Source of the DNA: Hyphomicrobiales bacterium
Lineage (GTDB): Bacteria > Pseudomonadota > Alphaproteobacteria > Rhizobiales > Xanthobacteraceae
Direction: 5' to 3'
NCBI GenBank assembly: GCA_003152455.1
Contig: PMAF01000314.1
Coordinates: 1-58,049, forward strand
DNA length: 58,049 bases
Shown here one piece after another: positions 1 through 58,049 of the stretch (the first letter of the stretch is position 1; each line of letters opens with the position of its first letter). Below the pieces are notes generated by a model. The model worked only from the letters and a program-made list of their open reading frames with translations. It was not told the origin of the DNA and made no database searches. A program made the position numbers and the translations under genes.

Positions 1-83
1 ATGCCCGCGGCATCGTCGCCAAAGCGTTCGAAGCGCTCGGCAAGGACGTCAGTGCCGAATCGCTCAGGCTCGGCCTCGCATGA
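1..83 (+). CDS. 3' end of an unidentified upstream gene (partial)
   Basis: Frame 3 reads [26 protein letters not shown] with GC-typical codons and stops 25 nt before the ispH start; identity not recognisable. Confidence 0.45.
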
Positions 84-108
84 CCGATCGGATTTGCTGG
101 AGACATCG

Positions 109-1053
109 ATGAGCCAGAAATTGCCCTTGCGGATTATCCTGGCGCAGCCCCGCGGCTTTTGCGCCGGCGTGGTGCGCGCGATCGAGATCGTCGAGCGCGC
201 ACTGCAGAAGTACGGCGCGCCGGTCTATGTGCGCCATGAAATCGTGCACAACAAACACGTGGTCGACAGCCTCAAGGCCAAGGGCGCCCGTTTCGTCGAA
301 ACGGTTTCCGAAATTCCGGAAAACGCGGTGACGATCTTCAGCGCGCACGGCGTCGCTAAAAGCGTCGAGGAGGAAGCGTCGGGGCGCGGGCTTCCCGTGC
401 TCAACGCCACCTGTCCGCTGGTCACCAAGGTCCACAACCAAGGTAAGCGCTATGTCGCGCAAGGCCGCACTCTCATTCTGATCGGTCATTCCGGCCATCC
501 GGAAGTCGAGGGCACGGTTGGACAAATCTCCGGGCCGGTGGTGCTGGTGCAGACCGAGGAAGATGTCGAAAAGCTCGACATCCCGATCGATGCTCCGGTC
601 GCCTACATCACGCAGACCACGCTAAGCGTGGACGACACGCGGGGAATCATCGAAAAGCTTGAGCAGCGCTTCAGCGATATCGTCGGGCCGGAAATGCGGG
701 ATATCTGTTACGCGACACAGAATCGCCAGGCGGCCGTGCGCGAGTTGAGCCGGCAGGTCGACGTTATTCTGGTGGTCGGCGCGAAAAATAGCTCGAACTC
801 CAACCGCCTGCGCGAGATCGGACTGGAGACCGGCATCCCGAGCTATCTGATTGCCGACAGCAGCGAACTGAAGCCGGAATGGGTACAGGACGCGCGCAGC
901 GTGGGCTTGACTGCCGGTGCCTCGGCGCCGGAGGTCTTGGTCGAGGGCGTCATCGATGCCCTGGCCCGCCTTGGTCCCGTCGAAGTTTCGGTCTTGGATG
1001 GCCGCAAGGAAACGATTGAGTTCCGGCTGCCGGCGGAGTTGGCATCCGTCTAA
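109..1053 (+). CDS. ispH: 4-hydroxy-3-methylbut-2-enyl diphosphate reductase (LytB/IspH)
   Basis: [44 protein letters not shown] and TAGASAPE motifs; GGAGA RBS before ATG at 109. Confidence 0.97.
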
Positions 1054-1100
1054 CCACATCATTGCGCGGGGCGCGCATTTCGAACGAGAACGATCGCATT

Positions 1101-2279
1101 ATGAAAGTTCCATTTTTCAAGGAAATTCGCATCGGCTCCTACCTCCTCAAGCAGAGGATCATGGGCCGCAAGCGCTATCCGCTCGTTCTGATGCTGGAGC
1201 CGTTGTTCCGCTGCAATCTGGCCTGCATCGGCTGCGGCAAGATCGATTACCCGGATCCGATCCTCAATCAGCGTTTGTCGGTCAAGGACTGCCTGGACGC
1301 GGTCGACGAATGCGGCGCGCCGATGGTGGCAATACCCGGCGGCGAACCGCTCATCCACCGTGAGATCGGCGAGATCGTCAAAGGCATCGTCGCGCGCAAG
1401 AAGTTCGTTTCGCTTTGCACCAACGCGCTGTTGCTCGAGAAAAAACTTCACCTGTTCGAACCGTCGCCCTATTTGTTCTTTTCCGTCCATCTCGACGGAC
1501 TGAAAGAGCATCACGACAAGTCGGTTTCGCAGAAGGGCGTGTTCGACATAGCGGTGCGCGCCGTCAAGGCCGCGAAGGACAAAGGCTTCGCGGTCAACGT
1601 CAACGCGACGATCTTCGACGGCCACGCCGCCGAGGACATCGCGGCATTTCTCGATAAGGCGAAAGAGCTCGGCGTTGGCGTGTCGATCTCGCCCGGCTAT
1701 GCCTATGAGCGGGCGCCCGACCAGGATCACTTCCTCAACCGCCGCAAGACCAAAGAATTATTCCGCCGCGTGTTCGCCTTGGGCAAGGGCAAGAAGTGGG
1801 ACCTGATGCATTCAGGCCTGTTCCTGGACTTCCTCGCCGGCAACCGAGAATTCCACTGCACGCCGTGGGGGATGCCGACGCGCAACCTGTTCGGTTGGCA
1901 GAAGCCCTGCTACCTGCTCGGCGAGGGCTACGCCAAGACCTTCAAGGAGTTGATGGAGACCACCGACTGGGATTCCTACGGGACCGGAAAGTACGAGAAA
2001 TGCGCGAACTGCATGGCCCATTGCGGCTACGAGCCGACCGCGGCGCATGCCTCCATCAGCAATCCGCTGAGCGCGCTTTGGACCGCCTTGCGTGGCATCC
2101 GCACGAGCGGACCGATGGCGCCGGAAATCTCGCTCACGCAGCAGCGGCCGGCGCAGTTCGTCTTTTCCCGCCACGTCGACAAGATGCTGCATGACATTCA
2201 AACGGCCAAGCCCGAGGCCGGAGTCGAGCCCTCCGCCGCCAAGGCCGCCCAGCCGAAGATCACGGCCGCGGCAGGATAG
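1101..2279 (+). CDS. hpnH: Adenosyl-hopene transferase, radical SAM protein
   Basis: LMLEPLFRCNLACIGCGKI (CxxxCxxC), CTPWGMPTRNLFGWQKPCYL, CANCMAHCGYE; hopanoid context; start moved to ATG 1101. Confidence 0.95.
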   Translation: MKVPFFKEIRIGSYLLKQRIMGRKRYPLVLMLEPLFRCNLACIGCGKIDYPDPILNQRLSVKDCLDAVDECGAPMVAIPGGEPLIHREIGEIVKGIVARKKFVSLCTNALLLEKKLHLFEPSPYLFFSVHLDGLKEHHDKSVSQKGVFDIAVRAVKAAKDKGFAVNVNATIFDGHAAEDIAAFLDKAKELGVGVSISPGYAYERAPDQDHFLNRRKTKELFRRVFALGKGKKWDLMHSGLFLDFLAGNREFHCTPWGMPTRNLFGWQKPCYLLGEGYAKTFKELMETTDWDSYGTGKYEKCANCMAHCGYEPTAAHASISNPLSALWTALRGIRTSGPMAPEISLTQQRPAQFVFSRHVDKMLHDIQTAKPEAGVEPSAAKAAQPKITAAAG

Positions 2280-2367
2280 ATTCCGGTCTAATCGCGTTCG
2301 GTCGAACGGCGCACTGCCGCGACTGATTCCTTAATGTGCGTTCGGGCGATTGGATGAGCCACGCTGC

Positions 2368-5103
2368 ATGCTCACATCTGTCATTGTTCGCGTCATCGAC
2401 TTCTGTACGCGCTATGCTTGGGGCGTCGTTGCAGCCGGGTTGGTGCTGGCGTCGGCGTCCGGCATCTATGTCGCGCGCCATTTTGCCATCAACTCGGACA
2501 TCAGCACGCTGCTCTCGTCCGATTTGGGTTGGCGCAAGCGGGAACTTACCTTCGAGCAGGCGTTCCGCCGGTTCCAGCAGATTTTCGTCGTCGTCGAGGC
2601 GCCGACACCGGAGTTGACGGGCGAGGCGACGGCCGCACTGACGCAGGCGCTGGCGAACAATAAGGACCACATCCGCGCGGTGACCCAGCCCGGCGGCGGC
2701 GAGTTTTTTGCCCGCAATGGACTCCTGTTCCAGCCGCCGGAGGAACTCAAGCGTAGCCTTGCGCCCCTCGTTCAGGCGGAGCCGCTCATTAATGATCTCG
2801 CGATCGATCCGAGCTTGCGCGGGCTCGTCAGCGCGCTCGAGGACGGCCTGATCGGGATCCAGTCCAAACGCGTCAAGCTCGACGACTTCACGCGCGTTTT
2901 CAACATGGCCTCCGACACCTTGGAAACGGTCATCAAGGGCCAGCCGGCGAGCTTCTCCTGGCGCGTTCTGGTCGGGGGCCGTCCGGCCCAGCCAAGCGAG
3001 TTGCGCGGCTTCATCGTGGTGCGCCCGGTGCTCGACTACAGCGCGCTGGAGCCCGGCCATGCCGCTACCGACGCCATCCGCCAGGCTGCGGCCGAGATCG
3101 CTCCGAGATTCCAGGCGACCGTCCGACTCACCGGGCCGGTGGCGATGGCGGACGAGGAATTCGCCACCATCAAGGAAGGCGCCATGCGCAACGGTCTCAT
3201 CACCGTCGTCATCGTGCTCATCATCCTGTGGCTGGCGCTGCGCTCGGCGCGGCTGATCTTTGCGGTATTCGTCAACCTGTTCATCGGCCTCGCTTTGACG
3301 GCCGCGCTCGGCCTCCTGATGGTCGGCACATTGAACCTGATCTCGGTCTATTTCGCCGTGCTGTTCGTCGGCATCGGCGTCGATTTCGGGATTCAATACA
3401 GCGTGCGCTACCGCGCGGAGCGCCATAAACACGACGATCTCCGGACCGCCGTGCTGGCGGCCGGCCGGCATGTCGGCGCGCCGCTGACGCTGGCCGCGGG
3501 CGCGACCGCCGCCGGTTTTCTCTCGTTTCTGCCCACCGATTATCGCGGCGTGTCCGAATTGGGCCTGATCGCCGGTTTCGGCATGCTGATCGCTTTCGCA
3601 ACAAGCGTCACGATCCTGCCGGCGTTGATCCGCCTGCTCAAGCCGCCAGGCGAGCCTGAAGAACTCGGGTTTTCCGCGCTGGCGCCGGTCGATAGTTTTC
3701 TTGAGCGCAACCGCATTCCGATCATCGCCGGCACCGCCATCGTGGTGATCGCCGGCCTGCCGCTGCTCTATTGGCTCAGTTTCGACTTCAACCCGATCAA
3801 TTTGCGAGATCCAAAATCGGAATCGATCGCGACCTATCTTGATCTCAGCCGCGACCCCAACACCAATACGAATGCGGTCGAGGTATTGGCGCCCTCGCTC
3901 AGCGATGGCCGCGCCATTGCCGACCGTCTGTCGAAGCTGCCGGAGGTGTCGCGAGCGATGACACTCGCGAGCTTTATCCCCGACGGCCAGCAGGAGAAAT
4001 TGCCGCTCATTCGCGACGCGGCCAAGACGCTTGGCGATGCCTTCGATCCGAAGAACGCGATGGCGCCACCGACGGATTCGGAAAACGTCGACGCGCTGAA
4101 GGAGGGCGCCGGCCGGCTTATCGAAGCGGCCGGCAATCAAAGCGGCTCCGGCGCGGGCGCGGCCAAGCGGCTGGCCGCGGCGCTCACGTCGATCGCCAAC
4201 GGGAGCCAAGAGTTGCGTGCGAAGGCCGAGACCGCGTTCGTGCAGCCGCTGAAGACGGTCTTGGGCGGTCTGCAGGCGTCGCTTCATGCGGAGACGGTGA
4301 CGCAAAAATCCTTGCCGCCTACTCTCGTTCACGACTGGATGACCGACGACGGCCGCGCGCGGGTGGAGATAGCGCCCAAGGGCGATCCTGGCGACAACGT
4401 GGCAATGCGCCAGTTTGCGCGTGCGGTGCTGGTGGTCGAGCCGAACGCGGTCGAAGGGCCGATCTCGATCCTGGATGCAGGCGAAACGATTGTGCGCGCC
4501 TTTATCGAGGCCGGACTGTGGGCGCTGCTGTCGATCGGTATCCTGTTGTGGCTGGTATTGCGGCGGATCGGCGACGTTCTGCTGACGCTCATACCGCTGA
4601 TGTTGGCCGGCGTCGTGACGCTGGAAATCTGCGTCTTGATCGGTCTTCCGCTCAATTTCGCCAATATTATCGCGCTGCCGCTGCTGCTCGGCGTCGGCGT
4701 CGCGTTCAAGATTTATTACATCATGGCATGGCGCGAGGGACAGACGAACCTCTTGCAGACGAGCCTCACTCGTGCCGTATTTTTCAGCGCACTCACTACC
4801 GCCACCGCGTTCGGCAGCTTGTGGTTCTCCAGTCATCCTGGAACCGCCAGCATGGGTAAGTTGTTAGCCCTGTCGCTGATGTGCACGCTGGCTGCGGCGG
4901 TCTTGTTCCAGCCGGTCCTGATGGGCAAGCCGCGCGATGACGAGTTGGCGAAAAATGAGCCGAATGAACTTGCGCCAAGTGACGGTCTGCCAAGTGACGG
5001 TATGGCAAGTGACGGCGTGCTAGTCGACGCTAAATCGACAGATAGAAAGCAACATAACAAGCGACGCAAAGGCAAGTCACGCAAAGTCGCGCCAAAATCG
5101 TGA
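2368..5103 (+). CDS. hpnN: MMPL/RND-family hopanoid transporter
   Basis: Two membrane modules with LFVGIGVDFGI and LLLGVGVAFKIY motifs separated by large periplasmic loops; follows hpnH. Confidence 0.9.
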   Translation: MLTSVIVRVIDFCTRYAWGVVAAGLVLASASGIYVARHFAINSDISTLLSSDLGWRKRELTFEQAFRRFQQIFVVVEAPTPELTGEATAALTQALANNKDHIRAVTQPGGGEFFARNGLLFQPPEELKRSLAPLVQAEPLINDLAIDPSLRGLVSALEDGLIGIQSKRVKLDDFTRVFNMASDTLETVIKGQPASFSWRVLVGGRPAQPSELRGFIVVRPVLDYSALEPGHAATDAIRQAAAEIAPRFQATVRLTGPVAMADEEFATIKEGAMRNGLITVVIVLIILWLALRSARLIFAVFVNLFIGLALTAALGLLMVGTLNLISVYFAVLFVGIGVDFGIQYSVRYRAERHKHDDLRTAVLAAGRHVGAPLTLAAGATAAGFLSFLPTDYRGVSELGLIAGFGMLIAFATSVTILPALIRLLKPPGEPEELGFSALAPVDSFLERNRIPIIAGTAIVVIAGLPLLYWLSFDFNPINLRDPKSESIATYLDLSRDPNTNTNAVEVLAPSLSDGRAIADRLSKLPEVSRAMTLASFIPDGQQEKLPLIRDAAKTLGDAFDPKNAMAPPTDSENVDALKEGAGRLIEAAGNQSGSGAGAAKRLAAALTSIANGSQELRAKAETAFVQPLKTVLGGLQASLHAETVTQKSLPPTLVHDWMTDDGRARVEIAPKGDPGDNVAMRQFARAVLVVEPNAVEGPISILDAGETIVRAFIEAGLWALLSIGILLWLVLRRIGDVLLTLIPLMLAGVVTLEICVLIGLPLNFANIIALPLLLGVGVAFKIYYIMAWREGQTNLLQTSLTRAVFFSALTTATAFGSLWFSSHPGTASMGKLLALSLMCTLAAAVLFQPVLMGKPRDDELAKNEPNELAPSDGLPSDGMASDGVLVDAKSTDRKQHNKRRKGKSRKVAPKS
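4972..5031 (+). repeat. Degenerate 15-bp tandem repeat (about 4 units) in the hpnN 3' end
   Basis: gcgccaagtgacggt / ctgccaagtgacggt / atggcaagtgacggc / gtgctagtcgacgct encoding APSDG-LPSDG-MASDG-VLVDA. Confidence 0.85.
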
Positions 5104-5165
5104 CAGAGGGACGCTCGCCGCCGTGCTCCCGCACGGACGGCCAATGAACTCAAGGAGAACAGACG

Positions 5166-5390
5166 ATGATCCGTAAACTTGTGCTGATGACCATCTTGGC
5201 TGTCGCCTCGTCGGCGTCATTCGCGTCCAGTGGCACGCCTCAGGAACAGGCTGCGTGCCGCCCTGACGTGCGCCGGTTTTGCCATACCGTGGCTGGGTCG
5301 GGCGACAGCGCCGTTCTCGCCTGCCTGCAGGAACACCGCGTAAAACTCCGCCGCGTTTGCCGCCAGGTTCTGGAGAGTCACGGGCAATAA
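5166..5390 (+). CDS. Small secreted cysteine-rich repeat protein
   Basis: AAGGAGA RBS, signal peptide, four Cys in ACRPDVRRFC...LACLQEH...VCRQ pattern. Confidence 0.8.
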   Translation: MIRKLVLMTILAVASSASFASSGTPQEQAACRPDVRRFCHTVAGSGDSAVLACLQEHRVKLRRVCRQVLESHGQ

Positions 5391-5564
5391 TGGAACCTCG
5401 CGAATGCTTGCGAGATGTTCAAGAGATGCAAAATTGTTAAGCAATCAAACGTCCGCAACTTATGCTAACGAACGAGAAATGCGTTCGTTTAATTCCGTGA
5501 AAAGAACACATTGCCGAAACATGTACAGGGCGTGCTTTCCCTGCGGCAATTTTGGTGCTGCGCT

Positions 5565-6161
5565 ATGAAGTTGAGGATCCTCACGCTGATCGTTGCCAGT
5601 CTGATGGCCGGGCTGGCCTATGGCGTCCCGCTGAGCGGGGGCGAGCCCACCGCCGCTGGCATGTGGGCGCAGGTGGACGAGAACGGCCGTGTCGGCGGCT
5701 GGTTTCTGATCTTCGAGAATAATGGCGTTTACGAAGGCGCCATCGCCAAGATGTTCCTTAAGCCCGGCGAAGACCCCAACCCGATCTGCACGCATTGCAC
5801 TGGTGACCAGAAGAATGCGCCGTCGCTCGGCCTCACCATCATCAAAGGCATGCAGCGCACCGGATTGGTTTACCAGAACGGCAGCATCCTCGATCCCCGG
5901 GATGGCTCGGTCTACCATGCCAAAATGACGCTGAGCCCGGATGGCCAGCAGCTCACTCTGCGCGGCTATCTCGGCATCGAATTGTTCGGTCAGAACCAGA
6001 TATGGCAGCGGCTGCCCGATGACGTGATGCCGCCGGACCAGATGCCGCAAAATCTGGTGCCGTATTGGCTCGCGCAGCGGAGTTCGTCCGACGGCATGAC
6101 GACCAGAGGCATGGGGCCTCCGCGAACCGGAAGCGTAAGGGCATCCCAGCCGCCCCGGTGA
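5565..6161 (+). CDS. DUF2147 family exported protein
   Basis: Signal peptide, GMW, CTHCTGDQKNAPSLGLTIIKGM, GSILDPRDGSVY, LRGYLGIELFGQNQIWQR. Confidence 0.85.
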   Translation: MKLRILTLIVASLMAGLAYGVPLSGGEPTAAGMWAQVDENGRVGGWFLIFENNGVYEGAIAKMFLKPGEDPNPICTHCTGDQKNAPSLGLTIIKGMQRTGLVYQNGSILDPRDGSVYHAKMTLSPDGQQLTLRGYLGIELFGQNQIWQRLPDDVMPPDQMPQNLVPYWLAQRSSSDGMTTRGMGPPRTGSVRASQPPR

Positions 6162-6186
6162 CCGAACCAGGGCCTTCGGCAGCGTG

Positions 6187-8154
6187 TCACATGCCGAATG
6201 TTGTGGCGCGGCCCTGCATGAGGTTCCGGTAGCGCGCCAGCGCCCACAGCGGAAAGAACTTCGCATAGCCGTGATAGCGCAAATAGAACACGCGCGGGAA
6301 CCCGGTCGCGGTGTAGCGCTCCTCCGCCCATAGCCCGTCGGAGCCTTGCGTGCGCTGAAGATAGTCGATGCCGCGCTTGACCGCAGGGGACTCGGCCGCG
6401 CCCGCCGCCATCAGCCCGATCAGCGCCCAGGCGGTCTGCGAGGCGGTGCTCGGAGCGCGCTCGTAGCCGTGGTAGTCGAGCTTGTAGCTGGTGCCGTCCT
6501 CGCCCCAGCCGCCATCGGCATTCTGGATGGACACGAGCCAGTCGGCCGCTTTGCGCATGACTGGGGCAGCAGGATCGAGCCCGGCGGCGTTGAGACAGCA
6601 CAGCACCGACCAGGTTCCGTAGATGTAATTCATGCCCCAGCGGCCATACCAGCCGCCGTCGGCGAGCTGGGTGCGGCTGAGATAGTCTAGTCCACGCTGC
6701 AGCGCCGGGCTCCGTTCGCCGAACTGCGCCAGCATCGAGACGCAGCGTGCCGTGACATCCTCCGTCGGCGGATCGAGCAGCGCGCCGTGGTCGGCGAATG
6801 GGATGTTGTTCAGGTAGTAGAACTCGTTGTCGGCATCGAATGCACCCCAGGCGCCGTTATCGCTCTGCATGCCGATGATCCATTCGCGCGCGCGTTCGAG
6901 CGCCGCGCGAAAATCCCGACCGCCCGACTCTTTCTGAACGCGGTCCATGGCCATGGCGACGACGGCCGTATCGTCGACGTCGGGATAGTGCGGATTGGCA
7001 TATTGGAATGCCCAGCCGCCGGGGCGCAGATTGGGCCGCCGCGCAATCCAGTCGCCGCGCACATCGAGAACCTGCGTCGGCGTCAGCCAGTCGAGGCCCT
7101 GCTTGACCTGCGCGACCGCGCGCTTGCCGCCGGCTTCAAGCAAAGCGTGGCAGGCAAGCCCGGTGTCCCAGATCGGCGAGACGCAAGGTTGGCAATAGGC
7201 TTCGTGCTCGTGCACGACCAGGAGCTTCTCCACCGACGCGCGCGCAATGGCGCGCTGCGGGTGGCTTTCCGGAAATCCGAGCACGTCGAACATCATCACG
7301 CTGTTCGCCATCGCCGGAAAAATTCCGCCGAGCCCGTCTTCGCCGTTGAGGCGCTCGCCGACCCACGCAACGGCACGATCGATCGCGCGCTGATGCGAGG
7401 GTAGCCGCCGCAACAGCAGCGGCTCAATCACACGCAACACAATGTCGACGCCGCGGAAGATCCAGAACCAGGACGCTTTCTGCTGCGGCGCCTTCGGCGT
7501 CGGGCCGAGGTTCTCCGGTGATCCAAGAAAAAGCTCGTCGACGCGCACGCCTTTCGCGTTGCGCGCAACCGGCCGCTTCGCCATCAGCACCAGCAGCGGC
7601 ACGATGACGGTACGGCTCCAGTACGAAATCTTGTCGAGATGGAACGGAAACCATTTCGGCAGCAACATGATCTCGATCGGCATCATCGGAACAGCGCGCC
7701 AGGGAATGAACCCGAACAGAGCGAGCATGATGCGCGTGAACACATTCGCGCGTTCGGCGCCGCCGCGCGCACGCACCGCCTCACGCGCGCGGCGCATATG
7801 CGGGGCGTCGATGTCGTCGCCGATCATCTTGAGCGCGAAATAGGCCTTCACGGTCGCGCTGACGTCGAGATCGCCGTCGCGGAATAGCGGCCAGCCGCCA
7901 TGCGCGCCCTGGATGCGGCGCAGATAGGCCGCGATTTTCGCCTCCAGGCTCGCGTTCACCGATTCGCCGAGATAGTGCCGCAGCAGTACGTACTCGGCCG
8001 GAATGGTGGCGTCGGCCTCAAGCTCGAACACCCAATGACCGTCGGGACGCTGACGCGCCAGCAGCGCATCGGTCGCCGCGGCGATCGCGCGCTCGAGCGT
8101 GGAAGCTGCCGCCGTCGACTTGCTGTCGGTCAGATCGTTCAAGGTGTCAGACAT
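6187..8154 (-). CDS. shc: Squalene-hopene cyclase
   Basis: YPDVDDTAVV (DxDD), QW repeats (QRPDGHW, QSDNGAW, QLADGGW, QNADGGW), TGFPRVFYLRY. Confidence 0.98.
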   Translation of the reverse strand: MSDTLNDLTDSKSTAAASTLERAIAAATDALLARQRPDGHWVFELEADATIPAEYVLLRHYLGESVNASLEAKIAAYLRRIQGAHGGWPLFRDGDLDVSATVKAYFALKMIGDDIDAPHMRRAREAVRARGGAERANVFTRIMLALFGFIPWRAVPMMPIEIMLLPKWFPFHLDKISYWSRTVIVPLLVLMAKRPVARNAKGVRVDELFLGSPENLGPTPKAPQQKASWFWIFRGVDIVLRVIEPLLLRRLPSHQRAIDRAVAWVGERLNGEDGLGGIFPAMANSVMMFDVLGFPESHPQRAIARASVEKLLVVHEHEAYCQPCVSPIWDTGLACHALLEAGGKRAVAQVKQGLDWLTPTQVLDVRGDWIARRPNLRPGGWAFQYANPHYPDVDDTAVVAMAMDRVQKESGGRDFRAALERAREWIIGMQSDNGAWGAFDADNEFYYLNNIPFADHGALLDPPTEDVTARCVSMLAQFGERSPALQRGLDYLSRTQLADGGWYGRWGMNYIYGTWSVLCCLNAAGLDPAAPVMRKAADWLVSIQNADGGWGEDGTSYKLDYHGYERAPSTASQTAWALIGLMAAGAAESPAVKRGIDYLQRTQGSDGLWAEERYTATGFPRVFYLRYHGYAKFFPLWALARYRNLMQGRATTFGM

Positions 8155-8166
8155 CGCGCCTATCGT

Positions 8167-9414
8167 TCAAGTCATTGTTCCGATCAAACCGGCCGCCCGG
8201 TTGCCGGAGCGGATCGCGCCCTCGATCGTCGCCGGCAGGCCCGTCGCCGTCCAATCGCCGGCGAGCAGGAGATTGTTCCAGCGCGTCCGCGGCTCGGGGC
8301 GTTTGGCGTCCTCACGCGGCAATGCCGCGAAGGTCGCCCGCCGCTCCCGCACGATTTGCCACGGGGGCAGGGGGCCTGCAATGCCCGCAACCTCGGCGAC
8401 CTCCCGCCAAATCAGGGCTGCGAGCTCCTCGCGCGGCGTATCGAGCAGGCGATCTGCGCCGCTGATTGTGACCGAAAGACGGTCGGGAAAAGCGAACAGC
8501 CACTCCGCCGTGCCGTTGATAATGCCGGTCATGGGCGCGAGCCCGGCGGGCGGTGTGAGGCGGAAATGGGCGTTGACGATGGCGCGAAATTCGGTCGGCA
8601 CTGTCAGGTCCGGGACAAGCGATGCCGCCACCACCGGCGGCACCGCCAGCACGACGGCGTCGCCGGGCTGCAGCGGTGTTGAGACGTCGCCGAAATCGAG
8701 CGCCGTCACGTGCCCCGGCCCGAAAGCGAAGGCCCGCAAGCGCTGGCCGAAGACGACGGTGCCGCCGTTCGCTTCGACGAACCGCAGCGCCGGCTCGACG
8801 AAGGCTGCCGAGAGGCCGTCGCGCGCGAACAGCGGACGATAGCTGCGCCCGCCGGCCGCCAGCGTCTCGCGGATCACCGCGGCGGCGAGGCTCGCCGAAC
8901 TCGCCGGCGGCTCGGAGTTGAGCGCGGCCAACAAAAGCGGCCCGAGCAGCCGCTCATAAAGCGGACCCTTGCAATCGAGCACCTCGCCGATGGTCGCGCC
9001 CGGCGCGGCGCGCAGCAGGCCCAGCACCGACAAATAATCGCGCGCGCGCGTCCCCGGCACGCGCCGATGGCGGTCGAAGAGCCACCACGGGATGCGGCCA
9101 TCATTGGCGCGCAGGGTCCAGCGCTCATGGCTGGCAAGATCGATGAAGGGAAAACTCGCGCTCGAAGGCCCGGCCAGACGGTCGCTCGCGCCAATCGTGG
9201 CGAGGTAGCCGAGCGCCGCCCGGTTTCCGGACAGCAGGAGATGATTGCCGTTATCGATCGTGATCCCGAGCGCCGGGTCGTGATAGGAGCGGCAGCGCCC
9301 GCCTGCCTGGTTGGTCGCCTCGTAGACCGTGGCGCGTACGCCCTGTGTGGCCAGCCGCACCGCGGTGGCAAGGCCGGCGAGACCGGCACCGATGATGTGG
9401 AATGAGCGCGTCAT
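8167..9414 (-). CDS. hpnE: Hydroxysqualene dehydroxylase (FAD-dependent)
   Basis: HIIGAGLAGLA Rossmann motif, AGGRCRSY, DNGNHLLL, LAGDWTATGLPATIEGAI; ATG overlaps the hpnD stop. Confidence 0.95.
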   Translation of the reverse strand: MTRSFHIIGAGLAGLATAVRLATQGVRATVYEATNQAGGRCRSYHDPALGITIDNGNHLLLSGNRAALGYLATIGASDRLAGPSSASFPFIDLASHERWTLRANDGRIPWWLFDRHRRVPGTRARDYLSVLGLLRAAPGATIGEVLDCKGPLYERLLGPLLLAALNSEPPASSASLAAAVIRETLAAGGRSYRPLFARDGLSAAFVEPALRFVEANGGTVVFGQRLRAFAFGPGHVTALDFGDVSTPLQPGDAVVLAVPPVVAASLVPDLTVPTEFRAIVNAHFRLTPPAGLAPMTGIINGTAEWLFAFPDRLSVTISGADRLLDTPREELAALIWREVAEVAGIAGPLPPWQIVRERRATFAALPREDAKRPEPRTRWNNLLLAGDWTATGLPATIEGAIRSGNRAAGLIGTMT

Positions 9415-10256
9415 CACAGGATCGCGTGGCGCAGGAATATCCAGAGAAATTGCGAGCGCCGCAGCCGTACAGGCTGGCGCGGCGGCTGCCATCCGCGCGC
9501 CATCAGCCGGTTAAGGATCATGCGGTAGGCGATCGCCATGACGCGCGGCGTCCGCACCGTGCGGCGCGGGCATTTCGCCATGATGGCGTTGGCTTCCGCG
9601 AAGTGGCGCTCGGCGCGCGCGGCGATTGGCGCGCAAGCCTGGCCGATCGTCGAACTGGCGAGCGCCGCCGCGGGATTATCGGTCGTCGTTATGCCGGCGT
9701 CGGCGAGCGCTTCGCGCGGCAGATAGAGCCGGCCGATGGCAGCGTCTTCGTCGAGGTCGCGCAGGATATTCGTGATCTGCAGCGCGCGGCCCAGATGATG
9801 CGCGAGCGCAAGCCCAGCCTGCGTCTCCATTCCGAACACGCGAACGCTCAGCCGGCCGACCGCGCTGGCGACGCGGTCGCAATAAACGTCGAAGGTCGAG
9901 AGCGTGGGCGCGCGGATGTCGGCCACGACGTCCATCTCCATGCCGTCGATGATGGCAAGGAAATCCTCGCGCTGCAGATCGAAGTCGCGCACGACGCTGG
10001 CCAGCCCGCGTAAGTGCGGCGGCGGCGTGCCGCCATAGAGCGCATCGATGTCGTTACGCCAGTGTTGCAATTGATCGAGCCGCACATCGCGCGGGCCGGC
10101 TTCGTCGGCGATGTCATCGACCTTGCGGCAGAACGAATAGATCTCGAACATCGCCTCGCGCTGCACTTTCGGCATGATGCGCATGGCCAGATAGAACGAG
10201 CTGCCGCTGGCGCGCTGTTCGGCTTCGGCCGCGGGTTCGTCGGTCACGGCGCTCAC
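9414..10256 (-). CDS. hpnD: Presqualene diphosphate synthase
   Basis: SGSSFYLAM, FCRKVDDIAD, YCDRVASAVG, LQITNILRDLDED; GTG start overlaps the hpnC TGA. Confidence 0.95.
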   Translation of the reverse strand: MSAVTDEPAAEAEQRASGSSFYLAMRIMPKVQREAMFEIYSFCRKVDDIADEAGPRDVRLDQLQHWRNDIDALYGGTPPPHLRGLASVVRDFDLQREDFLAIIDGMEMDVVADIRAPTLSTFDVYCDRVASAVGRLSVRVFGMETQAGLALAHHLGRALQITNILRDLDEDAAIGRLYLPREALADAGITTTDNPAAALASSTIGQACAPIAARAERHFAEANAIMAKCPRRTVRTPRVMAIAYRMILNRLMARGWQPPRQPVRLRRSQFLWIFLRHAIL

Positions 10257-11125
10257 GGTTGGGCCGCCGAGGTTGGGCGTTGCAGACCGGCGCGGCGCGT
10301 GAGCCCCTTGACGATGGCGAAGAGGCTGACGCCGGCGACGCCGAGCTTGCCGAGATGCACGCGTTCGCTCAAAGGATCGCGCCGCAGGAGGATACCGGTG
10401 AGCTGCTGGGCCAGCGTCTGGATAACCGAGATTTCCAGCGCCAGCCGGCCGTCCTCGATCAGGCTCGGCAGCGCGTCGCCCTGGTGCAGGAGAACCGCGG
10501 TCCGCTTCGCCAGTCCTGCGAGGCAGCGCCGCAGCTCCGGCGACGCCTTCGGCGCGGCGAGCGCCTCCACGCCAAGGCCGCAAGCGGCGAGGGCATCGAG
10601 CGGGATATAGACGCGGTCCAGATTGCGGTAGTCCGCCGCGCAGTCCTGCAAATGGTTGATGATCTGGAGCGCCGCGCAGGTGGCGTCGGACGCCGGCCAG
10701 GTGGCGCGGCTCTCGCCGTGCACGTCGAGTACGAAACGCCCGACCGGCATCGCGGAATAGGCGCAGTAGCCCATGAGGTCGTCCCAGTCGCGGTAGCGCA
10801 GCTTGGTGGCGTCGAGCCGAAATGCCTTGAGCAGGTCCTGCGCGTGCTGGGGCGACATGTTGCGCTCCGCAAGCGCGCGGCGCAGCGTTGCCGCTTCCGC
10901 ACTGTCGTCGCCGGCGCCGAGAAGATCGGCCTCCATGCGATCGAGCATTGCGACTTTCTGCTGCGCCGTCAGCGAGGCGTGGTCGGCGATGTCGTCCGCG
11001 CTGCGCACGAATTCATAGAAGGCGAGAATCAGCGCGCGATGGCGTGGCCGGATGAGCCACGAGGCCACCGGAAAATTTTCGTCGCGGTGGGTCTTGCCCG
11101 ACCGGAATTCATTGGCATCCGTCAT
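10253..11125 (-). CDS. hpnC: Hydroxysqualene synthase
   Basis: HRDENFPVAS, RSADDIADH, YCAYSAMPVGR, LQIINHLQDC; ATGA overlap with hpnB. Confidence 0.95.
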   Translation of the reverse strand: MTDANEFRSGKTHRDENFPVASWLIRPRHRALILAFYEFVRSADDIADHASLTAQQKVAMLDRMEADLLGAGDDSAEAATLRRALAERNMSPQHAQDLLKAFRLDATKLRYRDWDDLMGYCAYSAMPVGRFVLDVHGESRATWPASDATCAALQIINHLQDCAADYRNLDRVYIPLDALAACGLGVEALAAPKASPELRRCLAGLAKRTAVLLHQGDALPSLIEDGRLALEISVIQTLAQQLTGILLRRDPLSERVHLGKLGVAGVSLFAIVKGLTRRAGLQRPTSAAQP

Positions 11126-12267
11126 CGCACGCCGTTCACGTTCGACTGGACGCGGCCTTTCCAAAGGCCGCCGCGCTTGCGGGCATATTGATAGGCGGAG
11201 TCGAGGGTAAAGGCCATGTAGGCCAGAGCAATCGCCGGCAGGAAGGGGCCCCACAGGGGAGATAGCCGATAGAACCGCAGTATCGGCTGGAATGCGATTG
11301 CCATGACCGCCCATGCGACCAGGCCGAGCCCCTGCGCAAGGCCGTGCCCGAACAAAGCCAAAAGAACGGGAGCGAGATAGACCAACGCCATGCCGCCGAC
11401 CGTCGCCGCGAGCAGCAGCGGCGAATAGCCGAGTTGCGCATAGGCCGAACGTGCGACCATGCGGCGGATGTCCTGCGCCGTCGCATAGCCGCGGATGCTG
11501 CGTACGCGGCCGGTTAAGCTCAACCGGATTGGCCCCTGCGGTTTGAGGCTGCGCGCCAGCGCGCAGTCGTCGATCAAGGCGCCGCGGATGGCCTCGATGC
11601 CGCCAGCCGCGTCAAGGGCATCGCGGCGCACCAACATGCAGCCGCCGGCCGCCGCCGCCATGCCGCGGTCGTGCCGGTTCACCCAGGCGAAGGGGTAGAG
11701 CATCTGGAAAAAGAATATGAAGGCCGGAACGAAGGCGCGCTCGGCGAAGCTCTCGCAGCGCAGCCGGGCCATCCGCGAATTGAGCACGAGCCCTTTCGCC
11801 TGCGCCTCCGAAACGAGGCGTGTGAGCGCGTCGGGGTCGTAGACAATGTCAGCGTCGGTGAACAGCAGATAGGCGGGCTCGCCAGGGAGCGCGCGCGCGA
11901 CGCCTTGCGTCATCGCCCACAGTTTGCCGGTCCAGCCCGCTGGCAGTGCGGCGCCGGGCACGACGATCAGCCGGTCCGCAGCGGCGCCTGCGGCACGCCG
12001 CGCCACGTCCGCCGTGCCGTCGGTGCTTTGATCGTCGACAAGAATGACGGAGAACGCGCCGGGATAATCCTGCTTCAGCAGCGCGGCGATCGTGTCGCCG
12101 ACGCCTTCGGCCTCGTCGCGGGCAGGGATGATGGCGGTAACCGCCGGCCATGCCGTCGGCGCCGGGCCGCCGTTATCGCGTTCGGATGCGAGCCAGAAAC
12201 CGCCGCGCCCGACAATCAGATACAGCCATATCGCGAGCGCGGCTGCGGCTACGAAGTTCACCACCAT
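11122..12267 (-). CDS. hpnB: Hopanoid-associated GT2 glycosyltransferase
   Basis: IIPARDEA, LVDDQSTDGT, GWTGKLWA, LFTDADI, LIDDCALA, MVARSAYAQL. Confidence 0.9.
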   Translation of the reverse strand: MVVNFVAAAALAIWLYLIVGRGGFWLASERDNGGPAPTAWPAVTAIIPARDEAEGVGDTIAALLKQDYPGAFSVILVDDQSTDGTADVARRAAGAAADRLIVVPGAALPAGWTGKLWAMTQGVARALPGEPAYLLFTDADIVYDPDALTRLVSEAQAKGLVLNSRMARLRCESFAERAFVPAFIFFFQMLYPFAWVNRHDRGMAAAAGGCMLVRRDALDAAGGIEAIRGALIDDCALARSLKPQGPIRLSLTGRVRSIRGYATAQDIRRMVARSAYAQLGYSPLLLAATVGGMALVYLAPVLLALFGHGLAQGLGLVAWAVMAIAFQPILRFYRLSPLWGPFLPAIALAYMAFTLDSAYQYARKRGGLWKGRVQSNVNGVR

Positions 12268-12357
12268 CGGACCAAAATTTTCCTCGGCATTAGCAATGCG
12301 GGCCGCAAATTATAATGGCTAGTCCGACCGCATTTTCCAAGGCGCTGCGATCGGCGC

Positions 12358-12681
12358 TTAACGGCCCTGATAGGCCGGGGTGCGCACGATCAGCCCGTCG
12401 AGCGCTTCCGTTACCTTTATCTGGCACGACAGCCGCGAGGTAGGCTTCACCTCGAAGGCGGTGTCGAGCATCTCTTCCTCTTCCGCCGAAGGCGGACCGA
12501 CCACCGCAAACCACGTCTCGTCGACATGCACCAGGCAGGTCGCGCAGGTGCAGGAGCCGCCGCATTCGGCGACGATGCTGGCGACGTCGTTGCGCAAGGC
12601 CGTCTCCATCACGGTCGAGCCGAGTTCGGCTTCGACCGTGTGCACGGCGCCGTCATGTTCGATGTAGGTGATCTTCGGCAT
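12358..12681 (-). CDS. [2Fe-2S] ferredoxin, adrenodoxin/putidaredoxin type
   Basis: AECGGSCTCATC...SRLSCQ. Confidence 0.95.
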   Translation of the reverse strand: MPKITYIEHDGAVHTVEAELGSTVMETALRNDVASIVAECGGSCTCATCLVHVDETWFAVVGPPSAEEEEMLDTAFEVKPTSRLSCQIKVTEALDGLIVRTPAYQGR

Positions 12682-12687
12682 TAAAGG

Positions 12688-13752
<1,065 letters not shown>

Positions 13753-13761
13753 TTACGGTGG

Positions 13762-14667
13762 TCACGCCGACCTGCGCGCGACACGAGTTGTGGAAACAGC
13801 GATGACGCGCAACAGTTCCGCCAGGTTCTGCTCGGGCGTCTTGCCGGTGGTGGCGAGCACGGCTTCCGCCTTGGCGTAAAGCGGCTCGCGGCTTTTCAGA
13901 ATCGATACCAGATCCTCCATGGCGCGGGCGTTGTTGGCCATCGGCCGCATGTCGCCTTGCGCCATTACCCGCTTCATATGCTCTTCCGGCTCGGCGCGTA
14001 CCCAGACCGTGAAGCACGAGGCCAGCAGCAATTCAAGCGTGCCCGGTTCGGTGACGATGCTGCCGCTGGTGGCGATCACGAAATGCGGATGCCGGCGCAG
14101 CACGTCGTCGAGCGCCTCGCGCTCGGCGCGGCGGAAGGTTTCCTGGCCGAACATGTCGAAGATTTCGCTCAAGGTGGCGCCGCTGCGCCGCTCGATCTCG
14201 CGGTCGAGCTCGATGAACGGCACGTCGAGACGCTCCGCCAGCAGGCGGCCGAGGGTGGACTTGCCGCCGCCGCGCAGGCCGATGAGCGCGATGCGGCGGC
14301 GATCCTCGGTGGGCGAGGAGAAATGTTCGGTCACGAGCTTGCGGGCTTCTACGAGCATGTCCGGCGGCAGCCGCTCGAGGAATTGCGACAGCAGCACCAG
14401 ATCTAGTGGCGGCTCGGCGCCTTCCTGCACAAGCTGGGTGACCGGCAAACCGATGGCGCGTGCGATCCGCCGCAGCAGCACGATCGAGCAATTGCCGAGC
14501 CCCGCCTCCAGTTGTGCCAGATATCTTTCGGAGATTTTTGCATGTTGCGCCAAGGCCTTGCGCGTGATGCCGCGCTGATGGCGCAACGTGCGCACGCGCG
14601 CGCCGAGCCGGTGCAGATAGGCATCGGGGCTGCTGCCTCGGGCGGGCTTCGCGCGGGCTTCTGTCAT
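13762..14667 (-). CDS. boxR: BzdR/BoxR-family regulator (XRE HTH plus shikimate kinase-like domain)
   Basis: N-terminal HTH (ISERYLAQLEAG), Walker A GLRGGGKST, GDMRPM; divergent from boxC. Confidence 0.88.
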   Translation of the reverse strand: MTEARAKPARGSSPDAYLHRLGARVRTLRHQRGITRKALAQHAKISERYLAQLEAGLGNCSIVLLRRIARAIGLPVTQLVQEGAEPPLDLVLLSQFLERLPPDMLVEARKLVTEHFSSPTEDRRRIALIGLRGGGKSTLGRLLAERLDVPFIELDREIERRSGATLSEIFDMFGQETFRRAEREALDDVLRRHPHFVIATSGSIVTEPGTLELLLASCFTVWVRAEPEEHMKRVMAQGDMRPMANNARAMEDLVSILKSREPLYAKAEAVLATTGKTPEQNLAELLRVIAVSTTRVARRSA

Positions 14668-14682
14668 GGTCTATCGGCTAAC

Positions 14683-14781
14683 ATGCATTATAATGCTAAG
14701 CAATAGGGTGCATTCCAACAGGTTTATGGGCATTGTTGTGCTGGGCCTAAAGGAATGCTAAGAATCGGAAAAATAATGCAT
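14683..14781. promoter_or_regulatory. Candidate BoxR operator array in the boxR-boxC divergent region
   Basis: Perfect palindrome GCATTATAATGC (14685-14696), GCATTGTTGTGC (14730-14741) and half-site TAATGCAT near 14774-14781; TGCA-based sites are known for BzdR/BoxR. Confidence 0.6.
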
Positions 14782-14828
14782 ACAGGGAGAAGGCCGCCGG
14801 ACGGTTTCAAGCCGGCGCCGCTTGGAGC

Positions 14829-16484
14829 ATGCACGCAATCGACTTTCAGACCGAGCCGTCGCGCTACCGCCACTGGCGCATCGAGCCCGAAGGCGACGTC
14901 GCCTACTTGATCATGGACGTCGATCAGGCCGGCGGATTATTCGACGGCTATGAGCTCAAGCTCAATTCCTACGACCTCGGGGTCGACATCGAGCTCAACG
15001 ACGCGGTGCAGCGGCTGCGCTTTGAGCATCCAGAGGTGCGCTGCGTCGTCATCAAGTCAGGCAAAGACAATGTGTTTTGCGCCGGCGCTAATATCCGCAT
15101 GCTCGGCAAGTCGACGCATGCCCAGAAGGTGAATTTCTGCAAGTTCACCAACGAGACGCGGTTCGCCATCGAGGACGCGTCCGAGAATTCCAAGCAGACT
15201 TATCTCTGCGCCATCAATGGCAACGCCGCCGGCGGCGGCTACGAGCTGGCGCTCGCCGCCGACCACATCATGCTGGTGGACGATCGCCGTTCGGCGGTCG
15301 CGCTGCCAGAAACGCCGTTGCTCGCGGTGCTGCCAGGCACCGGCGGGCTCACCCGTGTCACCGACAAGCGCAAAGTAAGGCGCGACCGCGCCGACGTGTT
15401 CTGCTCGATCGAAGAGGGCATCCGCGGCACCAAGGCGGTCGAATGGCGGCTGGTGGACGAGGTAGTGCCCAATTCGAAGTGGAAAGACGCGGTGGCCGCG
15501 CGCGCGCACGAAATGGCCGCGCGCTCGGACCGGCCGAAAAACGCCAAGGGTATCGCGCTCACTGCGCTCGACCGCAAGATCGACGGCGACCGCGTCGCCT
15601 ATTCGCACGTGGACGTGGAAATCGACCGGGCGCGCGGGCTGGCGTCCGTCACTGTGCGTGGGCCCTCGCAACCGGCGCCGGCGTCGATCGAAGCCGCGCA
15701 CGCGCTCGGCGCCAAGTTCTGGCCGCTCACGGTGGCGCGCGAGCTGGAAGACTCCATTTTGCATTTGCGCGCCAACGAACAATCCATCGGCGTCCTGCTG
15801 CTTCGCACCGAAGGCGATACGAAAGGCGTGCTCGATCACGACGATTTCCTCGCCAAGACGAACGGCGACTGGCTGATGCGCGAGATTCGCCATTACCTCA
15901 AGCGCGTGCTCAAGCGCGTGGACGTGACGCCGCGCAGCATCATAGCGCTGATCGAGCCGGGCTCCTGCTTTGCCGGCACGCTGGCGGAACTGGCCTTTGC
16001 CGCCGACCGCTCGCTGATGTTGGTCGGCACCCGCGCCGGCGACAACCGGCCGCCGGCGGCGATCACGCTGGGTGAGGCCAATTTCGGTTGGTATCCGATG
16101 GGAAATGGGCTCACGCGTTTGCAATCCCGCTTCCTCGGCGAACCGGAGCAGGTCGGGCACGTTAAAGAGAAATCCGGCCAAGCCATCGAAGGCGAAGCCG
16201 CCGCGGACCTTGGCCTAGTCACGCTGGCCTACGAGGATTTCGATTGGAACGACGAATTGCGCGTCATGCTGGAGGAGCGCGCGAGCTTCTCGCCCGACGC
16301 CATGACCGGCATGGAAGCGAACTTGCGCTTCGCCGGCCCTGAAACCATGGAAACCAAGATCTTCGGACGGCTGACCGCCTGGCAGAACTGGATTTTCCAG
16401 CGGCCGAACGCGATCGGCGAACAGGGCGCGCTGAAACTCTACGGCAGTGGCGTGTCGCCGACTTTCAATAAGGAAAGGGTGTGA
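14829..16484 (+). CDS. boxC: 2,3-epoxybenzoyl-CoA dihydrolase
   Basis: LKLNSYDLGVDIEL, FCKFTNETR, AGGGYELALA, LPGTGGLTR, LTAWQNWIFQRPNA. Confidence 0.96.
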   Translation: MHAIDFQTEPSRYRHWRIEPEGDVAYLIMDVDQAGGLFDGYELKLNSYDLGVDIELNDAVQRLRFEHPEVRCVVIKSGKDNVFCAGANIRMLGKSTHAQKVNFCKFTNETRFAIEDASENSKQTYLCAINGNAAGGGYELALAADHIMLVDDRRSAVALPETPLLAVLPGTGGLTRVTDKRKVRRDRADVFCSIEEGIRGTKAVEWRLVDEVVPNSKWKDAVAARAHEMAARSDRPKNAKGIALTALDRKIDGDRVAYSHVDVEIDRARGLASVTVRGPSQPAPASIEAAHALGAKFWPLTVARELEDSILHLRANEQSIGVLLLRTEGDTKGVLDHDDFLAKTNGDWLMREIRHYLKRVLKRVDVTPRSIIALIEPGSCFAGTLAELAFAADRSLMLVGTRAGDNRPPAAITLGEANFGWYPMGNGLTRLQSRFLGEPEQVGHVKEKSGQAIEGEAAADLGLVTLAYEDFDWNDELRVMLEERASFSPDAMTGMEANLRFAGPETMETKIFGRLTAWQNWIFQRPNAIGEQGALKLYGSGVSPTFNKERV

Positions 16485-16486
16485 TC

Positions 16487-17931
<1,445 letters not shown>

Positions 17932-17935
<4 letters not shown>

Positions 17936-19539
17936 TCGGCGCGTTGTGCCGGCGAGTCCTCATCGCGTAATTTGAAGCGCTGGATCTTGCCGGTGGCGGT
18001 ATGCGGCAAGTCGGCGCGCACGTCGATCCAGCGAGGATATTTCCAGGGCCCCGCGTGTTCCTTGACGTGGACTTTGAGCCTTTCGAGCAGGCTGTCGTCG
18101 GCGACATAGCCGTTCTTGAGCACAATGAAAGCTTTCGGCTTGACCAACCCATCGGCATCCTGCTTGCCGATGACGGCGGCTTCCAGTACCGCCTCGTGCG
18201 AGGTGAGCGCCGCCTCCACGTCGAACGGTGACACCCACATGCCGGAGACCTTGAACATGTCATCGGTGCGGCCGCAGTAATAGTAATAGCCGTCGGCGTC
18301 GCGGCGGAATTTGTCGCCGGTGTAGGTCCAGTGGCCGACGAAGGTGCGCTGGCTCTTGGCGCGCTGGTTCCAATAGCCTTCGGCAGCCGACGGCCCGCGA
18401 ATGATCAATTCGCCGATCTCGTTGGCACCCAGTTCGCACCCCTTCTCGTCGACGATGCGCGCTTCGTAACCCGGCACCGGCTTGCCGGTCGAGCCGTAAC
18501 GAATCTCGCCAGGCCGATTGCTCAGGAAGGTCTGCAACAGTTCGGTCGAACCGATGCCGTCTAGGATGTCGACGCCGACGACCTTGCGCCAGCGCTCGCC
18601 GATATGGGCGGGCAACGCTTCGCCCGCTGACACGCATATACGCAACCGATCGGAGCCTGCGCCTTTGCCAATGTCGGGATGCGAGAGCAGGGCGGTGTAG
18701 AGCGACGGCACGCCGTAGAAAATCGTAGGGCGATGCTTGCGCATCATTTCGAACACCGATTCCGGCGACGGCCGCTCGGGCCATAACGCGGTGGTGGCGC
18801 CGACCGACAGCGGAAAAGTCATGGCGTTGCCGAGCCCGTAGGCAAAGAACAATTTCGCCGCCGAGTGAACCACGTCGGTCTCGCCGATGCCGAGCACGCC
18901 TTGGCCGAACAATTTTGCGGTCGCCATCAGGCTGGAATGAACATGCCTGACGCCCTTGGGATCGCCGGTCGAGCCGGAGGTGTAGAGCCAGAACGCCACT
19001 TCGTCGGACACCGTTCCGGCGGTGAATGGCGTTGCGTCGGCGGCGTCAAGGATGCCCTCGAACAGACGCACGTCGTGGCCGCGAGAAGCAGGCAATTCGC
19101 CGGCGGTGGCGCCGACCAGGATCACCGTGCGCAAGTGCGGCAGCCGCTCAATCACCGGCCATAATGCCTGCACGAGCGGTGCGGCGGCGACCAGCGCAGT
19201 GGCGCGGCAATCGCCGAGAATATAGGCGTATTGCGGAACCGTGAGGAAAGTGTTGAGCGGGATCGCGATACGGCCGGCGCGCACGGTGCCCCAGAACGCT
19301 GCCGGATAATCGACCGTGTCGTTCAGCAGCAGCGCGACGCGTTCCTCCTGCCGGATACCGAGCCCGCGCAGCGCGTTGGCGAAGCGGACGGAGCGCGCCT
19401 GCAACTCGCCGTAGCTGAGCGTGTTGTTTGGATCGATAAACGCGATCTTCTCGGCGAGACCGCGCGCTACATTGGCGTCCACGAAATCGGTGACGGCATT
19501 GTAGGGTCGGCGCTCGGTTAAATTGTCGGACAAGCGCAC
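17932..19539 (-). CDS. Benzoate-CoA ligase family protein, probably (4-hydroxy)benzoate-CoA ligase
   Basis: FWLYTSGSTGDPKG, AKLFFAYGLGN, DGIGSTE, GRTDDMFKVSG, TATGKIQRFKLR. Confidence 0.9.
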
Positions 19540-19552
19540 TCCCTTCGCCCTG

Positions 19553-20572
19553 TCAGGTTTCGAACAATCGCGTCAGCAATCGCCGCGCCAGCACACCGGC
19601 CACGCGCCGGCGGTAATGGCCGGGAGTGAACGTGGTCTTCATCGGCATGATCTGATCGCGCACCAGGGCATCGAGCCCCTTGAACACGCGCTCGCCGAAT
19701 TTTCCCCCGCACAGTTCGGCGGTGCCTTCGAGCAGTATCGGGCGCGGATTGGTGCCGGTGAACGCCACCCGCAGATCGGCGAGCATGTCGTCGGCGCGCC
19801 GCAGCGCCACCGCCACGCCGGCCACCGGATATTCGATCGACTTGCGGATGCGGATCTTGTCGTAGGCCGAGCGCAGGCCGGGGGTGTTCGTGACGCGCAC
19901 AGCGGTGACGATTTCGCCGGAGCGCAGCGACAGAAAATATTTGCCGTCGCCCTGAGTTTCGGTAACCGGCACATCCTGGCGCGCGAAGCCGATATAGAGT
20001 TTATCGAGCGGGATGCTGCGCTTGCCGGCGGGACCGGCGATGTCCACTTCGGCGCCGAGCGCGAGCAGTGCCGGCGCCAGATCGCCCGAGAAAGTCGCGA
20101 AGCAAACGCCGCGGCTTTTCGGCGCCACGTGGCAGACGGAGCCGGTGGTCTTCAGGCAGTGGCTGTTGGCGTCGCGCCACCATTCGCTCTGATTGTAGAA
20201 AATGCAGCGGGTGTCGAGGCAGAGATTGCCGCCGACGGTGCCCATGTTGCGCTGGGTAGGGCCGGCGACGCGGGAGGCGGCCTGCGCCAGCGCCGGATAA
20301 TGCTGCACGATCGCCGGATTTTCCACGAGCGCGGTCAGGCGCACCGAGGCGCCGATCTCAAGCGTATTTGCGTCAGCCTTGATGGCGGACAGCTCCGCCA
20401 CTCGGTTCATGTCGATCAACACCGGGGGCGCCACGATGCCGCGGCGGATATTGACGACGAGATCGGTGCCACCGCCGAGCGCCATGCTCCCCGGATGGGC
20501 GGCGCGCACGGCCAGCGCTTCGTCGAGCGTCGCTGGATTGAGCACGCGGAAGTCGGGGAGGGCGTCCATCAT
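19553..20572 (-). CDS. hcrB: 4-hydroxybenzoyl-CoA reductase beta subunit (FAD, [4Fe-4S])
   Basis: [14 protein letters not shown] and the diagnostic Cys-rich insertion [19 protein letters not shown] absent from ordinary XDH FAD subunits. Confidence 0.93.
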
Positions 20573-22902
20573 GCGCCTCCGTTGTTCTTGCCGAGCGCGA
20601 GCCTGCGCTTCTCGATCGCCTCGAACACGCGGTCGGGCGTTACCGGCAGATCGTTGAAGCGGATGCCGATGGCGTCGGCGATGGCGTTGGTGAGGGCCGG
20701 CAGGAACGCCGCGAGTGAGCCTTCGCCCGCCTCCTTGGCGCCGAACGGCCCATGCGGGTCCATGCTCTCGACGATGCCGACTTCGATCGGCGGCGAATCC
20801 TGAATGGTCGGCACGCGGTAATCGAGCATATTGGCGGTGAGCATCAGCCCGTCGTGATAGGCGGCCTCTTCGCTCATGGCCTGACCCATGCCCATCCAGA
20901 CCGAGCCCTGCACTTGGCCTTCCACCGTCAAACGATTGAGCGCCTTGCCGCAGTCGTGCGCGACCCAGACTCTGTCGACGGTGACCACGCCGGTCTCCTC
21001 GTCGACCGTCACCTCGACCACCTGCGCCGAGTAGCTGTAGCCCATGGTGCCGCCGATGGCCGAGCCGCGATATTTCTTGCCGCCGTGCGATTCCGGAGTG
21101 GTCGAATAATTGCCGGTCACCGTGATGGTGCCGGAATCTTTGAGCGCCTCGGCCACCACCTCATCGAAGGTGGCGCCCTTGTCCTGCGCGCCGGCGCGAT
21201 AAAGCTCGCCCAGGCATTCGATGTCTTCGGGCCGGGCTTCCAGCTTGCGGGCGGCGGCACTGACCAGAACGCTTTTAAGATTGCGCGCGGCATCGAGTGC
21301 GGCGTTGCCGACCATGAAGGTGACGCGTGACGAGTAAGAGCCGTTGTCCTTCGGCACCACCTCGCTGTCGCCGGTGACCACGCGCACGCGGGAGAGATCG
21401 AGGCCGAGCACCTCGGCCACGGTTTGCGCGAGAATTGTCGTCGAGCCCTGACCGATATCGGCGGCGCCCGACAGCACCACTATGGAGCCGTCGAAATCGA
21501 GCTTGATCTTGACGGTGGCGTGCGGTTCGCCGGTCCAGTTCACTGGCTTGGAGGCGCCGCTGATGTAATGCGAGCAGGCCATGCCGAGGCCTTTGCTGAT
21601 GCCGTGGCCTTTGGGCATCTTGCCCTTGCGCCGGGCCCAGCCGCTTTCCTTCTCCACCCAGTCCATGCATTCCGGCAGACCGTAGGAATTCACCATCATA
21701 TCGTTGTCGGTGAAGGTCGGCGCCTGCAGTAGATTGGCGCGCCGCACCGCGAACGGGTCGAGTCCGAGCTCCGCCGCCAACTCGTCAACCAGGCTTTCGA
21801 ATGCGAAGCGGATATCGACGGTGCCGTGGCCGCGAAAGGCGCCGCAAGGCGGCGTGTTGGTGAGCACGCGCCGGCCGGTATATTTGACGTTATGCAGGTC
21901 GTAGATCGCGTACAGCATCGACCCGGCATAGAGGATCGTCACCACACCGTAGCCGGAATGCGCGCCGCCGCGCTGATCGCATTCGCATTCGACTGCCTTG
22001 ATGCGGCCGTCCTTGCGCATGCCGATCTTGAGCTTGATGTCGGTCTCTGGCCTTCCGCGGTGGGTGATGAAGGTCTCCTCGCGCGTCGTCACCAGCCGGA
22101 CAGTGCCGTTGCAATTGCGCGCCAGCAGCGCGGCGATCAGTTCGATCGCCAGCGTCTCGGTGCGGCAGCCGAAACCGCCGCCGACATGCGGCTTGATCAC
22201 GCGGATGCGCGACATTTCCATGCCGAGAATTTGCGACAGCATTAGATGAACGTAATAGGGCACTTGCGTCGAGGCATGCACGGTCATGCGTTCACGCACG
22301 GCGTCGTATTCGGCGACGGCCGCGTGCATCTCCATCTGGTTCTGGCACACTTCCGCGCAGTTATAGGTACCCTCGCGCACCAGATCGGCTTGCGCAAAGC
22401 CTTGTTCCGCGCTGCCGAGCTCGAACAGCACGTCGCGCTCGACATTGCCGGGCTTCTTTTCGTGCAGTTGCACGGCGCCGGGTGCGAGCGCCGCCTTGGA
22501 TGTGTAATAGGCCGGCAGTTCGCGCACCGTGAGCTTGATGCGGCGCAGCGCTTCGCGTGCGCTGGCGTCGTCGACGGCAGCGACCGCGGCCACCGGCTCG
22601 CCGCGGTAACGCACGCGGTCGCGCGCCAGCGGATATTCAGTGCGCGCGATCGGCAGCACGCCGAAGGCCTTGTCGCAATCGGCGCCGGTGACGATGGCGC
22701 GTACGCCGGGAACTTTAAGCGCCTCCGACACATCGACCGCGACGATCTCGCCGTGCGAATAGGGGCTTCGGTAAATGCGCCCCGCCAGCATGCCGGGGTG
22801 CAGAATGTCGGCCGTGTATTTGGCGCGACCGGAAACCTTCTCCGGCCCGTCGATCATCGGCACGTAGCCGCCGATATTGTGCGCCGGAACGATTTTGTTC
22901 AT
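20569..22902 (-). CDS. hcrA: 4-hydroxybenzoyl-CoA reductase alpha subunit (molybdopterin)
   Basis: [33 protein letters not shown]; start at ATG 22902 overlapping the hcrC stop. Confidence 0.92.
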
Positions 22903-23381
22903 GGCGCCACACCTTGCGCGTTGAGCGCGGCAGCGTATTTCACCGCTTCGATGATCTTCACGTAGCCGGTGCAACGGCAGATATTGCTGCCGAGCGCTTC
23001 GATAATCTCGGCCTCGTTCGGGTTCGGAATTTTCCGCAAGAGTCCGGCCGAAGCCATGATGAAGCCCGGCGTGCAATAGCCGCATTGCGAGCCGAGCTTT
23101 TCGTGAAAGCCGCGCTGCACGGCGGAAAGCTGCCCATCGGTCCCAAGCGACTCGATGGTGTCTACGCGCCGCCCTTGCACGGTTGCTGCAATCGTCAGGC
23201 AGGATAGCGCCGGCTTGTCGTCGATCAGCACCGTGCAGGCGCCGCATTCGCCGCCGTCACAGCCAGTCTTCGTCCCGGTAAGCCCTACTTTTTCGCGCAG
23301 GAAATCAAGCAGCAGGATATTATCGGCGACCGCGTCGGTGCGGTCACGCCCATTGAGCGTGAACTCAAGAAGCCGGGTCAA
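22899..23381 (-). CDS. hcrC: 4-hydroxybenzoyl-CoA reductase gamma subunit (2x[2Fe-2S])
   Basis: [26 protein letters not shown]; TTG start after GGGAAG. Confidence 0.92.
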
Positions 23382-23520
23382 AAACGTTTCTTCCCTGTAC
23401 GGCGCCTGTTGAGCGATTCGCGCTTCGTCTGATTATTTCGTTACGACACACCAGCGCGCCGACCCCCTCCAGACCAATTACCGGGAATGGCTAGGACGAT
23501 TGGCCGCGGTCCTCAGGCGA

Positions 23521-23943
23521 TTAGCCAAATCGGGCAACGACATCGCTCGGAATGGCGACGCCGCCGATCTTGTCGGGATTGTCCTTGTCACGCGCCGTCC
23601 ATACCCGCGTCTCGGCCCCGTCCACCCCCAGTTTCCCGCCGACGGTTAGCTGGTGTTCGACATCGAAGCTGGAGCGGCGAAACTCGGTCACCCGCGAGGC
23701 GATTTCCACCACGTCGCCGAATTTTATGGGTTTCAGAAAATTGGCGCGCGCATCCACCAGTGGAATGCCGATAATGTCGAAGCTTTCCGCCAGCTCATGC
23801 GCGGTCACGCCGAGTGCTGCTTCGAACAGCATCCAGGTGCTGACGTCGAACATCTCGAAAAAACGGCTGTTGAACACGATGCCAGCCGGATCGCACTGGC
23901 CCCATTCGACGGTCAATTGTCTGCGGAATGTGAAAGACGCCAA
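23521..23943 (-). CDS. Acyl-CoA thioesterase, 4HBT-I hotdog family
   Basis: VEWGQCDPAGIVFNSRFF catalytic Asp motif, PLVDARANFLKP; TTG start at 23943 after GGAGA. Confidence 0.88.
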   Translation of the reverse strand: MASFTFRRQLTVEWGQCDPAGIVFNSRFFEMFDVSTWMLFEAALGVTAHELAESFDIIGIPLVDARANFLKPIKFGDVVEIASRVTEFRRSSFDVEHQLTVGGKLGVDGAETRVWTARDKDNPDKIGGVAIPSDVVARFG

Positions 23944-23980
23944 GCGATTTGTCTCCGACCTTTGGCGGCGGATTATAGCA

Positions 23981-24652
23981 TTACTTCGTGAGCTTGACCC
24001 GGCGCTCGCGCGGTACCGGCCATTCCGTGACATCCTGCGATTTCAGTTCGACCCGGGTCGTGCGGCGGCGTCGCCGCAAAGCGTGCTTTGGCGCTAACGG
24101 CTGATGCGGGAAATCATCGAGTGCCACCATCAGCCAGTCGAGATCATCGGGTGCTATAAACCACCGCGCAGGCGCGTAGCGGGCGAGCGAGAACGGCTTT
24201 GAATAAGCCAGCATCGATTTCTTGCCGCCATCTAGATTGTATTCGTGGGCGTAGGTCATCATCAGCTCGCGCGGGCTGCGGTAGATCGGATCGCGCCAGC
24301 GCAAGACGGCATGGTTGGTCTTGCTGATCGCGCCCCATAGACTGCGCTCCCGGAATAGCGTGACGATGTGGTCCTGGTCGCTGGGCAGCGACTGGATATC
24401 CACGAGCCACGCCGGCTTGCCGTGATAGACAAAGGCGGCGACGGCGAGGACCGCCGCTTCCGCGCAATGGGCGGTGCGCGTCTTCAGCACGCGGCGCGGC
24501 GACATGCAGGTGTCGCCCTTGAGCTCGAAATTGGGTGGCAGCTTTTCGATGTAGGTCTGAATTTTTTGCGGCGTATCGAGGCGCGCCAGCACCCGGTGTT
24601 CGGCGGGCGTCAGCAGCGCGCGGAGGCGTTTTTGGTGGGCGGTGGCGGTCAT
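23981..24652 (-). CDS. Hypothetical protein with a possible transglutaminase-like Cys/His catalytic core
   Basis: Good codon usage; TAHCAEAA, DQDHIV, WGAISKTN, WRDPIY motifs. Confidence 0.65.
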   Translation of the reverse strand: MTATAHQKRLRALLTPAEHRVLARLDTPQKIQTYIEKLPPNFELKGDTCMSPRRVLKTRTAHCAEAAVLAVAAFVYHGKPAWLVDIQSLPSDQDHIVTLFRERSLWGAISKTNHAVLRWRDPIYRSPRELMMTYAHEYNLDGGKKSMLAYSKPFSLARYAPARWFIAPDDLDWLMVALDDFPHQPLAPKHALRRRRRTTRVELKSQDVTEWPVPRERRVKLTK

Positions 24653-24909
24653 GCGGGCCGCAACTCTATCCGGGCGCCGCGGGCGGCGGAGGTGCCAGCG
24701 CCAATGGCTCCACAGTTAAGTTTTCTAGCCGTCCGCCCGTGAAAACCGGCAGCACCGGCGTTCTGCCGAAGTCAGCCGTGAAAGGAAATTGTTACCCCAC
24801 CGGCGCCCGGAATCAGGAAATATCTTCTTATTTTCCAGGGGTTATTGCGATTACACAGAATTAGCTTCTATTTACGGGCTTCTGTCGACCCTGCGGGAGC
24901 TTGAAAGCG

Positions 24910-25038
24910 GTGAGCGATTTTTCCCAAGAACAGCGGCGCCTTCTGGCGGACATCTCGCCAGACGATTGGGTCGTGGCGATCGCGACCGCCCTGCTAGCGT
25001 TTGTTCTTCTCGGCATTCTGCCGCGCATGTTCTGGTAA
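24910..25038 (+). CDS. Small 42-aa putative single-pass membrane protein (below the ORF-track cutoff)
   Basis: GTG...TAA reads MSDFSQEQRRLLADISPDDWVVAIATALLAFVLLGILPRMFW; GGGAG upstream; ends 12 nt before cysJ. Confidence 0.6.
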   Translation: MSDFSQEQRRLLADISPDDWVVAIATALLAFVLLGILPRMFW

Positions 25039-25050
25039 GGCGCCGCGCCC

Positions 25051-26811
25051 ATGTCATCCAGTTTCGCCACCATCCCGAAGACCGCGCCATTCGCCGAGGA
25101 GGAGATCGACCTGCTCAACCGCGTGGTCGGGCCGGCCAATGCGCTGCAGCGCGCCTGGCTGGCGGGCTTCCTCGCCGGCGTCGAATCGGTCACCGGGCAG
25201 GCGCAGCCGGCAGCACCGGCGCGCCCGGCCGAGCCGCTTACGATTGTCTATGCCAGCGAGTCCGGCAATAGCGAGAAGCTCGCGAACGATCTCGCCAAGG
25301 CCGCGCGCAAAAACGGCCTGAAGCCGACGCTCATCGACATGGTCGATCTCGAACCGTCCGATCTCACGAAGGCCAAGCGCCTTGTATTCATCGCCGCCAC
25401 CTGGGGCGAGGGCGAGCCGCCGGCGCGCGCCGTGCGCGCCTATGCCGAATTGATGGGTGAGGGCACCCCGCGCCTCGACGGCGTCGAATTCGGCGTGCTG
25501 GCGCTCGGCGACACGGCCTATGCGGAATTCTGCGCCATCGGCAAAAAGATCGACGAGCGGCTGGCCGCGTTGGGCGGAAAACGCGTGGTCGAGCGGGTCG
25601 ATTGCGATCTCGATTTCGCCGCGCCGGCAACCGCCTGGATCGGCGATGCTCTGAAAGTTCTCACCCCGCCCGATGCCAACCGCGGCCAAGGCAACGGTCA
25701 AGTGATCGAGGTCGATTTCGGCAAGCCGCAGGCTGCGCCGAACACCAACATTGTCGAGGCCGAGATCAGCGAGCACGTTAATCTCAATTCCTCGCGCTCG
25801 AACAAGGAAACCATCCATCTCGCGCTCACCTTCGAGGGCGCCATGCCGGCCTACGAGCCGGGCGACTCGCTCGATCTTTATGCCGAGAACGACCCGGAAT
25901 ATGTCGATGAGCTACTCAATCTCGCCGGGCTCTCCGGCGACGACACGCTGCGTGCCGAACTCATCGCGTCGCGCGACGTGACCACGCTGTCGCTCAAGAC
26001 CGTCGACACCTACGTGGCCCAGACCGGCCACACTTACGTCAAGGCACTGATCGAGGACGGTCAGGCCAAGGAATGGATCGTGGGCCGCCAGCTCATCGAC
26101 CTGATCGCTACATTTCCGATCGCGCTCACCGCTGATCATCTGCGCGCGGTGACGCGGCCGCTGGCGCCGCGCGCCTATTCGATCGCGTCGTCGCGCCGCG
26201 AAGTGGGCGACGAAGCGCATTTGCTGATTTCGGCCGTGCGCTATGACAGCCACGGCCGCGCGCGCAAAGGCGTCGCTTCGAATTACGTGGCCGAGCGGCT
26301 CAAACGCGGCGGCCGGGTGCGGGTGAAGCTAAAGCCCAACAAGCATTTCGCCATTGCGCCGGCGGACGAGGACATCATCATGGTCGGCCCCGGCACCGGG
26401 GTCGCGCCGTTCCGCGCTTTCGTGCAGGAGCGCCGCGCCACGGCGGCGAAGGGTCGAAGCTGGCTGTTCTTCGGCGACCGCCAGTTCACCCACGATTTCC
26501 TCTACCAGCTCGATTGGCAGGATGCGCTCAAGGACGGCGCGCTCACCCGCATGGACGTTGCCTTCTCGCGCGACACGCCGGGCAAGGTCTATGTCCAGAA
26601 CAAGCTCTGGGACAGGCGCCACGATCTGATCGAATGGCTCGACGGCGGCGCCAGTTTCTACGTCTGCGGCGATGCCAAGCACATGGCGAAAGACGTGCGC
26701 GCCACTTTGGTGCGCGTTTTTGCCGAGGTGAAGGCGCTGTCGCCGGAAGTCGCCGAGCAGGCGGTGGCGGGCCTGGAGCGCGACAAGCGCTACCTGCAGG
26801 ACACGTATTGA
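25051..26811 (+). CDS. cysJ: Sulfite reductase NADPH flavoprotein
   Basis: Flavodoxin YASESGNSE, RAYSIASS, MVGPGTGVAPF, YVCGDA, C-terminal RYLQDTY. Confidence 0.9.
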   Translation: MSSSFATIPKTAPFAEEEIDLLNRVVGPANALQRAWLAGFLAGVESVTGQAQPAAPARPAEPLTIVYASESGNSEKLANDLAKAARKNGLKPTLIDMVDLEPSDLTKAKRLVFIAATWGEGEPPARAVRAYAELMGEGTPRLDGVEFGVLALGDTAYAEFCAIGKKIDERLAALGGKRVVERVDCDLDFAAPATAWIGDALKVLTPPDANRGQGNGQVIEVDFGKPQAAPNTNIVEAEISEHVNLNSSRSNKETIHLALTFEGAMPAYEPGDSLDLYAENDPEYVDELLNLAGLSGDDTLRAELIASRDVTTLSLKTVDTYVAQTGHTYVKALIEDGQAKEWIVGRQLIDLIATFPIALTADHLRAVTRPLAPRAYSIASSRREVGDEAHLLISAVRYDSHGRARKGVASNYVAERLKRGGRVRVKLKPNKHFAIAPADEDIIMVGPGTGVAPFRAFVQERRATAAKGRSWLFFGDRQFTHDFLYQLDWQDALKDGALTRMDVAFSRDTPGKVYVQNKLWDRRHDLIEWLDGGASFYVCGDAKHMAKDVRATLVRVFAEVKALSPEVAEQAVAGLERDKRYLQDTY

Positions 26812-26833
26812 TCCTGCTTTAGTTGGAAAGCCA

Positions 26834-28555
26834 ATGACCGACGACGTTTCGCGCAACGAGCGCATCAAGGAAGCGAGCGATTATCTGCGCGGTACGCTCG
26901 CCGAAGGCCTAGCTGAGGAAATCACCGGCGCCATCGTCGAGGACGACCAGCAGCTGGTGAAGTTCCACGGCATGTATCTGCAGGACGACCGCGACCTGCG
27001 GCCCGAGCGCACCCGAAAGAAGATGGAGAAGGCCTTCGCCTTCATGATCCGCGTGCGTGTTCCCGGCGGCGTGCTGTCGCCGGCGCAATGGCTGGCGCTC
27101 GACCAGGTGGCGCGCGATTACGGCAACCACACCATGCGGCTGACCACGCGACAGACGGTACAGCTGCACGGCATCATCAAATCGAATCTGAAGGCGACGC
27201 TGAAGGAAATCGATGCGGCGCTACTGAATTCGATCGCGGCCTGCGGCGACGTCAACCGCAACGTGATGTGCGGCGCCAACCCCGAGCAGGGCCCGGCCCA
27301 TGCGGCCGCGCTGGAACTGGCGCGCAAGGTCTCGGATCACCTGACGCCGCAGACACCGGCCTACCGCGAAATCTGGCTCGACGGCGAGCGCATCGCCGGC
27401 GGTGAGGACAACGTGGTGGAGCCGATCTACGGCAAGACCTACCTGCCGCGCAAATTCAAGATCGTGGCGGCGGTGCCGCCCTCCAACGATGTCGACGTGT
27501 TCGCGCATGATCTCGGCTTCATCGCAGTCCTCGACGACAAAGGCGGCGTGACAGGGTGGAATGTGACCGTTGGCGGCGGGATGGGAATGACCCACGGCGA
27601 GGAGGACACCTACCCTCGCACCGCCGACTTGATGGGCTTTTGCGCGACCAAAGACGCCGTGGCGATTGCCGAGGCCGTGGTCACCGTGCAGCGAGACTGG
27701 GGCGACCGCTTGAACCGCAAGCACGCACGGTTGAAATACACTATCGAGGACCGCGGGCTCGATTTCTTCCGCGCCGAAGTCGTGCGCCGCGCGAAGGTTG
27801 TCGTTGAACCGGCAAAGCCGTTCAAGTTCACCTCGACCGGCGACCGCTACGGCTGGAGCCAGGCCGCCGACGGCCGCAGTCATCTGACGCTGTTCGTCCA
27901 AAACGGCCGGCTGTTCGATCATGCCAGTGCGAAGCAATTATCGGCGCTGCGCCAGATCGCGCAAAGCCATGATGGAAATTTCCGCATCACGCCCAACCAG
28001 AACCTGATCGTCGCCAATATTCCGATCGAGCGGCAGACCGAGATCCACTGGATCGCCAAAGAGGCGGGGCTGCTGGCGCCCTGGTCCGGCCTGCGGCGCA
28101 ATTCCATGGCTTGCGTCGCGTTGCCGACTTGCGGATTAGCGCTGGCCGAAAGCGAACGCTATCTGCCCGATCTGATGACGGCGCTCGATGAGAGCCTCGC
28201 GGCGCACGGGCTCTCTTCCGACGATATCGTCATCCGCATGACCGGCTGTCCGAACGGCTGTGCGCGGCCTTATCTGGCGGAAATCGGCTTGGTCGGCAAA
28301 GGGCCGGGCCGCTACAATCTTTATCTTGGCGCCGCCTTCGACGGCTCGCGGCTGTCGAAGCTCTATGCCGAGGATTTCGATCACAACGCGATCGTCGCGG
28401 CGCTCGATTCCGTGTTCGCGGCTTACGCCGCCGAGCGTCAGAAGGGCGAACGCTTCGGCGATTTCACCATTCGCACCGGCTTAGTCGCCGCCACCGGAAA
28501 CGGCCGCGACTTCCACGCCAATGTGGGTAAGCAAGCCGGACGCGCGGCGCGGTGA
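26834..28555 (+). CDS. cysI: Sulfite reductase hemoprotein
   Basis: NERIKEASDYLRGT, KFHGMYLQDDRD, AACGDVNRN, YLPRKFK, CVALPTC and GCPNGC siroheme/Fe-S ligands. Confidence 0.95.
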   Translation: MTDDVSRNERIKEASDYLRGTLAEGLAEEITGAIVEDDQQLVKFHGMYLQDDRDLRPERTRKKMEKAFAFMIRVRVPGGVLSPAQWLALDQVARDYGNHTMRLTTRQTVQLHGIIKSNLKATLKEIDAALLNSIAACGDVNRNVMCGANPEQGPAHAAALELARKVSDHLTPQTPAYREIWLDGERIAGGEDNVVEPIYGKTYLPRKFKIVAAVPPSNDVDVFAHDLGFIAVLDDKGGVTGWNVTVGGGMGMTHGEEDTYPRTADLMGFCATKDAVAIAEAVVTVQRDWGDRLNRKHARLKYTIEDRGLDFFRAEVVRRAKVVVEPAKPFKFTSTGDRYGWSQAADGRSHLTLFVQNGRLFDHASAKQLSALRQIAQSHDGNFRITPNQNLIVANIPIERQTEIHWIAKEAGLLAPWSGLRRNSMACVALPTCGLALAESERYLPDLMTALDESLAAHGLSSDDIVIRMTGCPNGCARPYLAEIGLVGKGPGRYNLYLGAAFDGSRLSKLYAEDFDHNAIVAALDSVFAAYAAERQKGERFGDFTIRTGLVAATGNGRDFHANVGKQAGRAAR

Positions 28556-28681
28556 GGCCGGTGCGAAGGCGCGGCACGGGCTTGCTTAAGTATTCGACCG
28601 GCGTTGCTGCTTTGCAAGGCAAGCGCCCAAATGAAGTTCCATCGAGTAAAAATCCTATAAACATATCAACGCATTCCGGGC

Positions 28682-28697
28682 TGGCACGCTCCTTGCT
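28682..28697 (+). promoter_or_regulatory. Sigma54 -24/-12 promoter for FNT-nirA
   Basis: TGGCAC-GCTCC-TTGCT with exact GG-N10-GC spacing, about 85 nt upstream of the FNT start. Confidence 0.8.
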
Positions 28698-28780
28698 GCC
28701 ATGCAGCATAAATTTAGCGGCGGCCGGCCAGACTATTCTGCGCACCGATCTTGGCGACCGCCATAACAGGGAGTCGAGAA

Positions 28781-29614
28781 ATGGATTACGTAAAGCCTGT
28801 CGACGTCGCCAGCGCCATGATCGAAACCGGCCGCCGCAAGCTCGGCATGTCGGCTGCCGACTGCCTCATTCGCGGTGCGCTCGCCGGCGGCATACTGGCC
28901 GCGGCCACCAGCCTTGCCATTACCGGTACGGTGCAGACCGGGCAGCCGCTGGTCGGCGCGCTTATTTTCCCGGTCGGCCTCATTCTCATCGTGCTGCTCG
29001 GCCTCGATCTTGTGACCGGCAGTTTCGCCTTGCTGCCGCTGCCCTGGCTCGAAAAGGATGCCAGCAGTTCGACCCTACTCACCAAGTGGGCATTCGTCTT
29101 TATCGGCAATTTGATCGGCAGCGTCGTCTATGGCGGGTTGCTGGCGATCGTGCTGACCAATTTCGGCACCGCCGCGCCGGCTGGCGTTGCGGCCAAGATC
29201 GTGGCGATCGCCGAGGCCAAGACCATCGGCTACGCGGCCATCGGCCATGCCGGTCTGATCACCGTCTTCGTCAAGGCGATGCTGTGCAACTGGATGGTCT
29301 GCCTCGCCATCGTCGCGGCCATGACCACCAATTCGACCATCGGCAAGATCGCTTGCGCCTATATGCCGATCTTCATCTTCTTCGCCCAAGGCTTCGAACA
29401 CTCGGTGGTGAACATGTTCATCATCCCGACCGGCATGATGATGGGCGCCAAGATCACGGTCGCCGAGTGGTGGCTGTGGAATCAGATCCCGGTCACGATC
29501 GGCAATCTGGTCGGCGGTTTCATTTTCACAGGCTTGGCGATTTACATCACGCACAAGCCGAGCAAGTCCGCCCCCGCACCGCTGACCATGCCGACGCAGG
29601 TGCCGGCGGAATGA
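28781..29614 (+). CDS. Formate/nitrite transporter (NirC-like)
   Basis: LVTGSF, FIGNLIG, CNWMVCLA, GFEHSVVNM, IGNLVGG; GGGAG RBS. Confidence 0.9.
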   Translation: MDYVKPVDVASAMIETGRRKLGMSAADCLIRGALAGGILAAATSLAITGTVQTGQPLVGALIFPVGLILIVLLGLDLVTGSFALLPLPWLEKDASSSTLLTKWAFVFIGNLIGSVVYGGLLAIVLTNFGTAAPAGVAAKIVAIAEAKTIGYAAIGHAGLITVFVKAMLCNWMVCLAIVAAMTTNSTIGKIACAYMPIFIFFAQGFEHSVVNMFIIPTGMMMGAKITVAEWWLWNQIPVTIGNLVGGFIFTGLAIYITHKPSKSAPAPLTMPTQVPAE

Positions 29615-31452
29615 CGACGGAAGCCGGCAGCGATCTCAAGCTGGCGGCCGCAACGGCAACTGGCGACTTCGAGCCCGAACAGAAGCGCTATCTGGAGGGC
29701 TTTGCCGCCGGCTTGCAGATCGCCAAGACGGCGAAGGGGCTTTCAGGCTCCCTTGCCGGCTCCGCCGCGGGGCTGACGGGCGCGCTGGCCGCGCCCGCGC
29801 CGGTCGGCCCCGATGCCGCCGCGTTCAAGGCGCAGGACCGCGTGCTCAAGGCCGGCGGCAAGCTGTCGGACCCGGAGAAGTTCAAGCGCGAGCAGCATCC
29901 GTTCGATAGCTACGAGCGGCTGAAGGATCTCGCCGCCAAGAACGAATATCCCAAGCCGCCGGACAATTTCCGCTGGCGCTTTTTCGGGTTGTTCTACGTG
30001 GCGCCGAACCAGAACTCCTACATGTGCCGGCTGCGCATGCCGAACGGCATCCTCAAAGCCGCGCAGTTCGCCGGTGTCGCCGATCTGGCCGAGCGCTATG
30101 GCGGCGGCTACGCCCACGTCACCACCCGCGCCAATCTGCAGATCCGTGAGATCGAGGCCAAGAACGCGGTCAACATGATTGAGGGGGTGCAGGACCTCGG
30201 CCTGTGCTCGCGCGGCTCCGGCGCCGACAATATCCGCAACGTCACCGGCACGCCTACCGCCGGCATCGACCGGCAGGAACTGATCGACACGCGTCCCTAT
30301 GCGCGCGAATGGCACTTCCACATTCTCAACGACCGCTCGCTCTACGGCCTGCCGCGCAAGTTCAACGTCGGCTTTGACGGCGCCGGCATCATTCCGGTGC
30401 TAGAGGACACCAACGACATCGGCTTCCAGGCCGTGCAGGTGAACGACGGCTTCGGGCTTGAGCCAGGCGTCTGGTTCCGGCTTTGCCTAGGCGGGCTCAC
30501 CGGGCACCACAGCTTTGCCGGCGACACCGGCGTCCTGGTCAAGCCAGCCGACGCCACCAAGGTCGCCGACGCCGTGGTGCGCGTGTTCATCGATACCGGC
30601 GACCGCACCGACCGCACCAAGGCGCGGCTCAAATATGTGCTCGACAAATTGGGCGTCGAGAAATTCCTCGGGCTGATGGAGGAAAAACTCGGCCGCAGGC
30701 TCGACCGCGCCGTGCCCGGCGCGCTGGCGCCGCGTCCGGCTTTCAGCCGCACCGCGCATCTCGGCATTCGCGCGCAGAAGCAGGACGGCCTGCACTGGAT
30801 CGGCGTGGTCGTGCCGGTCGGCCGCTTGACGGTCGCGCAGATGAAGGGCCTGGCCGATATCGCGCGCGACCTCGGCGACGGCGATATCCGGCTCACCGTG
30901 TGGCAGAACCTGCTGATCTCTGGCGTGCCCACGGCCAAGCTGGACGAGGCACAAGCGAAGATCGAAGGTCTCGGCCTCGCCATCGAGACCAACGCGATCC
31001 GCGCCGGCCTCGTCGCTTGCACCGGCAATACCGGCTGCAAGTTCGCCGCCTCCGACACCAAACGGCATGCCGAGGAGATCGCGCGCTGGTGCGAGACGCG
31101 CGTTCCGCTCGACACGCCGGTCAACATCCATCTCACCGGCTGCCATCATTCCTGCGCGCAGCATTTCGTCAGCGAGATCGGCCTGCTGGCCTGCAAGGTC
31201 GAGGTCGGCGAGGACGCCGATCCGGTCGAGGGCTATCATTTGCTGATCGGCGGCGGCTTCGGCCCTTACGCGGTGCTCGGCCGCGAACTCTATCGCGACG
31301 TCAAGGCGGCGGACACGCCGAAAACGGTCGAGCGCGTGCTCAAGACCTATCTGGCGCATCGCCAATCGCGCCAGGAAACCTTCATCGCTTTTGCGCGCCG
31401 GCACGAGATCGACGCGCTCAAATCGATGGTCGAGCTGGAGGCGGTGGAATGA
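29611..31452 (+). CDS. nirA: NirA-family siroheme nitrite reductase
   Basis: FRWRFFGLFY, CRLRMPNG, SGADNIRNV, LPRKFN, ACTGNTGC, GCHHSC; ATGA coupling to FNT. Confidence 0.88.
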   Translation: MTTEAGSDLKLAAATATGDFEPEQKRYLEGFAAGLQIAKTAKGLSGSLAGSAAGLTGALAAPAPVGPDAAAFKAQDRVLKAGGKLSDPEKFKREQHPFDSYERLKDLAAKNEYPKPPDNFRWRFFGLFYVAPNQNSYMCRLRMPNGILKAAQFAGVADLAERYGGGYAHVTTRANLQIREIEAKNAVNMIEGVQDLGLCSRGSGADNIRNVTGTPTAGIDRQELIDTRPYAREWHFHILNDRSLYGLPRKFNVGFDGAGIIPVLEDTNDIGFQAVQVNDGFGLEPGVWFRLCLGGLTGHHSFAGDTGVLVKPADATKVADAVVRVFIDTGDRTDRTKARLKYVLDKLGVEKFLGLMEEKLGRRLDRAVPGALAPRPAFSRTAHLGIRAQKQDGLHWIGVVVPVGRLTVAQMKGLADIARDLGDGDIRLTVWQNLLISGVPTAKLDEAQAKIEGLGLAIETNAIRAGLVACTGNTGCKFAASDTKRHAEEIARWCETRVPLDTPVNIHLTGCHHSCAQHFVSEIGLLACKVEVGEDADPVEGYHLLIGGGFGPYAVLGRELYRDVKAADTPKTVERVLKTYLAHRQSRQETFIAFARRHEIDALKSMVELEAVE

Positions 31453-33077
31453 GCATTACCCCGCGCATCCCGTCGTTGATTCCGGAATCCGCGCCGTTCA
31501 CGCCCGAGCAGCGCACCTGGCTGAATGGCCTGTTCGCCGGCATGATCTCGCTGGAAGAGAGCGTGACGCCGCTGTCCGACGAACAGGTGGCCAAACTGAT
31601 GCCGGGCCTGCTCGAGCGCGGCGCGCCCGCCGAAGAAGACGACGGTGCGCCCTGGCACGATCCCGCCATGCCGCTGCCCGACCGTATGAAGCTCGCCGAC
31701 GGCAAGCCGTTGCCGCGCCGGTTGATGGCGGCGATGGCGCAGCAGGATTGCAGCCAATGCGGCTATAACTGCAAGGACTACGCCGAAGCGTTGTTCACGA
31801 AGAAAGAAGAGCGGCTGAATTTGTGCGTGCCGGGCGGCAAGGACACCGCCCGCATGCTCAAGAATCTATATGCCGAACTCGGGCAGGCGGCGCCTGCGGC
31901 GAAGGCCGACGCCGCGCCTGCGCCGGCCGCGCCGGTGTCGGCGCCCGGCCGCTCGCGCGATAATCCGGTTTACGCGACGTTCCTGTCGCGCCGCCGCCTC
32001 AACAAAGAGGGCTCCGAAAAAGAGACCTGGCATATCGAGTTTGATCTCGCCGATTGCGGGCTCGACTACGAGGTCGGCGACAGCTTCGGCGTCTATCCGG
32101 CGAACGATTCCGCGCTGGTCGATGCGGTGCTTGCCGCGCTCGACGCGCCGCCGGAGTTTCCGATCGGCGGGCGCACCTTGCGCGAGGCGCTGACCGACGG
32201 CGTATCGCTGTCGCCGGCGCCGGACATGCTGTTCCAGCTCATTTCCTACCTCACCGGCGGCGAGCGGAAGAAGAAAGCCAAGGCGCTGGCCGACGGGCAG
32301 GATCCCGACGGCGACGCCGGCACGCTCGACGTGCTGGCGGCGTTGCAGAAATTTCCCGGCATCCGGCCGGACCCGGAAGCCTTCATCGAGTCGCTCGATG
32401 CTTTGCAGCCGCGCGTCTATTCGATTTCGTCGTCACTCAAATGCAATCCGGGCCGTGTCGCGCTCACAGTCGATGCCGTTCGCTATCAGGTGGACAAGCG
32501 CACGCGTCTTGGTGTTGCTTCGACATTTCTCGCAGGCCGCGTTTCGCCCGGCGACAAGATCAGGGTCTATGTGCAGAAAGCCCAGCACTTCGCGCTGCCG
32601 GCCGATCCCAATAAGCCGATCATCATGATTGGGCCTGGCACCGGCATCGCACCGTTCCGGGCGTTCCTGCAGGAGCGCATGGCGAGCAAGGCGCCGGGAC
32701 CCAACTGGCTCTATTTCGGCCACCAGCGCAGCGACTACGATTTTTTCTATGAGGACGAACTCAAGGAGATGCGCAGAAACGGCCATCTCACGCGACTGAC
32801 GCTTGCCTGGTCGCGCGACGGCAGCGAGAAGATTTACGTGCAGCACCGCATGCGCGACGACGGCCGCGACCTCTGGGCCTGGCTCGAACGCGGCGCGTAT
32901 ATCTACGTTTGCGGCGATGCCCTGCGCATGGCGAAAGATGTCGAACGCGCGCTGACCGACGTGGTGGCCGAGCACGGCAAGCGCAGCCCGGAAGACGCCG
33001 CGCGCTACGTCGCCGAGTTGAAAAAAACGACCGCTACCAAGCTGACGTTTATTAAAGGATTGAAGCCGTGGATCTGA
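31449..33077 (+). CDS. Sulfite-reductase-alpha-like NADPH flavoprotein with Fe-S domain; C-terminus frameshifted (expected stop 33055)
   Basis: QQDCSQCGYNC..CVPGG, RVYSISSS, MIGPGTGIAPF, YVCGDA; canonical RYQADVY* lies in the -1 frame after A7 at 33021-33027. Confidence 0.85.
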   Translation: MSITPRIPSLIPESAPFTPEQRTWLNGLFAGMISLEESVTPLSDEQVAKLMPGLLERGAPAEEDDGAPWHDPAMPLPDRMKLADGKPLPRRLMAAMAQQDCSQCGYNCKDYAEALFTKKEERLNLCVPGGKDTARMLKNLYAELGQAAPAAKADAAPAPAAPVSAPGRSRDNPVYATFLSRRRLNKEGSEKETWHIEFDLADCGLDYEVGDSFGVYPANDSALVDAVLAALDAPPEFPIGGRTLREALTDGVSLSPAPDMLFQLISYLTGGERKKKAKALADGQDPDGDAGTLDVLAALQKFPGIRPDPEAFIESLDALQPRVYSISSSLKCNPGRVALTVDAVRYQVDKRTRLGVASTFLAGRVSPGDKIRVYVQKAQHFALPADPNKPIIMIGPGTGIAPFRAFLQERMASKAPGPNWLYFGHQRSDYDFFYEDELKEMRRNGHLTRLTLAWSRDGSEKIYVQHRMRDDGRDLWAWLERGAYIYVCGDALRMAKDVERALTDVVAEHGKRSPEDAARYVAELKKTTATKLTFIKGLKPWI

Positions 33078-34534
33078 TACGCACACCTTCCGAAACACGC
33101 TCCGGCAAAATGGCGCCGCTGGCGCGGCTTCCGGTTTTTCTGGCGCTCGAGGGCAAACGCGCGGTCATCGCCGGCGGCACCGCCGCCGCGGCGTGGAAAG
33201 TGGAATTGCTGTCGGCCGCCGGCGCGCGCGTGGAGGTCTACGCCGAGACGCCATCCGATGAGCTGTTGCAGGTTGCCGGCGACCCGCCGCGCGGTGCGAT
33301 CGCGGTGCAGCGGCGCGGCTGGACGGCGGATGACCTGAAGGGCGCGGCGGTGGCCATCGGCGCCTTCGAGGACGATGACGCCTCCGCCGCCTTTGCCGCC
33401 GCCGCCCGCGATCTCGGCGTCCCGGTCAATGTTATCGACAAGCCGGCGTTCTGCGACTTCGCCTTCGGCGCAATCGTCAACCGCTCGCCGTTGGTGATCG
33501 GCATTTCCACCGACGGCGCCGCGCCGGTATTCGCGCAAGCGATCAGGGCCAAACTGGAAGCGCTGCTGCCGAAAGGGTTTGCCGATTGGGCCGCCGCTGC
33601 CGCGCACTGGCGTGTCGCGCTGAAGGCGTCCGGCCTGCCGTTTTTGGGCCGCCGCAAGTTTTGGCAATTGTTCACCGCGCATGCCATCCGAAATCCCGAC
33701 GGCGAGCCGGCGCAGAACGATTTCGAACGCTTTGTCGCCGAGGTGCAAGGTTTAGGAAGCGCGGTCGAGAACGGTTCGGTCATTTTGGTCGGCGCCGGCC
33801 CTGGCGATCCCGAATTGCTGACGCTGCGCGCGGTGCGCGCGCTGCAATCGGCCGACGTGATCCTGTTCGACGACCTGGTGTCGCGCGACGTGCTTGACTT
33901 CGCCCGCCGCGAGGCGCGCAAGATGCTGGTCGGCAAGACCGGCTTCGGGCCATCGTGCAAGCAGGACGATATCAATGCGCTGATGGTGAGCCTCGCCAAG
34001 CAGGGCAAGCGCGTGGTGCGGCTCAAGGGCGGCGATCCGCTGATTTTTGGCCGCGCGGCCGAGGAGATCGCGGCCTGCCGGGCCGCCAATATCGCGGTCG
34101 ACGTGGTGCCCGGCATCACCGCGGCGCAAGGCGCGGCCAGCCGGCTCGGCATTCCTTTGACCGACCGCAATCATGCCCGCCGGCTGCAATACGTTACCGG
34201 CCACGCGCACGATGGCGCGTTGCCGGCGGACCTCGATTGGCAGAGCCTTGCCGACCCGGCCACGACCACCGCGATCTACATGCCGGTCCGCACATTGGCT
34301 GCGCTGGTCGAGAAGGCCACCGCCGAAGGGCTCGACCCGCAGACGCCGGCGCTGGCAATCGCCAACGCCACGCGGGCGAATCAGGCCGTGGTTTCAGCCC
34401 CGATCCGCGAATTGCCCGCGCTGCTTGCGCAGGCCGCGTTGCGGGGGCCGGTGCTGGTCATGATGGGACGGGTGTTCGGCGAATACGCCGGCGCGAAATC
34501 AAGCGCGCCGCGCGCGGATCAGAAAGCCGGCTGA
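33068..34534 (+). CDS. cysG: Siroheme synthase
   Basis: VNVIDKP..CDF, ISTDGAAPV, LVGAGPGDPELLTL, RLKGGDP, VPGITAA. Confidence 0.95.
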   Translation: MDLIRTPSETRSGKMAPLARLPVFLALEGKRAVIAGGTAAAAWKVELLSAAGARVEVYAETPSDELLQVAGDPPRGAIAVQRRGWTADDLKGAAVAIGAFEDDDASAAFAAAARDLGVPVNVIDKPAFCDFAFGAIVNRSPLVIGISTDGAAPVFAQAIRAKLEALLPKGFADWAAAAAHWRVALKASGLPFLGRRKFWQLFTAHAIRNPDGEPAQNDFERFVAEVQGLGSAVENGSVILVGAGPGDPELLTLRAVRALQSADVILFDDLVSRDVLDFARREARKMLVGKTGFGPSCKQDDINALMVSLAKQGKRVVRLKGGDPLIFGRAAEEIAACRAANIAVDVVPGITAAQGAASRLGIPLTDRNHARRLQYVTGHAHDGALPADLDWQSLADPATTTAIYMPVRTLAALVEKATAEGLDPQTPALAIANATRANQAVVSAPIRELPALLAQAALRGPVLVMMGRVFGEYAGAKSSAPRADQKAG

Positions 34535-34544
34535 CAAGCCCGGC

Positions 34545-35288
34545 TCAGCGCATGTTGTAGCGGATCGGCACCGATATCGCGATCTGCGCGCCGGAAATCT
34601 CCTGCGGCGGCGCCGGCAGCGGCGCGGCGCGCTCGACCAGCGCCAGCGTCGCTTCGTCGAGCAGGCGCGAGCCCGAGCTGCGTACAATGCGGGCGTGGTG
34701 CACGCCGCCGTCGCGGTCGACGCTGAAGGCGAGTTGCGCCACGCCTTGCTCGCCGCGCGATTGCGCCTCGGACGGATAGCGCTTGGCGCGTTCGAGCCGG
34801 GCGACTAATTGCGATTTCCAGTTCGGCACCGCGTCGGGATTGCGAGAGGAGGCGCCCGGCGTCGGCGCAGCCGCCCGCTCGGCTTTTCTTTCAGCCGGGC
34901 TCGGAGCGCTGCTCAGGCTGGCCTGCTTTTGCCGGTGCTTCTTTTCGACCCGCTTTTCGATCGGCTTCAGCGGCGGCATGACCGCGAGCTGCGGTTCGGC
35001 CTGCGGCTCGACCGGTAGCTCGACTTTCTTCTCTATCGGTTTCTCGACCGGCTTCACTTCTTCGGGCTGCGGCTGCGCTTCGGTCTGCTCCGGGCCGGGC
35101 GGCGCTTCGGTCGGCTTGATATTGGGCGCGACCGGCACGGCGGCGAGCTCGATCATAATCACCGGCGCGTTCGCCACCAGATCGGAATCCTCGTGCCAAT
35201 GCGCCAGCAGCGCCGCCGCGCCGGCGGCGTGGATGCCCAGCGCCAGCACGAAACATGCGCCCCAGCGCAAGCTGCTGCGCGGCTTCAC
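34545..35288 (-). CDS. tonB: TonB energy transducer
   Basis: N-terminal TM with LGIHAAG, Pro/Glu/Lys-rich spacer, RYPSEAQSRGEQG, SSGSRLLDEA. Confidence 0.85.
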   Translation of the reverse strand: MKPRSSLRWGACFVLALGIHAAGAAALLAHWHEDSDLVANAPVIMIELAAVPVAPNIKPTEAPPGPEQTEAQPQPEEVKPVEKPIEKKVELPVEPQAEPQLAVMPPLKPIEKRVEKKHRQKQASLSSAPSPAERKAERAAAPTPGASSRNPDAVPNWKSQLVARLERAKRYPSEAQSRGEQGVAQLAFSVDRDGGVHHARIVRSSGSRLLDEATLALVERAAPLPAPPQEISGAQIAISVPIRYNMR

Positions 35289-35710
35289 TTGAGCTTCTCC
35301 GCTTCGAGCCCTACCAGCGCCACGTGCAGATAGCCGGCGCTGCGCAGCTCGTTCATCAGCGTCATCAGTTCGCCATAGGGCACGGTCTTGTCGGCGCGCA
35401 GGAACACGCGCTGCTGCTTGTCGCCGGCGGTCGCCTGATCGAGCGCGGCGCCGAGCGTGGCGCGGCTCACCGCATCGGCGCCGAGCGTCACGCTCAAGTC
35501 GGATTTGAGCGTCAGGAACAGCGGCTTGTCGGGACGCGCGCTGGGCTCAATATTGGCGGCCGGCAGATCGACGGAAATATCCACGGTCGCCAGCGGCGCC
35601 GCGATCATGAAGATGATCAGCAGCACCAAGATGACGTCGATGAACGGCGTGACGTTGATCTCGTGGATCTCGCTTAAAGCTTCCTCGCCGTGATCGAGAC
35701 GCAGGCTCAT
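35285..35710 (-). CDS. exbD: Biopolymer transport protein ExbD
   Basis: EINVTPFIDVILVLLIIFMI, FLRADK. Confidence 0.93.
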   Translation of the reverse strand: MSLRLDHGEEALSEIHEINVTPFIDVILVLLIIFMIAAPLATVDISVDLPAANIEPSARPDKPLFLTLKSDLSVTLGADAVSRATLGAALDQATAGDKQQRVFLRADKTVPYGELMTLMNELRSAGYLHVALVGLEAEKLK

Positions 35711-35714
35711 CGGA

Positions 35715-36551
<837 letters not shown>

Positions 36552-36725
36552 GTCGTAGTTCTGGCCCTTTTGGGTCCCTTTGTCTGCCCGGTCGCCTATT
36601 GTAACTTTGTAACGTAATTGCGTCATTCCCTCGGCCACCGATTGAACGGCGGGCCACTTGCATGCCAGTGTCCCGCGCCGGCCAAGCGCCGGCACGTGTT
36701 CATCATGCAAGGAATCCCGATCGCC

Positions 36726-37247
36726 ATGCCGTTTTCAATGTCGAAAAGCTCCCTGCCGGTCTTCGAGATCGGCCTCAACGCGCTGTCGGGCGTGCTCGAC
36801 AAGGCCGCGGCCTTCGTCGCGGCGAAGAAAGTCGACCCCGCGGTGCTGCTCGGCTGGCGGCTCGCGCCGGACATGTTCGCGCTCGCCCGCCAGGTGCAGG
36901 TCGCCTGCGACCAGGCCAAGAACGGCGCCGCGCGGCTCGCCAGCGCCGAGCCGCCGAAATTCGAGGACAACGAAACCACCCTCGACCAGCTCAAGGAGCG
37001 CATCGCCAAGACTGTGGCCTATCTCAAGACGCTCGATACCAAGGCGATCGACGCTTCAGCCGATCGCGAGATCACATTCCCGCTCGGGCCGAAAACGGGC
37101 CACATGCAAGGCGGCGACTACCTCAATCATTTCGTGCTGCCGAACTTCTATTTCCATCTCACCGCGGCCTACACGATCGCGCGTCATTGCGGCGTGGAGG
37201 TCGGCAAGCGCGACTTTTTGGGCAACATTCCGGTCCAGCGGACCTAA
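36726..37247 (+). CDS. DUF1993 family (DinB/YfiT-like) protein
   Basis: RLAPDMFALARQV, PKFEDNE, LPNFYFHLTAAY..RHCGV.VGKRDF; AAGGA RBS. Confidence 0.88.
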   Translation: MPFSMSKSSLPVFEIGLNALSGVLDKAAAFVAAKKVDPAVLLGWRLAPDMFALARQVQVACDQAKNGAARLASAEPPKFEDNETTLDQLKERIAKTVAYLKTLDTKAIDASADREITFPLGPKTGHMQGGDYLNHFVLPNFYFHLTAAYTIARHCGVEVGKRDFLGNIPVQRT

Positions 37248-37269
37248 GCGGTCCGCGCCGCAGCCGACG

Positions 37270-37304
37270 AAAAAAGCCGCCCGCCGGTTTCCCGGCGCGG
37301 CGGC
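37270..37304 (-). terminator. Rho-independent terminator after the ABC binding-protein gene
   Basis: Minus strand GCCGCCGCGCCGG-GAAA-CCGGCGGGCGGC-TTTTTT between convergent genes. Confidence 0.75.
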
Positions 37305-37321
37305 GTCATCGGGCTCGGTCG

Positions 37322-38329
37322 TTACTTGAGCCGCTTGGCGGCGTCTTTCACCAGGCTCAGATCGGCGTATTTCGCGATGTCGAGCTTCTTCTTGACGAAG
37401 CCCAACTCGCGCGTCACCTCGACGTTACGCTGCAATGCCTCGAGGTTCGGAATGAGATTCGGATCCCTATAGGTATCGGCCTTGGTGAACAGCCAGCCGA
37501 ACCGCTCCGGCGGCGCCTTGGTGATCTTGGACGCTATCTTGGCGACTTCGTCGTGGTTCTTCGGGTCGAGGTACCAGTGCACGATGCGCAGCATGTCCTC
37601 CATGAAATCGACCATGGCGGCGCGGTGCTTGTCGATGAACGACTTGCGCGCGGTCAGCATGATCATCTGGGTGACGCCCAGAATGTCGCGCTGCTCGAAC
37701 AGGACCTTGCCGTCTTCCCGCAGCTTCGGATTGAACGAGAACGGCAGCACCACCGGAATGAGGTCCACTTTCTTTTCCAGCAGCATGGCCGGCATCGCCG
37801 GCAGCGGGCCTTCCAGCATGGTGTAGTCGCGCTTCTCCTCGAGGCCATGCTTGTGCAGCATGGCGCGGATGGCGACGTCGATGGCGCTGCCGCCGCCATT
37901 GGTGCCGATTACCTTGCCCTTGAGGTCCTCGACCTTGTTGATGCCCGAGTCCTTGCGCACGTAATATTGCCCGCTGTAGTAGCCGGGCACGCCGTCCTGG
38001 AATTCATCGGCAATGACGCGGATGTCGTCGAGCCCAGCGTTTTCGATGGCGATGGCGAGCGAGGAATAAGCGAGGCTGGCGACTTCGAGCTCGTTGTTGG
38101 CGATGGCCGCGATCGTCTGCGGCGTGCCCTGGTAGTGGATCGACTCGAGCGTGTAGGACTTGCCCATATGCTGGGCGAGATCCTTCTTCTCCAAAATGAT
38201 CGAACCCCAGTTGGCGATCGGGGCCACCCACGACATGCGGATCTTCACCGGCTCCGCGCTACGGGCGCTGCCGGTGGCGAAAAGGCCGAGCGCGCACACG
38301 CCGGCCAGCGCGAGTTTCATGAAGCGCAT
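37322..38329 (-). CDS. NitT/TauT (SsuA-like) ABC substrate-binding protein
   Basis: Signal peptide, DLKGKVIGTNGGGSAID; GGGAGG RBS. Confidence 0.88.
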   Translation of the reverse strand: MRFMKLALAGVCALGLFATGSARSAEPVKIRMSWVAPIANWGSIILEKKDLAQHMGKSYTLESIHYQGTPQTIAAIANNELEVASLAYSSLAIAIENAGLDDIRVIADEFQDGVPGYYSGQYYVRKDSGINKVEDLKGKVIGTNGGGSAIDVAIRAMLHKHGLEEKRDYTMLEGPLPAMPAMLLEKKVDLIPVVLPFSFNPKLREDGKVLFEQRDILGVTQMIMLTARKSFIDKHRAAMVDFMEDMLRIVHWYLDPKNHDEVAKIASKITKAPPERFGWLFTKADTYRDPNLIPNLEALQRNVEVTRELGFVKKKLDIAKYADLSLVKDAAKRLK

Positions 38330-38462
38330 CATTTCCTCCCAGTTTCGCCGTGCTTGCGCTTGAGCTTTGGCAAGCTTCACGCCGCGAATGCAAAGATTGT
38401 CGGGCGTCCAATCGATTTTGGCAAGCCTCACGGCCGCGGCGTTTTACCCGCCATGCGGTACA

Positions 38463-38534
38463 GCGCATGGCCCCGAAAAGTTTGTCCTCGACTCGATCGG
38501 GGATGGGTACCGGTTTTCGGAAAAGGCCATGCGC
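38463..38534. repeat. Palindromic REP/RIME-like element, long variant with internal hairpin insert
   Basis: gcgcatggccccgaaaagt[ttgtcctcgactcgatcggggat]gggtaccggttttcggaaaaggccatgcgc. Confidence 0.8.
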
Positions 38535-38547
38535 AAAAGAAAGAAGT

Positions 38548-39384
38548 CTATGCTGTCGTCGGCTCGTTGCTTTCCTGGTGCCAGATCAACAGCCGCCGAC
38601 GGATCAAAGCCATAACCTTGACCAGGCAATAGCCGACCACGGCGATCTCGACGATGCCGGCGAATACGCCGGTGGAATTGGCGAAACGCGATGCCGTCAT
38701 CATGGCGCCGCCGAGGCCATAGCCGCCCATCAGCATCTCGGCCACCACCGCTACGATCAGCGACAGCGGCAGCGCCACCTGCAGTCCGGTCATGATCTGC
38801 GGGCTCGCCGCAGGCAGCACGATCTGCGTCAGCAGTTCGCGGTTGTTCGCCCCCATGTTGCGCGCCGACCAGATCAACTCACGCTCGACGCCCTGAATGG
38901 CGATGACGGTGGCGGCGATCACCGGAAAAATGGCGTCGATGACGATGATGGTTATCTTCGAGACGTCGTAGACGCCGAGCCACAGGATCACCACCGGCAG
39001 GAAGGCTATCTTCGGCATCGGAAAGCCGACCGAGATGATCGGATCGAAAAACCAATTGGCGATCGCGCTGCGCGACATCGCCATGCCGATGATGACGCCG
39101 AACACCGCGCAGATCGCAAAGGCCGTCAGCGCGCGGTACAGCGTCAGCGCCGTGTTGATCCACAGGTCGCCAGACCAGGCGTCGCTGCCGATGCGCTCGA
39201 CCACCTCGCTGAATGCCGGCAGCTGAAAATGCGTGAAGGTGCCGCTGCGCGCCAGGATTTCCCAGGCCGCGAGCAGCAGCACGATCGAAAACACGCGCGT
39301 GAACGCCCCGAACAGCCAATAGACCAAGCGGGCGGCTTTCTCCGGCAAGCCGCCTGGCGCGTCGGCCGGCATGATTTGCGTCAC
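38548..39384 (-). CDS. NitT/TauT ABC permease
   Basis: PMPKIAFLPVVILWLG, ELIWSARNMGA, VVAEMLMG; GTGA overlap. Confidence 0.9.
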   Translation of the reverse strand: MTQIMPADAPGGLPEKAARLVYWLFGAFTRVFSIVLLLAAWEILARSGTFTHFQLPAFSEVVERIGSDAWSGDLWINTALTLYRALTAFAICAVFGVIIGMAMSRSAIANWFFDPIISVGFPMPKIAFLPVVILWLGVYDVSKITIIVIDAIFPVIAATVIAIQGVERELIWSARNMGANNRELLTQIVLPAASPQIMTGLQVALPLSLIVAVVAEMLMGGYGLGGAMMTASRFANSTGVFAGIVEIAVVGYCLVKVMALIRRRLLIWHQESNEPTTA

Positions 39385-40121
39385 TCGCGCCATGCCAGCG
39401 TCCGTTTGGTGATAACGAGATAAATCCGGTCGGCGGCAAAGCCGAGGAACGCCACCGTCAGCACCACCGCGTACATCGCGTCATACGAGCCGTTGGCGCC
39501 GAGCGAGCCGATCAGATAGCCGAAGCCCTTCTGCGCCACGATCAGTTCGGACGACACCAGCAGGATGAAGGAGAGCGCCAGCGCGGTGCGAACGCCGTTG
39601 AGCATTTCCGGCATCGCGCTCGGCACCACCACGTCCCACAGCATGCGCAGCCTATTGGCGCCCATGCTGCGCGCCGACCAGACCAGCGCTTGTTCACTGG
39701 ATCGTGCGCCGTTGAAGGCACCGATGGTGACCGGCAGCATGCAGCCGAGGAAAATCAGCAGGATCTTGGAGCCGTCGCCGTAGCCGAGCCAGATCACGGT
39801 GACCGGGATCAGCGCCGATTTCGGCAGTGGGTAGAACATCTCGACCAGAGGGCTGAGCAGCACGTTCGCCGGCTTCCACCACGCCATGACGATGCCGAGC
39901 GTGGCGCCGACCAAAATCGCGAGCCCCAAGCCGGCGAAGGCGCGGTAGAGCGAGGATAACCCGTTGCTGACGAGATCGCCGTCTTTCAGCAGGTCGATCC
40001 AGGCCCGGATCACGTCGGACAGTGGCGGCAGCGCGGTGGTCGATACCAGCTCGAAACGCGCCGCCAGCTCCCAGGCTATGGCCAGCAGCAGCAGCGGGAG
40101 ATACCGCACGACCTGCTTCAC
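39381..40121 (-). CDS. NitT/TauT ABC permease
   Basis: YPLPKSALIP, WSARSMGA, LVSSELI..KGFGYL. Confidence 0.9.
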   Translation of the reverse strand: MKQVVRYLPLLLLAIAWELAARFELVSTTALPPLSDVIRAWIDLLKDGDLVSNGLSSLYRAFAGLGLAILVGATLGIVMAWWKPANVLLSPLVEMFYPLPKSALIPVTVIWLGYGDGSKILLIFLGCMLPVTIGAFNGARSSEQALVWSARSMGANRLRMLWDVVVPSAMPEMLNGVRTALALSFILLVSSELIVAQKGFGYLIGSLGANGSYDAMYAVVLTVAFLGFAADRIYLVITKRTLAWRE

Positions 40122-40912
40122 GGCGCCCGTACTCCCTGCGCCTTGAGCGCTTCGTCCTTCACCAGATCCCAGAGCTCGTCCACCTTCTCGACGAAGGCCT
40201 TGGCCTTGTGGACGTGGGGATCGGTCTTGTCGAACTTGGTATCGACGATGGTCTTGATGCGGCCCGGCCGCGCCGACATCACCGCCACCCGGTCGGCGAG
40301 ATAGACCGCTTCCTGCACGTCGTGGGTGACGAAGATCACGGTCTTCGGCGTGCGCTGCCAGATGCGCAACAGCTCGCTCTGCATCAGGCCGCGGGTCTGC
40401 GCGTCGAGCGCGCCGAACGGCTCGTCCATCAGCAGGATTTTCGGATCGAAGGCGAGCGTGCGCGCGATGGCGCAGCGCTGCCGCATGCCGCCGGAGAGTT
40501 GCGAGGGGAAGCTGTCCTCGAAGCCGGAAAGGCCGACCAGTTCGATGAAATCGAGCGCGCGCTTTTCGCGTTCCTCCCTCGGCATGCCCTGCCGTTCCAG
40601 GCCGTAGAGGATGTTGCCGCGCACGGTTTTCCACGGAAACAGCGCGAAATGCTGGAACACGATGCCGCGGTCGGGGCCGGGGCCGGCGACCGGATTGCCG
40701 TCGACCCGGATTGCGCCGGTCTCGGCCGGGAGAAAGCCGCCAATCAAATAGAGCAGCGTCGACTTGCCGCAGCCGGACGGCCCCAGCAAGGCGATGAATT
40801 CGCGATTTTGTACCTCGAGCGAAACCCGCTCGAGCGCCAGCACCGCGCGGCCGCGCGGCGGGCGATAGAGGTGGCTGACGCCGTCGACGACGATTTGCGC
40901 AGGTGCGGCCAT
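40118..40912 (-). CDS. NitT/TauT ABC ATP-binding protein
   Basis: GPSGCGKST, LSGGMRQR, LLMDEPFGALD, FVTHD. Confidence 0.95.
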   Translation of the reverse strand: MAAPAQIVVDGVSHLYRPPRGRAVLALERVSLEVQNREFIALLGPSGCGKSTLLYLIGGFLPAETGAIRVDGNPVAGPGPDRGIVFQHFALFPWKTVRGNILYGLERQGMPREEREKRALDFIELVGLSGFEDSFPSQLSGGMRQRCAIARTLAFDPKILLMDEPFGALDAQTRGLMQSELLRIWQRTPKTVIFVTHDVQEAVYLADRVAVMSARPGRIKTIVDTKFDKTDPHVHKAKAFVEKVDELWDLVKDEALKAQGVRAP

Positions 40913-40980
40913 GACGGCAGAAGCGTCCCTAACCGCCGCCATATGTCAAGCGCCTGCGGCTATGTTTCAATGGCGGCGAT

Positions 40981-40997
40981 GTCCTATAATGTAGGAC
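40981..40997. promoter_or_regulatory. Palindromic operator candidate overlapping a TATAAT box
   Basis: GTCCTA-TAATG-TAGGAC in the divergent gap between the ABC ATPase and the aldolase. Confidence 0.6.
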
Positions 40998-41029
40998 ACC
41001 CAACCATCCCCACACGAGAGGAAGCCACA

Positions 41030-41824
41030 GTGGCCAATACGCTTAAAGACGCGTGCGCCGAACTCGCGCTTGCCAACCGCATGGTCGCCAACGAAGGCAT
41101 CATCGACGCCTTCGGGCATGTCAGCATGCGCCATCCCGACAATCCGGGCCGCTACCTGCTGTCGCGCTCGCGAGCGCCCGAACTGGTGACGCCGGACGAC
41201 TTCATCGAATACGACCTCGAATCGCAGCCGGCGCGCGACCCCGGCGTCGGCCAATATTCCGAACGGGTGATCCACGGCGAGATCTACAAGGCGCGGGCGG
41301 ACGTCATGTCGGTGTGCCATCACCATTGCGCGGCTTTCATGCCGCTGCTCGCCACCGGCACCGATTATGTTCCGATCTTTCATCTTGGCGCGGTCGGCGG
41401 CATCAAACCGCCATACTGGGACCAGCACGACGAGTTCGGCGACACCAATATGCTGGTGATCAAGCCGGAGGAGGGCGCCTCGCTCGCGCGCGCCCTCGGC
41501 AGCCAGTGGATGGTGCTGATGAAGCGCCACGGCGTCACCGTCGCGGGCACCAGCGTGAAGGATTGCGTATTCCGCTCGATTTATTCGGCTCGCAACGCCG
41601 AATACCAGGTGCGTGCCCTGACCGTCGGCGGCAGCGTCGCCTCGCTGACGCCTGGCGAAGCCGAATTGGCCGGCCAGATCAGCCGCAAGACCACGGGCCT
41701 CATGCGCTCGTGGGAATACTGGTCGATACGGGTGGCCAAAGCGGGCGGGGTGCCGCGGGCGTCCAAGAAGCCGGCAAAGGCGGCGGCAAAGCCGCGCCGG
41801 CTGCGTAAAATGCGGCGGCGCTGA
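41030..41824 (+). CDS. Class II aldolase/adducin family protein
   Basis: GHVSMR, SERVIHGEIY, VCHHH, LMKRHG metal-binding motifs; GAGAGGA RBS and GTG start. Confidence 0.88.
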   Translation: MANTLKDACAELALANRMVANEGIIDAFGHVSMRHPDNPGRYLLSRSRAPELVTPDDFIEYDLESQPARDPGVGQYSERVIHGEIYKARADVMSVCHHHCAAFMPLLATGTDYVPIFHLGAVGGIKPPYWDQHDEFGDTNMLVIKPEEGASLARALGSQWMVLMKRHGVTVAGTSVKDCVFRSIYSARNAEYQVRALTVGGSVASLTPGEAELAGQISRKTTGLMRSWEYWSIRVAKAGGVPRASKKPAKAAAKPRRLRKMRRR

Positions 41825-41915
41825 ATTTTGGGCTTTCCCCGTGGGCGGCACTCGGCTTGAATGCCCTCCACCTACGACTTCCAACGATAGAAAATAATTA
41901 CAGGGAGGATATCGA

Positions 41916-42884
41916 ATGAAGACCTTCAAGACCGTCGCCGCCGCGCTCGGGCTGGTCGTGCCGCTGGCGCTTGCGGGTACGCCGGCATCCGCCGAGGACA
42001 CGCTCAAGCTCGTGATCGGCCAGATCAACAATTGGGAAAACCAGGCCCCGACTCTCGGCCAGGACGCCGGCATCTTCAAGAAACACGGACTGGTGCTGGA
42101 GAACGTCGGCTCGCAAGGCGCCGGTGAGACTCTCCAGGCGGTGATCTCGGGGAGCGCCGATATCGGCGCGGGCGTCGGCGCGGCCGGCGCCATGCGCGCC
42201 TTCTCGAAAGGCGCGCCGGTGCGCATCCTTGCGCCGATGTTCACCGGCACGGGCGATCTGTACTGGTACGTGAAATCAGATTCCAAGATCAAAAGCCTGA
42301 AGGACGCTACGCCCGAGACCACCATCGCCTATTCGACCAACGGCTCGAGCTCGAACAACATCGTCGTTGCCTTCATCAGCGAGCTCGGCGCCAAGGCCAA
42401 GCCGACCGCCACCGGCGGCCCTCCGGGTACGCTGACCGCGGTCATGTCCGGCCAAGTCGATATCGGCTGGGCGGCGCCGCCGTTCGGCCTGCAGGAAATC
42501 AAGGACGGCAAGATCCGCATCGTCGCGCACGGCAGCGACGTGCCGTCGCTGCGCGGGCAGACGGTGCGCGTGCTGGTCGTGAATGCGAACGCGCTGAAGA
42601 CCAAGCATGACGCGATCCTGCGTTTCATGGCGGCCTATCGCGAAGCGGTGGACTGGATGTATTCCGATCCGAAGGCGGTCGAGATGTATTCGGTCAAAAT
42701 CAAACGGCCGATCGACCTGCTCAAGGAGTCGATGGCCAAATTCCAGCCCAAGGAGGCCCTGCAGACCGATAAATTTGCCGACCTCGACGGCGCCATCCGC
42801 GACGCGGTCAAGCTGAAATTCCTCGAGAAACCGCTGACCAAGGAGCAGATCGCGGAATTGATGCAGATTCCGCCGCGCAAGTGA
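41916..42884 (+). CDS. NMT1/SsuA-like ABC substrate-binding protein
   Basis: Signal peptide, QGAGETLQAVISGSAD, AVMSGQVDIGW. Confidence 0.88.
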   Translation: MKTFKTVAAALGLVVPLALAGTPASAEDTLKLVIGQINNWENQAPTLGQDAGIFKKHGLVLENVGSQGAGETLQAVISGSADIGAGVGAAGAMRAFSKGAPVRILAPMFTGTGDLYWYVKSDSKIKSLKDATPETTIAYSTNGSSSNNIVVAFISELGAKAKPTATGGPPGTLTAVMSGQVDIGWAAPPFGLQEIKDGKIRIVAHGSDVPSLRGQTVRVLVVNANALKTKHDAILRFMAAYREAVDWMYSDPKAVEMYSVKIKRPIDLLKESMAKFQPKEALQTDKFADLDGAIRDAVKLKFLEKPLTKEQIAELMQIPPRK

Positions 42885-42918
42885 TAAGCGCGCCGCGTCA
42901 GGCTTTTCAAAAAATTAA

Positions 42919-42945
42919 ACGGGCCGCTGTCTGGCAGCGGCCCGT
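42919..42945. terminator. Probably bidirectional intrinsic terminator
   Basis: ACGGGCCGCTG-TCTGG-CAGCGGCCCGT with an A-tract on the left and TCTTGT on the right. Confidence 0.75.
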
Positions 42946-42977
42946 CTTGTATCGCCGTCCAATCGTTGCGGCGACGA

Positions 42978-43298
42978 CTACTTCTTCATTGCCTTTTTCT
43001 TCGACGCCTTGGCCTTCTTCTTGTGCTTCTTGTGCTTCGCGGCCTTCTGGGCCGGGCAGGCCTTTCCCGACACCACCTTGGCGCCGTCCTTAACCGCGAT
43101 GCAGGCGCTGGCATAAGTGAACTTCATGCCGCCCTTCGCCGCACAGACCGGCTTCTCCGCCGTGAGGCAGGGGCCGGGGTAGGTCACAGGCGCCGCCGCC
43201 TTCTTCGCTTTCGCCTCGCTCGGTCCACCCGAGCCGATCACGAAAGCGGCGGCCGCGGCGGCAATAAAAGCTGCATATCCGATATTTTTGAGTTTCAT
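42978..43298 (-). CDS. Secreted Kazal-like small protein with Lys/His-rich tail
   Basis: Signal peptide; C-LTAEK-PVC-AAKGGMKFTYASAC...GKAC; GGAGG RBS. Confidence 0.75.
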   Translation of the reverse strand: MKLKNIGYAAFIAAAAAAFVIGSGGPSEAKAKKAAAPVTYPGPCLTAEKPVCAAKGGMKFTYASACIAVKDGAKVVSGKACPAQKAAKHKKHKKKAKASKKKAMKK

Positions 43299-43415
43299 CT
43301 TTGTCCTCCCGCCATTTTTGACGCCTCATTGTAGGAAGGAACTCGGCGAGATTACAAGAAATTTACGCCGCTGCGCTGCACCCAAACCTGAATGCGCGTT
43401 CATGTCGCCGGTCGC

Positions 43416-44318
43416 TCAGGGTCGCGCCTTCGCGCCGCTGATGGCATCGAGCAGGGCGGCCCCGCCGGAGGTGAGCGAGGCGCGCACCTTTTCGTCTTTG
43501 CCGATCGCGCCCATCTCGCGCTGGCGCTTGACGGTGGAGTCCACCATCAGCGGGTCGAGCCCGAGTTCGCGTAAGGTCGCGGCCGACTCTTCCATCTCGG
43601 CGGCGCGGCGTTCGCCGTGGCTAGCCATGCGCTCCAGGTTGTACTCGGCGATCTTGGTCCAATCGAGCGACGGATAATTGTTCTTCATCGACGCGGTGAC
43701 TTCCTCCAGCACGCCGGCGCGGCTGGCGGCGAGAAAGCATTCCAACGTCAGCGCCTCGATGCCCTTGATCATCACGCTGCGGATCATCTTGATGGCGGCG
43801 GCGTGCCCGGTATCGCCGCCCACGACGCTCAGTTTCATCTCCAACTCATGGAGCAGTGGCGAAATCGCTTCGGCATGGGGACCGGCGATCAACAGCGGCG
43901 TCTTGTGGCGCGCCGGATGGATCGGCGCGATTACCGCCACGTCCACATAGCGGGCGCGCTCGCCCAGCAGCTTCGCGGTCTCCCGCTTGCGGCCGGGCGA
44001 GACCGAATTGATGTCGAGATAGTACGGCGCGCCGGTGAGATACGGCTCGACCGAGCGGGCGGCTTCGAGGCTCGATGCCGCCGTCACCGCGGAAATGATC
44101 ATATCGGTCTCGGCGACGGCGTCGGCCGCCGAACGCGCGAGCCGCACCCCCATGCTTTCGCCGGCCGCCTTCAGCCGCGCGCCCTCCGCCGCCGGAAACA
44201 GGATGTCCCAGGCGGCGATGCGCTCGATGCCGCCTTCGCGCAGCCCTGAGGCGATCGCCTGTCCGGCCTCGCCGAAACCGATGAAGGAAACGCGCGGGGT
44301 GTTGCGGCGGGTCATCAT
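43416..44318 (-). CDS. NAD(P)-dependent beta-hydroxyacid dehydrogenase-like protein with DUF1932
   Basis: FIGFGEAG, YLDINSVSP, KMIRSVMIKG, HGERRAAEMEE. Confidence 0.85.
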   Translation of the reverse strand: MMTRRNTPRVSFIGFGEAGQAIASGLREGGIERIAAWDILFPAAEGARLKAAGESMGVRLARSAADAVAETDMIISAVTAASSLEAARSVEPYLTGAPYYLDINSVSPGRKRETAKLLGERARYVDVAVIAPIHPARHKTPLLIAGPHAEAISPLLHELEMKLSVVGGDTGHAAAIKMIRSVMIKGIEALTLECFLAASRAGVLEEVTASMKNNYPSLDWTKIAEYNLERMASHGERRAAEMEESAATLRELGLDPLMVDSTVKRQREMGAIGKDEKVRASLTSGGAALLDAISGAKARP

Positions 44319-44327
44319 GTTGCCATC

Positions 44328-45095
44328 CTAAATCGTTTTCACTTCCGCATCTTGCCGCGTCGTCTGGAAACTGACCGCCATCAGCCAGTTTCCGCCGCGC
44401 TTGACGAAGACGCGGCTGACGCGCGCCGCGTTGCCGTGGAACGGCTGGTGCTCGCAAGCCATCACAATGGCGTCGTTAAAGCCGAACAGCCGCGCCGATA
44501 CCAGCGGCGCCGGGGCGGAATTGGCGCCGCTGCGCAACTGCTCTGCCAGCACCGCCTTGCGGTCGGCCTTCGAGTGCCGCCGCGCCGCGCCCACCACCAG
44601 GAATTCGTCGGCGACGTGCTGCGCCCAGATTTCGGGCTCATGATGCATCACCGCGATCTCCAGCCGCTGCCAGGAGGCGAGTGCGTCGCGCTCGTCGGCG
44701 TTGCGCGGCTGATAGGGCAGCGTGTAGCAGGGATTATCCCATTCCTTGCGGCCGGGACCATGGGGCATTGTCGGAAAATTCTGCGAGACCTCGTGGTAGG
44801 CGATGAGGCGCCAACCCTGCGCGCGTTTGACCCAGAGGCGCAGCACAAAAACCTTGTCGCGGTCGACGACGATGGTGACCACCTCGCCGTAATCCTGGGT
44901 CGCCTGCGCGAGGCCGGGCTCGTCATCGAGCGGCGGCTTGGGCAGCGCGCCGACGGCTTTCGCTTTGTCGAGAATGCGCCCGTTGCAATCCACCCAGGTG
45001 AAATCGTCGTCGAACAAGGCCGCGGCGGCGCCGGCGTCGCCGTTCGCCAGCGCAGCCACCAGAGCGCGGTCGCTATGCAATACGGCTTCGTTCAT
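44328..45095 (-). CDS. Tandem DUF4440 / NTF2-like protein
   Basis: Two SnoaL-like units: LFDDDFTWVD...WRLIAYHE and VADEFLVV...WLMAVSFQT. Confidence 0.75.
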   Translation of the reverse strand: MNEAVLHSDRALVAALANGDAGAAAALFDDDFTWVDCNGRILDKAKAVGALPKPPLDDEPGLAQATQDYGEVVTIVVDRDKVFVLRLWVKRAQGWRLIAYHEVSQNFPTMPHGPGRKEWDNPCYTLPYQPRNADERDALASWQRLEIAVMHHEPEIWAQHVADEFLVVGAARRHSKADRKAVLAEQLRSGANSAPAPLVSARLFGFNDAIVMACEHQPFHGNAARVSRVFVKRGGNWLMAVSFQTTRQDAEVKTI

Positions 45096-45103
45096 GGCCG
45101 CGG

Positions 45104-46072
45104 TTACGACTCCGGCACGCCCGGCACCGGCGGCGTGCCGTGGGTGTGGAATGACTTGATGGTCTGCAGACCCCAAGCCTGGCCCTTCTTGCGCTCAGCC
45201 TCGCTCCAGCGGATCGGTTTCCAGTCCGGCGCCAGGACCAGGCGCGCGCCGGGGCAGGCGACTTCCACGCGGTTGCCGCCCGGCTCGTAGACATAGAGGA
45301 AGAACGTCTGCTGGATAGCGTGTTTGTGCGGCCCGGTCTCGATGAACACGCCGTGTTCCAGAAATACGTCGGCGGCGCGCAGCACGTCCTCGCGCGAGTC
45401 GAGCGCGTAAGTGACATGATGGAAGCGGCCTTTGGTGCCGGAGTGGTCGCGCGTGTAAGCGAAGTCGTAGGTCTTGTTGGTCGCGGTCAGCCACATGCCG
45501 GCTTCGGTGCCGTCGTCGAGCACGATCTGCTCGGTCAGCATGAAGCCGAGATAATTCTCGAAGAATTCGCGGTTCGCCTTGATATCCGCGGCCAGCCCGT
45601 TGAAGTGATCGATGCGCCGCACGTTGCAGCCGCGCGCCGGATAGCGCTGCGCCTGGTTTTTCAGCGCGGGCTTCTGGTCGGGCGGCGGATCGTACCATTC
45701 GGTGTCGTAATAAAGTTCGATCACGTGGCCGTCCGGATCCTTGCACACGAAAGTCTTGCCGTGGCCGAAGTCGCCATCGGTCCAGCCGACGTCGAAGCCG
45801 GAGCCTTTCAGCGCCGCCGCGCGCCGCTCCAGCGCCTGTGGGCTACGGGTTCGGAAGGCGGCATGGCCCATGCCGGAGGTTTTCGAGTCGGTGAGCTTGA
45901 GCGAATAACGCTCGTAGTCGTCCCAGCCGCGCAGATAGACGCTCGATCCCCTCTCGCCGCTCTGGGTCATGCCCATGACGTCGATGAAGAACTTGCGGCT
46001 TTCCTCGAATTTCGGCGTCAGGACTTCGACATGGCCGAGATGGGCGATGTCGCGAATGGGTTCCGGCTGCAT
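45104..46072 (-). CDS. VOC-family extradiol dioxygenase (catechol 2,3-dioxygenase-like)
   Basis: AHLGHVEV, RRIDHFN, RFHHVTY, GPHKHAI..FFLYVYEPGGNRVE. Confidence 0.92.
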   Translation of the reverse strand: MQPEPIRDIAHLGHVEVLTPKFEESRKFFIDVMGMTQSGERGSSVYLRGWDDYERYSLKLTDSKTSGMGHAAFRTRSPQALERRAAALKGSGFDVGWTDGDFGHGKTFVCKDPDGHVIELYYDTEWYDPPPDQKPALKNQAQRYPARGCNVRRIDHFNGLAADIKANREFFENYLGFMLTEQIVLDDGTEAGMWLTATNKTYDFAYTRDHSGTKGRFHHVTYALDSREDVLRAADVFLEHGVFIETGPHKHAIQQTFFLYVYEPGGNRVEVACPGARLVLAPDWKPIRWSEAERKKGQAWGLQTIKSFHTHGTPPVPGVPES

Positions 46073-46103
46073 AAGAGGGTTCTAGTGCGCTGTCGCCATT
46101 TGA

Positions 46104-46787
46104 TCAATTCCTGCGCCCGGCGCCGGCGAAGGCCAGCACCAGGTTGTTCGCCGGCATGGGAACGATCTCGGCCGGCGTGAGGCCGGCCGCTTGCGCGAGC
46201 GCGTTCAGATCATCCAGGTCGCGCACGCCCCATTCGGGATTTTCCGCCCGCAGGCTGGCGTCGAATTCGGCGTTGCTCGGCGCGGTGTGCTGCCCGGAGC
46301 GCTTAAACGGTCCATAGGCGAACAGCCGGCCATCGGCGGCCAGATACCGGCCGGCGCCGGCGATGAGGTTTTGCGCCACGCGCCAAGGCGATATGTGCAG
46401 CACGTTGATACAGAGCATGGCGGCGAGGACGCCGCCGGGCTGCTTATCCGCGGTCCACGACCAGGCGGGATCGGTCAGGTCGATGTGCTGCGGCGTACGC
46501 AGGTTGGCGAGCCCGGCATGCCGCCGCCAGGCTTCGATGCTGGCGAGATGGGATGGGTAAATATCGCTCGGCCACCAGGTGAGCTGCGGCGAACGGCCCG
46601 CAAACGTCGTCGCGTGCTGCCCGGTGCCGCTGCCAAGCTCCAGCACGTCGCCGGTCTGCGCGCTCAAAAAAGTGGCCATCGTCGACCAGATGGCATCGTG
46701 ATTGCGCTCGAACGCGGGGCCCTGCAGCCGGCCGTCGGGCGCGGCTTCTTTCCCGGACTTTCCGAATTCGACGACGAATTTAGCCAC
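46104..46787 (-). CDS. DUF938 family class I SAM-dependent methyltransferase
   Basis: PAFERNHDAI, VLELGSGTGQH, INVLHISPW, YGPFKRSGQHTAPSNAEFD, MPANN. Confidence 0.88.
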   Translation of the reverse strand: MAKFVVEFGKSGKEAAPDGRLQGPAFERNHDAIWSTMATFLSAQTGDVLELGSGTGQHATTFAGRSPQLTWWPSDIYPSHLASIEAWRRHAGLANLRTPQHIDLTDPAWSWTADKQPGGVLAAMLCINVLHISPWRVAQNLIAGAGRYLAADGRLFAYGPFKRSGQHTAPSNAEFDASLRAENPEWGVRDLDDLNALAQAAGLTPAEIVPMPANNLVLAFAGAGRRN

Positions 46788-46861
46788 GGCTGCAACGGCC
46801 TCTTTGCCCGCGCAATGGGCGTTTCGTTTTGTTGGCGTTATGAAATTGTTGCCGGCGCCGC

Positions 46862-47554
46862 CTAAACATCTTCCGGGTTGTCGACATAGATGAGCCCGGC
46901 CTTGGCCAGGCCTTCGCGCATCTTGTACATGTCGAGGCTGAGTTCGCCCGTGGCCAGGCGCTCGCGCTTGCCGTCCTCGTCGTCGTGGCGTTTCTGCGCC
47001 TTGGCGGCCGTGTCGACTGCCAATTTCTTGGGCACCACCACCACGCCGTCGTCGTCGCAGACCACCACGTCGCCCGGCTCGACATTGACGCCCGCGCACA
47101 CCACCGGAATGTTGACCGCGCCGAGCGCGGCCTTGACCGTGCCTTTGGCCGAGATCGCCCGCGACCACACCGGAAAGCCCATCTCGGTGAGCGCCTTGAT
47201 GTCGCGGCAGCCGGCGTCGAGGACGAGGCCGATGACGCCGCGCGCCACCAGCGCGGTCGCCAGCAATTCGCCGAACATGCCGTCGGTATTGTCGGCGCTG
47301 CAGCCGACCACCAGCACGTCGCCCTTCTGGCACTGCTCGACCGCCACATGGAGCATCCAGTTGTCGCCCGGCTGCGCCAGCACGGTCACCGCCGGCCCGC
47401 CGATGGCGGCGCCGGCCCAGATCGGGCGCATGTAGGGCTTCATCAGCCCGGAGCGCCCGAGCGCCTCGTGCGCGGTGGAGACGCCGGCGGCGGCGAGCGT
47501 GCCGATGGCGTTGGGATCGGCGCGTTTGATGTTGCGGACGACGACGGGTTTCAT
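46862..47554 (-). CDS. ligK: 4-carboxy-4-hydroxy-2-oxoadipate aldolase / oxaloacetate decarboxylase (GalC/LigK)
   Basis: STAHEALGR, PGDNWMLH, GMFGELLAT, DAGCRD, KGTVK, DDDGVV. Confidence 0.92.
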   Translation of the reverse strand: MKPVVVRNIKRADPNAIGTLAAAGVSTAHEALGRSGLMKPYMRPIWAGAAIGGPAVTVLAQPGDNWMLHVAVEQCQKGDVLVVGCSADNTDGMFGELLATALVARGVIGLVLDAGCRDIKALTEMGFPVWSRAISAKGTVKAALGAVNIPVVCAGVNVEPGDVVVCDDDGVVVVPKKLAVDTAAKAQKRHDDEDGKRERLATGELSLDMYKMREGLAKAGLIYVDNPEDV

Positions 47555-48273
47555 TTCAGGATCTCCTCGACGGTCGGGAACAGCCGCTGGTAGGCCTCGC
47601 CATAGGTCATCGGCACGCCGGTGTTTCGCGAGCCCTGGATGCCGCGGTTGAGTGCGACGCGCTCGTAATAAGCCCACAGGTGTTTTTGTGCGGCCAGAAT
47701 CTGGAACGTCTTGTATTTTTGCTCCCACACCTCGTCGATCTTGAGAATGAGGTTGGGCTTGTAGTTGCACATCTCGGGCTGGTGCGGCTCGAACAGGAAC
47801 ACCGGCGGCGCGGCGTATTTGTATTTGGCGCCCGGCTTGTGGCCCATGGCCTGCGCCACCACGCGCGTCTCCTGCGCGAAATGCGCGGCGTTCGGATGAT
47901 CGAAATTGTATGGGTCCTCGAGCGCGTGCGTGAGCACGAAGGACGGATTGAGCTCGCGGTAGATATCGACCATGCGGTCGAAATGCCGCTCGTTGAGCTT
48001 GAGCGGATAGTCGCCGCAGTCGAAAAACTCGATCTCGGCGCCGAGCAGGCTGGCGGCGCGCTCGGCCTCGTCCTTGCGGCCGGCTTTCACCGTTTCGAGC
48101 GTGGCGCCCGGCTCCTTCCAGGCGAACTGGCTCTCGCCGCGCTCGCCGAAGGACATGCAGACGATTTTCACCTTGTAGCCGCGCTTGGCGTGCAGCGCGA
48201 TGGCGCCGCCCGCGCGCCAAACGAAATCGCCCGGGTGGGCGGTGATGACGAGCCCGGTCTTCTGTTCCGGCAT
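47551..48273 (-). CDS. galB: 4-oxalomesaconate hydratase, PIG-L family
   Basis: TAHPGDFVWRAGGAIALHA, SFGERGES, DPYNFDHP, FEPHQPE. Confidence 0.88.
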   Translation of the reverse strand: MPEQKTGLVITAHPGDFVWRAGGAIALHAKRGYKVKIVCMSFGERGESQFAWKEPGATLETVKAGRKDEAERAASLLGAEIEFFDCGDYPLKLNERHFDRMVDIYRELNPSFVLTHALEDPYNFDHPNAAHFAQETRVVAQAMGHKPGAKYKYAAPPVFLFEPHQPEMCNYKPNLILKIDEVWEQKYKTFQILAAQKHLWAYYERVALNRGIQGSRNTGVPMTYGEAYQRLFPTVEEILK

Positions 48274-48304
48274 GGTCTTGCGAACTCCTTGTTGCGCGGG
48301 ACGT

Positions 48305-48316
48305 CTATAAACTAGG
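48305..48316. promoter_or_regulatory. Second copy of the CTATAAnnTAGG operator candidate
   Basis: CTATAAACTAGG about 30 nt upstream of galB; 10/12 identity with 40984-40995. Confidence 0.45.
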
Positions 48317-48457
48317 CGGGGCCTAGGGCGGTCAAGGCGGCCTGCCGCGACCGAGCCCGCGAGCGGTTGCCGAACGCTACCGGCTGCTGGAAGCGCGTAA
48401 GCCGGTCGCCGGACTGTCCAGGCGTATTGTGTACGGTTGAGAGAATCTGTAGCAAAC

Positions 48458-48499
48458 TGCCCAATATTTACTCAGTGGCCAAAGCCTCCAATTTAGGCA
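48458..48499 (+). promoter_or_regulatory. Candidate tandem NtrC-type enhancer sites
   Basis: TGCCCAATATTTACTCA and AGCCTCCAATTTAGGCA (GC-N11-GC spacing, AT-rich core; the first is imperfect), 65-105 nt upstream of the sigma54 promoter. Confidence 0.5.
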
Positions 48500-48561
48500 A
48501 TTCACAGGCCCCTCATAAAAATACGCTGAATTTACAGCAGCTTATGAAGCCATCGCAGCCT

Positions 48562-48577
48562 TGGCACAGGCCTTGCG
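48562..48577 (+). promoter_or_regulatory. Sigma54 -24/-12 promoter for the urt operon
   Basis: TGGCAC-AGGCC-TTGCG with GG-N10-GC spacing. Confidence 0.8.
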
Positions 48578-48643
48578 AACTCGGTGAGGCGCGGAAATGT
48601 CGCCGGGCAATATCGCGCGCGTCAAACGCAGGGGACTTCGCTC

Positions 48644-49951
48644 ATGCTCAACTCAGTTAAACCGAATGCCCGTCGCTGGCTTTACGCCGCGGCGGGTCTT
48701 GCTTTTGCGGCAACTGCCGCGCTCTCGCCCGCGAAAGCCGAAGACACCATCAAGGTCGGCATTCTCCACTCTCTCTCCGGCACTATGGCTATCAGCGAGA
48801 CGACGCTGAAAGACGTGATGCTGATGCTGATCGACGAGCAGAACAAGAAAGGCGGTCTGCTCGGCAAGAAGCTCGAGGCCGTGGTGGTCGATCCGGCCTC
48901 CAACTGGCCGCTGTTCGCTGAAAAGGCCCGCGAGTTGATCTCCAAGGATAAAGTATCGGTCGTATTCGGCTGCTGGACCTCGGTGTCCCGCAAGTCGGTG
49001 CTGCCGGTGTTCAAGGAGCTCAACTCGATCCTCTTCTATCCCGTCCAGTTCGAGGGCGAAGAGGGTGAGCGCAACGTGTTCTACACCGGCGCCGCGCCGA
49101 ACCAGCAGGCGATTCCCGCCGTCGACTATCTGATGAGCAAGGACGGCGGCTCGGTGAAGCGCTGGGTGCTGGAAGGCACCGACTACGTCTATCCGCGCAC
49201 CACCAACAAAATCCTCGAGGCCTACCTCAAGTCGAAAGGGGTGAAGGACGAGGACATCATGATCAACTACACCCCGTTCGGCTTCTCCGACTGGCAGACC
49301 GAGGTGACCAAGATCAAGGCGTTCGGTTCGGCCGGCAAGAAGACGGCGGTGGTGTCTACCGTCAACGGCGACGCCAACGTGCCGTTCTACAAAGAACTCG
49401 GCAACCAGGGCATCAAAGCCACCGACATTCCGGTGATGGCGTTCTCGGTCGGCGAGGAAGAACTCGCCGGTCTCGACACCAAGCCGCTGGTCGGCCATCT
49501 CGCCGCCTGGAACTACTTCGAATCGATCAAGACTCCGGCGAATGCCACCTTCATCAAGGAATGGCATGCCTTCACCAAGAATCCGAAGCGCACCACCAAC
49601 GATCCGATGGAAGCGCACTACATCGGCTTCAACATGTGGGTGAAGGCGGTGGAGAAGGCGAAGTCGACCGATCCGGACAAGGTGATCGCAGCGCTGCCCG
49701 GTATCAAGCAAGCCAACCTCACCGGCGGCGTGTCGGAGATGTTGCCGAACCACTACATCACCAAGCCGGTCTTCATCGGCGAAATCCGCGCCGACGGCCA
49801 GTTCGACGTGGTGTGGAAGACCAAGGGCCTGGTGAAAGGCGACGCCTGGTCGCCCTATCTGCCCGGCTCGAAGGACCTGATCGCCGATTGGGTCAAGCTC
49901 AAGTGCGGCAACTACAACACCGTCACAAAGAAGTGCGGCAGCGGTTCGTAA
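48644..49951 (+). CDS. urtA: Urea ABC transporter substrate-binding protein
   Basis: HSLSGTMAISE, FGCWTSVSRKSVLP, GAAPNQQAIP, TDYVYPRTTN, AAWNYF. Confidence 0.96.
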   Translation: MLNSVKPNARRWLYAAAGLAFAATAALSPAKAEDTIKVGILHSLSGTMAISETTLKDVMLMLIDEQNKKGGLLGKKLEAVVVDPASNWPLFAEKARELISKDKVSVVFGCWTSVSRKSVLPVFKELNSILFYPVQFEGEEGERNVFYTGAAPNQQAIPAVDYLMSKDGGSVKRWVLEGTDYVYPRTTNKILEAYLKSKGVKDEDIMINYTPFGFSDWQTEVTKIKAFGSAGKKTAVVSTVNGDANVPFYKELGNQGIKATDIPVMAFSVGEEELAGLDTKPLVGHLAAWNYFESIKTPANATFIKEWHAFTKNPKRTTNDPMEAHYIGFNMWVKAVEKAKSTDPDKVIAALPGIKQANLTGGVSEMLPNHYITKPVFIGEIRADGQFDVVWKTKGLVKGDAWSPYLPGSKDLIADWVKLKCGNYNTVTKKCGSGS

Positions 49952-49995
49952 AGCGCGCCGTTCATGCGTCGTGATCGTTGACGCAAATCTCAAAC

Positions 49996-50023
49996 GGAGG
50001 CGGCGGGCCAAGCCGCCGCCTCC
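49996..50023 (+). terminator. Strong intercistronic hairpin between urtA and urtB
   Basis: GGAGGCGGCGG-GCCAAG-CCGCCGCCTCC, 11-bp perfect stem, no U-tract; more likely an mRNA stabiliser or partial attenuator. Confidence 0.55.
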
Positions 50024-50055
50024 AACCAAAACTCAGATGCCGGGGTTTGATTGCA

Positions 50056-51669
50056 ATGCGTAGCTTCTGCGGCCGCATCACAGCGCTCGTATTCGCCCTC
50101 GGTTTGCTTGTCGCTGGCGCCGGGGTCGCCCTTGCCGGGCCTTACGAGGACGCGCTGGTCGGCTTCACCGAAGGCTCCCTGAGCGATACCGGCGACGCCA
50201 TCAACAAGGTCGCCGCCAGCGGCAATCCGCTTGCCGCGCAACTATTGCAAGCGGCGGAGGACGCGCGGCTGATGTTCAGCGCCGCGCAAAAGAAGGTCTT
50301 CATCAAGACCAAGGACGACAAGCTGCTCGACGCCGCCACCGGCAAGGAATTCACCGGCACGCCGCCGGACGATATCGATACCGTCATTGTCAACAACCGG
50401 CTGCGCGGCATCATCGATGCGGTGATCGGCAGCCTGACGCTGATGTCGCCCAATACCAATCAGCGTTTCGACGCGGCGCAGGCGGTGTTCAAGTCGCGTG
50501 AGGTCAGTGCGCTGCCGGCTTTGGACAAGGCGCTGGCCGCGGAAAAAGACCCGCGGGTCAAAAAGGCGATGAACGAGGCGCGCGCCGCCATCGTCCTCAC
50601 CGACAAGGAATCGAGCGACGCCGACAAGATCGCCGCCATCGCGGTCATCCGCGATCGCGGCGATCAGGATGCGCTCGGCCTAATCGACGGCATGGCGGCG
50701 GGCCAGCCGGCCGACGTGCACGAAGCGGCGCAGGCGGCCAGCGCCAAGATCCAGGGCAATTTGGCGATTTGGAACGCCGTGCAGAACGCCTGGTACGGGC
50801 TGTCGCTCGGCTCGGTGCTGCTGCTCGCGGCCATCGGCCTCGCCATCACTTTCGGCGTCATGGGCGTCATCAACATGGCGCACGGCGAGATGGTGATGCT
50901 CGGCGCCTATGTGACATTCGTCGTGCAGGAATTCATCCGCACGAGAAATCCGGCGCTGTTCGACTATTCGCTCGCCATCGCGCTGCCGCTCGCCTTCATC
51001 GTTTCCGGCGCGGTCGGTATTTTTATCGAGCGGACTGTGATCCGCTTTCTCTACGGCCGGCCGCTGGAGACCTTGCTCGCCACCTGGGGCATATCGCTGG
51101 TTTTGCAGCAGGCGGTGCGCGCGGCGTTCGGCCCGACCAACAAGGAAGTCGGCAATCCATCCTGGATGAGCGGCGCCTTCGACCTCGGCGGCATTCTGAT
51201 CACCTATAACCGCATGTGGATCATCGTCTTCACCGGTTTGGTGTTCGTGGCGCTGCTCGCCATGCTGCGCTTCACCCGGCTCGGGCTGGAAATGCGCGCG
51301 GTGACGCAGAACCGCGCCATGGCGGCGGCGATGGGTATCCGCACCGCGCGCATCGACGCGCTCACTTTCGGTCTCGGCTCCGGCATCGCCGGCATTGCCG
51401 GCGTCGCGCTGTCGCAGATCGACAACGTGAGCCCGAACTTGGGGCAGGGCTACATCATCGACAGCTTCATGGTGGTGGTGTTCGGCGGCGTGGGGAATCT
51501 GTGGGGCACGCTGGTCGGCGCGCTGACGCTGGGCATCGCCAACAAGTTCCTCGAGCCGTTCGCCGGCGCCGTGCTCGGCAAGATCGCCATCCTGGTGTTC
51601 ATCATCCTGTTCATCCAGAAACGCCCGCGCGGCATGTTCGCGCTCAAGGGCCGGGCGATTGAAGCATGA
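50056..51669 (+). CDS. urtB: Urea ABC permease
   Basis: GLAITFGVMGVINMAHGE, LYGRPLETLLATWG, YIIDSFMVVVFGG. Confidence 0.95.
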   Translation: MRSFCGRITALVFALGLLVAGAGVALAGPYEDALVGFTEGSLSDTGDAINKVAASGNPLAAQLLQAAEDARLMFSAAQKKVFIKTKDDKLLDAATGKEFTGTPPDDIDTVIVNNRLRGIIDAVIGSLTLMSPNTNQRFDAAQAVFKSREVSALPALDKALAAEKDPRVKKAMNEARAAIVLTDKESSDADKIAAIAVIRDRGDQDALGLIDGMAAGQPADVHEAAQAASAKIQGNLAIWNAVQNAWYGLSLGSVLLLAAIGLAITFGVMGVINMAHGEMVMLGAYVTFVVQEFIRTRNPALFDYSLAIALPLAFIVSGAVGIFIERTVIRFLYGRPLETLLATWGISLVLQQAVRAAFGPTNKEVGNPSWMSGAFDLGGILITYNRMWIIVFTGLVFVALLAMLRFTRLGLEMRAVTQNRAMAAAMGIRTARIDALTFGLGSGIAGIAGVALSQIDNVSPNLGQGYIIDSFMVVVFGGVGNLWGTLVGALTLGIANKFLEPFAGAVLGKIAILVFIILFIQKRPRGMFALKGRAIEA

Positions 51670-52838
51670 AGGCGTTTTCGCTCATCCATATCCTCGACCG
51701 GGGCGCCGTCTTGTTTCTGGTGCTGCTCGGCGCCTTCGCCGTCGCCATACCGGTGTTGAACCTGCTGGTACCGGCAAGCTCGAGCCTGCATGTCTCGACC
51801 TATCTGGTGGCGCTGTTCGGCAAGTACGTCTGCTACGGCCTCCTGGCGCTCTCCATCGATCTGATCTGGGGCTATGCCGGCATTCTTTCGCTCGGTCACG
51901 GCGCGTTTTTCGCGCTCGGCGGCTATGCCATGGGCATGTATCTGATGCGGCAGATCGGTACCCGCGGCGTCTATGGCAATCCGGTGCTGCCCGACTTCAT
52001 GGTGTTCCTCAATTGGCACGAGCTGCCGTTCTTCTGGTACGGCTTCAATCATTTCATCTATGCCGCGCTGATGATCCTTCTGGTGCCGGGCCTGCTGGCG
52101 TTCGTGTTCGGCTGGTTCGCCTTCCGCAGCCGCGTCACCGGCGTGTATCTGTCGATCATCACCCAGGCGATGACCTACGCGCTGCTGCTCGGCTTCTTCC
52201 GTAACAATTTCGGCTTCGGCGGCAATAACGGCCTGACCGACTTCAAGGACATCCTCGGCTTCAACGTGCAGGTGGAGACGACGCGCAACGCACTTCTGGT
52301 CACCTCCTGCCTGGCGCTGGCGCTCGGCTTCCTGATCTGCCGCGCCATCGTCACCTCCAAGTTCGGCAAGGTGCTGGTCGCCATCCGCGACGCCGAATCG
52401 CGCACGCGCTTTCTCGGCTACCGGGTGGAAGCCTACAAGCTGTTCGTGTTCACGCTGTCCGCCTGCATGGCCGGCGTTGCCGGCGCGCTCTACGTGCCGC
52501 AGGTCGGCATTATCAACCCGGGCGAATTCGCGCCGGCCAATTCGATCGAAGCCGTCATCTGGGTCGCGGTCGGCGGCCGTGGCACGCTGACCGGCGCGGT
52601 ACTCGGCGCCTTCGTGGTCAACTACGCCAAGACTTATTTCACCTCCGGCGTGCTGGCGCCCTACTGGCTGTTCATGCTGGGCGGGTTGTTCATCGGCACC
52701 ACCTTGCTGATGCCGCGCGGCATCATCGGCACGTTGAAATACGGCTTCGACCAGCGCGCCGCCCGGTCGGCGGCCGCCGAAGACGGCGTCGAGACCGGTG
52801 CTGCGCCGCCGGCCGCAACGCCGCACGCGGCGGAGTAG
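51666..52838 (+). CDS. urtC: Urea ABC permease
   Basis: DLIWGYAGILSLGHG, GVYLSIITQA, FGGNNGLTDFK, WVAVGGRGTL. Confidence 0.95.
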   Translation: MKAFSLIHILDRGAVLFLVLLGAFAVAIPVLNLLVPASSSLHVSTYLVALFGKYVCYGLLALSIDLIWGYAGILSLGHGAFFALGGYAMGMYLMRQIGTRGVYGNPVLPDFMVFLNWHELPFFWYGFNHFIYAALMILLVPGLLAFVFGWFAFRSRVTGVYLSIITQAMTYALLLGFFRNNFGFGGNNGLTDFKDILGFNVQVETTRNALLVTSCLALALGFLICRAIVTSKFGKVLVAIRDAESRTRFLGYRVEAYKLFVFTLSACMAGVAGALYVPQVGIINPGEFAPANSIEAVIWVAVGGRGTLTGAVLGAFVVNYAKTYFTSGVLAPYWLFMLGGLFIGTTLLMPRGIIGTLKYGFDQRAARSAAAEDGVETGAAPPAATPHAAE

Positions 52839-52844
52839 GGCCTG

Positions 52845-53603
52845 ATGATCGACAAACAAACCACCTCCGCGCTGCTTTACCTCGACGGCATCAGCGTGTC
52901 GTTCGACGGCTTCAAGGCGCTCAACGAATTGTCGCTCGTCGTCGAGCCGGGCGAGATGCGCGCCATTATCGGACCGAACGGCGCCGGCAAGACCACCATG
53001 ATGGACGTGATCACCGGCAAGACGCGGCCCGACTCGGGCGACGTGTTTTTCCAGGAAGGCGCCTACGACCTTTCCAAGCTCGACGAAACCGAGATCGCCA
53101 TGCTCGGTATCGGCCGCAAGTTCCAGAAGCCGACCGTGTTCGATATGCATACGGTCGAGGACAATCTCAATCTGGCGCTGATGAACGATCGCAGCGTGCG
53201 CGCCACGCTGCTGTGGCAGTCGTCGGCCGCCCAGGAAAAGCGCATCGACGAGGTGCTCGACACCATCCGCCTGAAGGCGGTGCGCTCGCGCGTGGCCGGC
53301 AGCCTGTCGCACGGCCAGAAGCAGTGGCTCGAGATCGGCATGCTGCTGGCGCAGGAGCCGAAGCTCCTTCTGGTCGACGAGCCGGTCGCCGGCATGACCG
53401 ATGTGGAGACCATGCAGACCGCCGAGCTGCTCAAGGAAATCAATGCGACCAAGACTGTGGTCGTGGTCGAGCACGACATGGCCTTCGTGCGCGAACTCGG
53501 CGTCAAGGTGACGTGCCTGCATGAAGGTTCGGTGCTGGCGGAAGGCACCATCGATCAGGTCTCGACCAACGACCGCGTGGTCGAGGTCTATTTGGGACGG
53601 TAA
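52845..53603 (+). CDS. urtD: Urea ABC ATP-binding protein
   Basis: GPNGAGKTT, GRKFQKPTVF, LSHGQKQWLEIGM, DEPVAGM. Confidence 0.95.
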   Translation: MIDKQTTSALLYLDGISVSFDGFKALNELSLVVEPGEMRAIIGPNGAGKTTMMDVITGKTRPDSGDVFFQEGAYDLSKLDETEIAMLGIGRKFQKPTVFDMHTVEDNLNLALMNDRSVRATLLWQSSAAQEKRIDEVLDTIRLKAVRSRVAGSLSHGQKQWLEIGMLLAQEPKLLLVDEPVAGMTDVETMQTAELLKEINATKTVVVVEHDMAFVRELGVKVTCLHEGSVLAEGTIDQVSTNDRVVEVYLGR

Positions 53604-53605
53604 CG

Positions 53606-54301
53606 ATGCTCGAGGCCAGCAACATCGATCTCTACTACGGCGCCGCGCAGGCGCTGCGCGGCATTTCGCTCAAGGCCGAGGTCGGCAAGGTGACCTGCGT
53701 GCTCGGCCGCAACGGCGTCGGCAAGAGCAGCCTGCTGCGCGCGCTGGTCGGCCAGCGTCCGGTGAGCGCGGGGACCATCGTGTTCGAAGGCAACGACATC
53801 ACCAGGCTCTCCACGGTCGAGCGGGCGCGCCGCGGCATCGCCTATGTGCCGCAGGGCCGCGAGATTTTCCCGCTGCTCACGGTCGAGGAAAACCTCGAAA
53901 CCGGCTTTGCCCCGCTCAAGCGCGACCAGCGCTCGGTGCCCGACGACGTGTTCTCGCTGTTCCCGGTGCTCAACAGCATGCTCGGCCGGCGCGGCGGCGA
54001 CCTTTCCGGCGGCCAGCAGCAGCAACTGGCGATCGGCCGCGCGCTGGTGATGCGGCCGCGCCTGTTGCTGCTCGACGAGCCGACCGAAGGCATCCAGCCC
54101 TCAATCATCAAGGACATCGGCCGCGCCATTTCCTACCTGCGCGGCTTGAAGGAAATGGCCATCGTGCTAGTCGAGCAATATCTCGACTTCGCGCAGGAGC
54201 TAGGCGACCATCTGGTGGTCATGGACCGGGGCGCCATCGTCTATTCCTGCGACCGGGCAACCATGGACGAGGGCGCGCTCAAGCGGGCGCTGGCGATTTG
54301 A
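53606..54301 (+). CDS. urtE: Urea ABC ATP-binding protein
   Basis: GRNGVGKS, YVPQGREIF, LSGGQQQQLAI, DEPTEGIQP. Confidence 0.95.
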   Translation: MLEASNIDLYYGAAQALRGISLKAEVGKVTCVLGRNGVGKSSLLRALVGQRPVSAGTIVFEGNDITRLSTVERARRGIAYVPQGREIFPLLTVEENLETGFAPLKRDQRSVPDDVFSLFPVLNSMLGRRGGDLSGGQQQQLAIGRALVMRPRLLLLDEPTEGIQPSIIKDIGRAISYLRGLKEMAIVLVEQYLDFAQELGDHLVVMDRGAIVYSCDRATMDEGALKRALAI

Positions 54302-54341
54302 GAATAACGCACGCAAGTGCGACAGTGGCCGGGGAACTGGC

Positions 54342-55178
54342 GTGAGGACAGCCGCAGCTTTGCACAGCAACGCCGAAATCTTCGCCGCCAACCGCGCGAC
54401 CGGGCACCTCGCGTTGCGCGTGGCGGCGAGCGCCGGCCGCACGCGGCGCACGCGCGTGCATGAAGACGGTTCGCTGCGCGTGCGTTTTCCCAACGCCGCG
54501 GGCGACGCGTTGGAAGCGGTGATCGTCAACACCGGCGGCGGCATGACCGGCGGTGACCGCTTCGCGGTGGAGATCGCCTTGGGCGAGGGGGCCAAGGTGG
54601 TCGCCGGCACCGCGGCGGCGGAAAAGATCTATCGCTCCAGCGGGCCGGACGCGGAGATGGACGTTAGGCTCGAGGTCGGCGACGCCGCGCGGCTCGCCTG
54701 GCTGCCGCAGGAGACGATCCTGTTCGACCGCGCCCGCCTGGTGCGGCGCATCGACGTCGCGCTCGCCGCGAACGCCTCGCTTGTGATGGCGGAGGCGGTG
54801 GTGTTCGGACGTTCCGCCATGGGCGAGGCGATGCGCGAGGGTTTTTTCATCGACCATTGGCGCGTGCGCCGCGCGGGCAAGCTCGTTTTCGCCGACGCCG
54901 CGCGGCTCGACGGGGCAATCGCGGCAAAGCTCGGCCAGCCTGCGTCGGCCGCCGGCGGCATCGCCATCGCCACCGTGTTGGTGGCGCCGGGCGATGACGC
55001 AACGACATCCGCCGTGCGTGCGCTCGCCGAACATTTCAGCGGCGAGGTCGGCATTTCTTCTTGGAGCGGCATCGCGGTGGCGCGGCTCTGCGCCAAGGAT
55101 GGGGCCGCGCTCCGTCACGATCTGATCGCGTTGCTGGCGGCGCTCGGCGCGCCCGTGCCGCGGCTCTGGTTGAATTGA
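54342..55178 (+). CDS. ureD: Urease accessory protein
   Basis: EDGSLRVRFP, NTGGGMTGGD, AAEKIYRS, WLPQETILFD. Confidence 0.93.
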   Translation: MRTAAALHSNAEIFAANRATGHLALRVAASAGRTRRTRVHEDGSLRVRFPNAAGDALEAVIVNTGGGMTGGDRFAVEIALGEGAKVVAGTAAAEKIYRSSGPDAEMDVRLEVGDAARLAWLPQETILFDRARLVRRIDVALAANASLVMAEAVVFGRSAMGEAMREGFFIDHWRVRRAGKLVFADAARLDGAIAAKLGQPASAAGGIAIATVLVAPGDDATTSAVRALAEHFSGEVGISSWSGIAVARLCAKDGAALRHDLIALLAALGAPVPRLWLN

Positions 55179-55183
55179 GGCGC

Positions 55184-55232
55184 GCGCATGATCCCGAAAA
55201 GTGGGAACCGGTTTTCGGATAAGATCATGCGC
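55184..55232. repeat. Palindromic REP/RIME-like element
   Basis: gcgcatgatcccgaaaagtgggaaccggttttcggataagatcatgcgc between ureD and ureA. Confidence 0.85.
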
Positions 55233-55246
55233 AAAGGGAAGAACTA

Positions 55247-55549
55247 ATGAATCTGACGCCGCGCGAAAAGGACAAGCTGCTGATCGCCATGGCCGCGATG
55301 GTGGCGCGCCGCCGGCTAGAGCGCGGCGTCAAGCTCAACCATCCGGAGGCGGTGGCGCTGATCAGCGATTTCATCCTGGAAGGCGCGCGCGACGGCAAAA
55401 GCGTTGCCGACCTGATGTGCGACGGCGCTCACGTGCTCATGCGCGCCCAGGTGATGGACGGCATTTCCGAGATGATCCACAACATCCAGGTGGAGGCGAC
55501 GTTTCCGGACGGCACCAAGCTCGTCACCGTGCACAATCCGATCCGCTGA
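55247..55549 (+). CDS. ureA: Urease gamma subunit
   Basis: [32 protein letters not shown]. Confidence 0.98.
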
Positions 55550-55562
55550 AAGGACCAAAACC

Positions 55563-56147
55563 ATGAAAAAAATGCTTTCGATCGTCACGCTTCTCTTGCT
55601 GGGAGCAGGCCCCGCGCTCGCGCATCCAGGACACGGCTCGACCGCGTCGTTCGCGGCCGGCATCGCCCATCCGTTCGGCGGCCTCGATCACATCACAGTC
55701 ATGGCGGCGGTCGGCTTGTGGGCGGCGCTCAAGGGCGGCCGCGCGCTGTGGCTGTGGCCTGCGGCCTTCGTCGGCGTGATGCTCGTCGGCGCTGCGTTCG
55801 GCATGGCGCACGTTCCGGTACCGTTGGCGGAGCCCGGCATTCTCGCCTCGGTGGTCGCGCTCGGGCTCATGGTGGCGCTCGCCGTCGACCTGCCGGTGTG
55901 GACCGGCGCGGCGATCGTCGCCGTGTTCGCCCTGCTGCATGGCCATGCGCATGGCACCGAAGTGGCGGAGACGGTCAGCGGCGCCGAATACATGGCGGGC
56001 TTTGCGCTCGCCACCGCAACGCTGCATGGCGTCGGTATCGGCTTTGCGCAACTAATGACGCGGGCACAGTTGCGCCCGCTCGTCCGCATTGCCGGCGCGG
56101 TGTGCGTCATGATCGGCGCGGGCCTGTGGAGCGGAGTGCTCGCATGA
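55563..56147 (+). CDS. ureJ: HupE/UreJ family nickel permease
   Basis: [29 protein letters not shown]. Confidence 0.9.
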
Positions 56148-56188
56148 TCCCGAAAAGTGGAAACCGGTGTTCGGACAAGATCATGCGA
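56140..56188. repeat. Palindromic REP/RIME-like element overlapping the ureJ stop
   Basis: tcgcatgatcccgaaaagtggaaaccggtgttcggacaagatcatgcga. Confidence 0.85.
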
Positions 56189-56202
56189 AAAAGGAAAATG
56201 TG

Positions 56203-56508
56203 ATGATCCCCGGCGAACTCTTCATCAAGGACGGTGAGATCGCGCTCAACGCCGGCCGCAAGACCGTAACGCTCAGCGTCGCCAATTCCGGCGACCGGCC
56301 GATCCAGGTCGGCTCGCACTATCATTTCTTCGAGACCAACCCGGCGCTAAGATTCGAGCGCAAAAAAGCGCGCGGCATGCGGCTCGATATCGCCGCCGGC
56401 ACCGCGGTGCGCTTCGAGCCGGGACAGACGCGCGAGGTGACGCTGGTCGCGCTCGCCGGCAAGCGTGCGATCTACGGTTTCCGCGGTGATGTGATGGGGA
56501 AGCTGTAG
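56203..56508 (+). CDS. ureB: Urease beta subunit
   Basis: [34 protein letters not shown]. Confidence 0.97.
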
Positions 56509-56806
56509 TGGCTACGCCCAAAAGCCATAACGGGCAGACCGTCGTCTGCCCGTCACAAGCTCTCGGATCCATTTCCGGGTCGCGCGGGTGAGCGCGCAAA
56601 CACGGTACCCAGTTACTGAGAGCCAGGACCGGCAAACATGGACCACGAATACTGCAAGCAGCATCCACGTCCCATGCCCGCTCCGGTCATGGCGGCCATC
56701 CGTGTCCGGCGTGAGCCGAAGATGGCTGACCTGCCGGCAAGCCTATTCCGATCGGGGCGGGTGGCAAGATCGAAATAATCGCGCGTGTGAACTTCGGGGA
56801 TAAATT

Positions 56807-58049
<1,243 letters not shown>

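Follow-up and report, generated by a model that had tools for sequence, protein, structure and literature searches.

The closest described systems are the gallate pathway of Pseudomonas putida KT2440, which consists of the dioxygenase GalA, the tautomerase GalD, the hydratase GalB and the aldolase GalC, and the Sphingobium sp. SYK-6 pathway for 4,5-cleavage of protocatechuate, which involves LigAB, LigC, LigI, LigU, LigJ and LigK. In P. putida, keto-enol tautomerisation is the task of GalD. Here we describe a locus from a peat-soil bacterium in which galB and ligK share a gene run with a VOC-type (type I) extradiol dioxygenase, a pairing for which we found no published description. We think that this run probably encodes the 4,5-type meta-cleavage pathway for gallate or protocatechuate in a non-orthologous variant form.

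Locus and gene order

The window is a stretch of 58,049 nucleotides on one contig. It belongs to a 4.75-Mb, 96%-complete assembly in 314 contigs, and this state of the assembly bounds all genome-level absences given below. The minus-strand order galB-ligK-DUF938-VOC-DUF4440-DUF1932 given in a preliminary description of this DNA was confirmed, with every named gene in its place. Because the genes are tightly spaced (gaps of -4, 74, 31, 8 and 9 nt), galB and ligK overlap by ATGA, and no strong terminator-like hairpin was seen within the run, the six probably form a single operon. Beyond them, on the same strand, a gene with its own promoter-like site encodes a small secreted Lys-rich protein (42978-43298; 106 aa, with a signal-peptide-like N-terminus in the translation), and a strong 13-bp terminator-like hairpin lies 3' of it (42917-42947, minus strand). 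Searches of Pfam and NCBIfam gave no matches to this protein, which is kept in several relatives.

GalB and LigK

The galB gene (47551-48273, minus strand, with AAGGAG 5' of its ATG) encodes a 240-aa PIG-L family protein (PF02585, E = 1e-22) that matches the P. putida 4-oxalomesaconate (4-carboxy-2-hydroxymuconate) hydratase over 233 residues (PDB 5cgz, E = 9e-87, 54% identity). The aldolase encoded by ligK (46862-47554, minus strand) exceeds the NCBIfam equivalog cut-off of TIGR02798 (341.7 bits vs 304.5) and that of NF006731 (360.9 bits vs 179), and shares 58% identity with that of P. putida F1 (PDB 3noj, E = 4e-79). It retains all of R40, N71, H75, R123, D124, G144, T145, K147, R195 and E199 (P. 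putida F1 numbering), the active-site residues named for that aldolase in PMC5065237. Both genes are single-copy in the assembly and, judged by their sequences, GalB and LigK are true orthologues of the known enzymes.

Missing upper-pathway genes

The preliminary description listed GalA, LigAB, LigC, LigI and GalD as missing. This holds for the window, which contains none of galA, ligAB, ligC, ligI and galD/ligU, but only partly for the genome. Our search of the whole assembly returned no GalA/LigAB/DesB-type gene; the sole match to PF02900 (LigB) is a contig-edge YgiD-type 4,5-DOPA dioxygenase (NF007914, 274 bits vs a cut-off of 233). However, a LigI-like lactonase, paired with a TctC gene, is found away from the cluster on contig C110, and a PrpF/OMA-tautomerase-like gene that scores below cut-off is found on contig C233. 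There are also pcaHG-like genes in the genome, so protocatechuate has a second route, a point against the pathway favoured below.

The dioxygenase

The dioxygenase (45104-46072, minus strand; 322 aa) is a two-domain VOC protein matched by PF00903 in two stretches. It scores above the cut-off of the catechol 2,3-dioxygenase equivalog TIGR03211 (345.6 bits vs 320.2) and is ~40% identical to the catechol 2,3-dioxygenase of RHA1 (PDB 3lm4). Both results favour an alternative in which it is an ordinary catechol/alkylcatechol 2,3-dioxygenase whose proximity to galB-ligK is meaningless, with GalB and LigK serving either imported pyrone-dicarboxylate/oxalomesaconate, as the TctC and LigI-like pair on C110 would allow, or an unrecognised dioxygenase. 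We consider this unlikely, in part because of the active site. The Fe ligands H156, H219 and E270 are kept, as are H251 and Y260, but Tyr202 takes the position of the catalytic His (His200 in HPCD, His199 in XylE) in all 164 of 164 clade members. This Tyr clade is monophyletic (support 96/91), while XylE, HPCD, 3lm4 and the host genome's own paralogue (C248) retain His. A basic residue, K/R296, is also invariant in the clade and aligns, possibly off by one residue, with HPCD around Arg292/Arg293, its carboxylate-binding site. Both His-bearing relatives compared here, 3lm4 and C248, have Thr instead. The paralogue adjoins an HpaH equivalog, an ordinary setting for a meta-pathway enzyme. The cluster under study contains no XylF/G/H/I/J/K-type gene. 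The nearest solved structure (PDB 9wgj, from Geobacillus thermocatenulatus; E = 5e-122) is itself a member of the Tyr clade. Its database label is "catechol 1,2-dioxygenase", and our literature search found no paper describing it.

Linkage to galB and ligK

The pairing of this dioxygenase clade with galB-ligK recurs in Alphaproteobacteria, Acidobacteriota, Bacillota and Chloroflexota. The three genes lie within 10 kb in 18/21 close relatives, 14/20 other proteobacterial loci and 21/23 Bacillota/Chloroflexota loci. A family-wide sample of 151 genomes comprised 28 with both the dioxygenase and GalB, 15 with the dioxygenase only, 9 with GalB only and 99 with neither (odds ratio 20.5, p = 2.5e-12). 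Linkage in at least four phyla and such strong co-occurrence argue against a meaningless proximity, as do compact VOC-GalB-LigK operons with their own transporter and regulator. Those of Lysinibacillus and Neobacillus are self-contained (MFS / VOC-GalB-LigK-RidA-TRAP-GntR) and have no dehydrogenase, so the cleavage product there must be a near-direct GalB substrate, as with gallate.

Some genomes keep the dioxygenase without GalB or LigK, as an ordinary catechol enzyme might be. GalB is missing in 15 of the 43 family genomes that carry the dioxygenase, LigK is also missing in 7 of 12 checked dioxygenase-positive genomes without a GalB match, and both are missing in about one-sixth of genomes with this dioxygenase. 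The lack of LigK also suits a second alternative, which is that the dioxygenase and the DUF1932 protein form an independent two-enzyme unit for some other diol (e.g., from the adjacent decarboxylase), with a product that is not a GalB substrate and with GalB-LigK as mere neighbours in plant-phenolic catabolic islands. At locus L088, in a genome (G006) without GalB and LigK, the two genes sit beside an aldo-keto reductase and a thioesterase, so the VOC-DUF1932 pair can work without the CHA steps. Most close relatives, moreover, have ~4.5 kb with another ABC system between ligK and the dioxygenase block. In Bacillota, however, DUF1932 shares an operon with GalB-LigK and not with the dioxygenase; in five of five "orphan" Bradyrhizobium genomes it ends a LigI-GalB-LigK-PhtD-like-DUF1932 operon ~25 kb from the dioxygenase; and some VOC-GalB-LigK operons lack DUF1932. 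Each of the two genes therefore has GalB-LigK as its more frequent partner, and we regard an independent two-enzyme unit as improbable.

Because GalA/LigAB-type genes are absent from the assembly, the linkage holds across lineages and the active-site sequence is specific to the clade, our sequence comparisons support the preliminary description on its central point: a VOC-type dioxygenase, in place of GalA/LigAB, would feed the GalB-LigK steps.

Accessory genes

The DUF1932 gene (43416-44318, minus strand; single-copy in the genome) encodes a 300-aa NAD(P)-binding dehydrogenase with a 6PGDH/HIBADH-like fold (PF09130, E = 9e-19; PF03446; PF03807). Its matches in the PDB, 4ezb (E = 9e-50) and 3qsg (E = 2e-45), are both uncharacterised structural-genomics entries. 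Across phyla it is linked to galB-ligK and/or the dioxygenase gene, and it occurs together with an amidohydrolase-fold gene, DUF6282, in 15/30 Bacillota/Chloroflexota clusters, where DUF6282 is never found without it. Such pairing of DUF1932 with a lactonase-like gene mirrors LigC plus LigI and fits a protocatechuate branch. We propose that the DUF1932 protein is a dehydrogenase acting on a ring-cleavage semialdehyde, i.e., in a LigC-like role.

The other two accessory genes are present as first described, but they are lineage-specific additions rather than conserved pathway parts. The DUF938 (METTL26-like) SAM-methyltransferase-fold protein (46104-46787, minus strand; 227 aa) matches positions 5-200 of the 202 in PF06080 (E = 5e-66). 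Its gene is found in 16/21 close relatives and is absent from all examined Bacillota, Bradyrhizobium type A and Acetobacteraceae clusters. The DUF4440/NTF2-like protein (44328-45095, minus strand; 255 aa) matches PF14534 in its N-terminal part (E = 4e-12), and its AF2 model, although weak (pLDDT 62), has a helix-then-sheet pattern in both halves. It is found in only 3/21 close relatives and may be a keto-enol tautomerase.

Transporter and decarboxylase-like gene

Profile matches and gene calls bear out the NitT/TauT-type ABC system with two binding proteins that had been noted nearby. On the minus strand are an NMT1 binding protein (37322-38431; PF13379/PF09084), two permeases (38548-39393 and 39381-40121; PF00528 twice) and an ATPase (40118-40942; PF00005). 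On the plus strand are a second, NMT1/THI5-like periplasmic binding protein (41916-42884; 322 aa; PF09084, E = 2e-13; PF13379), which scores under the TIGR01728 cut-off, and a class II aldolase/adducin-fold protein (41030-41824, the start being that of the public gene call; 264 aa; PF00596, E = 2e-20). This last gene had been called a class II aldolase. The fold is indeed present, but among solved structures the closest, by a wide margin, is Mlr6791 of Mesorhizobium loti (PDB 2z7b, E = 4e-46), which we take to be 3-hydroxy-2-methylpyridine-4,5-dicarboxylate 4-decarboxylase, an aromatic-acid enzyme. The match to 3,4-dihydroxyphthalate decarboxylase is weak (NF053537, 59 bits vs a cut-off of 200). 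By sequence similarity, its most likely function is the decarboxylation of an ortho-hydroxy (hetero)aromatic carboxylate.

A relative of Mlr6791 next to NMT1/THI5-type binding proteins raises a third alternative, in which the cluster would break down not a benzenoid acid but a hydroxylated N-heterocyclic dicarboxylate (e.g., a hydroxypyridine-dicarboxylate) by NMT1/THI5-type import, Mlr6791-like decarboxylation and ring opening by the dioxygenase. The RidA-family (imine/enamine deaminase-like) genes of the Bacillaceae operons would suit it. We consider it highly unlikely: the enzymes to which GalB and LigK are closely orthologous act on nitrogen-free tricarboxylates, and the cluster in the window has no amidase or deaminase. 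In addition, only clusters of the Xanthobacteraceae type have the ABC/decarboxylase block; the importer adjoins the dioxygenase block in 17/21 close relatives. Other lineages have MFS, TRAP or TctC carriers, and an unrelated 4,5-dihydroxyphthalate-decarboxylase homologue occupies the same position there (9jp7, E = 2e-25).

Proposed pathway

In the meta-cleavage pathway that we favour, the dioxygenase would open a carboxylated catechol or pyrogallol ring at its conserved Fe(II) 2-His-1-carboxylate site, with Tyr for the catalytic His. Gallate would give 4-oxalomesaconate directly. Protocatechuate would give 4-carboxy-2-hydroxymuconate semialdehyde, which the DUF1932 protein could oxidise, and the LigI-like lactonase encoded on C110 would open any pyrone-dicarboxylate. 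GalB would then convert the enol form to 4-carboxy-4-hydroxy-2-oxoadipate, which LigK would cleave to pyruvate and oxaloacetate. The DUF4440 protein may accelerate tautomerisation, and the ABC importer and decarboxylase-like protein may provide the substrate for ring cleavage, starting from a precursor with two carboxyl groups. A gallate-type substrate seems the best single guess, though short of an even chance, and protocatechuate and another carboxylated diol are each somewhat less probable.

Comparison with known systems

The locus resembles the P. putida systems in its hydratase and aldolase, and KT2440 also in having pcaHG-like genes for protocatechuate. It differs from KT2440 in that a VOC-fold dioxygenase replaces GalA (LigB superfamily), in that the cluster has no GalD (PrpF), leaving the DUF4440/NTF2-like protein as the only candidate tautomerase, and in its extra DUF1932 and DUF938 genes.

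With SYK-6 it shares the end steps and the aldolase family, and in other bacteria's clusters of this clade the sets of dioxygenase, dehydrogenase, lactonase-like protein, hydratase and aldolase mirror LigAB-LigC-LigI-LigJ-LigK. All upstream enzymes, however, come from other families: VOC for LigAB, DUF1932 (6PGDH-like) for the Gfo/Idh/MocA-type LigC, PIG-L GalB for the amidohydrolase LigJ and, in Bacillota, DUF6282 for LigI (the lactonase lies outside the cluster in this window).

Mlr6791 and PhtC (3,4-dihydroxyphthalate decarboxylase) both remove a carboxyl beside a ring hydroxyl, and the aldolase-fold protein shares their class II aldolase/adducin fold. Unlike them, it is under all NCBIfam cut-offs, including that for PhtC, and its cluster has no further vitamin-B6 or phthalate pathway gene.

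Type I extradiol dioxygenases (3lm4, XylE 1mpy, HPCD 1f1x) have the same two-domain VOC fold and 2-His-1-carboxylate Fe site, and the equivalents of HPCD His248, Tyr257, Asn157 and Trp192 are kept here. The dioxygenase described here differs from them in having Tyr for the catalytic acid-base His200/His199, in the basic residue 296 that 3lm4 and C248 lack, and in its genomic partners, which are GalB-LigK rather than XylFGHIJK or HpaEFGHI.

Gene content and transcription unit

The gene map rests on concordant GC3-guided ORF calls, Pfam and NCBIfam matches and public gene calls for identical contigs, and it bore out every gene named in the preliminary description (galB-ligK-DUF938-VOC-DUF4440-DUF1932 with ABC and aldolase neighbours). 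On the minus strand, galB (47551-48273) is followed by ligK (46862-47554), a DUF938 gene (46104-46787), a two-domain VOC dioxygenase (45104-46072), a DUF4440 gene (44328-45095) and a dehydrogenase with NAD_binding_2 and DUF1932 domains (43416-44318). galB and ligK overlap at ATGA, and the next gaps in the run are 74, 31, 8 and 9 nt. The sole strong terminator-like hairpin (42917-42947, 13 pairs plus a T-run) lies after the gene for a small secreted protein (42978-43298, minus strand), and a promoter scan gave nothing exceeding shuffled expectation.

This small protein (106 aa, Lys-rich, Cys-containing) has no family match. Its gene comes after the DUF1932 gene, has its own promoter-like site (43328-43357) and keeps its position in several relatives.

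The neighbouring NitT/TauT-type block consists of NMT1-type binding proteins, BPD_transp_1 permeases and an ABC ATPase. A plus-strand pair, the class II aldolase-fold gene (41030-41824) and an NMT1-type binding protein (41916-42884), is divergent from a minus-strand ABC operon: ATPase (40118-40942), permeases (39381-40121 and 38548-39393) and a second NMT1-type binding protein (37322-38431). On one side the cluster borders urtABCDE/urease genes, on the other DUF1993 with exbBD-tonB. There is no transcription-factor gene across 37322-48273; equivalent clusters carry GntR/FCD (Bacillota), LysR (Acetobacteraceae) or TetR (Bradyrhizobium) regulators.

GalB and LigK

GalB has the PIG-L/LmbE fold (PF02585, E 1e-22) and matches the 4-oxalomesaconate hydratase of P. 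putida KT2440 (5cgz) at E 9e-87, with 54% identity over residues 5-238 and one small gap. Its next-best PDB matches are sugar deacetylases with E > 1e-5, and an N-terminal AH(P/S)xDF motif is common to the two aligned hydratases. LigK, an RraA-like protein, exceeds both NCBIfam equivalog cut-offs (TIGR02798, 341.7 bits vs 304.5; NF006731, 360.9 vs 179) and is 58% identical to 3noj. In the P. putida F1 aldolase, Arg-123 is essential, Asp-124 and Glu-199 are metal ligands, and Arg-40, Asn-71, His-75, Gly-144, Thr-145, Lys-147 and Arg-195 form the phosphate/pyruvate site (PMC5065237); alignment to 3noj shows that the window's protein keeps all ten. Each gene has one copy in the assembly. Judged by sequence, the first is a GalB-type hydratase and the second a LigK/GalC-type HMG/CHA aldolase (CHA, 4-carboxy-4-hydroxy-2-oxoadipate).

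The VOC dioxygenase

The dioxygenase has two VOC domains and scores above the catechol 2,3-dioxygenase cut-off (TIGR03211, 345.6 bits vs 320.2). Pfam finds PF00903 only, and the LigB domain PF02900 is absent. The closest solved structure is 9wgj from Geobacillus thermocatenulatus (E 5e-122), and a Bradyrhizobium homologue shares 80% identity with the window's enzyme. We aligned the enzyme with XylE, HPCD, 3lm4 from RHA1 and 164 homologues from loci picked solely by dioxygenase similarity. The Fe(II) 2-His-1-carboxylate ligands H156, H219 and E270 are kept in all 164, and the alignment also shows conserved equivalents of His248, Tyr257, Asn157 and Trp192.

The second-sphere catalytic His (His199 in XylE, His200 in HPCD) is Tyr202 in the window's enzyme and Tyr in 164/164 homologues. 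XylE, HPCD, 3lm4, the genome's own paralogue and the nearest His-bearing representatives all have His there. The Tyr-bearing enzymes also share an invariant Lys/Arg at position 296 (motif ERK(K/R)GQAWG), aligned with the HPCD Arg292/Arg293 stretch, of which we take Arg293 to be part of the carboxylate pocket; this position is Thr in 3lm4 and the paralogue. In a maximum-likelihood tree, all labelled Tyr-bearing sequences form one clade (support 96/91) with two halves, Bacillota/Chloroflexota/Spirochaetota and Proteobacteria/Acidobacteriota. One unlabelled Tyr-bearing sequence (P0150, motif KAYD) sits just outside this Tyr clade, at an unresolved fork.

A reading as an ordinary catechol 2,3-dioxygenase has the TIGR03211 score in its favour. 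However, one defining feature of that enzyme, the catalytic His, is missing, and none of the catechol meta-pathway genes (semialdehyde hydrolase/dehydrogenase, 4-OT, 4-OD, oxopentenoate hydratase, HOA aldolase) occurs in 37322-48273. The window's enzyme is not an ordinary member of that family.

The genome's second VOC paralogue (contig C248:5611-6594) is 49% identical, keeps the catalytic His and lies 0.9 kb from an HpaH equivalog (2-oxo-hept-4-ene-1,7-dioate hydratase, 361.6 bits vs cut-off 351.5). It is a conventional meta-pathway enzyme and a useful internal control. Genes for 3-oxoacid CoA-transferase also lie nearby.

Canonical genes elsewhere in the genome

The preliminary description had reported galA and ligAB absent from the stretch and had asked for a genome search. 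We searched the 4.75-Mb assembly (314 contigs, 96% complete), in which absences are limited by the draft state. Its only LigB-family (PF02900) gene, at a contig edge, exceeds the equivalog cut-off for YgiD-type 4,5-DOPA dioxygenase, and the same search of this 96%-complete draft found no GalA, LigB or DesB. Within draft-assembly limits, the genome therefore has no known gallate or protocatechuate 4,5-dioxygenase. pcaHG-like genes do occur.

Neither ligI nor galD is found in the window; elsewhere, the genome has a candidate for each. Of its 31 Amidohydro_2 genes, only one is LigI-like (C110:5187-6047); it lies beside a TctC receptor gene. The product shares 56% identity with a protein of the Bradyrhizobium cluster, and that protein matches LigI (4d8l) at E 2e-64. 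Among NCBIfam models, the C110 product comes closest to 4-sulfomuconolactone hydrolase, short of the cut-off. The one PrpF-family gene, on the 2.8-kb contig C233, reaches 228.8 bits against a cut-off of 440 on the oxalomesaconate tautomerase model (NF033377), which it nevertheless matches better than the PrpF model.

Two further blocks may feed or complete the pathway. The first, C110:2874-6047, comprises an FAD monooxygenase, the TctC receptor and the LigI-like lactonase. The second, C255:34327-37217, comprises a TctC receptor, an Amidohydro_2 protein and a 4,5-dihydroxyphthalate-decarboxylase homologue 54% identical to a Bradyrhizobium cluster protein.

Linkage and co-occurrence with galB and ligK

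Linkage was scored only at loci with full 10-kb flanks, as galB and ligK both within 10 kb of the dioxygenase. This was the case at 21/23 Bacillota/Chloroflexota loci, 18/21 close relatives of the window, 14/20 other proteobacterial loci and 12/41 Bradyrhizobium-type loci. All five of the 'orphan' Bradyrhizobium genomes checked have a TetR-LigI-GalB-LigK-PhtD-like-DUF1932 operon ~25 kb from the dioxygenase.

We also drew 151 genomes evenly from the family: 28 had dioxygenase and GalB, 15 dioxygenase only, 9 GalB only and 99 neither (odds ratio 20.5, Fisher p 2.5e-12, uncorrected for phylogeny). In 18-19 of the 28, both genes are on one contig, <=25 kb apart. We checked 12 genomes that carry the dioxygenase but give no GalB match: LigK alone is present in four, so presumably another hydratase is in use; seven have neither GalB nor LigK, and one has only distant RraA-family matches (34-35% identity). 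At one homologous locus (L088), an aldo-keto reductase and a thioesterase accompany the dioxygenase and DUF1932.

The proposal that the VOC dioxygenase feeds GalB and LigK is thus supported by comparative genomics: linkage, co-occurrence and a genome without a GalA/LigAB-type gene. The substrate and the roles of DUF1932, DUF4440, DUF938, decarboxylase and transporter are putative.

Recurring cluster types

Four arrangements recur. Type (a), in Lysinibacillus/Neobacillus/Solibacillus, is MFS | VOC-GalB-LigK-RidA-TRAP(DctPQM)-GntR and has no dehydrogenase or lactonase. Type (b), in Geobacillus/Alicyclobacillus/Thermogemmatispora, is VOC | GntR | DUF6282-GalB-LigK-DUF1932-MFS. Type (c), in Acetobacteraceae, is MFS-LysR | VOC-GalB-LigK-PhtD-like-DUF1932, and type (d), in Bradyrhizobium (e.g., B. 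murdochi WSM1741), is TetR-LigI-TctC-GalB-LigK-PhtD-like-VOC-P450. In the window's version, dioxygenase, DUF1932, GalB and LigK share one run and the LigI-like gene is elsewhere.

Type (a) is a self-contained operon, whose three enzymes and small RidA protein would turn a carboxylate brought in by the transporter into pyruvate and oxaloacetate. By known chemistry, such a three-enzyme route needs oxalomesaconate straight from ring cleavage, as with gallate. Since type (a) lacks a dehydrogenase and a lactonase, its ring cleavage must, by that chemistry, yield oxalomesaconate directly. The operon parallels GalA-GalD-GalB-GalC of P. putida, and RidA is a possible stand-in for the tautomerase.

Across 30 Bacillota/Chloroflexota clusters, 15 have DUF1932 with DUF6282, 11 RidA only, three DUF1932 with RidA and one DUF1932 alone; DUF6282 is always with DUF1932 and never with RidA. 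DUF6282 carries an N-terminal HxH motif (Geobacillus locus L102:7613-8518 and 14 other Bacillota/Chloroflexota loci), and all fold matches to its AF2 model (pLDDT 87) are TIM barrels of the amidohydrolase superfamily, PTE-like lactonases among them. A putative 2-pyrone-4,6-dicarboxylate (PDC) hydrolase ranks 50th in this fold search, which shows only general superfamily membership, and the profile-profile comparison with LigI is weak (probability 17%). The pattern, together with the modelled fold, suggests a lactonase-type step. We found no published function for DUF6282, and a whole-genome search found no copy in the source genome.

A dehydrogenase travelling with a lactonase-like hydrolase is the LigC and LigI pattern, and on this basis we propose a semialdehyde-oxidising role for DUF1932. 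Where ring cleavage of a dihydroxy substrate (e.g., protocatechuate) gives a semialdehyde, DUF1932 would oxidise it and the lactonase would then open the resulting pyrone. With gallate, neither enzyme would be required. The LigC-like role is inferred by analogy from genomic context. Our open-access full-text search found nothing on DUF1932 and no characterised member, and the related PDB structures, 4ezb and 3qsg, were deposited by structural-genomics projects, presumably from Sinorhizobium and Alicyclobacillus, respectively. Because Alicyclobacillus has a VOC-DUF6282-GalB-LigK-DUF1932 cluster, 3qsg may already be the structure of a cluster enzyme.

A catechol/caffeoyl-CoA-type O-methyltransferase gene (PF01596, L102:11766-12461) lies ~1 kb from the Geobacillus dioxygenase. 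In the window, the unrelated methyltransferase-fold DUF938 gene is immediately upstream of the dioxygenase gene. The two cases may be coincidental or may reflect a common need to methylate a catechol.

Importer, decarboxylase and accessory genes

DUF938 occurs in 16/21 close relatives and nowhere else, and DUF4440 in 3/21; both are lineage-specific add-ons. For DUF4440, whose structure model is poor (pLDDT 62), an NTF2-like fold would be in keeping with a tautomerase function.

The ABC importer and aldolase-fold gene lie beside the dioxygenase block in 17/21 close relatives, and the NMT1 binding proteins fall below the SsuA/TauA cut-offs. Most close relatives (L002-L019) have a second NitT/TauT ABC system between ligK and DUF938, a ~4.5-kb opposite-strand insert with an NMT1 binding protein and permease (e.g., L004:5347-9288), which is absent from the window and from one relative (L030).

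The class II aldolase reported near the cluster has that fold, but the protein is far nearer 2z7b (Mlr6791, E 4e-46), which we take to be a hydroxymethylpyridine-dicarboxylate decarboxylase, than any aldolase. Other lineages have a 4,5-dihydroxyphthalate-decarboxylase homologue (9jp7, E 2e-25) in the same place. That this dioxygenase has decarboxylases of two unrelated families as neighbours suggests that its substrate is made by trimming a dihydroxy or trihydroxy ring with two carboxyl groups.

The likeness to Mlr6791 also raised a vitamin-B6-type pathway. We set it aside as the main reading, since the cluster has no further gene of such a pathway and GalB and LigK are close orthologues of tricarboxylate enzymes.

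Proposed pathway and significance

Taken together, these observations allow a joint reading that we advance tentatively, rating it slightly below an even chance. The Tyr clade would be a new type I functional class for gallate and/or protocatechuate 4,5-type cleavage, with Tyr as its second-sphere acid-base, DUF1932 a new semialdehyde dehydrogenase family and DUF6282 a new Gram-positive lactonase. These would complete a widespread, mis-annotated 'shadow' Lig/Gal pathway, ranging over soil Xanthobacteraceae, Bradyrhizobium, Acidobacteriota, Bacillota and Chloroflexota and currently annotated as catechol 2,3-dioxygenase. 4,5-type cleavage would then no longer be confined to the unrelated LigB superfamily.

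Decaying tannin and lignin yield gallate, syringate-derived and protocatechuate-type acids as major products, and genome and metagenome surveys gauge their turnover by counting ligAB, galA and desB. In soil Xanthobacteraceae and Bradyrhizobium the Tyr clade is abundant, with close homologues numbering in the thousands. If the joint reading is true, such surveys overlook a large share of capacity and miscount the clade as catechol meta-cleavage. The joint reading would further assign functions to DUF1932, DUF6282 and perhaps DUF4440, supply a natural His-to-Tyr variant for a much-studied extradiol mechanism, and offer thermostable enzymes (e.g., the Geobacillus 9wgj protein) for making pyrone-dicarboxylate from lignin streams. 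It is relevant to aromatic-catabolism specialists and to annotation.

Comparison with known systems

AromaDeg (2014) places gallate, methylgallate and protocatechuate 4,5-dioxygenases under the LigB superfamily only and lists type I enzymes without any such substrate (PMC4250580); papers from 2024-2025 name only GalA/DesB/LigAB-type gallate dioxygenases. In open-access full text, we found no link between oxalomesaconate, GalB or LigK and any VOC or type I enzyme, and no description of the VOC-GalB-LigK combination. The same literature held nothing on the Geobacillus enzyme behind 9wgj, but someone has solved that structure, so work may be under way.

In function, the cluster appears to resemble the P. 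putida Gal and Sphingobium Lig pathways, and its GalB and LigK belong to those families. Its dehydrogenase, however, combines NAD_binding_2 and DUF1932, a different fold from LigC (Gfo/Idh/MocA). Likewise, its dioxygenase has the VOC fold and is not a member of the LigB superfamily, but it may work like the GalA, DesB, LigAB and DesZ enzymes of that superfamily.
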